A stretch of 64,000 bases of DNA from the NCBI GenBank assembly GCA_013239625.1, contig MU057342.1, positions 5,518,335 to 5,582,334 of the forward strand, given 5' to 3'. Position numbers and translations under genes: made by a program. Origin of the DNA: Lama guanicoe. Taxonomy: Eukaryota. Positions 1 to 64,000 of this stretch are shown here, piece by piece (within the stretch, counting starts at the first letter, position 1; each line of letters starts with the position of its first letter). The notes beneath the pieces are model-generated. The model had not been told where the DNA came from. It saw only the letters and a list, made by a program, of their open reading frames with translations, and searched no databases.

Positions 1-405
1 AAACCTGTGTTATTGGGCCACAATTATATGAAGGTACAATTTGTGACATTAATAACATACAGAGGAGCTTTACAGGATTAGAGATTTTGTATGGATTGAA
101 GTTAAGTTGGTATTCATTCAAACAAGATTGTTGTAAGTTTAATCAAGTTAATTACATGTAATTCCCATGGTAACCATAAAGAAAACACTTAACACACACT
201 TAATACATAAAAGGGAATGAGAAGGAAATCAAAATGGTTCATTATTATAAAAATCAACACAAAAGAAGACAGTAATGGAGAAAATGAGAGACAAAAAGGC
301 ATAAGATATAAAGAAAGCAAATAACAAAATGGTAGAAGTCTTTCTTTGTACTAATTATTTTAAATGTAAATGGATTAAACTCTCCAAACAAAAGGCAAAG
401 ACTGG
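1..405 (+). mobile_element. Old L1 (L1M) fragment: inter-ORF region and start of ORF2
   Basis: A-rich L1 spacer (cccatggtaacc...) ending in aatgtaaatggattaaactctccaaacaaaaggcaaagactgg = ORF2 N-terminal NVNGLNSP.KRQRL motif. Confidence 0.85.
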
Positions 406-471
406 GCCCTGCTGTGCAGTGGGGGCTGATGGTTTGGACCTGTGGACTCAGTGCACCCGCTCTGAAGGGAC

Positions 472-1570
472 TCTTCAACCAATTATTATTAAACAGCTCT
501 ACTGAATGGTTGTTGTGGGGAGACAAAGATGACTAGATCTCTCTCCACAGAACTCACACTCCAGTTGAGAAGGCAAATATATAAAAGATTATAATTTTAA
601 AAATGCTGTGATATGATTTCCTTTTTAAAGGCTGGATTAAATTCCATTAAGTATACATATCACATTTTCTTTACCTCTTTCATCTGCTGATGGAATGTAC
701 AACAACATGGATGAACCTGGAAGACATTATGCTATGTGAAGTAAGCCAGTCTCAAAAGGACAAATACTGCTCAACTCCACTTACATGAGGTACCTAAAAT
801 GGTCAAACTAACAGAAGCAGAGAATGGAATGGTGGTTGCCAGGGGCTGGGGGTGAGGGGGAGATAGGGAGTTGTTCAGTGGGTATAAAGTGTCCATTACG
901 CAAGATGAACACATTCTAGAGATCTTCTGTACAATATAGTGCCTATAACCTACAACATGGTATTGTGCATTTGTTAAGAAGGTAGATCTCTTGTTCAGAG
1001 TTCTTATGACAAAAAAATAAGAAACACAAGGAAACTTTTGGAGGTGATGGATATATTTATCACCTTAATTGTGGTGATAGTGTTATGGGTGTATGCATAT
1101 GTCTACATTCATCTAATTATATACATTGAACATGTGAGTTTTTTTGGTATATTGATTATGCCTCAATAAAGCTGTTAGAAAAAATGCTCTGACTGAGGTG
1201 TCCTATAACACAGAGACATGTTCATCACCAGTAGCCAAAGAGGTAACAATCCAAGGTGGATAGGTAGTAATGTCGGCCTGTGGGTCCTCTGGGTGGATGA
1301 CGGGGTTTGAGCATATGGAGATGGGACAAAGCACAGGCAAGGAAAAGCAACAGGGCATGAAAATGCCTAGTGAGCACGAAGCTCTGCTAACGGTGCTGGT
1401 GGATGCAGGAATCCGAGGGAAAAGCCTGGTCTCAAAGTGGCCGCAGTTGAGGCAGGGATGAGACACAGGCTCACCAAAATGCTGACATGAGAAGTGAGCC
1501 CTGAAGACCCCTAGACAAAGCCACCCAGATCCTCTCTGTAACGATCTAGTTTTAGGATGTGTTCCGGAAT
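472..1570 (-). mobile_element. L2 LINE fragment interrupted by the L1 at 612-1182
   Basis: ttcaaccaattattattaaacagctctact...gagacaaagatgactagatct...aactcacactccagttgagaaggca resembles the reverse L2 3' end; L2-like sequence resumes after 1190. Confidence 0.6.
612..1182 (+). mobile_element. L1MA-type 3' end with 5' inversion and TSD
   Basis: 694-1182 is an L1 3'UTR (acaacatggatgaacctggaagacattatgct...cctcaataaagctg); 612-693 is the adjacent upstream L1 segment reversed; flanks aaaaatgctgtga / aaaaatgctctga. Confidence 0.9.
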
Positions 1571-1689
1571 GAGCTCCTTCAATTTGAGTAAGTTTCAAAA
1601 GTGGCAAGGTCTTGTAGAAGTGACTAATCCAACAGCATGCTTACTCCCACAGATCTCGTTTAGAAGAGTGCCCTTCTAGAAAGCTTCCT

Positions 1690-2440
1690 TTTAAATTTAA
1701 TTATTTGAATATGTAATATATGAACATGGTGTAAGAGATACAGGAGGAAGGTATACAATGAACAGTAATTCTCCCTCCCACCCCAGTCACCTACCACCTG
1801 TTTACTCACTTTCCCCACATCGCTGTTTCCAACTGCTCGTGTCCTCTTCCAGAGACGTTTTATGTGTATGTAACACAATCTCTATCTCTCTCCATATATA
1901 AATACCCCCTCCTCTTTAAACATACATGGGAACATACTATATACTCTTTCTATGCCTTGTTGTTTCACCTAGAACTATATCCGGCTCTGATTCCACATGA
2001 TCTCATATAGAGCTTCCTCAGTCATTATAGCTTCTTATTAATTTATGGACATGCCTATTGTCACATCCCCTATTGATGGACATTTAGATTGCCTTTAATC
2101 TCTTGCTGTTACAATAATGGTTCCATAAATATACATAAAATATCATTTTACATTTGAGTAAAGGTACCCGTAAGGGCAATACATTTCTAGAAGTGGAGTT
2201 GCTAGACCAACTTGTATATTCTTTGAAACTTCAGGTAAATGTTATCAAGCTGTTTTCCATAAAGGTCATATCTCTCGTGCCAGAAATGTATGAGGGTGCC
2301 ACGCTCTTACCAGCACGTTCTGTTCTGAAACTTCTTGGTGTTCGCCAAACTGATTGGTGAAAAAAATATTTCTCATAATAGTTAGAATTTGTGTTTTGAT
2401 TATCCTGAAAGAGGTTGAGCATCTTAAAAAGCACCTTTAA
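1690..2440 (-). mobile_element. L1ME-type 3' end
   Basis: T-rich start, then tcccctattgatggacatttagattg, ttctagaagtggagttgctag, gaggttgagcatctt, typical of reverse old L1 3' regions. Confidence 0.8.
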
Positions 2441-4119
2441 AAATCATCTACCACTTAGTCCTTTTGGGAATGGGCAGAGGACAGAAGGGAATAATAATTC
2501 AGAAACGAAGGTCTCAGTCAGCTGAAAGATAATCGTACTAAGTTCTTTGAGGACAAGCACATGTCTTTTCCCTTTTCATCTTCGTTGGTGCACAAAACTC
2601 TCTATAAACATGTGTCAGGTCATATTTGCATCACGTTGGTGTAAGAGGGGGAGCCTTTTTCATATCTGCCCTTTAAACTTTGATGTTTGCCCATCAAGGG
2701 TTTGAAAGTGCTTTCCTGAAAAGGTCAGTTCAAAGAGTTCAAATTTCATTTCTTGTTATAATATTACCGCCTGAAGGACCTATTAAACAATAATACCATT
2801 ATTTTTGTGACTTTTTTGTTGTCTTTTCAAAATCATGGTGTATCTGTGAGGAAGGTGTCAGAATCACACTGATCTCAGAGAGTGGGGAGAAAAACACTCT
2901 ATGAATTACTTGGACTCCAAAGCTTGAGGAAAGTTCTTAACAGTCTGTATTTGCTACTGAATTTTTCATATTGCATCAGCCACTATTAAATGTCAGTGAG
3001 TTATAGCTCTTTGGTGCATTAACCTTAACTCTAGGACATTTACCACAGGAGTTCTGATCGTTGGATCCCATGGGAAACATTAGTATTATAATCTACACTA
3101 CAGCCAGTATTGAAAATTTTATTAGAATGCAGCATGATATATCAAGATCTCTAAAGAAATGAATCATTTTTGCAATTTGACTTTGCAACCATTAAAACTT
3201 TCTATAAACACAGATCTATGTATCCAATAAAGAGCATCCAACATGAAGCTTTTTTGTACACTCAGATATTTCAAATTTTAGGATAAAAGGGTTAGTGGCA
3301 ATATAGTTGACATTTACGTTCTTGTTCTGCCCTCTTAGGAGTGAAAAAATATCTGTTTTTAGCTACCAAGTTCCAGACTAGAAACCATGTAAAAAAAGAT
3401 AATGAATTAGATCGCATTCCCTCTCTTCTTCTCTTCCTTCCTCTTTGCCGCTTTCCCTTTCATCATGTATGAAGCAGCTACCACATGCCAGTTACGGGGT
3501 AGAGTCAAAAGAGTACGTAATTATGCTTATAAGTAATCACCGTATGTTTTCTCAGCCTTTGTACGGGCAGTTTTTCTTCCTGTATACCTTTTTGTTGGCA
3601 ACAAACACCAAGAAAGCAGTTGGTTTCACAGTGGTAAAACACTGCTTTCCTGCTCAAAAACTTCCTTTTCATACAAGTGCCAGAGTGCTTGAAATTCTAT
3701 CACTAGGGTTTTCATTCATTTGGTTTAAAGTAGTACCCACAAAGTCCCTGTTTAAATGTAAATATATAACTTGGAATAAATAACAAACTGATATGTACTG
3801 ACACGATATCTGGGATTTAAAAAATTAGATCATTAGCTGCCACTGAGCAGAGAACTGACCCCTGAGGAAACAGAAACCCCAGGCAGGTGATGTTTGTTGA
3901 GCGAGAGTGGTCCAGAACACGGGATGTTACTGGAGATTTGAGAGGATGCACAAGACAAGGACCCTATGACCTGGGTTTGTGAGCACAACTGCTCCATCGT
4001 CTCTAGATACTAGGAAACCCGGTGCTGCTGCCCCTCTCTCCCGGGTGGTAACTGGCATTTGCTGAGTGAGCTCCCTGCTGTTTGTAGGATGAGGACTAAT
4101 CTCCCCTGCAGACTTGTGC

Positions 4120-4490
4120 TCCATTTCCAGCTCCAACTCTCACCCTGGTCTCTGCTCTTCTGCCACCCCTCAGCCAGGAGAAAATTATTTGTTTTCCCCC
4201 CAACCCAGCCTGATGTACTTCTCCCCATACTCCCTCTGCTGCTTGTGCTCAGGATGGTCTGCCTGACAAATCCTGACTTAGTTCTCAAAGCTCAGTTCAG
4301 AAATCCCTTCTTCCTTGAAGCCTTCTGTGCCTTTGCTATTGTCACATTCTGCTCCCCAGGGAGAGCTGACACCACCCCTCCTTCTTCGGGCACTCTCTGA
4401 ATCCTCCGGCACCTCCAGTACAGCATCGACAACTCTGTAGCACTTACTGGTTTACCTGTTTATCCCCTTACTAGAGTCCACTTTCCATGT
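4120..4490 (+). mobile_element. L2 LINE fragment
   Basis: tctcaaagctcagttcagaaatcccttcttccttgaagccttct and ctgtttatccccttactagagt match L2 3' region motifs. Confidence 0.6.
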
Positions 4491-7226
4491 CCACTGGGGT
4501 TTAAAGTAGAGAGCTAGTGTAAGTTCTGAGAGAGTCTCTACTCTTTATATTTGAAGATTAGTCCCACAGCATGGATTTCCAGACTGACCTGATATGACCT
4601 AAGGAACGTTACCAGTGGTGCCCTATGGACACTATTCTGTGTACAAGCATGTCTTACTGGGGAGGATAATGTGCCCCAAAGCTGTGGAAAAGTAGCAGAG
4701 GAAGGGACAAGAGAATCGTCAACATCTGATTTAAGCCTAGATGGCTCTTTACTGGATTCATAAGCCTAAGTTACTGATAAAGGGGAGGGTAAACAGCAGA
4801 ACCATGAGTGGCATTCATATTCGGTGCCAAATGGTGGAGGCACCCACACACTCGAGGAGGGCGAGGATGAAAACAAACAAATCCACGCACGTCAAGAGGA
4901 TGAAGAAGTTCAGGAACTTCTGGTCAGTGCGGCTCGAATAAATCTATCCTGGACCCTAAACCTCAGAGTCTCCCATTGAGACCTGATAAATGTGCCACTT
5001 CATTTCTCTGAGTTGCGTCTTCCATATGCGGCTAAACACGTCAACACTTCAGACCACATCCTTTCTGATTTTAGAATTTTTCCAAACAGAGTGAGTATTA
5101 AAACCTGAAATCTTGGATGCAAGAAGAAAACTTTTGTGGACTGACCAAGCAAAATGTTCAGCTGCCCGAGGCTGCAGAGCAGGGAGACAATATAGGCATT
5201 TACAGGTCAGGCCTTCTGGAATCCTCGTTGAGAAGTGTTGGACGGGGCTGCATCGAGGGCTGCCTCCCTCCCAGTCCTACCCAGAGCTGCTTCCTCTCAC
5301 AAGCATCACGTGTCGACAGCGACAGAAAGAGAGGGCTTCTTTCTTTTCTCGAGTTGGAAAAAGTCTCAAGTTTTATGATTTGTATGAAGTGAGGGGTGGG
5401 AGGGTTATTTTTTAATTTTCTTTTTTTTAATCCTCATTAAGTATTTTGGAATCAGTCAACATTCAGTGCTCCCCATTCTCAGTGGTATTTAATTTTCAGA
5501 TTTGGAATACTTTCAAAACCCATGAAGAACAAACTTCCATAAGCCACTTGGTTTTCCATCAAAAATGTCACATACATAAACACTGTATATGGCACTATCC
5601 CACATAACACAGTTAAAAGATGTAAATACAGGGTCTTTGACTTAAATCAATGGCGTGAATAAATACACTGCCGAGTGTTCTACATATGTGCATTTCAAAA
5701 ATTATAAACATGCACATCTGTTTGCGTTTTGTAGATATAAAGTTCACAAACAAGTAAAAGTCGGTGATATTCTTTTCTCTACCCAAACTGTTAGAAGAAT
5801 GTCTGTGTGTGTATGTGTGTGTGAGTAGAAAAATTAGGCACAATCTAAAAAAGCAGTATAGGTTTCCAGTCTATATTTTTATATAAAATGAAACCACCCA
5901 TCTGACATGGCATCTGCATTCACCTCTTTCGTAAGCAATATTCTGAAAGGATGGCTTTATAATTTATACAGTGCCTGCTGGAACCTGCTTAGCATAATTG
6001 TGACTGAAGGATTAAGGAAAAGTCAGACCTGTAATAGAAACTCACACCTCACCCTCGTCTGGGGGAGCTCTATGAAGTGGGCAGGGAAGCAACAGTAAAA
6101 TGAGGTGAGTGGTGTTTCAGTGGCACCAGAGGCTGCCTCTGCCTATAAATATTAGTACATCTATATGGGCCACCGAGAGCTGCCTGTCATGCTGTCACTC
6201 ACATGGTGGCCAGGAGGCTGGCAGAGGCCAACTTTCTGTCAGGCAGCTCAGTACATCAGCTCAGAAGCTGGGTGTAGAGGAAGAGATTTTAATTCTTACA
6301 TCTACTTTTTAGCATCAGTGCATTTTGTAGGTGCCAGTTTCTATCATACTGCAAAATAATTAGCACTGAAAATGCGCTTTTTTTGAATGTTTGAAGACAC
6401 CGGGATTTGGTAACTATTCTAGACAATGACAATCACAACCACAAATATGCAGGTCATTGGGGCCTCCAAGTGCAGTGACCTCATATGCCAGAGGGAAGTG
6501 ATGTCATGGATTCTGATCCTTCACCGCAAATATCCAAACCATCTCAGGGATAACACTCATGGGCCTGAGGCCCAGGCACACTGGTCTCTCTTTCACTCTT
6601 CAATGAAGGGAGAAAATTGGGCCAATGGGCATTATCTCACAGTGGTGGGCCGTGTAGCGACCTCTTGGTCTGTAAGACCATGGACTCAGATTGTCAGACT
6701 GGAGAGAAGAAAACATTCTAACCAGAATAAAGAGATGGGAATAAAAGAACAGACAGTAGAATGGGTATGTTATGTTGGGCGTGGTTCAGAGATGGAACAG
6801 AGGGGTCTCTTGGAAGTACACTTTGCACAGGGCAAGTACTACTGGAAAGGTCTGATTGGGCTCAAACATGGCCAAATGCATTCATCTTTAGGAACAGATC
6901 ATGCAAAATCTTGGCATTTAATGTTGAGTCCACATGGAAGAAACGTGCTGTAGTAAAAACGTTACTGTTAGGACAGCTTTATTCATAACCGCCAAAACTT
7001 GCAAGCAATCAAGATGAAAGTTATAATGAGTGGGAAGATTAGGGAAAAAAAAAGCAAACTTGTATTTAAACGGCCCCCTATCAATCTGATGATATCTGAA
7101 AGTACTTTATGTAGAAATAATGCAACATTATTTATGTACATATTCTAGTGACTTTTGGGACCTGGTACCTCCAGAAAATCATTGAGTCTGCTGTGTAGGC
7201 CACATAATTGGTCTTAAGTTTTAGAT

Positions 7227-7521
7227 TATGGATCAGCAAACCTTTTCTGTAAAGGACCAGATAGTGAATGTTTTAGGCTTTGAGGGCCATACAGTCTGTT
7301 GCAACTACTCTACTGCCATATTGCAGAAGCAGCAGTGTACAATTTGTAAACAAACAGGCAGAGCTGGGATGCATTGAAATATAAATTTCACGTAATTTTC
7401 ACATGTCACAAAATATTGTTTTTTTTTAATCAACCATTTAAAAATGTAAAAACCAGTTGTAGCTAGTTGGCTGTACAAAAAGAGATGGCAGCCCTACTAG
7501 GCTGTACTTTGCTGACTTCTG
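7227..7521 (+). mobile_element. MER58B-like hAT-Charlie MITE
   Basis: gatcagcaaaccttttctgtaaaggaccagatagtgaatgttttaggctttgagggcca... tttgctgacttctg; degenerate TIRs. Confidence 0.85.
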
Positions 7522-7705
7522 CTTTGTAACATCACAGAAAAAACTGGCCTAGTCAGAACTGGTGTGACTCAGGCCCAGCTATTTGGTGGAGTGAAGTGGA
7601 GATGATGAAAGAGGAATCTGGTAGCCCTTTGTCTCACTGCTTCCAATCTGAACCTAAATCCATAGATCTACCAAATCACCTCAAATTAAGTCGATCAAGT
7701 CAGTA

Positions 7706-7936
7706 CAGTATTTTTCAATCTCGGCACTATTGAGATTTGGGGCCAGATAATTCTTTGTGGGGGGGGGTGGCGTTGGGGAGTGCCCTGTGTGTTGTAGGAT
7801 GTTTAACAGCATCACTGACCTCCACACACTAGGTGCCAGAGGTACCCCTCTTCTACCCAGTTGTGACAACCAAAAACATCTTCAGACATTGCCAATGTCT
7901 GCTGGGGGCAAAGTTGACCCCAGTTGAGAACCACTG
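7706..7936 (+). mobile_element. MER20 hAT-Charlie MITE, full length
   Basis: cagtatttttcaatctcggcactattgagatttggggccagataattctttgt...ttgtgacaaccaaaaacatcttcagacattgccaa...ttgagaaccactg; 8-bp TSD agtcagta/agttagtg. Confidence 0.92.
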
Positions 7937-8010
7937 AGTTAGTGAAACAGCCAGAATGACAGGAAATTCAGTGAACCCTTAGCAAACAACTAACTGGGAT
8001 GGAGGAGAAG

Positions 8011-8055
8011 TGTGTGTTTGTGTGTGTGTGTGTGCGTGTGCGTGCGTGTGTGTGT
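8011..8055. repeat. (TG)n/(TGCG)n microsatellite
   Basis: directly visible alternating purine-pyrimidine tract. Confidence 0.95.
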
Positions 8056-10606
8056 ATATCCTCTAACAGAGCAGTCTTCCCGAGATTCCCATGGAGGAAA
8101 AAGAACAGCTTGCCTTCTCAAAGACAAAAGTATAATCACAAATAATGCTTCCCCTGAAGGGGGCACAACCTCGGGGAGACAGCCTCACCATCCTATCAGT
8201 CCCACTGTTAGCAGAGCGCTTCTCATTATCAGGAAATCTCGTCAGGCTCCACAGCAAGTAAACAGGACTCTGGGCCTTTAATAAGGCTTTTATTGCGTGA
8301 TCACCCTTTAGAATGAAATTGAAAAGGTCTTCTGTTTTTAGGGTGGAAAAATACTTCCTTCTTTCAATGGACAAGGAAATTCAGCAAGAATGGAATCATC
8401 TCATTTTTTGACCAAGAGGGGAAGAAAGATAAAAGACAGTAGGAAAAAAAAAGAAGAAGAAGATCTTTCCTAGGAGGTGGTGGGGAGTGTTTACATTCAA
8501 AGGAAAATCTGCATGAGCGGATTTAACGTGGGCTTCCAGTTAGAAAATGTTGATCAAGAACTGCTATGGTGTGGAGATGGGACACTGCTCGGGGTCCAGC
8601 CCCCGGTGTACTATCGAAAGATATCTGTGATAGATGTTGTATTAAGAACTTTCATTTAAACAAATACGCAAACAGACAAAAAAGCATAGGCTGACTGAAA
8701 CACTTGGCGTGGCTTTTTAGTTACGGGACACTGTTCTGCACTGGTTCTTTGCCATTTCCAGTGAAACTGACATGGAGATGTAGAAGCATTAGTTTTGCCA
8801 TTGAAACAAGTAGATGCTTTGTTGGTGTTGCCTTTTGCTTTTCTACCAGGGCAGCTACAGCTAAGAACAAAAGTCAAGTTTCAGCTATTTGCCAAAAGCT
8901 TCCCCAACAACTCACCAGCCCCTCCTCCAAAATTCAAAACCAAACCAAAATAATTCAAAAGCCCTTTAATCCTATGAAGGAAGTTAAATGAAATTACCTA
9001 AGTGGGTAACTGCTTCTCCTTCACTCATTTGCCACAAATCAGTTTGTTTCTACTTGCCTCAAAACTCCCATTAAATAAAATTTGTCTTGTAGCACACAGA
9101 TCATTTCCCATGACCAAAATGCAGATCTGTCTCCTTTTCCTAGTAAAGAATCTGAGCTATGTTTCTTTTCAACAAATCCCTATTCCCCAAACCATATTAC
9201 ACATTTCACCATGTTTTGTCTGCTTGTCTTCTGATTCCAGCTGTGTCATTTTTGTTATCATGCCTTTGTGTCTCAGGACAAACACTGTAGGGCAGCAGCA
9301 AGGCAAGGATGCCTCTGATACACTATCAGCCCAAACTCGGTTCTTATCAGCCAGCATCCGAACCAATGACCTACACCTCCTCACTGTTGACAGGAGCATT
9401 TTTTTTCTAATGCATATTTTAGTCCTGATTGACCATCAACCATATGGCATGATTGTCCTGTGGGTAAGTTTATTATTAACAGCTCACAGCTGGAGTTACA
9501 ATAACTACACACGGCTGTGACATTGCACTAATTGACCAAGACACGTCTGAGAACAAGACGCAGAAAGTGGCCCTTGCAAATTACTTCAAGCAGAAATGGA
9601 GAGTTTAGTGGGAAACACAAGTTTCAGATTACAAGTTTCTATGTTAAGACCAAATTGGTCTGGGGAGACAGGCTGGCTAGAGGAGATGAGAAAGAGAGAG
9701 GAGGTACCCGATTCATGCAAAGGCGTTCTTCTGAGCCTCCACTGGGGCTTTATTCAAATGAATTATTTAAAACAGTTTCCTATTAATAAGAAGGAAGCAA
9801 CTGCACTTACAGTGGCATTAATCCTGAATTTTCAAGTGCTCAATTAAATCATTCAATCCACTGGGTGCCTTCTGTCCACATTTCCCTGTCTATCCTGCTG
9901 TCATAGGTGAGGCCAGGCAAGGTTAGAGAATGGCGTGTGCCGTGTTAGCTCTATCACTGAGCGTGAGAGTCGAGGAAGCCGAGTTTGGAGAGGACCTGGG
10001 TGTTGTCTGCAGCACCAGTGAGTGGGGTGATGAGGGGCAGGGACACTGGCCAGGAGTTGTGCATGAGTTAACAGGCTACCACCAGGTCCTCTGGGGAAGG
10101 CTCCTGGAAATTCTGGAATGTGAATAGGCTGTCTGTGCATCTCTCAGTAAATTTCTTTCTCAGATGTTTCCAGCTAGTGTGACTCGACTGAGAAATGACT
10201 GGGGGAGAAGAGGGGAGAAAGCCAATGAGCTCAGCGTCTTATAAATCAGCGACACCGAGCTGAACTGGAACTGTCAAACTGTGGAAAAACCTGCTGCTGT
10301 GCAAGCTGGTGAGTCTTTTCCAAAACAAAACCTAACCCTTGCTTTGCTCTCTAGATGGGAGAGGGTTTAATTCAAGTTCACGGAGGAGTGAGGCGTGCAA
10401 GAAGAAATATGGTTTGCTAAGAAAATAATAAAAGAACTCAAGGTAGTGCATATGTACCGTGTCCCAATTCCGATCTTGGCTCAGGCACAGAATTACAAGT
10501 GGGGTCATGAAAAATAACCCGGTGCTGTCATTAGTAAATCTCACCAAGAGGTCCAATAATACTCTCTGCTCCAAAGGCAAATTAACCAAACAACCTTATA
10601 GTCTAC

Positions 10607-10730
10607 TGATAGCATCATCCCCATTTTATGGATGAAGAAACTGAGGTGCAGGAAAGGTAAGTACCTTGCCTAAGGATTTGACCCAGCAAAGTCTGGCACC
10701 GGAATCCATGCTCTCAACCACTATGGCACT
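10607..10730 (-). mobile_element. MIR SINE
   Basis: ccccattttatggatgaagaaactgaggtgcaggaaaggtaagtaccttgcctaagg MIR core. Confidence 0.85.
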
Positions 10731-11994
10731 GGTCTCTCTTTATGGACATCACAGAGCCCAGGTTATAATCTCTGCTCTAGGCAGTAGGCATGTCTCGTCC
10801 TGACAATTCACATTCTAAGGTAGCCCTGCTCTGCTGTTCTGTGTCTCAAATGTATCCCAACACTGGAGTTGTGCCTATGTTGCTCAATCATTCTATACCA
10901 ATACATGTCTGAGATTATGTTAGCGCTCTCCCCCCCACCCCACGTCTTCATACCAGTTGCTGAAAAACAGCTTTATATTTGGAAGCACAGGCTTTAGGAG
11001 GCTCCAGTGAGGTTTCCAATGGCGATTGTAAGTCTGCCAGATTGCATTGTCCCCGACCTGTGGAGGCGTGAGGGTCAACCCCTTGTGCACCGGGACTGAA
11101 GTTCAGTTACTGTTGCTGGGGAAACCATAATTGAATTTCCTGAATTATTCGCAGTGCGATAGAACGTTGAATCACCATATTTATTTGCCTCCTAGGCCCT
11201 GTGGCATCTGTTGTTCAGCTCACAAAGCTTCTATTGACTGAGAGAGGGGTTTGTTGATCCAGAAAGCTGTGATGGGCACATGAGGCAGTGGGAGCTCGAG
11301 GACTCCTGTGTAGGGCTGAGATTTCTCATCCAGTTCAACAGTCGCCAGCCAAATGGCCTGGCACAGAAAACCCGAGGATACGGCCTGAGGCCCTGGCGTG
11401 AAATTGATCCTTCTCTTCCCTGATGCACTTACTTCTCAGCTTTGGGGAAGGGAGAGGCAGTGTGGGAAAGGGGTCGTATGGAAAAGGAGAGGTAGCAGGA
11501 AGGAAGCACAGGGGATGGGAAGGTGGAGGCAACTGATGGAAGAGGGCTGCAAGGCCAAGGGCCACATAGAAGAGGAAGGCTTGTGACAGGACGTGGCTAG
11601 TGGGATGGCTCCACGGGGGAAGGGGACACATTCCATCCCTCGAGGGGGTAAATGCTCATTTGGTGCTAGGGTGCTAAGCTGGAGGGCCACAGGGTTTTGC
11701 AGCTTGAACTGAAATCTGGCCGTGTCTTCAATTAGAAATTAGTTTCTGGTTGAGTTGTGGAAGCTCTGACCATCCAGTGTGGAGTGATTTCTTCCCTGAC
11801 TCGGGCTCCAATATGATGTTTCAATAACTGAGGCACCAAGAGTCACCCCTCCAGAGCCCCTCTTCTGATTTCTTTTTGTATTCACCATCAGACTTTCCAA
11901 ATCAACTGTTTCATCCACCCTGCTGAAGAAAGGATTTTAGAAGTATTTTCTTCCAAAACAACAAGGTAAAAAGAAATGATTTTTTTCGGTTTTA

Positions 11995-12745
11995 AAGCTT
12001 TTTTAAGGGAACATTTTTAAGCATTTATGAAAAGTAGAGTGCATGGCTCCCCTTGTCCGGCTTCAACATCTTCTCAACCCCGAGTGTAACTTCCCCAGCA
12101 TCTCCATGGCCCGTGGCCCCATACCCTGGATTATTTTGAAGTCGTTCCCGGATATTGTATCATCTCACCCATAAATACTTCAGTATTATCTCAGGGAGAT
12201 GAGGACTTTTTAAAAAATGCCATTACAATGCTATTATCATACCTAAAAATAACAATTCCTACTTTGGGTCAGTGTTAAAAGATCCCCAGTTGATTCATAA
12301 AAGTTTATTTACTAATAAGTAAGACAAAGACTCCACCCTGCAATGGTGGCTATGTCTCTTATGTCCCTTGTCATCTGTAGGCTCCCCCTTGCCTGTTCTC
12401 CTTGCAATGTGTTTGTTGAAGAAATGAAGTTATTTCTGCTGTAGAGTTTGGCACATTCTGATTTTTTCAACTCCTAATGAAATAATAAATCTAGGCAATG
12501 ATAATCAGTGGCCGTGATCCCACTGGGTGAAAGGCCAACAGGAAACTTTGTAATAGATGGAAAGGCTGACAGGATTTGATGCCACAGATCCATCCTCACA
12601 TCTCAGAATAACTTGATTTTCACATTACCTCCTATAATGAATTCCTACCAAAAAATTCTACTGGAGTCCCACTGAGACCCTGGCTCTAACTACCAGTTTA
12701 TAGAAAATACAAGGGACTGAAGAACATGGAAAACTACATGATGGG
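11995..12745 (-). mobile_element. L1MC-type 3' end with 5' inversion
   Basis: 11995-12467 is a reverse L1MC4/5-like 3'UTR (ggattattttgaag, catctcacccataaatacttcagta); 12468-12745 is the directly upstream L1 segment in + orientation (ctctaactaccagtttatagaaaatacaagggactgaagaacatg). Confidence 0.75.
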
Positions 12746-13449
12746 CTTTTTTTTTCTATTTTAATGTGGCAAATATTCATTTTAAATTTATTTGCTTATT
12801 CTTTTATTGTCAGGCATTATACTGTGAGGTTTTCCCCAAGGATTACTGAGGTATAGGGTATATTTATGACTAAATGGACTCTGATTTCTATAAAGTTTTT
12901 GTTCTTTTGCCTGCTTTGGGTAGATTTTAATCTACTTCCTAACGACAGTGACAGTACTGTAACAACTTCTGTAGCCTCTGTGATCTTACTCCCTAATCTT
13001 CCTCCACCTAGCCCCTCCTCACAGAGTTTTTTCCATTTTACTGTGGATTGAAAAACTAAATGTCAACTTTTTCTGGACTTTTGAAAAAAAAGGTTCTAAG
13101 AGAGAGCTAATTAAGGACTCCTATTAGTGAATACATAAATATTAGTGACTAGACTTTTTCAATACTATCATTAACTTTTTCATCCCCCTCCTTTCCTATT
13201 TCTTGAATGCATTCTGGATAGCTGAAGTGTCTGGATACATAACATGGAACCCAGTGTTCTTAACACTAATCACATTTGATAGAAAGTTTGGTCCCAACAC
13301 CCATCAATAAGCTATAATGTGCACAGGAAAATGGCAAAATTCCAAATTGGTAAACCCCAGGACTGCACACAAACATGAAAGTTCAGTAGGAATGCCATCT
13401 GGATTAAGTCATTAAGGATAAGCGCATGGGACAGTCTTGCTGTTGATAT

Positions 13450-14405
13450 TCTCAAAACATCCTCTTCCTTTGGATTCCATGACCTAACCCTCTTCTAATT
13501 TTCTCCTACCTCTGGGGCTTCTCCTCAGTCTTTTCCTGGCTCATTTTCCTCTTCCTGTCTTGTAGATATTGGAAAATTTCAAGGCTGGACCCACTGCCCT
13601 CTTCTCCTCCACATCCTACACCCTCCCTCTGTGATCACGTCCATGCTTATGGTTTAAATTATTATCTATATGTTGATGACTCTTAAATTTATGTCTCCAG
13701 CCTAGACTCTCCTCAGAGCTCCCAATCATAAATCCAGTTGCATCTTCAAAATCTCGACTTGGCCATCTCACAGGACTTTGAACCCTGCATGTCCAAAAAC
13801 TGAACTCATAGCTTCTCCCTCAAACTGGTTCCTCCTCCAGCATTCCCTCAGTAAACAGCACCTCCATCCAAAGATGAGTGAGCCAGACACTTGGCAGCCA
13901 TCCCTGACACCTCCACCTCCCTCACTGCCATATTCACTGGATCAGGAAGGGTTCCTGATCCTCATTTCTAACTCTATCCATGTCTCCTCATCTTCACAGC
14001 TGCCACTGTAGTCCAAGTTTTCACAGTCCTACTCCTTGATTACCTCCAGGGCCTTCTGTTCTCTCCATGTCTACTTTGTCTCCAGTCCATTCTGCAGCCA
14101 GTGTTCTTTAAAAATATACCAATCTGTTTACAACTGTATCATCTTCCCAGTGCCTTTAGGATAAAGACTAAAATTCTTAAAATGGCTTATAAGGATTATA
14201 ATGTTACTGGCCCATACCTCTGTCATCAGCCTCATTTCACAATCCCCTTCCCCTTGTTCTCTGGGCTCTAGCCATACTGGGTCCATAGAAGTTTGAACCT
14301 CAGGACCTTTGCACATGTAGTTGCCTCAGGTAGGATTGCCATCTTCTCTTCTGCTCTTTAACTAGCTAATTCCGATATGTCTTTCTGAATTCAATTCTTT
14401 TAAAA
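13450..14405 (+). mobile_element. L2 LINE, ~1 kb
   Basis: atggtttaaattattatctatatgttgatgactcttaaatttatgtctccagcctagactctcctcagagctcc (L2 RT YADD region) and ccatactgg...acctcaggacctttgcacatg. Confidence 0.9.
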
Positions 14406-14609
14406 TCTCTCCATTGGCTGTTGGTGGGTTTCCCTAATGCCATGTTCACAGTTCTTGTTATTTAAGACTGAAACAACTTTATAGCTAAAGAAATTAGGCC
14501 CAGAAATGTTATATAACTTGCTTGGGGATCATACATCCAGACAGTGGCTGTGCTGAAACTCACACTGGAATAATCTCACTTTAATAAGAGCTAGATCTGT
14601 TGTCAAGTA

Positions 14610-15090
14610 TTAGAACTCTGTGTCAAGTTTTGGTCTCTAAATGATGTGTAGAAGCTGGAATGACTTCAGAGAAAAGGAACACGCTAATTAAAGGGGCGGC
14701 AAGTAAGATCTTTGAAGAAAGGTTAAAGAAGATGGGATTGTTTAGTCTAGGATGTTGTATGGACATGGGAAGAAAAGGAGATTTAAAGTTTTCAAGTTTG
14801 GGTAGGTTACTACAGTGGAGATGGCAATAAAAAGATTTTTTTGAATGACCACAGGGTACAAAAGACGATGTTAGGTCTTATATCTCTTAGGGACGAGAAA
14901 GTTTAGCCAGACAGGGTTTGGTTTGACAAATGAAAAGGTGATTAAAAATTTGAAAAAAATATACTTAGTCTTGAATGTCTTTTTGCCGAAGTGGTTAAAA
15001 GCAGAATCAACAACCATCTCACTTAGCTGGTGGTTTCAGGGCTGACCTACCTCAGGCAGAAAGCTGGACCAGTTGACCTCTTGAAGTTGT
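14610..15090 (+). mobile_element. CR1/L3 LINE 3' fragment
   Basis: degenerate CVQFWS..DVEKLE..QR and EERLKKMGLFSL coding (gaagaaaggttaaagaagatgggattgtttagtcta), then CR1 tail ctggaccagttgacctcttgaag. Confidence 0.8.
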
Positions 15091-15497
15091 TTGGAATGAG
15101 TGAAGGAGAGAATGAATGTGAAGGTCACAGGCTAGATAGATGGTGCTCCTACCCCGCCTGGTGTGGAAAGAGAAATATTGAGTGGCATGCGTCCCCAAGG
15201 TCTCCTCAGCTGTTCACGCTCAGTTGGCCTTATCTGGTTCCCAGGTGTTTCCATTTATCTCTGATAAACTGTCAGCCAAGAGTCAGCTTTGGGTGGGAGG
15301 TGGGGGAATAAGTGGAGGGGAGGGTAATACCCCAGATGTTTTCCGAGAAGATGGGAGAAAGTTATTCCTCAGTACTAATGCATTTCGTCATCCTCTCTGC
15401 TTGCAGATGTTAAATTTGGGAACATTTCCCGGTTCCCTTTTCTCCCTTAAAACAAAACTAGTTGTGTATTTAAAACACCAGGACCCAATCATCCCCA

Positions 15498-15611
15498 GGG
15501 ATGTATCTCTTTTGCATATGGATAAAGCTTTGGGGGTTTAAGAGAATTCTAAGTGGGATGTATCTCTTTTGCATATGGATGAGGCTTTGGGGGTTTAAGA
15601 GAATTCTAAGT
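15498..15611. repeat. Tandem duplication 2 x 57 bp
   Basis: 15498-15554 and 15555-15611 are identical except 2 substitutions (gataaagc vs gatgaggc). Confidence 0.97.
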
Positions 15612-15679
15612 ATTACTTTCTTCCCATCTAACCAGTCCTATAGGCTTTCTCCTTTAAAAATCAGGAAATATGATAATAA

Positions 15680-16065
15680 GCAGAGGTGGCATTTACTGAC
15701 TGCTTACTGTGTGCCATGTAAAGTCAAATCTCCATGGCAACAACACCAGGCCTGGATTAAATTCCTTTTTACAGATGCAGAAATCACTCCAAAATTGTTG
15801 TTTCTCCAAGTTTACAAAACTACCAAGTAGCAGTACCTGTTCAAACCCAGGACTGTGTGACTTTAAATAATAATTGCACACTTTTTTGAGCTTTCTTATG
15901 TGCCAGACATTCATTAAAATCTGTGGAGTAGGTACTACTGGGTCCATTTTGCAGGTGAGAAAACCAAGGCATAGAGACACCCAGTGGCCTGCTCCAGCTC
16001 ACACAGCTAGTAAATGGCAGAGTAGAGAGCCAGGCAAACAGCTTGGCTACGATCCTGTGCTGATT
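15680..16065 (-). mobile_element. Two adjacent MIR SINEs
   Basis: ggcatttactgactgcttactgtgtgcca...ttttacagatgcagaaa and ttgagctttcttatgtgccagaca...ccattttgcaggtgagaaaaccaaggcatagaga. Confidence 0.8.
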
Positions 16066-17729
16066 CTCATCCCCTTTCTATACTCTGTAGAGAGCTGGGT
16101 TGGCTGGATGCATTTTTTTTTTTTCTCAAAGTAGCTGATCTGAGCTTTCAAGGAAGAAACTTCTCTTGCCTGTGTTGTCTTATCTTTTGTTGATCTTCTG
16201 TTGTTTGAGCAGCTGCAGGCTCCCAACCTTGTGAGAGCCTTTGTAGGCTAAGCCATTGGCTACAGGTGGCAAGGTTGTGGCTCCAGCTCAAGTCTCCCCC
16301 GGAGTTGGATGTTCCAGAAAGGACACTCTGTTCCATGGGGCTGTCTCTCTGGCTCAGGCTTTGATCTGGGAAAGGATGAGCCTCGCTGCAGAGCCGAAGC
16401 TGTCTCCCTGCTTTGTTTACGTGAGCGTCCTTCCAGGACTCTGTCTGCTTTTGGGGTGGAAGTGCCCTGCCAAGAACTCCGCTTTCCGTGCTGCCTGTGC
16501 GGCCAACACACCTCCCGCCTTTTTGATGATTTCTCTGTCCTGGATAAAGATCGGTGTCTCATAATAGTTTGGAGACGACAAAAGTTTCCTTGGCAGGATG
16601 AATGATGGACTCGGCAGCATGTTCTTGCCTTTTGGAGTTGCCCTCCAATTTTTCCAGGCTTGATTCTGTAAATCATTTCATCTTGTACAAATACTGGGCT
16701 GTGAGCACAGATGATCTCAAAGGCGAGGGTTATTTGAAACTCCATTTAAGTATCTATCCTCCTTTCAACAGATTAATGTAGCTTGAATTTGTGAATAAAA
16801 ATTTTCTTCTGTGTGTGCCAGTGCACAGGTAGTTCTGGGGTCTTTGAGAGGAAGTAGACTACGCTTCAACTCCAGGAGGCTTTGGAAAGGACGATTTGTC
16901 TGTGTATTGACAACTCATTTATCATCAAAAGCATTTAAGGCCCTACTCTATGCAAGTGCTCAGAGGGCGGATGGGGGTGGAGGGGGGGATGAAGTGGGGA
17001 AAACTGTGAAATGTTTTGAAAGAGATGTGTAAGCCTGAAAAGGTCATTTAGAATATCTTCTTGCTTTCTGTCTTTTCAAGAAGATGGAAATCTATTGTGG
17101 TTTTCAAGGTAGATTAAGGTTAAATAACTCACAGAGCTGGAAGAGTATTTTGGGTAACTATCTGATGTATTTCATGTTGTCATTTATGCTCCTTTGCCCT
17201 TATTCCAACAAGGAAAGAGAATGACTTGAAGGCAGGCTGCGATAGAGAAGGTCCAACAATCACAAGTTGTTAACTGTCCCATCAAGAAAGCATCCTTGAC
17301 ATCTCTGCTCTTCTCTAGTCTATTGACAAAACAATTGCCCAGATGCAGTGAAATGAACATTTCTTGAATGTTGAATGTTAGAAATTAATTTGCTGGCTTT
17401 GGAGTGAAGACAGAAGTGCCTACCTTTTAGCAGTACTTAGAGTGAAAGAAAACTTGTTTTTCAGAGTTAGAGCACATGCAATTCAATGTGACCCAATGAG
17501 TTTAACAAAAATGTAACAAACATTCTATTTAAACTTAAAAAAATGTTTTTAAGATGGAAAACTCCATCAAGCTCCACCTGGGTGATGGAATTTTATAACT
17601 TGCTTAGTAAAGTTATAATGATGAAAGCCTATCACAAGGTGATGTTAACTGATAAGCTTGGGAGGAAGAAATGAAGACCTGGAATCTTTTATATGTTAAA
17701 CATAACAAAATTCCCACAGAATTTTCTCC

Positions 17730-17860
17730 TTTTCATAGATAAGAAAACAAAGGCTTAGGAATGTAAGTAAACACTTCTAAGTTAAAACTAATCAGCAGTG
17801 AGCTTGTAAAGGAATCACAGCTTTCATACTCCAAAGCTAATGCTCCTTCAATTCATCGGG
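17730..17860 (-). mobile_element. MIR SINE
   Basis: ctccttttcatagataagaaaacaaaggcttagg...actccaaagctaatgctc. Confidence 0.65.
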
Positions 17861-17994
17861 TTACCACCAAAGAGTGATCATCAGTCATCATGGAGGGCTT
17901 CTCATCCACCTCGTGGCAATGACTTTAAGGACCTGAGACAAAGCTGCCTCTGGACCAGGGCCATGATGTCACATCTAGGAGGGGAAGTCAATTT

Positions 17995-18170
17995 AGTCTT
18001 GAATCAGGCTATCTGGACTAGGACTCCGGCTCTGATGTTCACTAGCTGTGTGTCTCAGGACAAGTTACTGAGACTCTTTGTACCTTAGTTTCCAAACCCT
18101 TAAAAAAGGGGGGCAATACTCATGCCCAACTGGTAGGGTTTTGTGGAAAGTGTTTGCCCAGTGCCTGGGA
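17995..18170 (+). mobile_element. MIR SINE
   Basis: ccggctctgatgttcactagctgtgtgtctcaggacaagttact...ccttagtttcc. Confidence 0.8.
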
Positions 18171-19371
18171 AAAATGTGTATACATTTTCTCATTCTATTT
18201 GGAGCTTACATTATGTTTAGTTGTTAATTTATTTAGCATAAAACCAGAACAAAACATGGAGATTCTTATGAAAGGCAAAAGTGAACACTTGTGAGCATGA
18301 TCAGATGTACCAAAGATGTGGCTAATCCTAGAGAACATCATGAAATGGCTAACCGTATTTATTTTTCAAACAAAATAGAGGTTCAAAATTAAGAAGTGAG
18401 ACAAGAACAAAGGAGAATAGTATAAGCAATTGCTGGGAAGCCCAGTTCCCTATTAGTAACCAGTTACCCAAAAACTATTAAGAAGAAAGAACCAGGCTAA
18501 GGCAGCATGTCTTTGTTATAGTTAATTCAATCACTGTCATTACCACCAGCATATTTTTTTAAAAGAGGGATTTAAAAAAAAGACTCAATTCTATTAAAAA
18601 TTATATGTCATATAGCCTCAAAGGTGAGCTATGAAATACTGCTCTAGAGGGAAAATGTTGGCCATCTTGTGAGAATATTCTTTAAAAAGAAATGTTTCTT
18701 GCTAATTTTTTTTTATGTTGAACATTTTGAATTTTCCATTTTGTGAAGGGTCTCAAGTCTTTTGCCAAGGCAGTGAGAATCATGGGAAGGAAAAAAGAAT
18801 CAACGAAACACCACTTTGTATAAATTCCATTAATTTCTATGTAATCAGAACACATATTAGATCTCCTTGTACCAACAGAAAGTGTGCTATGGAGAGAATT
18901 CATCCTGGGTATGTCAAAATCGGACCTTTCCCAAACAACTCAGACAATTTAAAATTTCTCCTTGAAACAGAAGCTGATTTTTTTCTCCTAGACGTTCTTT
19001 CGTGGGGGGTGGTTCAGTTTCTGACTCTACTCCCACCACAAGCCTGCATCTCAGGGGCATGTTCTTCAGCATTTCACCATCGGTGGTGATCTCATCCCTC
19101 CCCGGGTCAGGCGGAGGGAGGGATTAATGAAAATATAGGTCAGCCCTTCCCAATCTCCACTGGGGACATGTTGTCTTGGTTTTGATCATTTCCCCCAAAT
19201 TAAGATTTCTGCATAAAACCCCCACGTCTGTGTTTGGCTGGCAGTTTTATGGCTGACCAAATTGTGCACTGGCCGGGGTTCTGGTTGGCTGAATGTTTAC
19301 ACAGGCTGTTAATCAGATGGGGAGTGGGGAGTGGATGTGGGGACTGTCTGTGAGCTGGAGCGGCCCTGTTT

Positions 19372-19610
19372 NNNNNNNNNNNNNNNNNNNNNNNNNNNNN
19401 NNNNNNNNNNNNNNNNNNNNNNNNNNNNNNNNNNNNNNNNNNNNNNNNNNNNNNNNNNNNNNNNNNNNNNNNNNNNNNNNNNNNNNNNNNNNNNNNNNNN
19501 NNNNNNNNNNNNNNNNNNNNNNNNNNNNNNNNNNNNNNNNNNNNNNNNNNNNNNNNNNNNNNNNNNNNNNNNNNNNNNNNNNNNNNNNNNNNNNNNNNNN
19601 NNNNNNNNNN
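19372..19610. other. Assembly gap (239 N)
   Basis: run of N. Confidence 1.
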
Positions 19611-21290
19611 ATTGGATATAAAAGCTATTTTAAAAAATTAACATTCGAATGTTTGCTGGACTAGGGTCTGGCCCGTGTTACATGTTTTATGATCTGTTCA
19701 AAATGAAAAGGCAAGCTTGTGTAGTGATGGTAGATTTTCAATTTTTGATTGCTAATCCCTTTCAAATGTTGCTCCTGCCCTGCTTGAAAGGAGTATGTAA
19801 ACATAGGAATTATCTTGGTTTTTCCAGGTACTGATTCAAGCAAATCTGCTTAGCTTAAGCATGAAGTGGCTGACTCTGGATTTCTGGTCATTGTAGAAAA
19901 TCGCATCTCTTCCCAAAACTATCTATATATAAGCAACTTAAAACTGTTTTAAAAAAAAAAAATCAGCCACTCTAAATCAATTTCCAGACCTTTCACTGCA
20001 CACCTACAAATGCTATATAAATTCTTTTTTGTAAGCTATGGAAATTGAGTATATGTTCCAGATCCAAGGTTATAATGACAGGCCTTTTGGGTCTATATTA
20101 TTCAATTATGCATGTATGTACTTGCTCATACTTTTTTTCAGCATAAACTAGGTTATCAAAAGAGAATATATCCTCACTCTCTTTCCCCCAGCTAAGAGGA
20201 ATACTAAAAATAAGGACATTTATTAAACTGCATTTTAAATGAGTAACCAAATCAATCCGGCCCTAGATTTGCTGTAATCAGAAGCGTTTGGCCTGGAATT
20301 CACTGGGTTTGTACAGGCATCTGGCTGCTCCTAGGAATAGCAGCAGCCCAGTAACTGGCTGGATGAAAGACTGCCCCTCTTATATTTTAGAAACATCCCA
20401 TGATGCTTACATTCTTAGGGAAAATTACGACGTGACTTCAGATAATTTATCAGTACAATGCACAAAATGAAGACTCACAAGAGCAATTGAGATAGAATGT
20501 CTACATCTTCCTGTTCAGTTTATTTATTTTTAAATTTAGGATGTTTAAAAAGAAACCTTTTCCCCTCAAATCTTAGAAATAAATAATGGGGTTTTGAACC
20601 TCGTAGTTAAAATTTCAGATTTTGCAAAGACTGAAAAAGCTTACGAAGAAGAAAGGGTAGCAAAATAAAGGACAGATATACATAGTATAGATGTTTTTTG
20701 GCTAAAATAGGACCATTTTAGACAATGTTATTTGGTAATAGCCTTGCAAATGCATCAGACACCCCTATTTTATCTTGTGACAAAGAATGCTCCCCTCTCT
20801 CTCATCTTGGATTCTTGACAGTTCTGTTCGAATAATTAATTTAGATTACTTTATTACTTATAAAAGCAATCAACCTTGACCCAAATTGACCATCCTCTTT
20901 TTGAATGGTTTTGTTTTCAACTTCAGGCACCTTACTGTAAGGATTGCTGTCTGGGACATTCTGATGGGGCTTGAACTTGACTTTAGAGGAAACAAAAAGG
21001 ACCAAATTTTTCATCATTCACTGAATTTGCTTTTACTGCCACCAAATAAACAACAGTCCAAAGCAAAGAGTCAGGTATTAATCCAGGGCTTTCATTCTAT
21101 GAATGACTAATCCAATAAGAAAGAAGATTTTGAGGCAAGCTATAGTCTAGGAATTGTCTAATAGGCCAAGATCTGCCAGTGAATGGATAAGACGTCGTCA
21201 TCCTGATTGTTCGCTTAGCCAGTATTTGAAATGATAGATGGGGGAAAAGTCACAGAATAGTTCGTTGAATGAATGAGTGAAAATGGGTAA

Positions 21291-21330
21291 TATAATAATA
21301 ATAAATAATAATAATAATAATAATAATAAT
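21291..21330. repeat. (AAT)n microsatellite
   Basis: directly visible. Confidence 0.95.
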
Positions 21331-21633
21331 GCCTTTCCCTCTCATTCTTTTTGATTGGATATTCTCAATTTACCCAGGTTGACAACTTCTCTCTTCTGCC
21401 TACTTCGCCTTCCATGTCATGGTTTGTGTCAAGGCTCCAGGGGAAGTCCACCCTCAGCACCGCAGCGCCTTTGCACAAATCCAGACAGGCGAAAGGGAGA
21501 GGCTTAGGCAGAAGGAAGGGTAAAAGTTCAGTTCTCAGATGGCAGTTCAGATTTAGAAAACAGAATGAGAAAGAGTGGTGGCAGCCATCTCACGACTTCT
21601 TTCACCTTCAACTTTCAATTTAACTCTTAAGAT

Positions 21634-21773
21634 GTATCTGCAACTGTTTCTATCAGTCTATCATCTATCCTTATCTATGATCTGTTTGTCTATCTACCAT
21701 CTATTTTTCTGTGTATCCCTCTCTTCCTCCCCCTCTTTCCTCCTTCTTTTTCCTTCCTTCTTTCCCTCCTTTT
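21634..21773. repeat. Degenerate (TCTA)n and CT-rich low complexity
   Basis: tctatcagtctatcatctatcc...tctatctaccatcta then ttccttccttcttt. Confidence 0.8.
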
Positions 21774-22455
21774 CAGAAATAAAACTGGTACTAATGAGAT
21801 GTCTCAAATTAGACCTTAAAAGCTAGTACTACTCTTATTTTAGAGGAGTGGAGTTTTTTTTCCTTGTTTGACTTTAACTTTCTCTCTTCTGATATTTGTC
21901 CTTAATGTGACATATCAGAGAACCTCTTTGAAAATGTTTCTGTTTATTGGAGCCCAGGGAAATAAAATTTCACGTTAAAAAGGATAAAATGAAGCTTTCT
22001 GATATGGCTTGGTAGTTAATTTCTGTGGATGTCTGTTTTCATATGCATGCAAATCTGTTTAAAATGCTGTTTTAAAGGTTAAATTACATACACATATATA
22101 AAACTTATTTATGTGTTTTTCAATGCTGTTTAAATTTTTTAAATCTATACATATATAGTGAGCGAGAAAGAGAGAGAGAAAGCTTTATGTGGATTATATC
22201 AGCATGCAACCTGAAAAATAAACATTTACTTGAAAGCCTAACTGGCTTTGCATTGCAACAGACTAATCAAGTAACATTTAATATAACGTACATGCCTATG
22301 AGTGTGGTATGTGAATGTATTATTTCATTTTCCTGATTGAATGAATAAGCCCACAGGTTCACCATTTTATATTTGTCCTCTTAATATTATGAAATTTGTT
22401 TTGAAAATGTTGGTTTAAATGGGCATTATTAAGTCTTTATCAGTTCTGAGCATTT

Positions 22456-22809
22456 NNNNNNNNNNNNNNNNNNNNNNNNNNNNNNNNNNNNNNNNNNNNN
22501 NNNNNNNNNNNNNNNNNNNNNNNNNNNNNNNNNNNNNNNNNNNNNNNNNNNNNNNNNNNNNNNNNNNNNNNNNNNNNNNNNNNNNNNNNNNNNNNNNNNN
22601 NNNNNNNNNNNNNNNNNNNNNNNNNNNNNNNNNNNNNNNNNNNNNNNNNNNNNNNNNNNNNNNNNNNNNNNNNNNNNNNNNNNNNNNNNNNNNNNNNNNN
22701 NNNNNNNNNNNNNNNNNNNNNNNNNNNNNNNNNNNNNNNNNNNNNNNNNNNNNNNNNNNNNNNNNNNNNNNNNNNNNNNNNNNNNNNNNNNNNNNNNNNN
22801 NNNNNNNNN
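22456..22809. other. Assembly gap (354 N)
   Basis: run of N. Confidence 1.
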
Positions 22810-24336
22810 GTGTGGTGTTTGCCTTCATTTTTCAGCTGGTCCTAGTTAAAAATGAGACGGTGGGGCTCCTGCTTTCTCCCCCACTGGCTACATTTTTTTT
22901 TTTTTTGGAGGGCTTTTCTGGTAATAGATAAGACTACAGAACTTCAATTTGCTGCAAGCTAACAGCATCCAGAAACTGTCACCTTCTGTGGCCACAGCCG
23001 AGTCTAGGACTTACTTCTGCTAAGGAGTAGGCTTTCAAATTTGATTCACTCCCACCTTGATCCTGCCTTTATGAGAGTGAAGTCCCTGGTGCATTTTGTA
23101 CAGGTGGAGAGTGTTTATGTGTTTGGAGGCTATCAATCACCAACTCCAGAAATGTAAAGATCTAAATTATGATAGATGAAAATGTGAAAATGTGACATGG
23201 TAAACTACCCGCCTCCTTCGTGTAAATCAGGTACTTGGCTTTTTAAAAATAGTGGAGGAAAATGTTCTTATCACTCATTCTCTTTAAAGACCATGCAGCT
23301 CAGCGCTGACTCCAAGTTCCAATGTCCAGGGCCTGCATTCCTCTGAACTCTGAGCACCAGGGACCAGGTGGACAGTCAGTTCATAACATCTTGCCCCTCT
23401 TCTGCCCTACAGATGACTGAGGCCGGGTGATAAGCATGCCCTAACTACTTCATGAATTAAAAATGCATAAATTATAAAATGAATTTTTATTATAAAAAGA
23501 ATTGATGCTTAGCATAGAAAAGTTGAACCCAATACATCTCTAACTGATCTAATTAATTTCCATTCTTTGCTTTCAAATAATAGAAAAAAAAAACCTCTCT
23601 GTGAATTTAAGTGGCATTTCATTTTGATTTGCTGTAAAAAGAAAACTAAAAAGTCTTCCATGACCTAGGAAAATGGCTGTAAATATTTTACCATACTTCT
23701 CATATTTTTATATGCATTGCTATTTTGGGGGATGTTCTTTAATACATTGGTGTGATTATTCTGTATTTTCTACCCTTTTGCAAACTTAAAAAAAACTGCT
23801 GCTACAGTTATCACTAATTACGTATTTTGAAATTCCACATTGGGGTTTTTTTTAAATGAGAGAAGCACTTTCATGATGACAACAAAAAGAACAACTGAAG
23901 CAGTAAGTCTTCAATTATTCTTTCTGTTGTCATTATGACTTTTGGAGACTCTATGGCCTCGAGTGAACAGGAGCTGATGCAGTGTCAACCAGTGTCATGG
24001 ACTGTGCTAGAGCTGGAATCCCAGCTTCGTGGACCCTCAGACTCTGCAGTGATTAAAGGAAACTACAAACAAGCCTTAGAGGAGAATATTTTTCCATTAA
24101 GAAATAAATAAAAATGAATACTTAGAAGCAGGTTTCACCAGGGCAGGGAGAATTGGCTTGTTTTGTGTGCTTCTGATTTCACATTCTCCTATCAAAGAGA
24201 TACCCAACAACCAACTGAGTTATCTTGAATTTATACTGATTAAAATGATCAGTCTCCCTGGTAGTATTTTTAATTTTTCTCTAGTTTCATTTCTTTATAT
24301 ATAAAGAAATGCAGCCTGCTAAAACCTGGATTATCA

Positions 24337-24459
24337 GAAATATAGCCCTTGTTTTGTAGTAACTTTAAACAGAGTATAATCTATAAATATACTGAATTAC
24401 TATATTGTACACTTGAAACTAATATAATATTGTAAATCAGCTATACTTCAATAAAAAAT
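24337..24459 (+). mobile_element. Short 5'-truncated L1 3' end (laurasiatherian/cetartiodactyl-like) with TSD
   Basis: gaaatatagcc...tgtacacttgaaactaatataatattgtaaatcagctatacttcaataaaaaa; TSD aaaacctggattatca (24321-24336) / aaagtctagattatta (24460-24475). Confidence 0.88.
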
Positions 24460-25089
24460 AAAGTCTAGATTATTAAAATCTTTAACTAGAATTTCAACAA
24501 ATGTGACAATGAAATTAGCAGATGTCCAATGACCTTGTGCGGGTGACTATAAATTCAGGCCACTTACTTATATTTACAGTTTCCCAATCTAGGTGGGTGG
24601 TGGTGGGATAGGGGTAAAGTCCATTTCTAATGAAGAAGATTTTATCCAGTAGCTTAGGCACCTATGTCTGAAATAACTAATTCCTAAACTCCAGTCTTTA
24701 TAGGTTGGTCTGGCCCAGGGCTTCAGCCAAAGGGACTTATTGCTACTTGCATGTCTACCAATTTTTCCTGTTGAAAGTCTCGTCCATCTTTCATGGGAAC
24801 TGGTCATGGATGGGTCCTGTTTCTTCGTGAGCCAGACAGGCCTGTCTGCTCCATTCTCTAGGCTGTTTACAGGACTTTGGCTCTGTTTCAGGTTTTCAAC
24901 ACCTTTATCAAATCCTCTCTCCCTTCCCCCTGCGGCAGTATTTAAGCAATTCTCCCTTTCCAATCAATCAACAGATCTTTCTTAAAGTCTAATTGAGTGG
25001 AATACTCCACCCCTGTCCAAGACTGTTGATTAGTAATGCTTGTGGGCTTTTCCAATGACCAAAATCTTGGATCTTTATGACATTTTCCC

Positions 25090-25190
25090 CTCCTAAATTG
25101 TGGTAAAATACACATAACACAAAAGTTGCCATTTTAATGCTTTTTAAACATATAGTTCTGTGGCATTAAGTATATTCACATTGTTTAATG
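25090..25190 (-). mobile_element. L1MB-type extreme 3' end
   Basis: aattgtggtaaaatacacataacacaaaagttgccattttaa...gtggcattaagtatattcacattgtt. Confidence 0.85.
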
Positions 25191-26448
25191 ACATTTTAAG
25201 ATCCTCTCTTTACGGAAATCAATCAAGATGGTGGAATAAGAGGATGTGGAGCTCACCTCCCCCCATGAACACATCAAAAATACATCTACATGTGGAACAA
25301 TTCCCACTGACAATTAACTGGAAAATGGTAGAAGGACTCCTGTACAATTAAGACTATAAGAAAATTACACACGTAATTTGGTAGGAAGGGAAGAAAAGCA
25401 ATCAGGTTAGGACCTGAGCCCCTAGGAGGGGACTGAGAGGAAAAGGGAGAATTCACAGATGGAGACCCACCCTGAGGAGTGAGTGGTGAGAGCCACAGAT
25501 TGGGCACCCCAGTCCTGGAGTCCTATGTGTGGGAGACCCCTTGGCTGCTTGGGACTAACAGGAGGGCTGTGGGAAGCCTGGATTTCACTATGAGGATGTA
25601 GGTGCACTGGCTTGCCACAGGGGCAGGCAGGATGGAAAGATTCTGCTCTAGAGAGGGCTGCCAGTTTTCCCACAACTGCCTGTACAGGTGCTCCAGCCCC
25701 AGCATGAGCCAGTGCTCCAGACCTGCTTACTCCATGTCACAGCATGGCACTGGATCTAGGGCTGCCCCGACCAGGGAGAAAACTCCATTGTGGGACACAG
25801 AGGTGACCTGGTCCAAGGGTAGAGCCTGGGTGGGGCAGTGGTGACCATTGTTGGCACTCCAGCAGTATATCAAAAGAAGCCTAGATCCCTAACAGCAGCC
25901 ACACTACCACAGCTCACCCCTGATACACATCAAGAGTCCACATGGGCCCCACCTGCCCTGTGGTATAGCTTCACAACAGGGTGGAGGTGGTGGAGGCTGG
26001 GGGCAATGGTTGGCTGTGAAGGACAAAGGAGATTTGCACATAGGCTTCATTTGAGTGGAGTGAGGGAAACAATTGTGGGTTCCTGCACAGGCAACTCATC
26101 AGAGGCAGCTTGAACCTCTGTCTGTGGCCAAATGAGCTGAGCGCCCATAGGGGCTCCACTTTCTTCAGCACTCTTCACTCTGGGTCAAATTTCCCCACGT
26201 AGGGAAGTCCCACCTCACACCCGGTTCCTGCTCTACTCCCTGAATCTCTATTCCCACCCCCTACTAAGGCGATAGCTGCCAGCACACCCTGAAGAAAGAT
26301 GTACCTTGCATCCATGTCAAATCTAGCTCTTCTACCAGGCATTGGGCATACGCAGTCTGTATAAGAATGCTCCCACATAATACCCCTTCAAGACTGCAAT
26401 ATGTAACTGTTTCCCCTAAATTCATGAAGGCAGAGAAAACTAAGCAAA

Positions 26449-27320
26449 ATGAAAAGGAAGAGGAATGGCTTTCAAATTAAAGAGTAAAAAAAAAACCCTG
26501 AAAAAAATAATAAAACAGAAATACATAATTAACCAGATAAAGAATTCAAAGCACTGGTAATAAAAATGTTAACTAAATTAGGTAAAAGAATATATGTACA
26601 CAGCGAAAATTTTAATAGGAACTAGAAAATATAAAAAAGACCCAATCAGAAATAAAGAATTCAATAGCTGAAATAAAAAACACACTAGAAGGAATGCATA
26701 GCAGACTAAGAGATACAGAAGAATGCATAAGGTATCTGGAAGACAGAATAAGGGAAATCAACCAATCAGAACAGCAAAAAGAAAAATAAACTAAAAAAAG
26801 AAACAAAACAAAAAAACACTCAAAGGCATCTCTGCGATAACATTAAATGCACCAACATTCACATTATAGAGGTCCCAGAAAGAGAAGAGAGAGAGACAGG
26901 GATTGAAAGTATTTGAGGAAATTATGGCTGAAAGCTTTCTAAACGTGAGACAGAAACAGATATCCAGGTGGAAGAAGTGCACAGAGTCCCAAACAAGATG
27001 AACCCAAACAGACCCACACTAAGACATATGATTTAAATGGTGAAAGTTAAAGGCAGCAAGAGAAAAAGAGAGTCATACACAGGGGAATCTCCATAAGGCT
27101 ATCAGTTGATTTCTCTGCAGAAACTTAGCAGGCCAGAAGGAAGTGGCATGATATATTCAAAGTCTTGAAAGGGAAAAACCTGGAAAGTAGGATACACTAC
27201 CCAGCAAGATTATCATTTAGAATTGGAGGAGAAATAAAGAACTTCTCAGACAAACAAAAATTATGTGAGATAATCAATACTAAACTTATCCTAAAAGAAA
27301 TGTTAAAGGGCCTTCTCTAA
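26449..27320 (+). pseudogene. Degenerate L1 ORF1p
   Basis: ccagataaagaattcaaag (PDKEFK), ataaggctatcagttgatttctctgcagaaac (IRLSVDFSAET), tacccagcaagattatcattt (YPARLSF); many stops and frameshifts. Confidence 0.85.
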
Positions 27321-27805
27321 GTGTAAAAGAAGTTAGAATCTACAGGAAAGGGGAAATCCCACTAGAAAAGGCAAATATATAGTAAGCACTGAGGATCAAT
27401 CACTTATTTAGCCAATGTGAAGATTAAAAGACAAAAAAAATTGTAAAATCAACCATAATTACAATAAACAGTGAAGGGATAAACATGAAGATGTAAAATA
27501 TTACATCAAAAATACAAAATGTGGAGGAAGCAGGTAAAAAATGTAGATCTTTTAGAATGTTTTTGAACTTAAATTACTACCAGTTTAAAACAAGTAGATA
27601 TAGTTATAGATCAAAATATATGAACCCCATGGTAACCACAAATTAAAAACCTGTAATAGATACACAAAAACTAAAAATAAAGGAAAACAAGCATATTACT
27701 AAAGAAAATTATCAAACCACAAGGGAAGAAACAAAGAAAAGGAAAAGGGAGAAAAGAAAAGAAATGAATTACAAAACAAGTTATAACTGGAAAACAAGTT
27801 ATAAA

Positions 27806-28978
27806 ATGGCAATAAGTACATACCTATCAATAATTATTTTAAATATCAATGGACTAAATGCTCCAATCAAAAGACTTAGGATGGCTGACTGAATAAAAAA
27901 GCAAGATCCAGCTATATGCTGCCTATAAGAGACTTACTTTAGAGCTAAAGACAGACACAAAGTGAGGGGATGAAAAAAAGATACATCATGCAAATGGAAA
28001 TGACAAGAAAGTGGGGGTAGCAATACTCATATCAAATAAAATACACTTTGAAAGAAAGACTATAACAAAAGACAAAGAAGGATATTATATAATGATAAAG
28101 GCTATTACACTCTTTAACATATATGCACCCAACTTAGGAGCACCTAAATATATAAAGCATATACTAACAAATATAAAGAGAAAAGCTGACAATAATACAA
28201 TAAAATTAGGGGACTTTAACCACCCCCATCAATGGACAGATCATCCAGACAGAAAACTAATAAGGCAACAGTGGTCTTAAATGACACAATAGACTAGTTG
28301 GACTTAACAGGTATCTACAGGACATTACAACCTACAGCAGCAGACTACATATTCTTTTCAAGTGCACATGAAAAGTTCTCCAAGACGGATCACATACTAG
28401 GCCACAAAACAAGCCCCAACAAATTTAAGAGGATAGAAATTGTATCAAGCACTTTTTCTGACCACAACAGTATGAAACTGCAGATCAACTACAGAAAGGA
28501 AAATGGGAAAAGAACAAATATGTGGAGACTAAACAACATGCTACTAAAATACCAATGAGTCAATGAAGAAATCAAAGAAGAAATCAGAAAATAACTTGAG
28601 ACAAATGAAAATGTAAACACTCCAATATCTATGAGTTACAACAAAGCAGTTCTAAGAGGGAAGTTTATAACAATATAGGCCTTCCTCAAGAAACAAGAAA
28701 AGTCTCAAACAACCTAACTAGTCATCTAAAAGAACTAAAATAAGAACAAACAAAACCCAAAGTCAGCAGAGGGAAGAAAATAATAAAGATCAGAGAGGAA
28801 GTAAATAAAATAGAGACCAAAAAAAGAAAGAAAGAAAAGAAAAGATCAATGAAACCAAGAGATGGATCTTTTGAAAAGATAAAATTTATAAACCTTCACC
28901 TAGGCTCACCAAGAAGAAAAGAGAGAGAACCCAAATAAACAAAATAAGAAACAAAAGAGAAGAAATAACAACTGATTC
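27806..28978 (+). pseudogene. Degenerate L1 ORF2p, APE-like endonuclease domain only
   Basis: ATG at 27806 (MAISTYLSII); ORF track peptides GVAILIS, NIYAPN, LGDFN, FSKTDHILGHK, FSDHNSMKL, WRLNNMLL. Confidence 0.93.
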
Positions 28979-30580
28979 CCCCATCAGCTCTGAATCTGTG
29001 AACTCTACCATATCACAGAGTTTCTTGAAATTCCATAATTGTCCTCCTATTCATCACTGATGACAAAACTCTCCTTTTTGATGCTGCTTTATAGTCACTT
29101 GGGTGTTGACTATGAACTAAGATCTTCATGATCAACTTGGAATAAAATGTCTCTTAGGGGAGAAGAAAGTCCAGAGGAGCCCTCTCCTCATTCACTGAAG
29201 GAAGGAGAGAGCTATTTTATTTCCTATTCTTGCCCACTGGCTGTGAAGATAATCATTGAAAGAAACATGAAATGGGAGACCAGGAGGCATAACAAAGAAG
29301 CAAAGAATACTAACAAATCCTCAAATGGCTCTTGGGCAGGTAAATTGCATGGAGTACTGTCATAATGTCACAGAAAAATTTTCTAAAGATTTGATTAGTA
29401 CTAGGCATTTTAATCCTAAGAACTACATAAAATGGCCCAGATGCTTTGCCCCGTGGGGACTGTAGACCTCTTGTGAGGTCTTTAGCCTAAGCAATGAAAC
29501 ATTTGTAAGATTGACTGAAGGCTGTGGACCCTCAGAGCAGTGAGAGAGGAACTGTGCAGGTCTCCAGTCTCTTCTGGGATCCTGTTTCTTCTACGTTTAG
29601 AGATCAAGAGTGAACCCATTTAACATGGTCCTTCTTAGAGGTCTTATAAAAATGGAAACTGGGCCTAAGGGAGAAAACACAGACTTTTCCTTGACTTATC
29701 TCCATTCCTTTGGCCTTTGTGATGTAGTCGGAGGAAGAGGTGATTTTGCATTTGTGCATTGTCCCAGCTTCCAAATCCCTTCCCTCCCTGGGGTCCCTAA
29801 ATCTGGTTTGGATTGGCAAATCTGGTGAAATGATGACCAAATCAAATCTGAGAACTCTTTCTCAGTGTTAAAGGTTTCCAGTCTTTCGTATTCATAAAAG
29901 CAAACAAGATAAAGTTACACTAAAAATAGGAACAGTAGGGGAAAAGCTCTCCCAGGGTTTACCATAAAAATCAAATTACTCCCAGGACCTCGGTGACTGT
30001 TAACTTGCTGGGTTCCTTGCATCCCACAGAGCCACTAGTCCTAAAGAGTCTTTCTCACAGTCCTTCAGATGTTTTGTTGTCTGTGCTCCCTGAGCATCTG
30101 GGCAGGTACCCTCTGGGTCCACAACATGTGTGGTGCTGACATCTCACAGTTGCTAACAAATGAGATGATACCAAAAAATTGCATTGCGTAGCTCAGCAAA
30201 ATCAAAATCCTTAGATGAACCTCTCTCTGACAATGGGGAGGAAAAGGCCAGTCCCAGCTGTATACTAATGAGGTGATAAAATTTTGTGGGCTACCAGTTA
30301 CTTCTCTGAGCTTCCTGTTTTGTCTGCTTAATTGTTTTAAATTCATGCACACGTGTCAAGAGCAACAAAGGAGCTATGATTTCTTTACTCATTCTGTCTT
30401 TTTTTTTTTTCTTTCCTCTCTTCTCTTAGAAGACTCTTCTCATGGGCAGGCCTAGGATTCCTCTTACCAAGAAGTCCAAAAACCAGGAATGAGAGAGGCT
30501 GTAGACAGCAGGTCAGTTGTGTTTCCTTCCTATTTCCATCTCCTATCAGTGAGAAAATGTCCAAAGGCCATAAAACCCAC

Positions 30581-30775
30581 TGTGGCAGAGGCTGCTGGGG
30601 AATAAGCCAAACCTGTCTCCTCTTGCTCCTGGGCTTACACAGCCAACTGCATTTCCAGCTTTCAGTGCAGTTGGGTGGCTATGCAACTGGGCTTGGGACA
30701 GTGAGACATGAATGGCAATGAGGTGCACCATCTTCCATGTGAAGTTCTCTGTGTTCATCGCTCCATCAGCTGGTT
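30581..30775. mobile_element. MaLR LTR fragment (MLT1I/J-like)
   Basis: tgtggcagaggctgctg...cctgggcttacacagccaactgcatttccagct...gcagttgggtggctatgcaactgg. Confidence 0.7.
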
Positions 30776-32466
30776 AGGTGGAAATAACTTATAGGATGAC
30801 TTTGGGAGCTGCCTAATGAAAATGCTGAGCCACAAGATAGAAATAGTCTGGGTCTCTAAATTGACATATGCAAGGAGACTTCCAATCAAGAACAATCTCA
30901 CTGGGCTGTGAACATTCTCACTATGAGTGAGAAATTTGTTAAATCTCTGAGATTTCTGGATTCTACTGATATAGCAGTTAGTATTGCTTTGAAACATACA
31001 GACATTGATTTGGGGCTTTCTGAAAGAAGGAGATAAGGAAATAAGGCCTAGGAACAGCCTATAGGAGCTGGAGAATGTGCTTATGATGGATAAAGGAGGG
31101 AAAAAAGAACCAAAGGTTCTCCATAATCTTCAATGTAGATTAACGTCTAGAGTAGAAGAATACTATCTAGTGTGGCTCAGTCAGAGCCCACCATATATTC
31201 ACCAAACTAAATCCCTGTAGCTTGGAAATACTGACACTTTTCAGGCAGTCAGGAGCCAACGATACTTGTGGGTGTTCACCTGGGAAATGTCAGAACTTGA
31301 GACTGTAAAATTCTTAGGAAAGCTTATAATTGGCACAGACTGCAATGTGGAATATGTAATTAGGTCTATCCCGGAATTACAACTTTTACCCATGCAAAGC
31401 TGGAGATGAGAGAAAGTATTTATACGCCGGGAATTTTAATTACAGAGTAGGAGGAAGAAAAATATATAGAGAAAAAGGATGTTGCAGTATGTGGGCTGTA
31501 ATATTCTTAGAAAAGTAGGAAGAAAGTTATGCTTTCACAGAAACTTTCAATAGGTTCCTGACTTGGAAGGGAGGAGACAATGGGTATGAAAGAAGTGGGG
31601 ACTTGAATGACCCTAACATTATTATTGTAGAACATTCCTCAAGTCTTTCCTGAATAAAACTGGATCCTCTAATAGGTATATTACTTTGCAGTCCTAAGGT
31701 GGGGTTGAATGGCAAGAATGTTTTTCCAGAGGCTACTGTGCTCCTGGTAGTCACCATATGTGTGGTGGTACCTGTCTGGGTACCACCACACATGAACCTC
31801 ACTGCTCCTGGCCTTAGATATGGAAAACTGAAAGACAGGCACAAAGGAAAATATTTCAACTTTCAAATATTAGGAAAACAATCCTTTATTTAAAAAACAC
31901 TGTGACTTTCAGTTAAATTAGTAAAATTAGAGGCATATAAGAAATGTATGTATGTATGAATATTATTACTTTAATTTAATTTTAAATTTATGTATATTTA
32001 ATTTGTATGCTATTTTTTAAATTGAAAAATTCAAATAGCTAGGCACAAAACTCTATTCTCAACCAAAATTTCTTAAATGGTTCTAGACAAAAGATGTAAA
32101 TTGACTCAATTTTTTCATCGTTTGGGAGTTCTGGACTCTGGAAAAGAGGCTCTTCTGGTCCTGATGAGACCATAGGTAAAATAAGTTTATTTAGTGTCTT
32201 TTTCTTTCCACTGTGTAAATTGTCTTTAATTAGCTCACTTCACTTTAGCTATGTCACCCTCTGAAGCCAGGGAACTAGCTGTGATGTGGATCTCTGCCTT
32301 TTTTCTTTTTCTTACTATGAACTGTATAACTTCTATTCTCTTTGTTGACAGTAAAACAGTCAATGGAATACATTGCAGACACAATTCATGTGGTTTCAAC
32401 TATGCATGCTTCGCATGAATTTAATATTTAACACCTAACTGAATACTGTTTGTTTCTGAAATGTTT

Positions 32467-32470
<4 letters not shown>

Positions 32471-32503
<33 letters not shown>
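32471..32503. repeat. (TG)16 microsatellite
   Basis: perfect repeat. Confidence 0.98.
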
Positions 32504-32505
<2 letters not shown>

Positions 32506-33081
32506 CTGGCACTTGAATAATATGCACATTTCCTGCATGTCCTGCATCCTGTCACAACCTGTGAACAGTTAGGGTACCATATTGAAAATGCTCTAACCAT
32601 CTATCTTGAGTTGAGTGTATTCTACAACACGTATTATTTACTCTTCTGTGGCTTCTCTCTCTGTGGATAGGTTTGACTGATGATGGCTAACAAAATAAGT
32701 GCATGTGAGAATACCTGACTTAAAGAAACAAAAAAAGAGTATTGCCCCACATATCAAAATATTGAGTGTTCTGGCAAATCTAAGTATTGTTGGTGAAATG
32801 ATGGAGAAAACTACAGGCCAATATTAGTAAGGAATTAAAGATCGAATTCTTTCGATGTTATGAAGGATGTCATACATTCATGCTCAGCCTGGGAAAATAG
32901 ACCAATAATAGAATGAAGTGAAGCCGGTAGAAACTATAGCCAGAGACAGGTGACTGCTTTGGGACTGGAGAAAACGGAAGTGTGGCTGCAAATGTACCAA
33001 TACTGTATGATGGCTACGCAGGGAAGTGGTTAGAACAGAAGGACCCTCCCATCAGTCCACAAAACAAGGTCCACCCTAAAG

Positions 33082-33247
33082 CAATGGTTCTCAAATGGTT
33101 CACTGGACCAGCAGCAGCATCACTAGGAATGCAAATTCTCAGGCTCACCTCAAACCTACTGAAGCAGAACTCTGGAGATGGGTCCATCAGTCTGTCCTTC
33201 AACCAGCTTCTTGTGATTCTGATCATGGCAGGAAGCTGAGAGCCACC
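33082..33247 (+). mobile_element. MER5A hAT-Charlie MITE
   Basis: caatggttctcaaa...ggaccagcagcagcatcac...aatgcaaattctcaggctcacctcaaacctactgaagcagaactctggagatggg. Confidence 0.9.
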
Positions 33248-34997
33248 ATGCTACTGTGGATGCGGAGTGGGAAGCACTACTCTGCTCTTCTTGCAGATGA
33301 CTTCAGTCTTCCTGTCACCTTGTGGCATCAGCCTCTTTTTACACTTTGTGTCATTCTAGAGTTTATGCACACACATTTTTCATGTCAACTGTCCCTAAAT
33401 AATAACTCAAGTGAAGACACAGTAATCTATTTCAAGGCCAGAAAAAAACCTAGCTGAGTTGACTTTACTGAGACCCAGTCTGTCCATCTCCAATGGCACA
33501 GCAGATTCTGCTCCACTAGTCCCCACCACTCCACCTCACTGTTTTGGCTTCTAATCAAGAAAGACTGCCTTGGTATTGCAGCACACACTTCACCCCTTCC
33601 CAGAGATTCATTTCATGTTCCACAAACCTGCCACATTCAGTGAAAACTCCAGCTAGACAATCTGCAACACAGAAGACTTTTGAAGGGGATAAATATTCTT
33701 TTTCTATTTTTCTGAGTGCTTTAAACACGACTGAGTTTCTCTCAGCAGTTTCCCTTCTATACTTGGGATGACAATCCTGCACCATACTTTACATTATTAA
33801 GAGGCTTTTGGTCTGGTTATGAGCCTAGAGATCCCAGGTCTAAGAGATGCAGGTCTTAGATTCCTATTCAAGTACAAAGGTAACATGGAGAAAACATTTT
33901 CTCTAGGCCCCCATGGAAGTAAATGGGCAAGCCGTTGCTCAGGAAAGTGAAAGAGAACTTGGTTATTTTGTTTCCATGAAGTTAAGGAGGACTTGACTAG
34001 ACATTGCTTTTTATGGGAGCCAAGCTACCCTACATGAGCCCCAACCAAACACATGGTGGTGCCAGCTGCTTTGCTGGGTGTAACCTGGTGACACTGATAG
34101 GAATGAGAGGGTTGGAAATTGAGGAGGAAGGAGTGAGAGAGCTATAGCTTATACAGCGTCCAGCATTACAGCCTGTCTGGCCCCTGACGTCACTCACAGA
34201 TTTTACACTTTGTACCTGCCACGAGAGGTTTCACAGATGATGGCTCTCAGGGAGCTGGAGAAGGCCACCTGCACAAAGGTCTCTGGCTATCTCCTTCTTT
34301 ATGTCTGCTACCCAACAAGAAACTGATAGCAAGAAAAGATTTATAATTTGGCAGGCAAAAGATAAATGATTTCAGTCTCTGGATGCTTTAAGAGCAAATT
34401 TTTGTACATCATATGGTTAAAATTGATCACTCCATTGACTTTTGTATGGGATGGGCCCAAACTAATGATATTAGGTAATCAATGAGAAAAGGCTGTGCAT
34501 GAAGAATTAAAAACCACAATAATGGGTTGTTGGGACAAAGTCTCCTCACATAAGAAAGAAGTGAGGTCTGGTCACGTTCCAAGAAGGCTGGACCCAGAGC
34601 CACCTCCCCTGGCCCTGGCACTCTGAGCAGATGCTATCACAGACCAGTCAGAGAAGCATGGCTCACGAAATAAGCCCTCTGACAGTTGTATTTCTTTTTA
34701 TGGAGATTCTGATTTCTCTGTGTTGGTGTTTCTTGCCTCTACAACTTGCTTTTTACTCCTAAGAAATAGATCCCAGGGTGCTGCTGTCTGGCTATTAGCT
34801 CTTCCTGTTTAAGTGGGTGTGAGAGGACCAGACCTTGGTTGTAACCCCCTCAGGGGGACAGAGCGTTCCTCACACTCTTTTCCTGACTCCTAACATATGC
34901 TTGGGCCACTAGCCTCCCTGCATAACTGCTGCACATTCAGGGCATCTGGACCTATGAGACCTACCCCCTACCCCTGACTTCTCAGCCAACATGTGGA

Positions 34998-35100
34998 GAA
35001 TAATACAAGGGCATTAAATTAGACCTCATTACCTAGCCAGTTGGGCCGTCCGGCTCTCCCGCACGTAATAATGAGGTCTGATTTATTGTGATCATTATTC
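34998..35100. repeat. Inverted repeat / long hairpin
   Basis: taaattagacctcatta (35015-35031) pairs with taatgaggtctgattta (35069-35085); outer gaataat/attattc and acaa/ttgt. Confidence 0.85.
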
Positions 35101-35519
35101 AGGCATTACAGGTCACTAAATAACATGCTCTGCCCACACATGTCTTCTGAGCCAATAAATATCCTGAGAGGAAACATTCTTGAGGGCGTGAGTCTTGGAT
35201 TTAGATTGGTAACTGCAGGCTCATTAATTGTGTGAAGGTCCTTTGCCTATTGCTCACAAACTCTTGTTAACAGAGATGGGAAAAGTCTAATGAATAACCT
35301 GGGGGGATGTGAGTGAGAGTCAAAGGAGGGACTGTCCACTGGATTCTTTGACCTATGGGGCACAGACCAAGGAGGTGGTGGTGGGTGGGACAGAGCTGAG
35401 GCCGATCCCAGATGAGTTAGCCATGACGCCGACCCCACAGCACAGCACCAAGATGCCAGGCCTTCCACCTTCCTCTGCGTATTCCTGACAGACCCCCAGG
35501 GAGTTCCCAGCCATGTCAC

Positions 35520-35856
35520 TCTCCCTCATTTCTGGGCCTTTGTACCTGCTGCTCCTCTCTGTCTAGAATGCCATACCTCATTCCCATCTCCCTTTTACCT
35601 GATATTGTCATGTTTGGAGACTCATCTTAGGTGTCTCCTCCCCCCGACATCATTCCACAACCCTGTAGCGCCAAGCATCTACTCTTATACTGTGTATCAC
35701 GCTGTACACTTTTCACTGAATTGCCTGTATTCTCCGCTAGACGGTAAGCTTCTCAAGGGCCCGGTCTGCATCTCACTGATGGCTCTATTCCTGACACCTA
35801 GAGCAGCACCTGGTACATGGCAGATGTTGACTAGCTGCTTGGTAAATAAACAATTA
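35520..35856 (+). mobile_element. L2 3' end
   Basis: gggcctttgtacctgctgctcctctctgtctagaatgcc...ctagacggtaagcttctcaagggc...acctagagcagcacctggtacatggcagatg. Confidence 0.85.
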
Positions 35857-36014
35857 ATGCCTGTGCTCAAGAGAAGAAGGAATACCATAAATGTGGTGGT
35901 GGTCGTCGTAGAGGGTGGTGAGTTTTTCACCCTGGAAGTCTCCACCAGGGAGGAGAGGTCCCCAGCCACCCTGGACACCATGTCCCGGAGCCTCTCACTA
36001 TCTGGATATGCATC

Positions 36015-36118
36015 AAATTAGGAACTTCTTAAAGGCAGGAAATAGGACTTGGTTAATCGTGTATCCCTCAGTCTTGCCTGGGTCTTGGCACATAGTAGGT
36101 GTTCATTAAATGTTGGAT
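36015..36118 (+). mobile_element. L2 3' terminal fragment
   Basis: ttcttaaaggcagga...gtatccctcagt...ttggcacatagtaggtgttcattaaatgttgga. Confidence 0.75.
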
Positions 36119-36738
36119 TAAGCTGTTGGCACTTGTGGCCAGGCCTTCCTATTCACCAGACGCTGGGGCCCTGAGGTCACTTCCTAGAGTGTGTGGGAGA
36201 ATGTGTTTCGTGGCGGAGGAGACCAAGGCTACTTTTTGGCCCTATCCCGAATTAGAGTTTGCCAGTGGGTAGGGGCAGAATGAGGCTCTGGCAGGGTTAA
36301 GTGTTCTTTGTAAGTCTAGCTAAAGCAGGTTCACACTGTGACACCTGGGCATATGCTTTTCCTTGCAGTCATAATCTCAAATCATAGAATACTGAGTTTC
36401 AACTTTAGACATAATAGAATCACAAGAAAATGACAGCATCAATGGATTGTCACGAGTCCTATATGGATAATGCCCATATTTATCTTTTTAAATTGCAGTA
36501 TATTTTTAAAGGTCTATTTGCCTCCAGGAAGACACTGGGGATTGAGAAAACAGGATTAAAAATAATCTTTTTTTCCTAACTCACAATGCACAATATGTAA
36601 CTGGTAAATACTAAGTAAATCTGACCATATATCTACATTATTTATGGGAATAATTTAGGATTATTTGCTTTATAGGAAATTGGTTGGAATGCTTTAAAAA
36701 TTACTGAAATTAAATGAAATCAAGCTCCTTGAATTATC

Positions 36739-36910
36739 NNNNNNNNNNNNNNNNNNNNNNNNNNNNNNNNNNNNNNNNNNNNNNNNNNNNNNNNNNNNNN
36801 NNNNNNNNNNNNNNNNNNNNNNNNNNNNNNNNNNNNNNNNNNNNNNNNNNNNNNNNNNNNNNNNNNNNNNNNNNNNNNNNNNNNNNNNNNNNNNNNNNNN
36901 NNNNNNNNNN
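36739..36910. other. Assembly gap (172 N)
   Basis: run of N. Confidence 1.
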
Positions 36911-37914
36911 GAGAGACCCACTGAGACCCACGTTTACACACAACTACATGTCCAAGTGATAGCCTGGTTCCTCTGCTTTCTTTGGATGGCGGGTTATGTG
37001 CGATTGAGGAATATTCTTAACTTATTTTTAAAATCCTCTGAGCATTATTTTCAAGAGAGTAGTGTATTTATTTAAAGTGGAAAGCTTTTATTGATTCAAT
37101 AACAAAGACCAGTAGTAAATGAGATGACTTATTCCTGAACCGTATTATTACAGATACTTTCATGCTGGCCAAGAGGTGAGCTCTATATAATGGGACCATG
37201 AGAGACTTTTTATTTTGCGTGTGTGTGTGTCCAGCCTGGGCTTCAGGCACTCTTGCAGTTCATGCTGCTTTTTGCTGCTTTCTGGGAGAAAAAGCAGGGA
37301 AGGGTGTGGGGCCTTAGGCTTGAAAACTTATCCCATTTCTCATGAGCCCTGCTCCTGCCCCTTCTGAGTCAAGGAATCTCCCTGAGTCTCCATTTATTGA
37401 AGCACTTTCTCATGAACCTTTGCCATCACCTCTGCAGCTCAAAGGAATTTCCCTCCCTGCTTAAAATGTGTTGGGCCCACATCTCAGCCCAGGAGATATG
37501 CTGGAGCCCCTCTGTGATGCCTGTTCCCAGAGAGTCACCTACAGTGAGAAACGGATGGAAGACGTGATTCCCAAGGCTCCGAACCAGTCTCTAAGTTGGA
37601 CAATGCAGTGATTGGATGGGAATGTTCCACAAAAGATGGTCCTGGCTGAGAGAGCTGAGCTTAAAGGAGAAGGAATGTGTTCTATTTACGGAGCATGGTT
37701 TAAAATATTGAACACTGAGGGCAGGAGGTAGTTATGACTTCTTTAACTGATCAGGACAATAGGAAATTCTCTGTCTCTCTGAGAGAATGGAAATTGCCCA
37801 GTGGCTCTGTTGATTGTGGGTGACTTGCAGAACCAGCTCTGTCACCAGGAAGCTCTGTTGGAAGTGATGCGGCAGAGATGACTTGGGGCCAGTTAGTCCT
37901 GGACTAGGTGACAG

Positions 37915-38140
37915 TAACGACCAGGGCAGCCTGTTGTGCTCCAGATGCTATTGTAAGCACTTTGCATCTATCCTTTCATTCACTCCTTAAATCAACCACA
38001 ATTGTACGAGGTGGGCGTTACTATTCCACATGTGAACACTTGGTGAGACTGTGACTTGCCCAAGGTCATCCAGCTGGAGAGGTGGAGTTGGGACTGAAAT
38101 CCAGGTTGTTTATCTTCAATGTCAGGTGCTCAAACTACTA
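37915..38140 (-). mobile_element. MIR SINE
   Basis: gtgacttgcccaaggtcatccagctggagaggtggagttgggactgaaatccagg. Confidence 0.8.
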
Positions 38141-38659
38141 ACTGCATCACTTGCCAGAAAGACACAAGAAAGGGTTGTGAATGTACAGCATAACCTCTGA
38201 ATCAGTTGCTTTCCAGGGGAAATATTTTACTTTGTTCTGTTTCTTTTTTACTGTCATAACTGGTCCCAGTTTTATAGCACAGTGTTTGGAAACTATTGCA
38301 AATAGGGAGCCAGTTATTACTAAAAAGCAGTGCATGCTTCTGGCCACTTCTACTGAGACTCTAATTGCCCTTCGAAATGCCTGTGATAGGTAAACCCTCA
38401 CACTGAGAACAGAGCTTTAAGAGCAGATCTGAGCTGGGATGTGTTTGCCCAGGGCCTAGGGACACCTTTGCCCATAAGAATTGGAATATGACAGGGCAGA
38501 CACTTGGTTATTTAGTCCATTATAATGTCTCCTCAAAGATAATGAACTCTGTTAAACAACAATAAACAAACAGCCTCTGAATCAATAATAATGAGAAACT
38601 CAGGATACCACATAGTTAAAAGAACAGTGGAAGATTCAGAGTTAATCCTTTTGCAATGA

Positions 38660-39160
38660 GTAACAAATGTATTAAATATTGTTCCAGGTACTCTGCTGAG
38701 AGTCATGTGGATTATTTTATTTAATTCAGAAAAATTTCATGTGGAGAGTTTTATTTGTTTCCTGTTTTACAGTAAAAGAAACCAAGGCATGTAGCTATAT
38801 CTTTCTAGTGCTGAAGATGTCAAGTGTTTTTTTTTTAACCACTATATTCCAGGTGAATTTCAACCCCATCATCTAGAAAGTTAGGAGCATCTGCCCAGTA
38901 TTACTCTTGTGTCCTATGGAAAAATTGACATTGGATCCTTGAATATTTATCGTATTTTACAATTACCAGGTGTTAATGCATTTGCTCTTATAGCAACCCA
39001 AAGGGTAGGGCCTATTATCACTTCCATCTTATGAATGAGGAAGTGGAAGCACAGAGAGGCTGAGTAACTTGCCTAAGGCCACACAGCTAACAAGCAGCAG
39101 AGCTAGGATTCAAATCCACACAGTCTGACTTCAGAATCCAGCTCTTATCCCACACACTGT
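38660..39160 (-). mobile_element. Two MIR SINEs
   Basis: tgttttacagtaaaagaaaccaaggca and atgaggaagtggaagcacagagaggctgagtaacttgcctaaggccacacagctaacaagcagcagagctaggattcaaa. Confidence 0.8.
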
Positions 39161-40774
39161 GCCTGGTGCTTGGTAGCAGCCAAGGACAGTTGTGTTGTTG
39201 GGTTTAGGGGAACAGCCAGTAGGCATGAGCAAGCCAGGCAAGGGGGTGGTAGCTGGGTTTTTGGAACACATCACAATGTATAACATGTGGACAAAAGGCT
39301 CCTCTCAGGTGCTTTAGAGTTCATCATGAGGGTACTGGAATCCCTTCCCAGCTGCCTTCCTCACTCTCAGGTCCCTGTGGCTCCCAACAACCTTGGAGCA
39401 TTGAATCAGGTTTATGGGGAGCTCCCGTAGTCCAAGCAAGCTGTGGTTCTAATTCCATCCCTCTGGTCTTTAGTCTAGGTGAAGATAAGGCTGCCTCATG
39501 TTACAGCATTGCCAGGCAGCTCTCCGTGACTAGGGAGACAACACTTTCTCCATCAGCACCTCTACTGTGGGGAGAAAGAAAAGCCCAGAAAAGTTCTGCT
39601 GGCATTGTTCTCAGAACCGAGTAGCAGCTAATCCTGATGTGGGCACAGAGACAAGCCAGGAAGTAAGAAGGTAGATGCACAGGTACTGGCCGGTGCAGAC
39701 TGGACAAAGAGACAGATGTGGCAGCCAGTGACCACAGGGCTTAACTAACATCAGGAGAAGCAAAACATTCCTAGCACAGCCTCCAAAGGGACAGGATGGG
39801 GTGATGACAAGGAGCCTGGCAATAGCTGTATCAAAGCAGACATGAAGGGCTGCCTTCCCAGCTTGCGGTGACCCGGGAAGGGGAACTTCTACATTGACCT
39901 GACCTTTGACCCAAACCTAAGCCAAACTTCCAGCAGGAGGAAAAGGAGACATTTTCAGATCATCATGCCATTCTCTCCAGATTTTTACTCCCTGCCCAGT
40001 CCTGTGAGGGTTCAGTTGTCTTAGAATAAAACTCAGAGGCGCCATCTGCAAGCCTGCTGGAGCGGCCCCACAGGAAGCAGGAAAGAGTAAACAATCCATG
40101 AGGGCTCTTCTCTCCAGAGGTTCTCACTGTGGTTTCCAGACTGGAAAGGTCTGAAGAGGCAAATGGCTGGGCATCCTGGGCCTTCTCACTGTGTCCCCTG
40201 GAGCCTCCCAGGGCTGGGGTCAGGGGAGGGTTACACACACAACACCGAGCCTGGCTCACCAGGATGCCTGAACAATGTTAAAAAGTTAAAAAAAAATCAT
40301 CTAACAAATATGTATGGAGAAGGGCTCTGTCTAAAACAGGAAGTTGGCACTGAGGGAAGGCTGGAAGATAAGGAAAACAAGAATGACACAACTAGTGCCC
40401 CATCTCCAGGGCTCCCTGGCTCGGAACACCAACACTTTCTGTGGGGCTGCTTCTCTGATGTCAGGTACGTGCAGAAAGCCAGCTGCCAGGGGCAGGTAAC
40501 TTCTCCAAAATTATTCACTCTAATAATATCTCCCACTTACCCTCAACAGGTGCCCATCTCAGAGGATGTTCCAATGGCCATTCCCTTGAGTGCAGCAAAG
40601 AAGATGAGGGAACAGAGGCAGCATATTCCTGCGTAGAAGACTGGCCATTGTCTCTGTGGTGCTTTAAAGCCTAAGTTGAACTTTCACATGTGTTGACGAC
40701 CTCTTTGGATCATATAACAACCCTGTGCTAAGACAGAACAGAGCCCTTGTCATTATCCATGTGAGAAAGACAAT

Positions 40775-41028
40775 GACAATAATAAAACCTGCCATACATT
40801 GGATACTTGCAATGTGTGTGACACTAGGCCAAGTAGTCTATGAGTATTCACTGTTTAATGCTCACAGCAACCCAATGAAGAAATCACCTTCTCCATCATT
40901 TTGTTGATAAGAAAAATGAAGCTCAGAGAGGTCAAGTGATTTACTCAAGGTCACACAGCAAGTTGGTGCCAGAGCCAGGATTTGAACCCAGGTCTGTCTG
41001 ACCCTAAACCTGTGCTTTAAGGCACTGT
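40775..41028 (-). mobile_element. MIR SINE, near full length
   Basis: gctcagagaggtcaagtgatttactcaaggtcacacagcaagttggtgccagagccaggatttgaacccaggtctgtctgac. Confidence 0.92.
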
Positions 41029-41764
41029 AATCTGTCTACAAGGCATTTGTGATTTGCCAAAGGTAAACAGTTGGTGTAGCAGTACCTCGGGCTCCTGCAT
41101 CCTGCTCCAGGATCCTTCCCTCTGCTCATAGGTGGCTCTGTCCCACAGAGTGGGTGGCTTCCAGCTTTTCTTGTCCCACCCATCTGTTCTTCTGGCCCAC
41201 TCTGAGCAGACAGGGACAGCTTCCTTTCTGTGCACACTAATGAGCTCTCTAAGCCCAGGCAGTGGCCCCGGGTGCCAGATTAGGGCCGCAGCGGGAGTCA
41301 GCGGGGAACACAGGCATCTCCTGCTTGTTTTGGGAAGGCACCAATACTAGACCACCCAAACTGCTTCTTAGCCAGGGCTCCATTTGGGAGCTCTGACATG
41401 GAGTTGGCAGCTTTCCTGCTCCTTCTCTACCTCCTGATAACTCCCCTGGGCCAAATGCTCAAGTACCATAAGCCTCTCAAAGCTCCAAGACAAGTGCATT
41501 CCCAGGGCCAACAACACAGCTCTCAGCCGGGGATGTGCATCCCACCCCCATTCGGTTAGGCAACAGCTCTGGCAACCTGACATAAAACAGTGTGCTGCCT
41601 GCTCCCCTTCTCCTGGTCCCCCTGCTCTCAGTCTCAGCTTGTGCAGGTTTCCACCAGGACTTCCCAGCTCCACAGCAAGGCCAGCAAGCTGGGAGCATCT
41701 CCACTCACTGTCATGGTTGGTGTTACTGCCGTGTGCAGATGTGATGGAGAGGGTGAGGATTCTG

Positions 41765-41990
41765 TGGCTTTAGAATCAGACAGTTTTGGATCTGAATCCC
41801 ATATATGCTGCTTGGGTGCTGCAGGACCTTAGGAAAAGCCACATTTCTCACCATGTTGGACTGTTTTTATCTGTACAATGGGGCTAATCCCACCCACTTC
41901 TCAGGGTTGTTATAAGGATTAAAGGTGATGCGGCACATGAGGTTCCAAGAACAGGACCTGGCACAAAACAGGCCCTCCACGGATGTGAAT
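41765..41990 (+). mobile_element. MIR SINE
   Basis: ggctttagaatcagacag...tgaatccc...atctgtacaatggggctaat...cagggttgttataaggattaaa. Confidence 0.85.
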
Positions 41991-42040
41991 CCCTGCCCTC
42001 CCCTCCTGTGCACTCACACTCCTCGTCTTCCTGCTGATTC

Positions 42041-42462
42041 TGCTCTCTCCCCTGCTTGGAGCCCTCAAGGGGTTAATCACACCACATCCACATGCAGAGG
42101 GATGAAAGGGGACATTATAACCAGGGCTCCTGGTGGCTTAAAGACAGAGGCTAACAGGGCCACTTCTCACAGAAAGTACAGGCACCAAACCCCGTGCTTA
42201 GCCTTGGAGACTTCTCTAAGAGCCCCTGACCATGTTTTCAGCCTCATCGTGAATTTCTCCCATTCGTGGTTCCTACTAATGCTGCGTGCTTCCCTATCCC
42301 TGCACCTTGGCATTCTGTTCTCTTTATATGGACCACCTTCCCTTCCAACCTTTGTCTAAAACTCAGCTCATTAAGGCTTCTCAATGAAGGCTTTTCTTAA
42401 CCTCTTTGGAGGATAGTGCTATATATAAATAAGCAATAACAATGGCTCCTCCTTTGGACCCT
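42041..42462 (+). repeat. Arm A of a long inverted duplication (partner 47386-47843)
   Basis: aligns along its length to the reverse complement of arm B; identical blocks of 23, 36, 23 and 22 nt. Confidence 0.95.
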
Positions 42463-43403
42463 GCAACATTTAAATTTTTAAAATCTTTTTCATGCCACTA
42501 ATTTTTTTGAATAATTAATACATATTTTTAATTACTAAAGTGAGATGTGCTGAACAAATTATGAGGCAAAGGAAAAGGGTTTCTGAAAAGTCTGTACAGA
42601 ATTTTCTTCCTTGAAGGTGCTAAAGATACACATTCTTGTGGCCGTTGATGTTGGTTTAGTTCTGCTCTGAATCACCATTGACACTCTCATTGTCTAAAAT
42701 ATCATGTACTTCATGCATTTATAAATAAATATCTTCAGATTATTTTTAAGTGTATTTGTAATGCTCAAAAATTGAATTCAATGCATTCCCTTGCTGAGAA
42801 TGATGCTATGTATAACTCAGAGAAGGAACATGATCTTCCCCTGTTGTTTTCTCTCTTTGGTCTTCCAGTCCAAAGTCAAGTGGAAATGGAAAGGCATCTC
42901 CTATTGATACTGCTTGCTTCTCTAATGACCAGGAAGTTCAGATATTTAAAGCAATTGCTTGATCCCTTTGATCAGTAGTGTACTCATGTTTAAGCACGTG
43001 TTTCCAGACTTTAGTTAATGACTTTTTCTTTGTGTTTACAAGATTATTTCTACAGCAAAATAAGAGAACGATTTATTTTTCTCTGTAAAAGTAACCTCAG
43101 GGTGATAGGAAAAATTATATATCTATCATGTTGCTGTGTTGTTTGCTTGTAGAAGCTGCAATTTGTTTTCCTCTTTTGAAATGTTTGCCTTCCTTATGAC
43201 AGAGAGTATTTGGAGATATATTATGTATGCATTTGCTGTATGCATATATTCTTGCCCTTGGGTAGAAATCCAGTGTCCATGGAAGAATTTGGCATTTGAT
43301 TGAAAGCCAGCAAGGCTGGTAGTTTTCCAACAGTTACAATTCATGGTTCTGCTTGAAGCAAATACCTCCAACTGTGGATAATAGACCTTCCTTGAGAATC
43401 TGA

Positions 43404-43711
43404 NNNNNNNNNNNNNNNNNNNNNNNNNNNNNNNNNNNNNNNNNNNNNNNNNNNNNNNNNNNNNNNNNNNNNNNNNNNNNNNNNNNNNNNNNNNNNNNNN
43501 NNNNNNNNNNNNNNNNNNNNNNNNNNNNNNNNNNNNNNNNNNNNNNNNNNNNNNNNNNNNNNNNNNNNNNNNNNNNNNNNNNNNNNNNNNNNNNNNNNNN
43601 NNNNNNNNNNNNNNNNNNNNNNNNNNNNNNNNNNNNNNNNNNNNNNNNNNNNNNNNNNNNNNNNNNNNNNNNNNNNNNNNNNNNNNNNNNNNNNNNNNNN
43701 NNNNNNNNNNN
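43404..43711. other. Assembly gap (308 N)
   Basis: run of N. Confidence 1.
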
Positions 43712-45005
43712 CCATTCTAGGATGACCCACTTGACCAGGTACAGCTTGTCTTTGGAAATAACCTAAATCTCTAAATAGAAATCTCAGGAAAGGTATAGCT
43801 ATGAGTGAGAGATTTCAGAAGAGACAAATAATGCAATTATGTTCCTTGCTGGTATGATGACTATATGCAGCTGAAATATTATGTTTTGAGGCACATTTTA
43901 AACTTTATTATTATAGCTGGTAATATCAACAGGAGAAAAATAATTATGCCTGCCAGTTGTGGGCATTCTGTTTATGTAGTATGTAATTTCTGCATTAACT
44001 TTTCTTTCTAAAACATGCTCTACACGATATATTTATCTCTTACATTATCCAGAATTTTAGGAATTCCGTAACTGGGTGCTATGGGGAAGAGAAAGACAAA
44101 ATGGGGAAGACTTAGAAAGGGGATAAATAAAGCTCGAGTCAGTTAAGGAAAATGTAGATTGTCTAGAAGAAAAGCCAGGAAAAAGTTTATCTTGCTCCAT
44201 TAATCCTCTACTCACTCTGTGAAATGAGAATGCACATATTGTTCTGGGGAGAAAAAAAGAAAACTAAACCATATGCCATTAATACATTTGACCAACTGTG
44301 ACATTTTTTAAATAAGGTTTTAACTGGTTTTATTACACCAACTGTGTAATTTCAAAATGACTCTGTCATCTATTATATCTCTTATAAACAAGTACTTTGT
44401 TTAACCAAGCCAATAATAACCTTCACAGACAGAGAAGGTTGGGATTTGAGAGAAGCAAATCCTCTGATTGTTTAGATAAAGGGAAAGAGATTCTTTGACT
44501 AGAAATACAAAAAAGAACATGATCTTGAAAAAAATGTTTTATCACACAATTCCCAATAGTTTGCTATTTCTTCTGTGGTGTGTGGGAGTGGGTGTCCAGT
44601 GCCTGAAGCCCTCCACAACATCAAGTGCACGCATCTTGGTTCCATACTCACAGACTAACTCCCAAAGGGACAACAAAGAAGGGCCGTGTGATCACTACCG
44701 GTGCCCTGCCAAGGGGGGCGTTTGCCAGAGAATGTGTGGTCAGGTGACTTACAGCGAGGCTTCTACCTCCTCTTTATGTCACTGCCTGGTCCGCCCACAC
44801 TGTGAGCAGCTGCCAATGGCAAGGAGACTGGAGGCAGAACAGAAGTCTCTTTGCCTCTTCACATCCTGTAAGATGCACCCAACACTCGCGTGGGTTCAAA
44901 GGAAAGGCTTCAGCTGCCGGCATGCTCTTCAGCTGCTGGCCTTCCTTCTTTGTGACGTAGTCTTTTAATTCGTTGTTATACTCATCATTTTTATTTCTTT
45001 CCAAG

Positions 45006-45127
45006 CACTTGGCTTTGTTCCTGCCTTCTGGAGAAGCTCAGGCTCCTTCATTCTGCAGGAGGGTGAAGGGATCCTCCTTCAGTGTGCTGTGTGCAACTCT
45101 CGTTTTCCTTGGTGTGTGGTATTTATG
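45006..45127 (+). other. Candidate spliced exon (122 nt), transcript unknown
   Basis: acceptor ctcatcatttttatttctttccaag| and donor ATG|gtaagc; no transcript evidence available. Confidence 0.3.
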
Positions 45128-45214
45128 GTAAGCGAGGCCGCAGTTGGCTCACTAGTGTCACTTTGGGCTGCTCCTTGGGGAACACTGGGGGCCTACACCC
45201 TGGGCCAGGTAGAA

Positions 45215-45385
45215 GAGCATGGGCTTTAGGATGGACAAAGCTAGGTTCCCATCCTGTTTCTATTTTCCATGTGACTGGAGGAAAGTAACCCTCTGAGCCT
45301 CCAACTTCATCTGTAAAATGGGAACAGTAATTCCAGCTTGACAGGACTGTAATCAGGATGATGTGAAGTCACATGCCTGAGATGT
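45215..45385 (+). mobile_element. MIR SINE
   Basis: agagcatgggctttagg...ctctgagcctccaacttcatctgtaaaatggga. Confidence 0.85.
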
Positions 45386-47385
45386 AGGAAAAACACTCCC
45401 TAGTTGAAAGGCCCCCTGGTGTCCACAAAAGGAAAACTATCCCATCAGGAACATCGTACCGTCTTGCCTTGTATCACACCATTGCAGCAGGAACCAAAGG
45501 CCATAGGATCAGGCCTCCAGGTCATCTGTGCTCTGTACTGTAACCTCCTTTCGACTGCTGGCACCCGATGATATTCCCCTCCTCTGACTCCAACTTGCAT
45601 TTGCAACTTCATCACATTCAGTCTGGTGACATCCAACACCACCTGGTGTTGTCTGATATCGCTGGAGTCACAAATACCGTCAAGCTGAAATTGACCTAAT
45701 TTACCTTCTGGGCTGATGCTTCCACTTTACAAGGGAAGTCCCGGAGACCCAAGAGGTTGTGTGACTTACTACAGACACCAAAGCTAGCTCGTGGCAAAGT
45801 TAGATCTCCAGATGCTCAAGCCACCTGAGTCTCACAGTGTTACTTAACTGCTGTGTTTTCGTGTGTGATTCCTACCCATGTCTCCACCCCTAACACACCC
45901 ACACCCACACCCACACCCACCCTTCAGATTTAAAGTTCCTTGAAGGCCTCTATGCTCTCAGGCTGCCCTGCATTTGAAGAGGATAACTGATGAAAACTTG
46001 CTGAACTGGGCCGGTTGAGGGAAAGAGGAATTCCTGGACATGTCAGCAAACATTTTATCAATAGCTTCTCCTTCAATTTTACAGACATACTGATCTGAAG
46101 AGCAATATGGATAAAATTTTTATGTAGGTAAAGGAGGAGAGTTATCCTGATCCAATGGCCACTGCATTCCCTCGAGAGCGCAGCTGTCCTTGTGAAGGTG
46201 GGAGCTGGCGTGTCTGAATGGCTGCACCCCATGAACGTTTCCTTACAGCACAAAGGACAGGGGATATTTAGTGTCTTTCCTGTACCTTGAGATGAACAGA
46301 ATCTCTTTACAACAGACTAATTCTCAAACTCAACTGATCAGCAGCTCCTAACCTGGTTAACTTTCAAACACGCTGGTCGGGGACAAAGGTACAGAACCAA
46401 ATGGGAGGCACTGCACATACTCACTGAGAAGAGGTGGATGCAGGCAGAGTGGAGGCCCATCTGCCAATCAGGGGAGAAGTGAAGCAGATGACACCTGACA
46501 CTGGGTGGAAAAGGAGGGGGGTTTCAAATACATATCGAATTCCGTTTTCACCAAGAGGTCAGCTTTAATCAAGTTCCCGGTGTAAATATAACCAATATAA
46601 ACCAAATAATGGAGGTTAAATGGCCATTCTGGAGGTCAGTGACTCTTGGTCAAGCTGGAAGATCTCACATCAAATGGACCAGCTGGAATTTACCTGAGGG
46701 CCTCCGTGCCCAACCATGAAACCGGAGCCCACACCAACTCTTCTGGCTGTGGATGGAGTGCAGAGCGATATGAATGTGGCAGGGCTGTCTGCTTTCAGCT
46801 CAGTGGTGGAAAACCAGATGCACTGCAGCCCAGGGTTTCCATAAACACAGGGTTGCAGTTTCTCTGTGGCTGAGAATCAAAGTGAATGTCTGCCGCAGGA
46901 GCTGATGCATCCTGCTCTCTGACGTCTCCAGGGAAGGACCCCTGGTAGTCCTGGGAGGGGATCCTTCTCCCACTTGGTTCTGGAAGCTGTGGTCCCTGAT
47001 GAACCCTTAGGCCACCCTTTATGAGATGTGCTATGAGATACGTTACAAGATCTTGCTGCAGAGAGAGCACCACATCTCAAACTAGAGGCAAGCCTGGCCT
47101 GTAAGCAGGGTTGACCTAATCCTGATCACCTGGGCATTTTTGAGCATGTCCTCCCCTCTTACTGCCCTTTTGCTTTTGTCTGGCCGTGTGGAGTGACACG
47201 CATGCAGCTTCATTTGTCTCTCTCTCCCATTGTGCCTGCTACCCAGTTTCCCAAACCGCTGAACTCAGCCCTCACACTGTCTACATGCTTTCTTGCCTTC
47301 GCGGAGTTTTTGGTGTTCTAAAGCGCTTCTCATAGTCGGTGCTCTTCAGGAGGTATGGAAGGAGCAGGAACCCCTTCTGGTTGGG

Positions 47386-47843
47386 AGGGTTCAAAGGAGA
47401 TGCTTTTTATTACTACTTATTTATAACACCAACCTACAAAGAAAGAGGCTAAGAAGGCATCTAATGAGAAGGCATCACTGTAAAGGCATCTAATGAGCTG
47501 AGTTTTACACAAAGGTTGGAAGGGGAAGTATTCCCGATAAAGCGAGTAAAGAGAACAGAATGCCAAGGAGCAGGGGTGGGGAAGCATGCAGCATCAGTGG
47601 GAACCACGAATGGGAGAAATTCCCGATGAGCCCCAAAACATGGTCTGGGGTCTGGTAGGGAAGTCTCCAATGCTGAGCAGAGGGGTTGGTGCCTGTACTT
47701 TCTGTGAGAAGTGGCCCTGTTGGCCTCTGTCTCCAAACCACCAGGTGCCTTTATAAACGTTCCCTTTCATCCCTCCGCATGTGGACATGGCGTGATCAGG
47801 GCTGGGGACCTGCAGGGGAGGGCTCCAAGCAGGGGAGAGAACA
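47386..47843 (-). repeat. Arm B of the long inverted duplication (partner 42041-42462)
   Basis: reverse complement aligns to arm A; carries a small internal duplication aaggcatctaatgag x2. Confidence 0.95.
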
Positions 47844-47984
47844 CACAATTGGAACTTCTCTGCTGTCTGAGCCTTATGTTCTATTTTTTTAAAACAAAAT
47901 ACATCAAAATATATACATTTCTTTCACTGCACACTTTGAAAAATGAAATTGTTGCTAAAGGGCTTTTATTTTTGTTCTTGCAAC

Positions 47985-48185
47985 ATGCTAATCAGTATGC
48001 TAAGAGATTTATGTGCCTCATTGCATTTAACCCACACAGCAATCCCACAAGGCAGATCCCATTCCCAATTTACAGATGGGAAAACTAAGACAGAGAGGTT
48101 AAGTACCTTGCTCAAGGTCATATGGTGGGAGATACAGATCGTACACTAAATCTGACATCAGTCTGTGTTCTTAACCATGACTCAT
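47985..48185 (-). mobile_element. MIR SINE
   Basis: cccaatttacagatgggaaaactaagacagagaggttaagtaccttgctcaaggtca. Confidence 0.88.
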
Positions 48186-49224
48186 AATGCTTCCTTAAAT
48201 GAAATCACTGAGCTAGTATGTTCTCAGCAAGTGTAGTTTTGGGGTCTCATTCATTTCTAACCAGATTCTTGGTAAATACATACTTTGCCATTTGCATGTC
48301 TTAGTCCTTTCTTTCAAAAATGGGTTTTTAATCAGAGCTGTGGAAAGACCCCCATGTATTTTACCCTGACGTAGATCTAAGTGAGAAGAACAGCGTGGAG
48401 CCAGTGTGTCAGGATGGCTAACCTTGAAGGGCATTGAAGAGTGTTCCATGGATACACCCCCAGCGATGCTCAGCAGCATCCAGGAATTGTGTGACTGTCC
48501 ATGTTGGTGCCTGGCTCATCACTGAACCATACATCCAGGAGGAGAGCATGGGACCCATGCTGCTGCTGCATTAGCTTTGTGTCTATCTAGTTCAACACAA
48601 AGCGGCAAGGGCAGCGGAAGGCTACTCCCATGAAACGCACCTCTTGTCATCTTTATGGGCACGCCAGACCATAAACCCGCAGACAGATGACAGGAATAAC
48701 CACATTATCTCTTCCAAGGCAAAAAAGAGAGGAGGGTGAATGTAGAGATTGATGTACAAAAGCGCTAGTCTAAATAAACAATCTACATACATTTGCATTT
48801 GCATGGGAGCATTGTTATAAAATGTGGTCTTCATTAAAGAGAGGCTGGTGAGGTACCTTCCGAGGGCCTGACACGTGTGATTTCTGATCATCTGGCTCCC
48901 TTGTCTCTTTAAAGTCAAATCCTGTACATGGAATATTTGCTGTGTCTAAATAATGCAACAAAATCACCTGAAATGAAAGCTGCTGAAATCTATACCAGGT
49001 AGATATTATATATTTTGTATAATTAACAGGGATTAAAGATGTATATTCACATGCGTAATTTCCAAGAGGCTTAGAAACAAATGTGTCCTGTTGAGATGTT
49101 TGGGAAAAATGATTTAAAGGGGGTATCCTGGTTAAGAACTAATTGTTAACTCACTGATCTCAAAGGAAAGTGGAGCAAAGGATAATCCAGAGAGGCCTAA
49201 AAGAGCTTCCTTAACAGGAAGATG

Positions 49225-49340
49225 GTAGGGAACAATTGCTCCCTTTCCCTCTCAACCCATGACTGAATAAAGAGAAAGAGAAAATGGCCTTAAACAACAG
49301 CATGAAGGATTTAGGTTTAAAAAATGGCAAGCCTTCCTTT
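49225..49340 (+). mobile_element. CR1/L3 fragment
   Basis: aaaatggccttaaacaacagcatgaaggatttaggtttaaaaaatggcaagccttcct resembles the CR1 ORF2 C-terminal region. Confidence 0.55.
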
Positions 49341-49499
49341 CAGAGGATTGCTTTGTACAGACTGTCATCAGTTCGGGTGTAAAATGAAGGGGAAAAGAAG
49401 AGTAGGATGGCTTAGGACTCTTTTGGCAGAAGAAGTAAGGAAGAAGAAAAGTGCCCAGACTTGCTGAAGATACTCAAAAACAGAACCATGTTGTGGAAC

Positions 49500-49665
49500 A
49501 GTCAGAGAAGTTAAAATTAAAGGATAGCATCCCAGACTGGTCTTCAGCTATTAGCTGAGTAACCTTGGGAAGTTATGTTTACGTTGCTGCTCTGGACTTT
49601 ATTTTCCTCACCTGTGAGACTGGAGCAGTGAACTCGAAAATATCAAAGGTTATTTCCAGTTCTAA
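49500..49665 (+). mobile_element. MIR/MIR3 SINE
   Basis: ttagctgagtaaccttgggaagtta...ttttcctcacctgtgaga...atcaaaggttatttccagttctaa. Confidence 0.7.
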
Positions 49666-49682
49666 TCACTTGTTGGTTTGAA

Positions 49683-49813
49683 GCAATGAACAATATGCTG
49701 TGGTTCGCCTGGGAAGGTCCTGATTTACACTTATAGTTCTGGCATAATTATTCATAACAACCATTTTCACTCTCAAAGGATCCTGGTTTGGACCATAAAA
49801 GTGATAGTCACTT
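49683..49813. mobile_element. MER94-like hAT-Blackjack MITE
   Basis: ggttcgcctgggaaggtcctgatttacac...ggcataattattcataac...ttcactctcaaaggatcctggtttggaccataaa...tagtcactt. Confidence 0.75.
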
Positions 49814-50014
49814 TACGTATAGCAGACAATATGAACAATTTCCCTTGATATTCATGTAGATGGTTTCCCACAATATAGGTATTAACCAAAAGTGCAACAG
49901 AAATATTTGGCCAATTAGCTCTTTTTCTTCTGAAAAACAAACAGTAATAATAATAGCTCTTGCTTTTTTGAGTTGACTGCATGCCTGGCCTTGCCCACAG
50001 CTTTCCAAACATTA

Positions 50015-50180
50015 GCTGATGTAATTCTCATTGCAATTCTAGAAGTTAGATGCTACTCATTTCTCTTTTACGTTTGGGAATATTGAGGTGCAAGAGGTTA
50101 GCATAATTTGCTCAAGACAGGTTTTGAACTTAGGTATCCCTGACTCCTGGGAACCAGCATTTAAAATTTCTACTATGCTG
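50015..50180 (-). mobile_element. MIR SINE
   Basis: ctctttacgtttgggaatattgaggtgcaagaggttagcataatttgctcaaga. Confidence 0.65.
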
Positions 50181-52669
50181 CTTGCCGTAAAACGCATTTT
50201 ACTAATATCCATAGCACACCCCTCCTTCTCCCCAAAGTGTCTTGGCTGGTTTTAACAGCCAATTTTCTTGGATGTGAAAGCAAAACCTCTGCAAGTTCCA
50301 AACCATTCCATATGACATTTAGACTTTCAGATGAAAATCTTCCCAAATCACTATGATTTCATATGAACAGCATTTTCTGCTTTCCAACAAAGAAACTCAG
50401 ACCCCTGGGTCATTGTGAATGAGTCTTTGCAGCTCTACACTTTTTGATATTTACTAAACAAGGCCTGCCCAGAGATTATGGGGGAATTGTGATGTTGATT
50501 AAACCATGATGTTCCTGTTACCCAGCAAGGCAAACGGTTGAGTGATAAAAGCAGTCCGGTGTTCTAAAATCATTTTCAAAGCAAAAGAGGGTCTGAACAA
50601 AATAAATGATTTGAATGCAAGACATAAACAACTAAACAGGCTGGCAAACGAGACCAGTAATGAGGCATCTGGGACACCAGTTCTCCTCCTGATGACTTTC
50701 AGGGCCAGCCTTGATGCCTTTCAGATTTTCAAAGAAAAATAAACTGGTGACAAAAGAACAGCAGCTGTGGGCACAATAAGGAAATTAGTTGGAGCAGATT
50801 TGTAATTAAGCACTGAAAATGGAGCAGTATGATCTCTCCCTGCATACAAGTACCTTTCCCTTTTTGCCTCTTTTCAAAATTCCCTTTTTAAAAAATAAAC
50901 ACACACTTCAGCTTCAGTTATGCATGTCCTAACCTGGGATATTAGCTAAAGGTATTACTTTTTCTGAGAAAAACAAGAAATCAGCTCACAGGAAGCATAG
51001 AACCCCATGAAGTAAAATAACATTGACTCTGGGTTCCCATTTTGTTTTAATTTTTGTCACTTTATAACTTTGGAAAGACAAAAGGGTTCAAAAGACTGTA
51101 TATTTATGTATAATGAAGGAAGGGTGAGGGATCCTGGGACATTTGAGGGCAATTAATTTTCATTTCCCAATACAAGATGAAGATGAGAATTTTATGATCC
51201 CCACAATTGTCTTTACATCATTTAACAACGGCATCTAAGACAAATAAAGCTTAGGCTCTAAAGATATTTTTATACACTGAAGGTTTTTTTTTTTTAAGCA
51301 GTATTTTTGTGTGGAATGAATCTTAGTGTTAAATATATTGGTTATGCCTTCTAAGGCTAGAGGTGGCTCTCCCACCCACTCCCATGCCCATGGCTTCCCC
51401 CCACCTCTACAACTCCCCTTCTGATACCCTTGTGGGTGTCACGGCTGAGATTCCAGGCAGCTGTTAGAGAGGGACAGACCTAGGCTCTTCTTGAACTGGA
51501 AATTAGTGTATTTCTCAGAGGAGCTGATTCCTACTTCCTGGTCCACCCCTGAGAGAGCGCCCTTCCCCTGCCTCCTGGACCCTAGCCCCTCTTCCTGTAA
51601 ATCACTCTGAGTCCAGAGAAACGTTAAGAGGAGCAGGTCAGACCCAGGTGTCCTGAATCATTAAGCACACTGGCTCCTCTGGGGGGCCAGCCAGACCTTC
51701 TGAGCTTTGACAGCAGTGAAATGTGACAAGAAAGTAAATATCCTTGTGCTCCACTTATCCAGAGGTCAGGCGTCCCTCAACCTGCCTTCTGGAACTCAGT
51801 TGAGAAGCAGGAAGGAAGCAAAACAGGCTGGAAGCAGCGGAAACACCAGTCACAAAGCAATGCACTTTAACGATGTCTAATTGGCTCTTAATTAACACAC
51901 ACTCCTAACAAGCCCATTTATGTAGTCTCCCAGCCCACAACGTATTAAAAGCAGAAAATTCGAGGGGGACACGGAAGGAGGGAAGAGAGGTTGGTACTGA
52001 TCACACTGAAGGCAGAAAAAAATGATGGCAAACAGCCTGACATCAAAGGAAGAGATAAAAACAAGCCCCTAAAAAGCGGTCCCAGAATTAGCAAAATCAG
52101 CAATCCACAGCTGTGTCAGGTCAAACAGCACGATGGGCGCAGCTGTTCCTCAGCACTGCAGTCCCTGCTCTAAAGGCAAAGAACCCGTGTGCAGGAGAGA
52201 GCCTGGCGCTGGGAACACGGAGGCGGTGGCCAAGTGTCCATCTCCCCTCTCCTGGGTCCTCCACCCCTAGAGTGCTTGGGACTCTCCTAGAGACCTTGCT
52301 GTTAAGATGGAGCCAGAGCTCCAGCCCGGCCTGTGGAGATTCTGCTAGAAAACATCCAGACCATCAGCCCAGGATTCTGCATTTTCACAAGGCCCCTCCC
52401 ATGGTGATGGTGACTCAGAGTCACACTTTCAAAAACATAGCTCGCTAGCTCCTTCACCAAATTGGGAATTGGCTTAGGCAAATTAGACTTATTCTGGGTC
52501 TTGCTGCTTCTGTGAAAGAAGAGGTCTAGTATATCGTCTCTAATTTCCTGACAGCCCTGTGGGCTAAGAGCATATACTAATTTTATGATTAACTCTCAGA
52601 CAGCTGCTGAACAGCCAAGAAAGTGTTCATGAAGGTGACAGACTTGAGAGTTTTTTTTTTCAAAAAGGA

Positions 52670-52900
52670 GGCTTCCCAAAGCGTGTTTCATTAGTATCTC
52701 TAACCTTTTTTTTAATTGCGCAGCTTATTAGTTAAAATTTTGGGGGTATTCACTTTCAATAGATGTGTATTTTTATTCATTATAATTTATGCATGTGCTA
52801 CTTAATTCATATATTGTTTACATCATAAAACATACACAAGATAAAAATAAAATTAGAAGTTATAATATTTTCTTCACATACACCTATTTTTAAGACTTTG
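52670..52900. mobile_element. Charlie4-like DNA transposon fragment
   Basis: gcttcccaaagcgtg...cataaaacatacacaagataaaaataaaattagaagttataatattttctt. Confidence 0.5.
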
Positions 52901-52984
52901 TGGTAAATTTTAGAATAAATTCTAATCAACATCCAGTGGAATGTGAACTATTTTAAGGGCACATTTTGCCTTGTGGTTGTATTC

Positions 52985-53052
52985 TCAAGGCCCAGCACAA
53001 TTCCAGGCTCACGGTCCAGGAATGTTTTTGAAAGAATGAATGAATGAATGAG
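52985..53052 (+). mobile_element. L2 3' tail
   Basis: ggcccagcacaattccaggctcac...aatgtttttgaaagaatgaatgaatgaatga. Confidence 0.7.
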
Positions 53053-53857
53053 TGAAAGTATGTCTTGGGATTTGAAGTGGCTAAGCTTTGGTTATCAGGA
53101 GTATTCATCTGTATGGAATATCTTTTTCTTCCATGGTAGTCAATAATGTGACTGAATATAGAAAATAAAGAATGAAAGAATGAAGAATGAAGTTGAGAAA
53201 TATCATCCACATTTGAGGAAACTGCCTGTTGGAATTTAGGGAGTATGATCAATATTTATGAAGCTCAGAAAACCCTCTCTGGGGCAGGAGAATGACTCAC
53301 AGTTCACAAAAAGGTAAAAGAATTGGTTGTTTTATAACAGGTATCCATTAAATACCATATGTGTTCATGAAGGGTTTTGTGTGTATGTGTGTGTGTGTGC
53401 GCATGCGCCTGTGTGTTGAAGACATTCTTTAGGAAAGTAGTAGAGATTTCCTTTTCCAGGTATATGCTGTATCAGATACAATTTATTTAAACTGATTTTT
53501 TTTTGATTTGGGGAAACAAGGTAATGTTTTTAAATTTACTAAAAAAATTAACATATATTGGGCCCTTCTTTATTCAAAGACATTTAAAATCTTGTTCCTT
53601 CCACAAAACATGTTTGCAGTTTATGTCATATGAGGAATCACTTTGCAAAGCCCTATAGGTGTATACCTTTAGTTTTCTGTTTGCTAAAGTGACCAAGGCT
53701 GAATTATAGTACCTGCCCATTGGTCACTGATACTGCAGTCTCTATAAGAACAACTAGTGACTGCTGGGATTGTGAGGAAGAATTATCTTGGGAAGAAGAG
53801 GGTAGACCCATCTTTGAAAAAAATGCAAAAGGTGATGGATATCAACTTCATTTAGTT

Positions 53858-54193
53858 TAGCACTTCTCAAACTTTCTGGTCTTAGACCCCCTTTACATTC
53901 TTAAAAATTATTGATGACAAAAGAGAGCTTATGTTTATCTGGGTTATACTTATAAATATTGGAAATTTAAATGGAGAAATCTTTAAAATACAAGAATACA
54001 CATTCTATTCATTAGCCGGCAGAACAATGAATACAGCCTCTAGAAAACTACACTGCCAATTCATGAAAGAATAAAAGTGAAAAAGGAAAAGAACACTTTG
54101 GTATTATTATGAAAGTAATTTTAACTGGCTGAACACACTGGAAGGGTCTCAGGAACCCCCAGGGGGCCCTAGACTGCACTTTGTGAACCACCG
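53858..54193. mobile_element. Charlie1-family MITE (MER106/MER119-like)
   Basis: ttctcaaactttctggtcttagaccccctttacattcttaaaaattattga...ggtattattatgaaagtaattttaac...gggtctcaggaacccccaggg...cactttgtgaaccaccg; TSD atttagtt/acttagtg. Confidence 0.85.
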
Positions 54194-54913
54194 ACTTAGT
54201 GGATTCTAGAAGAAAAAACCTGACCGTGTCCATTCCTGGAAGAAGCTGTCACCCAAGATGTACGAGTGACCTCTGGCTGGTGAAGACTGAGCAATTTCAC
54301 CTGGATGGAGGCTCCGCTGGTGATGGCTGGTGGCCCACCAAATTATGACGAAGCACGTACCATGGTGTGCTGAATGTGGAGGATACGGTATTTATAAGAA
54401 TGACCTTTTCACCTCTGAAATATTTGGAACTGGTGCCCTTGTCTTTTTGACATGATCCTTGACACAGTGACCCATGTTCCTGTGAATTCTTTGCTGTGGC
54501 CATCTCTGGAAATCATTAGCGTCTGGGTGTGGGTGAAGAATTCTGAAGGGTAGTTGCTCGAGAGCTCAGTCCTCGAGTTTCAACAGGTGTATTCTTTTGA
54601 ACTGAGATATCTCCATTTCAGCAGGAATTTTCTGCTGTGTCAGAAACAAGGTAGAAGAGGTAGCTATTCTCTTGGGCAAACATTTACCATTTTATTATTT
54701 AAAGTTTAACCCTATAAATATACAAATACTTGTTGAATGAATGACTTCTGGAGCATGAAATCAACTGAAATGTACTAACCACGGTCTTGGAAAAACAGAT
54801 CTTTTCTTATGGCAAAATAGAGGAAGACTCTTTTCTCTTTCTTCCAGTGAGAGAAGGGAGTGGGGTGGACAGAGATAGGTTAGTCACTTGGAGATGAATC
54901 GGGGAACAGGGGG

Positions 54914-55642
54914 CAGAGACGGTTCCAGTGTAAAAAAACAATGTGAGGCCCCTTATTCTAAAAGCAGGAAAAAAGGGCATTAAAATTACTAAAATACAGA
55001 ATATTTTCCTTTCTTCCACAATCTCTCAACTTGTCATGGTGTTTTTTATTTGCTATCAGACGTCATTTTAAGTAAGTAAAAGTAAAAATTTTGTATTATT
55101 AGCATGAATTATACCATTCACCTTTATATTGTGGAATGCCAGTTTTAAATGCAAATATAAGAGCACTTAACTTGCACACAGAATCACTGAAATTATGCAA
55201 TTTGTTTTTGTAGCGCATACATGCATATGAATTTAATTCTTACCAGAACACTTCACAAAGCTAACTCAATTTTTTTTTATTTCATTCGTTGAGTCATGAG
55301 CATTCTACCACACTCTGGAAGCAGATGGCTTCCATAATATGCTTACCTTGTACTCTGAGGCTCTCTAAACTCCACACGTGGTGGGTCCACAGGAATGCTA
55401 TGCTTGTGAGGCGCTGCCAAAGCTATATATGAATGGGCAGCAAGGAGCAGGGGACACGCATTACTTTGTGTATCTCCTCTGCTTACACGCATGCTTCCTT
55501 GTCCCACTGAACCTCACAAGTAAGGGTAAAATTTCTGAGAATTTCAAGATGGTGACAGCTATAATTTAACCAAGCATGGGGCCCTACTAAGCATGGGGTC
55601 CTGTCTGACTGCACAAGTCACATACCCATGAAGCTGAGCCTG
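54914..55642 (-). mobile_element. MER45B-like hAT-Tip100 element
   Basis: terminus ggggtcctgtctgactgcacaagtcacatacccatgaagctgagcctg; other end cagagacggttcc; 8-bp TSD acaggggg/acttgggg. Confidence 0.85.
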
Positions 55643-55809
55643 ACTTGGGGGTGATGCTCTTGTGATGACAGTGGAGGCTTATTCTGGCCAGCATACCTGC
55701 TCTTGGGTTACGGTGTGCAAATCTCTCTCAAAGGTGGGACATCCAGGATCCACCGGAGAATACTGTTCTCCCAGGGCCAGGGAGGCTGGAGAGCAGCAGA
55801 GGGAGCCTA

Positions 55810-56021
55810 AGATGATCTGTTGGGGCACACAAAGAAAATGATTGAATTCCTTTTCCCATTTACTTTTTATCTCATACTTTAGAAATTTCTGTGTTGTGTG
55901 TGTTTTCAGAATGCATAAAACATCAGCAGAGCCCTGCAATGTATATAGTTTATAAATATATAAACAAACATTGGCATGTGCTCTCAAAAATGTTTTACTG
56001 AAAGGAGTACTTGAGAAACTG
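55810..56021. mobile_element. Charlie4-like DNA transposon fragment
   Basis: ggggcacacaaagaaaat...tttttatctcat...gtatatagtttataaatatataaac...ctcaaaaatgttttactgaaagg. Confidence 0.55.
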
Positions 56022-56414
56022 AAGGGGCACAACCACAGAAGACAGAGTAAGGAATGAGTCAAGGAGGAGCACCTGGGGACTGAGGAGATGCCCATTTTGT
56101 TTACTTAGCAATGGCTTCCTGAGAGAAGAGACTGAGTAGAAATGGGAGACAGAATCCAGCACCCTCACTGGGATCAGTCCACCCCACTACCCCACCTTCC
56201 CCTGATGTGGGATATCAGATCCACATGAGCTCCAGCCAGACAAGTGGAACTAGTGATGGTGGGAGCCCCTTGACCTACCAGGGGGATATTTAAGTCGTGC
56301 CCATGGAGAGAGCCAGGGATAAAGCCTGGGGCATCACTGGCTTCTCTCGGATTCCCTTGAATAAGAGAGAGAGAGACTAAAAATTAAAGGCAAAACAAGA
56401 AAAGCCAAGTCAGC

Positions 56415-56672
56415 AATAGTAATTTATTGAATTTTATGCCATTGAACTCACTATGAAGTGGGTGTTGTTCTTCCCAGTTTACAGATGAAGAAATGGAGAG
56501 CCAGAGCGTGAAATGACTTGCTGAGGGTCACAGAGCTAGTTCTGACCAGGGCTGCCTGTCACCTTCCTCACCTATAGGCTGCAGGAGGCTAAGCAGAAAT
56601 ACCCCCATGTGGTAGGAATTACTATTGTTATCATCCCCATTTTATAGATGAGGAACCTGAGGTTCAGAAGGC
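56415..56672 (-). mobile_element. Two MIR SINE fragments
   Basis: cccagtttacagatgaagaaatggagagccagag...tgacttgctgagggtcacagagctag and atccccattttatagatgaggaacctgaggttcaga. Confidence 0.85.
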
Positions 56673-58489
56673 AGCTGTGATGACCAGATCTTGTTCTGGA
56701 TAGAAGCTGGGCCTATGGTCCATGGGCAAGTCAGCCTGAGTCAAAGTCTAGAGACCAGGTGCCATGGCTGAGATGATGGCCAGCACCCTGTTCAGAGTGA
56801 AACCAACCATCTAAAAGTTTGGAGGGATCCAAGGGTTCAAACTGTAATTCCTGGTTCTAGAAATGAGTGGACACAGTCTTTGGTCTCTGAACTGGAAATT
56901 GTAAATTAAATTTACTTTATCTTTCAAAGCAAGCTCAAGGGCATTAAGAATCACTTTATAATGATCTCTTTGGTATTTATGATATCCCTAAAAGGTAACA
57001 AAGCTGCTTCATATCCTATTTATATCTGCACAAAGCTAAGGAGCAGGGACAAGTTTTTCCTGCTTATGGCTGAGAAAGACGCTGTCCGACTCCAAATCCC
57101 TGCACCGGCTCTGACGTGGGGCTGCAAATAAGGCAGCTTCTCACTGTCCTTCCATTTCTTGTTTTCCCTCATTTGGTTAAATCACACAAGCTCAGTGCTT
57201 GGAGCTTCCGTCTTCTTATCCTGAACATTATGTACTGTTCCAGCTCACATACAGCCACCCAGGAAGGAAACATTTTGTTCCTTTCAGACAGAGGGCCTGG
57301 CCAGCCAATGGCCACGCTGTTGAAAAGCTCTGTAAGTAACATTATCTCTGCTGTGTTAAAAAAGGTCTAGAACTGGAAAGTGTACAGCGTTAGAGTTTAT
57401 AACCTCTGGCCCACTTACTTCAAAATCAAGTATGAAAGAAAAATTGCAGAAGCAAGAGAGGGAGGGTAATGATGAGAGAGACAGTCAGACAGACGGAATC
57501 AAGCTCACACCTCTTTTCCAATCCATTTTGAGTTTTCCTAAACCCACCTGTAACTTAGCAAATCAGTCTATCAAGCCTCGATCTATTTCATACCTGCTAG
57601 AAACCTAAACGATGCTAATTTTTTATTATAGTCAATTCACTATCCAAAATGCTATTATATGCTTGTCATTTTTAATATTACTTGAAATACGTTTTATTGT
57701 TCTTCTTTTCTTTTTTAACTTCCATAACTTGGTTAAAGCACTTCATAAAATACATAGACATTGTAGTAAATGCATTCTTTGGGCTGCAAGAAGAAAAGGA
57801 AATTTGCCCAGCAAGTTCTCAACCTCATGTTTTTATTTTTTTGAGGTTTCTGGTTTCTCAGCTTTAAACAAGCTATTTACTTTCAATTTACATGGCAGAG
57901 AATTTTGAGAGGTTCTAAATTAAATGGGCAAAAAATGTTTCAAGTGGCACAAAAATATAAGGAAATGTGACATGGAAAAATGCCTGAAATCTATTCTACC
58001 TAAAAAATTATGTTAGGAATTAAATAGTGAATTGGGCAGGAAAAAAACACCTCACAGTCATTTTTTTTCTACTGTAGGAAATTAAGAAATATAAATTCAA
58101 TTCTGGACCATGAGGAGTCATGCAAGGCTCATGGATGATCTCAAAAAGCATTCCTGCATACTCCTCTTTGGCATGTTTATTTGCACATGTACAAAGCATA
58201 AATAGGACTGAAGAGAAAATACATAATGTTTCAAATAATAGTTTTACTCTGAAAACTTGTGTGACTGGAAAGCTGTCTAGTTTAGCTCTTCCTCCACCTG
58301 TTCGGCTCCAGTCTTCTCCCCAACTAGAGATGGATGTGTGTCTTATACTGACAGACAGCACGTGCTTGGTTGGAATTCCTCTCTTTTCCTCTCCCTTGCC
58401 ATCTCCCTCACTCTACTATCTTTGTACCTTCCTGGTCTTCCATAGACAGCCTCTGAGAGGGGGAGAAATGCCCCAGCAATAATAATGGC

Positions 58490-58860
58490 TGGTGTTTTGC
58501 AATGACTCACAGTGAGCTTTTCTATTTACCTTAATCTAAACTCTTTAGATGCACTGTAGCATTTAATCTTCACCACGACCTTGTGAGGTAGGGTCTATTA
58601 ATATCTCCATTTTATTTTATTTTTTTAAATTTATTTTTACAAGGACCCAGGGTTTCTTTATTTTAAAATTAATATTGTTATTTAAAACTCACTCAACACC
58701 CCCAGTAAATCTGGGAAGCAGGAGTTTTCTCTCCAACTCAAATATCCCCATTTTAAAGTTGAGAAAACTGAGTTATAGGGGAGATAAATTACTTGCCAAA
58801 GGATGTACAGTTTGTAAAAGGCATAGCAGGGTTTCAACCCAGGCAGTCTGCTTTCAAAAT
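58490..58860 (-). mobile_element. MIR SINE split by a retroposed insert
   Basis: atttaatcttcaccacgaccttgtgaggtagggtctattaatatc-[insert]-cccattttaaagttgagaaaactgag...acttgccaaagg. Confidence 0.85.
58615..58740 (-). pseudogene. Short retrocopy of a polyadenylated transcript 3' end (source unidentified)
   Basis: minus strand ...AATAAA-18 nt-A-rich tail; 15-bp TSD aatatctccatttta (58600-58614) / aatatccccatttta (58741-58755); TTTT/AA target. Confidence 0.8.
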
Positions 58861-58954
58861 ACATACTTATAAACAAATAGCACATACATGTACCCCTTGC
58901 CCCTGGCAAAAATAAGGGGACAGGAGTACCAAGGAGCATAATGGATAAGAGGAT

Positions 58955-59118
58955 AGGATAGTAATGACTTGAAGGTACAAGAGAGGCTTGTGAGTTGGGA
59001 ATGATCTATTTCTTGATCCAGATGCTGATTCCATGCACTTTGTGAAAATTTGTGGAGCTGAATACTTATGCACTTTTATGTTTGTGTATTATACTTCAAT
59101 TGTATTAAAATAGAAAAA
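58955..59118 (+). mobile_element. L1ME-type 3' end
   Basis: ctatttcttgatccagatgctgattccatgcactttgtgaaaatttgtggagctgaatacttatgcacttttatgtttgtgtattatacttcaat. Confidence 0.8.
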
Positions 59119-59145
59119 GGAAATGAGCAAATATAAAGAATTTAT

Positions 59146-59187
59146 ATCGATCGATCGTTCGATCGATCTATCTATCTATCTATCTAT
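59146..59187. repeat. Compound (ATCG)n(ATCT)n microsatellite
   Basis: ATCG ATCG ATCG TTCG ATCG then (ATCT)5. Confidence 0.95.
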
Positions 59188-59289
59188 AACTAATGGGACT
59201 TGAGGAGTCATTTGCCTTAAACAATCTTGTTGAAAAGGTCTCTGAGGGAATCTATCTCACGTGTGGGTGGCCGGGTGGGTGGTTTTGAT

Positions 59290-59435
59290 TTGACTGTAGG
59301 TCTCACCACTAGGTAACTTTGGGATAATAACTTGATCTCTTCACATGTCTCAGTTAACTCATCTGCAACCTGGGGATAGCTTACTCCTACTTCGCAGGGT
59401 AGGATTAAATGGTTTACTTTACATAAAGACTTGGT
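59290..59435 (+). mobile_element. MIR SINE
   Basis: ggtaactttgggataataacttgatctcttt...tctcagttaactcatctgcaacctggggata...aggattaaatg. Confidence 0.7.
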
Positions 59436-62400
59436 AGTGGCATCTTCTTTGATGCCAAGGTGATTAGGGTGACTAGGGTGTCCCAGCAGGGGAGGGAGAA
59501 CTGGGCTTCACAGCTAGTAAACATGATTCTTCCTAAACAAATAAAGTGTAGGTATTTAAAAGCCATTTTCTTGGCAGGATCAAGGGTGTGTTACTTCTGC
59601 AGCTAAAAAGCTCTTTCCTTCACAACAAATTGTATGACCAGATCCAAAGTTAGCCAGCCTGACACTAATAAATCCACTGGCTTCCCCTCGTTCAGAAGGT
59701 GCAGGTATTGCAAAGAGTACATGTTCCTGCCTCCAGGGTAAATCAGTGTTCCAGAAGGAAAACACTGAAGTGGAAGTGAATAGATCTATCTTATTTCCCA
59801 GGGTTTATGACAAAGGCAGAATTCCAGGGAGAAGCCAATGAGGAAAGGAAGAGTTAAATTTCTTGGACCGTACGACTATTACTGTGTCTGCTCATTGGCT
59901 TGATGTCTTTTAAACCTGTAACGTCTGAGATCTTTGTTCCCATTTTTTGGACCCTCCATCACACGAAGCTGGCCCACTCTGTGGGCCCTTCACTCTGCCC
60001 TTCTGTGCCTGACGTCCTGCCCTTCTTCACAAAGGCCCATTCTAATTTCGCCAACGGTCAGCTCCACTTGCCGCAATCCCGTCAAAGCTGACAAATTAAA
60101 CATGTCAGGTGACATATGGAAGAAAAGACTTACTGATTTATTATGGAACTTTTCATGGATAAGAGTTATTTCTCTTGGCCTAGTACCTGCTCTCAAGGCT
60201 TGATCACATTTCAAGGTACTGTAGCCATTCACTCAAATATTCCAGGTCCTCAGATGTTCACGTGCATGTGTCTGTCTGTGTGTGTACACATCTGAAGATG
60301 GCTGGAAAGCTGTGGCAAGGCTATTGATTGCAAAGTGAGAACGAAAGGGAAAACTTAAGGTTCCCTCCAATCCTCACTGCTAATGATTTTTAGTGTCACT
60401 GTGGCTATCTTAGTTGGGAAAAGGACTCAGGGTCACTTTGCATGAAAAACAGTCTTTAACGTGGGTAAGTTTGAAAACATTGTACTATTTATTTGAAGAA
60501 GTATATAGAAAGCTTTATTCTCCTTCTTATTTTTGTTTGCAAATAGAATGCTATTGTGTCTATCTCTTGAGGTGTTGTGCTTTATTTAAAAAAAAGACCT
60601 AGTGGTATAGGAAGGTCAGATTTGGGGGTGATCATTCTCCCTCTAGCTTTTCAGATGTCACAACCAGATGAAGGATAATTTAAGAAGCCCAGAACTGGGT
60701 GATGGGTCTTGCAGAGCTGCCTCTCTGTTGGACCTGGAGGAAAGCTTATCCCCAGCCAGGTAATTTATGACAGAAGACGATCTCAGCTCCCTGCAGGCAG
60801 CACAGCCTAAGTTCTCCAAAGAACTTCTGCTTTATTGGAGAGAGCTGTAAGGCTGGAGACGGGATAAATTATGGCTTTCCAGTGGCTTTCCCCTTTCTCC
60901 TTTTCCTTGTTGTGACTGTTATTTATTATTGTGAGTAGGCATGAGAGGGTTCACTTTGCCAACTTTTGAACCCTCTCTAAATTAATGGCTCTGAATTTTG
61001 AACCATTTCTGAACCTTCCCGCATTTGAGTTCCTATTCTGTTAGCATTCTGCAGTGTCCTGTTGTGAACGGAGAAAGACTCTAAAAGGTTTTATTTTAAA
61101 AGGCTGAAACATTTTCTTAGACATCAAATAGAACTTTTTTTTAAGAAAAGCAACTTTTGTGACGAGTCAAGTGTAAATGAATTGAAAACATATGCTCAAA
61201 TCTCCCCCAGTTTATGTAGCAGGTTCATGGCTGAATTACTATCAGGCTTTCTGGGATTCAAAGTTGATATGAAATGATGGGACAAAGGATGAGTCCAGAC
61301 ACATTAGTTCTTTTGGTTTCTACTGCTTTGTTCCTTTTTTAATAAAAAATGCTTTGGTTGAGCTCTGAAAGCTGGAAAGAAGAGGAGATGTTTAGAAGCA
61401 GCATTTTGCCAAGTAAGAGCTCTATTAAGAAACAGGTCATTTTGGCTAAAGAATTAAATTCTTGATTTAATGACTGTAACATTAGGAGGTAGAAATAGCT
61501 TTGAAATCTGGGCTGCCTACCTCTCCACTACATTGGAGCCCTTCTCATCACCTTCATGCCTGCAGCTCATTTGGTGCTTCCTTCTCAAGCTTCAAGTTCT
61601 GTCCTTAAGAACCCTGAGAGGTTCTTTGGTCTAGGGTCTAGCACTTTCTATGGTCAATCGCCTTAAATATGCCTTTCTGAAAGTGAGTCCTGTGGGCACA
61701 CAGACAGCTCTGCAAAGGTAGCCTACGATGAAATAGAGGAAATTCTGCTCTTCCTTGTGGTCCCTGTGTTCAGGGATGTCCAATGCTGCTTCAACCTCAG
61801 GAGATCTACATGGGAGCAGAGCAGGCTTCTGGGAGTCAGAGTGCACTGTATGTGGCCGAAGTTTAAGAGTCATCTGCCAAATGAATGTCTTGGCAGCTGG
61901 ACAGCAAATGTGCATCAGATGCCTACAGGATGACACCCTGTAATGTGTGTTTGGGAGATAGTAGCCATGAGGCTGCAAACCAGACAGAGACAAGCAAAGA
62001 ATGTTTCCGTTTGCTGCCGGCATTCTCCGTACACGCTTGGGAGAACTGCCTGCCGTGTTCTGTGGATCTGCCCTGTTTCCCCACCTGACAAAAAATCTGG
62101 GCTCACCATTTGCCCCTCACCTTGTGAGGTGGATGGGGGGTAAATATGAGAAATCCTCCAGAGAGCTTAAGGATCTGTGGTTTAAAGTCAAGCACTCATA
62201 GAAGAAAGTACCAAGCACCAGGAAAACGTGTTTTTAGCACTAGAGAGATATGCTCAAAGGGAAGTAGATACATTTGGCATGAAGTTAGCCACCAGCTCAG
62301 AACATGCTTTTCTACCCACTGTGAGAAGAGGAAGGCACAGTTGTTAAAAAGTTACTTGGAGATGATAGAATGTGCTGACAAGAAACTGCCAAGAAAATCC

Positions 62401-63158
62401 CTTTGCCCAGCCCTGGCCCTGGGGTCCCACTGCCAGCAGGGATTATCTAAAGTGGACGTCCTTAGAGAAAGCAGGAATTCTCTTCTACCACAGACTGCTG
62501 AAACCTTCCCATTCCACTGTTTTAAAAGCTGCAGAGAATTAAAAATAGAAGCTTTTTGGAAGGAGGAGAGGGTCCTTTGGGGGCACTTTGTTTGCTTTGG
62601 TTTCTATCTCCCTCCCTGGAATGCAGTAAAAACCTGGAGAAGTCAGCACTCAGAGACTAGGCCTTTGCGGAGAAATGAAACCCCCTCACGCCAAAGTGAA
62701 GGGTGAGGAACTTTCTGGCTTCTGGTTTTATAATCATTTCTGTTTATAGTGGGAAAGAAATAACCCCCTTCTTGAATTCAGCACATGTAGTTTTTTCTTA
62801 ACGGCTCCCCTCCTTATACAAACATTATCGGGCCTGGTCCTTCAATAGGTTACTATTGAGCCGCTAATGTTAAATGCAGGCGAACACTGCCAGTTGAATG
62901 GGATGACTGTCACCCAGGTGTAAAAGTGCCAATCATGCTCAGGAAGTGACAATTTCAAATGGCGGTCACCAGAGTCAAACAGTTAATTGAACGGGTGGGG
63001 AGCAGAATGACTTGCATGTTCTTTTGAAAGTTCAAGAGAGGGTATGAGGAGTGGGGTTTGAAAGGCTATTTTGGGCCACTGGTCCTTGGAGCACTGATTT
63101 TAGTCCCTGGGGTCCTAAGAAAATGAGGAAGGAGGAAAGATGTTGGGTCTCAAGGCTG

Positions 63159-63660
63159 TGTTTACATAAATAATCAATAATAAGAATAGGAGAGAGTTTT
63201 ATTTGAGCCAAACTAAGGACCAGCCTTGAAGTCTGCTTCTCAAATTATTCTGAGGTGCTGCCCTGGAGAAGCATGGCTTCCAGCACAGTTTTATATCTTG
63301 TCAGAACAAAGAAACACTAACAAGTCAGGGGTACATTTCTTCAGGGTTTAAAAAAAAAAAGGAACAGACCAGCACATGCAAGTCAGTATGGCCTTGGCAC
63401 CTGATTAGGAAGTCTTATCATCAAGGTGTACCTGCACTGGCATCCTGGGAAGAGGGGCATTTAGTTGTTTTTTTTTTTTTTTAACATGGACATTCTTTAC
63501 TTCTGGTCAGTGTGCCCTTTTTTAAATAATTAAAGCAGATGTACAATGTGTGTTTGATAGGCCACAGACAGGCTATTTTAGTTAGCATAAAATTCAAGTT
63601 AATTCATGTATAAGCCAGAATGACTTCCCTGTATCTCAGTAAGTAAAAATTTCTTTTATT
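63159..63660 (-). mobile_element. Solo LTR, ERV1-like
   Basis: starts TG; gagagttttatttgagccaaact...; ends aaaaatttcttttatt; flanked by direct repeat ggctg (63154-63158 / 63661-63665); ~500 bp. Confidence 0.8.
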
Positions 63661-63687
63661 GGCTGCCTTTAGCTACTCTCTCCCCAC

Positions 63688-63720
63688 CTCCTCTCTCTCT
63701 CTCTCACATACACACACACA
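63688..63720. repeat. (TC)n(AC)n microsatellite
   Basis: directly visible. Confidence 0.9.
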
Positions 63721-64000
63721 GCCGTATGGCTTCTCTTCCTCTCTTTACCTCACAAAAGTGATATGAAAATGAAAAAGTTAATGTTTTTGACAGGTGTTGT
63801 CCTACTCAGGTGACAGGCAAAGCCATATTATGTTTATAATTACAGTTCCCTCCGTGTCCCCGTGTGTGCATCGCTCTCTCCCTCACATCACAGGGGTAAG
63901 TATGGTCTCCCTGGGAAAAGACAACGGTGTGGACTGCTGAGGAGAAAATTCATGGGGCCACACTAGACAACCAATCCAAGTTATAGTTTCCTTGGGCACT

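What the first reader, a model, noticed from the sequence alone, without database searches (positions are those of the whole stretch)
42041..47843. ~430-460 bp inverted duplication enclosing a 4.9-kb segment
Seen: 42041-42462 aligns end to end with the reverse complement of 47386-47843 (roughly 80-85% by eye). Perfect blocks include aacagggccacttctcacagaaagtacaggcaccaa (36 nt), gaatttctcccattcgtggttcc (23 nt), tctctcccctgcttggagccctc (23 nt) and ccttggcattctgttctcttta (22 nt). I do not recognise it as a TE family. It contains an L2-like stretch (aaaactcagctca...aaggcttttcttaacc), which suggests duplicated local sequence rather than two independent insertions. Inference: it is either the scar of an old staggered-break inversion or template switch, or a reverse-complementary pair able to form long dsRNA if the region is transcribed (ADAR substrate, back-splicing or exon loop-out). 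It could also drive recurrent inversion of the 4.9-kb spacer.
Basis: partly seen in the sequence, partly recalled or inferred. Interest (0 to 1): 0.7.

Follow-up and report, generated by a model that had tools for sequence, protein, structure and literature searches.

The report
Old inverted copy downstream of miR-148a
A 420-460-base piece of non-coding mammalian DNA is present a second time, upside down, 4.9 kb away in a gene-poor stretch; it is real but likely an ordinary, decaying DNA-repair copying scar of a common kind rather than a working RNA or inversion device.

Summary
The inverted pair is real: 42041-42462 against the reverse complement of 47386-47843, 76.5% with gaps, 85% without (61 of 416 columns differ). 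Two searches of the own 2.05-Gb genome found only these two copies. The pair lies in a gene-poor stretch, 250 kb past a mir-148 hairpin and 400 kb before a cytochrome c gene (likely the MIR148A-NPVF desert). New here: just inside the right arm sits a 25-nt inverted copy (47346-47370) of a second nearby piece (41413-41437), so the right copy looks like a two-donor chimera. Size, distance and chimerism fit proximal repair-mediated 'inverted duplications', a common class in mammals (my odds 0.66); a true inversion scar is the main rival (0.17). No sign of function: no strand bias for G-U pairs, perfect blocks near chance, the right arm no slower than its flank in a relative about 3% diverged (12 of 358 against 8 of 334), no exon candidate above background, no usable evidence of transcription or editing. 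No outgroup genome was available, so the empty site and spacer orientation are untested. One contig of the relative may switch arms at the 36-nt block; unresolved.

The parts
42041..42462 (+). Left arm; likely the donor (original) copy
   Evidence: donor status inferred (weak)
47386..47843 (-). Right arm, inverted copy, 36 nt longer; likely the inserted (acceptor) copy
   Evidence: acceptor status inferred
42153..42188 (+). Longest perfect block (36 nt), left copy
47686..47721 (-). Longest perfect block (36 nt), right copy; two-copy also in run X12
41413..41437 (+). Second short donor candidate, 604 nt outside the left arm
   Evidence: (I6)
47346..47370 (-). 25-nt inverted match (23 of 25) to 41413-41437, just inside the right arm
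   Evidence: 0 of 1500 random 4-kb targets reach the score with the same probe; 1.1% of 1500 random probe/neighbourhood pairs do
47371..47385 (.). 9-15 nt between the two copied pieces; likely filler (about 6 nt may still be arm homology)
   Evidence: read directly; filler status inferred
42293..42410 (+). Degenerate L2-like fragment inside the left arm
   Evidence: E 6e-4
42463..47345 (.). Spacer: non-coding, AT-rich in its left 2 kb; orientation relative to the ancestor unknown
41760..41990 (+). MIR-like fragment between the two donor candidates (family name recalled; only its 3' tail was hit by a local profile, 41942-41983)

Best explanation
The two arms are a single-copy sequence and its inverted duplicate 4.9 kb apart, likely made in one old double-strand-break repair or template-switch event and likely decaying neutrally since. 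Inferred mechanism: a break near 47345/47844 was repaired by synthesis-dependent strand annealing or replication template switching. One end copied about 430-460 nt from 42041-42462, the other copied about 25 nt from 41413-41437, and the two new strands were joined with a 9-15-nt filler, giving a two-donor insert in inverted orientation while the spacer kept its orientation. Shown: two copies only, their divergence, the adjacent 25-nt second match, the gene-poor context, the lack of a constraint signal. Inferred: which copy is the insert, the repair pathway, the unflipped spacer, neutrality, and the age (K2P 0.14-0.165 between arms, about 4-7 times the distance to the relative in run X15).
For: Two copies in the genome and in 664 kb of surroundings. 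The second 25-nt match adjoins the right arm: score 42 against shuffles 25.6 +/- 3, maximum 35 of 100; 0 of 1500 random targets and 1.1% of 1500 random neighbourhood pairs reach it. Pace et al. (PMC2671141) describe proximal repair duplications within 5 kb, up to 619 bp, 20 of 1,136 being chimeras of two donors, in five cases with the second donor 289-3,432 bp from the first; here 604 bp. Sudmant et al. (PMC4617611): 54% of 229 characterised inversion sites were inverted duplications, nearly all under 1 kb and within 5 kb. Frith and Khan (PMC5829575, Table 2): 21 opposite-strand non-tandem duplications among 166 rearrangements, while inversion with deletion and duplication was a unique case. 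Neutral-looking decay: 35 transitions, 26 transversions, 12 gap events; G-U-compatible changes 12 (+ strand) against 23 (- strand), p 0.09, and 10 against 8 in the core; longest block p 0.06-0.21. In run X15 the right arm differs at 12 of 358 nt and the outer flank at 8 of 334 (Fisher p 0.50); of 6 listed changes in aligned columns 2 break a pair, 2 equal the left-arm letter, 2 are a third letter. No poly(A) or target-site duplication at either copy. Six other two-copy, non-tandem local pairs (all direct) lie in the 1.264 Mb fetched.
Against: No outgroup, so the empty site is not seen and an inversion gives nearly the same picture. Donor polarity is weak: L2-likeness beyond the left inner junction p 0.04-0.07 and none beyond the right (p 0.94-0.98), but one single L2 copy aligned across the right inner junction at E 0.035, which points the other way and would make the 25-nt piece native sequence. 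The 25-nt match is pyrimidine-rich and its 1.1% is not corrected for the four junctions looked at. Four blocks of 22 nt or more are somewhat clustered over the whole arm (p 0.007, or 0.04 with adjacent mismatches merged; 0.06-0.17 in the core), which leaves room for some past gene conversion. Size (460-500 nt) and distance (4.9 kb) are in the upper tail of the published class. The constraint test rests on one contig of one relative and on the right arm only. No clear microhomology is left at the junctions.
Confidence: 0.66

Rival explanations
1. Scar of a real 4.9-kb inversion made by staggered breaks or replication template switching. The right arm's outer junction and the left arm's inner junction would be native, and the 25-nt piece would be the relic of the duplication at the other breakpoint.
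For: Ranz et al. (PMC1885836): 17 of 29 Drosophila inversions have inverted duplications at the breakpoints, median 321 bp; applied to mammals in PMC2817401. The order seen here (short piece outside the left arm, its inverted match inside the right arm) is the permuted order that two staggered breaks predict (inference). The weak L2 continuity at the left inner junction fits too.
Against: It needs the 603 nt between the two left pieces to be lost from the inverted copy: no similarity beyond the 25 nt. In human long-read surveys this pattern is rarer than inserted inverted copies (PMC5829575, PMC4617611). Strand skews of the spacer are inside the noise (TA skew 0.037, SD 0.055) and do not discriminate.
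Confidence: 0.17
2. Whatever its origin, the pair now acts as a long-range RNA duplex in a non-coding transcript (ADAR substrate, loop-out or back-splicing of a spacer exon) and is kept for that.
For: Predicted duplex -594 kcal/mol on the + strand and -614 on the - strand, against -891 for a perfect arm; stronger than 5 of 5 local repeat pairs that I picked for comparison (-247 to -528). The human region holds the lincRNA AC003090.1 about 100 kb from an enhancer that lies 95 kb from MIR148A (PMC6817687); by interpolation the element may fall inside its span (recalled coordinates, inference). Chen et al. (PMC5398296, abstract) argue that some expressed intergenic inverted duplicates are functional.
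Against: No wobble bias, no slowdown. Best + strand exon candidate in the spacer scores 11.1 against a background median of 11.9 (one - strand candidate scores 14.9, near the 95th percentile). In X15 both A>G (3) and T>C (7) occur, in the arm and in the flank, so no strand-specific editing signature; its contigs have flat depth near 5.5, like background DNA. 27 other inverted repeat pairs within 8 kb of each other lie in the 1.264 Mb, so pairing potential is not special.
Confidence: 0.07
3. The arms still drive inversion of the spacer by recombination in the 36-nt perfect block, so orientation differs between species or individuals.
For: The X15 contig over 47388-47745 has 12 differences, of which 5 are not listed (likely near its ends); four arm-distinguishing sites lie in its last 24 nt (47722, 47733, 47734, 47737). 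About 2 end differences would be expected (P of 5 or more 0.053). The contig may therefore switch to left-arm letters after the block.
Against: The letters were not shown. A low-depth assembly chimera or a reverse-transcription switch would look the same, and plain divergence is not excluded. No strand-changing joint was reported in 4 of 4 runs laid. In X12 the outer right arm runs into the right flank with 0 differences over 428 nt. 85% identity is low for ectopic recombination (established knowledge, recalled).
Confidence: 0.06
4. The arms are two independent insertions of a rare, unrecognised transposon or of L2.
For: An L2-like stretch lies in the left arm. The genome search skips very common words and scores only the best candidates.
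Against: No third copy in the genome or in 664 kb at word size 7; no third hit better than E 0.2 for the junction regions in 1.264 Mb; the L2-like part is about a quarter of the arm; no TSD, poly(A) or terminal repeats.
Confidence: 0.03

Closest known systems
Proximal repair-mediated duplications (RD), Pace et al. 2009, PMC2671141 (parts 1-3 of 8 and passages read)
   Same: Two copies only, donor and acceptor within 5 kb, under 619 bp, no poly(A) or TSD, apparent two-donor chimera with the second donor within 289-3,432 bp, short filler, neutral divergence.
   Different: Their cases were defined by an interrupted transposon and outgroup empty sites; neither is shown here. This one is older and near the upper size and distance limits.
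'Inverted Dup' structural variants, Sudmant et al. 2015, PMC4617611 (passages read)
   Same: Duplicated stretch under 1 kb, inverted, within 5 kb of the other copy, not retrotransposed.
   Different: Those are polymorphic and near-identical; this one is 15% diverged and present in at least one other animal (X12) and a relative (X15, right arm).
Opposite-strand non-tandem and double duplications, Frith and Khan 2018, PMC5829575 (passages read)
   Same: Local inverted copy; two non-adjacent segments copied and placed side by side.
   Different: In their two double duplications the insert lies between the sources; here both sources lie on one side.
Staggered-break inversions with inverted duplications, Ranz et al. 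2007, PMC1885836; PMC2817401 (passages read)
   Same: Inverted duplicates of unique sequence, a few hundred bp, about 88% alike, bracketing a segment.
   Different: Requires the enclosed segment to be inverted against an outgroup, which is untested here.
Intergenic inverted duplicates, Chen et al. 2017, PMC5398296 (abstract and outline only)
   Same: Intergenic reverse-complementary pair able to form a duplex if transcribed.
   Different: Expression is not shown here and the spacer is 4.9 kb.

Membership tests
Proximal repair-mediated duplication / Inverted Dup | Exactly two genomic copies | tested here: met
   (search skips very common words)
Proximal repair-mediated duplication / Inverted Dup | Under about 0.6-1 kb and within 5 kb of the donor | tested here: met
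   422/458 nt, 4,924 nt apart
Proximal repair-mediated duplication / Inverted Dup | No retrotransposition marks (poly(A), TSD) | tested here: met
   best direct repeats near the ends are 6 nt and off the junctions
Proximal repair-mediated duplication / Inverted Dup | Repair marks at junctions (microhomology, filler, second donor) | tested here: inconclusive
   second 25-nt donor and 9-15-nt filler candidates; microhomology not readable at this divergence
Proximal repair-mediated duplication / Inverted Dup | Empty site and collinear spacer in an outgroup | not testable with these tools
   no relatives held for G000; runs found are all close relatives
Staggered-break inversion | Enclosed segment inverted against an outgroup | not testable with these tools
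   no outgroup; skew test uninformative
Staggered-break inversion | Inverted duplication of unique sequence at the breakpoints | tested here: met
Functional RNA duplex (RCM / ADAR substrate) | Both arms in one transcript | tested here: inconclusive
   only contigs, right arm only, flat depth
Functional RNA duplex (RCM / ADAR substrate) | Strand-specific A-to-G clusters | tested here: inconclusive
   none seen, but contigs drop rare variants and there is no matched DNA
Functional RNA duplex (RCM / ADAR substrate) | Selection for pairing (wobble bias, slowdown, compensation) | tested here: not met
   low power, one relative
Dispersed transposon family | Many similarly diverged copies | tested here: not met
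Known structured RNA family | Rfam match | tested here: not met
   0 matches at gathering score in the window

The most novel reading that the evidence does not exclude
A repair accident placed a 450-bp reverse-complementary pair around 4.9 kb of the MIR148A-NPVF regulatory desert in one mammalian lineage, and it now folds a lincRNA precursor (editing, loop-out or circle) or lets the enclosed segment flip through its 36-nt perfect block, as one contig of a relative may hint.
Probability: 0.1. Interest if true: 0.55.

Novelty: new member of a known kind. Interest (0 to 1): 0.18.

Why it matters
As most likely read, it matters little: one more fixed, old example of a common repair-duplication class, with a neat two-donor junction that could serve as a lineage marker. 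It would matter more if the spacer proved inverted or still flipping, or if the pair were edited or circularised, because the stretch is the likely counterpart of a human regulatory desert linked to adipogenesis and endometriosis (PMC6817687) and would show a lineage-specific structure acting on it.

Tried and rejected
Pfam scan of whole six-frame translations: not run, frames with stops are not accepted. Home-made exon scans of 264 kb and 664 kb: no convincing coding exon; the scans are crude and were not benchmarked. Rfam: 0 hits in the window. L2 profiles were too weak or drifted towards MIR and did not hit the arm at a useful level; only one search did. Strand-skew test of spacer orientation: noise. 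Single-sequence nhmmer of the four junction regions and the second donor: best E 0.21. RNA runs: X15 share 0.42 of words is what 2.4-3.4% divergence at near-full cover gives (0.34-0.47), so it is no sign of locus-specific transcription; X17 and X18 each gave one short contig in the spacer (same study, no loose ends there); holes prove nothing because a filter drops contigs, even in DNA run X12. X19-X24 (small or no share) are no evidence. A scan of metagenome contigs for an outgroup was considered and not run (very low chance of a host contig across a junction). Paper searches (non-repetitive reverse-complementary pairs with circular RNA or ADAR, all terms required) returned 0 papers; I did not search for this locus by species name, so I make no claim that it is unpublished. 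PMC3961182 (passages) gave no identity threshold and is not relied on. Earlier-finding look-ups were empty. No supplements were read; Table S1 of PMC2671141 and Extended Data Fig. 10 of PMC4617611 may bear on the class comparison.
Full report
Observation. The window's only long self-match is the inverted pair 42041-42462 / 47843-47386: 464 columns, 76.5%, E 6e-92. Without gaps 61 of 416 columns differ (35 transitions, 26 transversions), with 12 gap events; K2P 0.165 (SE 0.022), 0.139 in the 254-column core. Both arms, searched against the own genome of 2.05 Gb, return only each other. No Rfam family lies in the window. A profile of 40 local L2-like copies hits 42293-42410 at E 6e-4 and gave no hit in the right arm.

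Setting. The window is G000:C12518:5518335-5582334. Crude exon scans of 264 and 664 kb found no convincing coding exon. A mir-148 family hairpin lies about 250 kb before the element on the + strand, a Chromo_shadow exon 193 kb before that and a cytochrome c gene about 400 kb after the element. That order matches the human CBX3 - MIR148A - NPVF - CYCS interval (gene order partly from PMC6817687, passages; names and CYCS position recalled). The element sits 38% of the way from the hairpin to cytochrome c. In human this desert holds enhancers and the lincRNA AC003090.1 (PMC6817687); whether the element falls inside an orthologous transcript is inference only. Genome size, tRNA-Ala-like short elements and earlier notes on this genome suggest a camelid; this is inference.

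A second copied piece. Just inside the right arm, 47346-47370 matches 41413-41437 in inverted orientation at 23 of 25. It scores 42 against 25.6 +/- 3 for shuffles (maximum 35 of 100). The same 100-nt probe reaches that level in 0 of 1500 random 4-kb targets, and 1.1% of 1500 random probe/neighbourhood pairs do (not corrected for four junctions). Nothing else of the 603 nt between the two left pieces is found on the right. The right side therefore reads: 25-nt copy, 9-15 nt filler, 458-nt copy. No poly(A) or target-site duplication is seen. Which copy is native is weakly indicated: L2-likeness continues past the left inner junction at p 0.04-0.07 and not past the right, but one single L2 copy aligned across the right inner junction at E 0.035, which argues the other way.

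Is it maintained? Changes compatible with G-U pairs are 12 for a + strand transcript and 23 for a - strand transcript (p 0.09), 10 and 8 in the core. The 36-nt block has p 0.06-0.21 under random placement; four blocks of 22 nt or more have p 0.007-0.04 over the whole arm and 0.06-0.17 in the core, so mild conversion is not excluded. Of 24 runs listed, four were laid with a result, on 46650-48200. X12 (DNA) shows the 36-nt block as a double-depth contig and the outer right arm joined to its flank with 0 differences in 428 nt. X15 (RNA library, a relative) differs at 12 of 358 nt in the arm and 8 of 334 in the flank (p 0.50). Of its 7 listed arm changes, 2 break a pair, 2 equal the left-arm letter, 2 are a third letter and 1 is in a gap column, as neutral drift predicts. 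Its A>G and T>C changes occur in arm and flank alike and its depth is flat, so neither editing nor transcription is shown. No joint was reported in any run. Five X15 differences are unlisted, and four arm-distinguishing sites lie in the contig's last 24 nt, so an arm switch at the 36-nt block (real or artefact) cannot be excluded. The arms could form a strong duplex (-594 kcal/mol; stronger than 5 of 5 repeat pairs that I picked), but no spacer exon candidate stands above background on the + strand.

Base rate. In the 1.264 Mb fetched, 72 matches of 60 nt or more lie within 8 kb of each other; 11 are two-copy, 7 of these non-tandem (this one inverted, 6 direct; some may be low-copy repeats), and 27 other inverted matches join multi-copy repeats. 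Earlier notes on this genome list several similar old inverted duplications (unchecked AI notes, not support).

Age. The arm-to-arm distance is about 4-7 times the distance to X15. With recalled neutral branch lengths for camelids (about 0.11 substitutions per site back to the cetartiodactyl root) the 0.07-0.08 per arm would place the event on the camelid stem, some tens of millions of years ago, and predicts a single arm in pig, cattle and human. This is inference from recalled numbers.

Mechanism and comparison. The best fit is a proximal repair-mediated inverted duplication with two donors (0.66). Pace et al. (PMC2671141, parts 1-3 of 8 and passages) found 824 such duplications within 5 kb, up to 619 bp, and 20 two-donor chimeras among 1,136, and 202 cases in cow. 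Sudmant et al. (PMC4617611, passages) found 54% of characterised inversion sites to be inverted duplications under 1 kb within 5 kb. Frith and Khan (PMC5829575, passages) counted 21 opposite-strand local duplications among 166 events. The staggered-break inversion of Ranz et al. (PMC1885836, passages; PMC2817401, passages) gives almost the same picture and remains the main rival (0.17); only an outgroup separates them. A maintained RNA duplex (0.07), recurrent inversion (0.06) and a rare transposon (0.03) are less likely. It works like a repair duplication; membership lacks the empty-site test.

Verdict. Real, single-copy, old, and most likely ordinary. New member of a known kind; interest 0.18. 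The most novel reading not excluded (a lineage-specific RNA fold or flipping segment in the MIR148A desert) has probability about 0.10.

Noticed in passing
L052:1608-1680 (+): mir-148/152 family hairpin (Rfam RF00248, 84 bits) beside a CpG island; likely MIR148A by synteny.
   Followed up: partly
G000:C12518:5116574-5116669 (-) and 5964795-5964965 (+): Chromo_shadow exon and cytochrome c exon bracketing the region; likely CBX3 and CYCS.
   Followed up: partly
L017 (about 41-45 kb before the window start): 2.15-kb tandem duplication at 97.8% carrying two tRNA-Ala-like elements; a young duplication or an assembly artefact.
   Followed up: no
about 598-602 kb and 608-612 kb past the window start (L110-L112 region): Two 2.0-2.2-kb tandem duplications at 99.7-99.8% identity; possibly haplotype-duplication artefacts.
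   Followed up: no
window 15498-15611: 57-nt tandem duplication, 96% identical.
   Followed up: no
window 35018-35082: Short inverted repeat (about 14-nt arms, one mismatch) in a TAAT-rich stretch, seen by eye; may be an ancient conserved element.
   Followed up: no
window 47005-47311: Runs X17 and X18 (one study, RNA by guess) each gave a single short contig here, 2% diverged, ending at 47308 and 47311; a filter may explain the pattern.
   Followed up: partly
window 47388-48200: Listed transitions in X15 are 10 A/T-to-G/C against 2 G/C-to-A/T (p 0.04), in arm and flank alike; a lineage bias rather than editing.
   Followed up: partly
window about 25200-28960: Old, broken L1-like element with 5' end and ORF fragments (family name recalled).
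   Followed up: no
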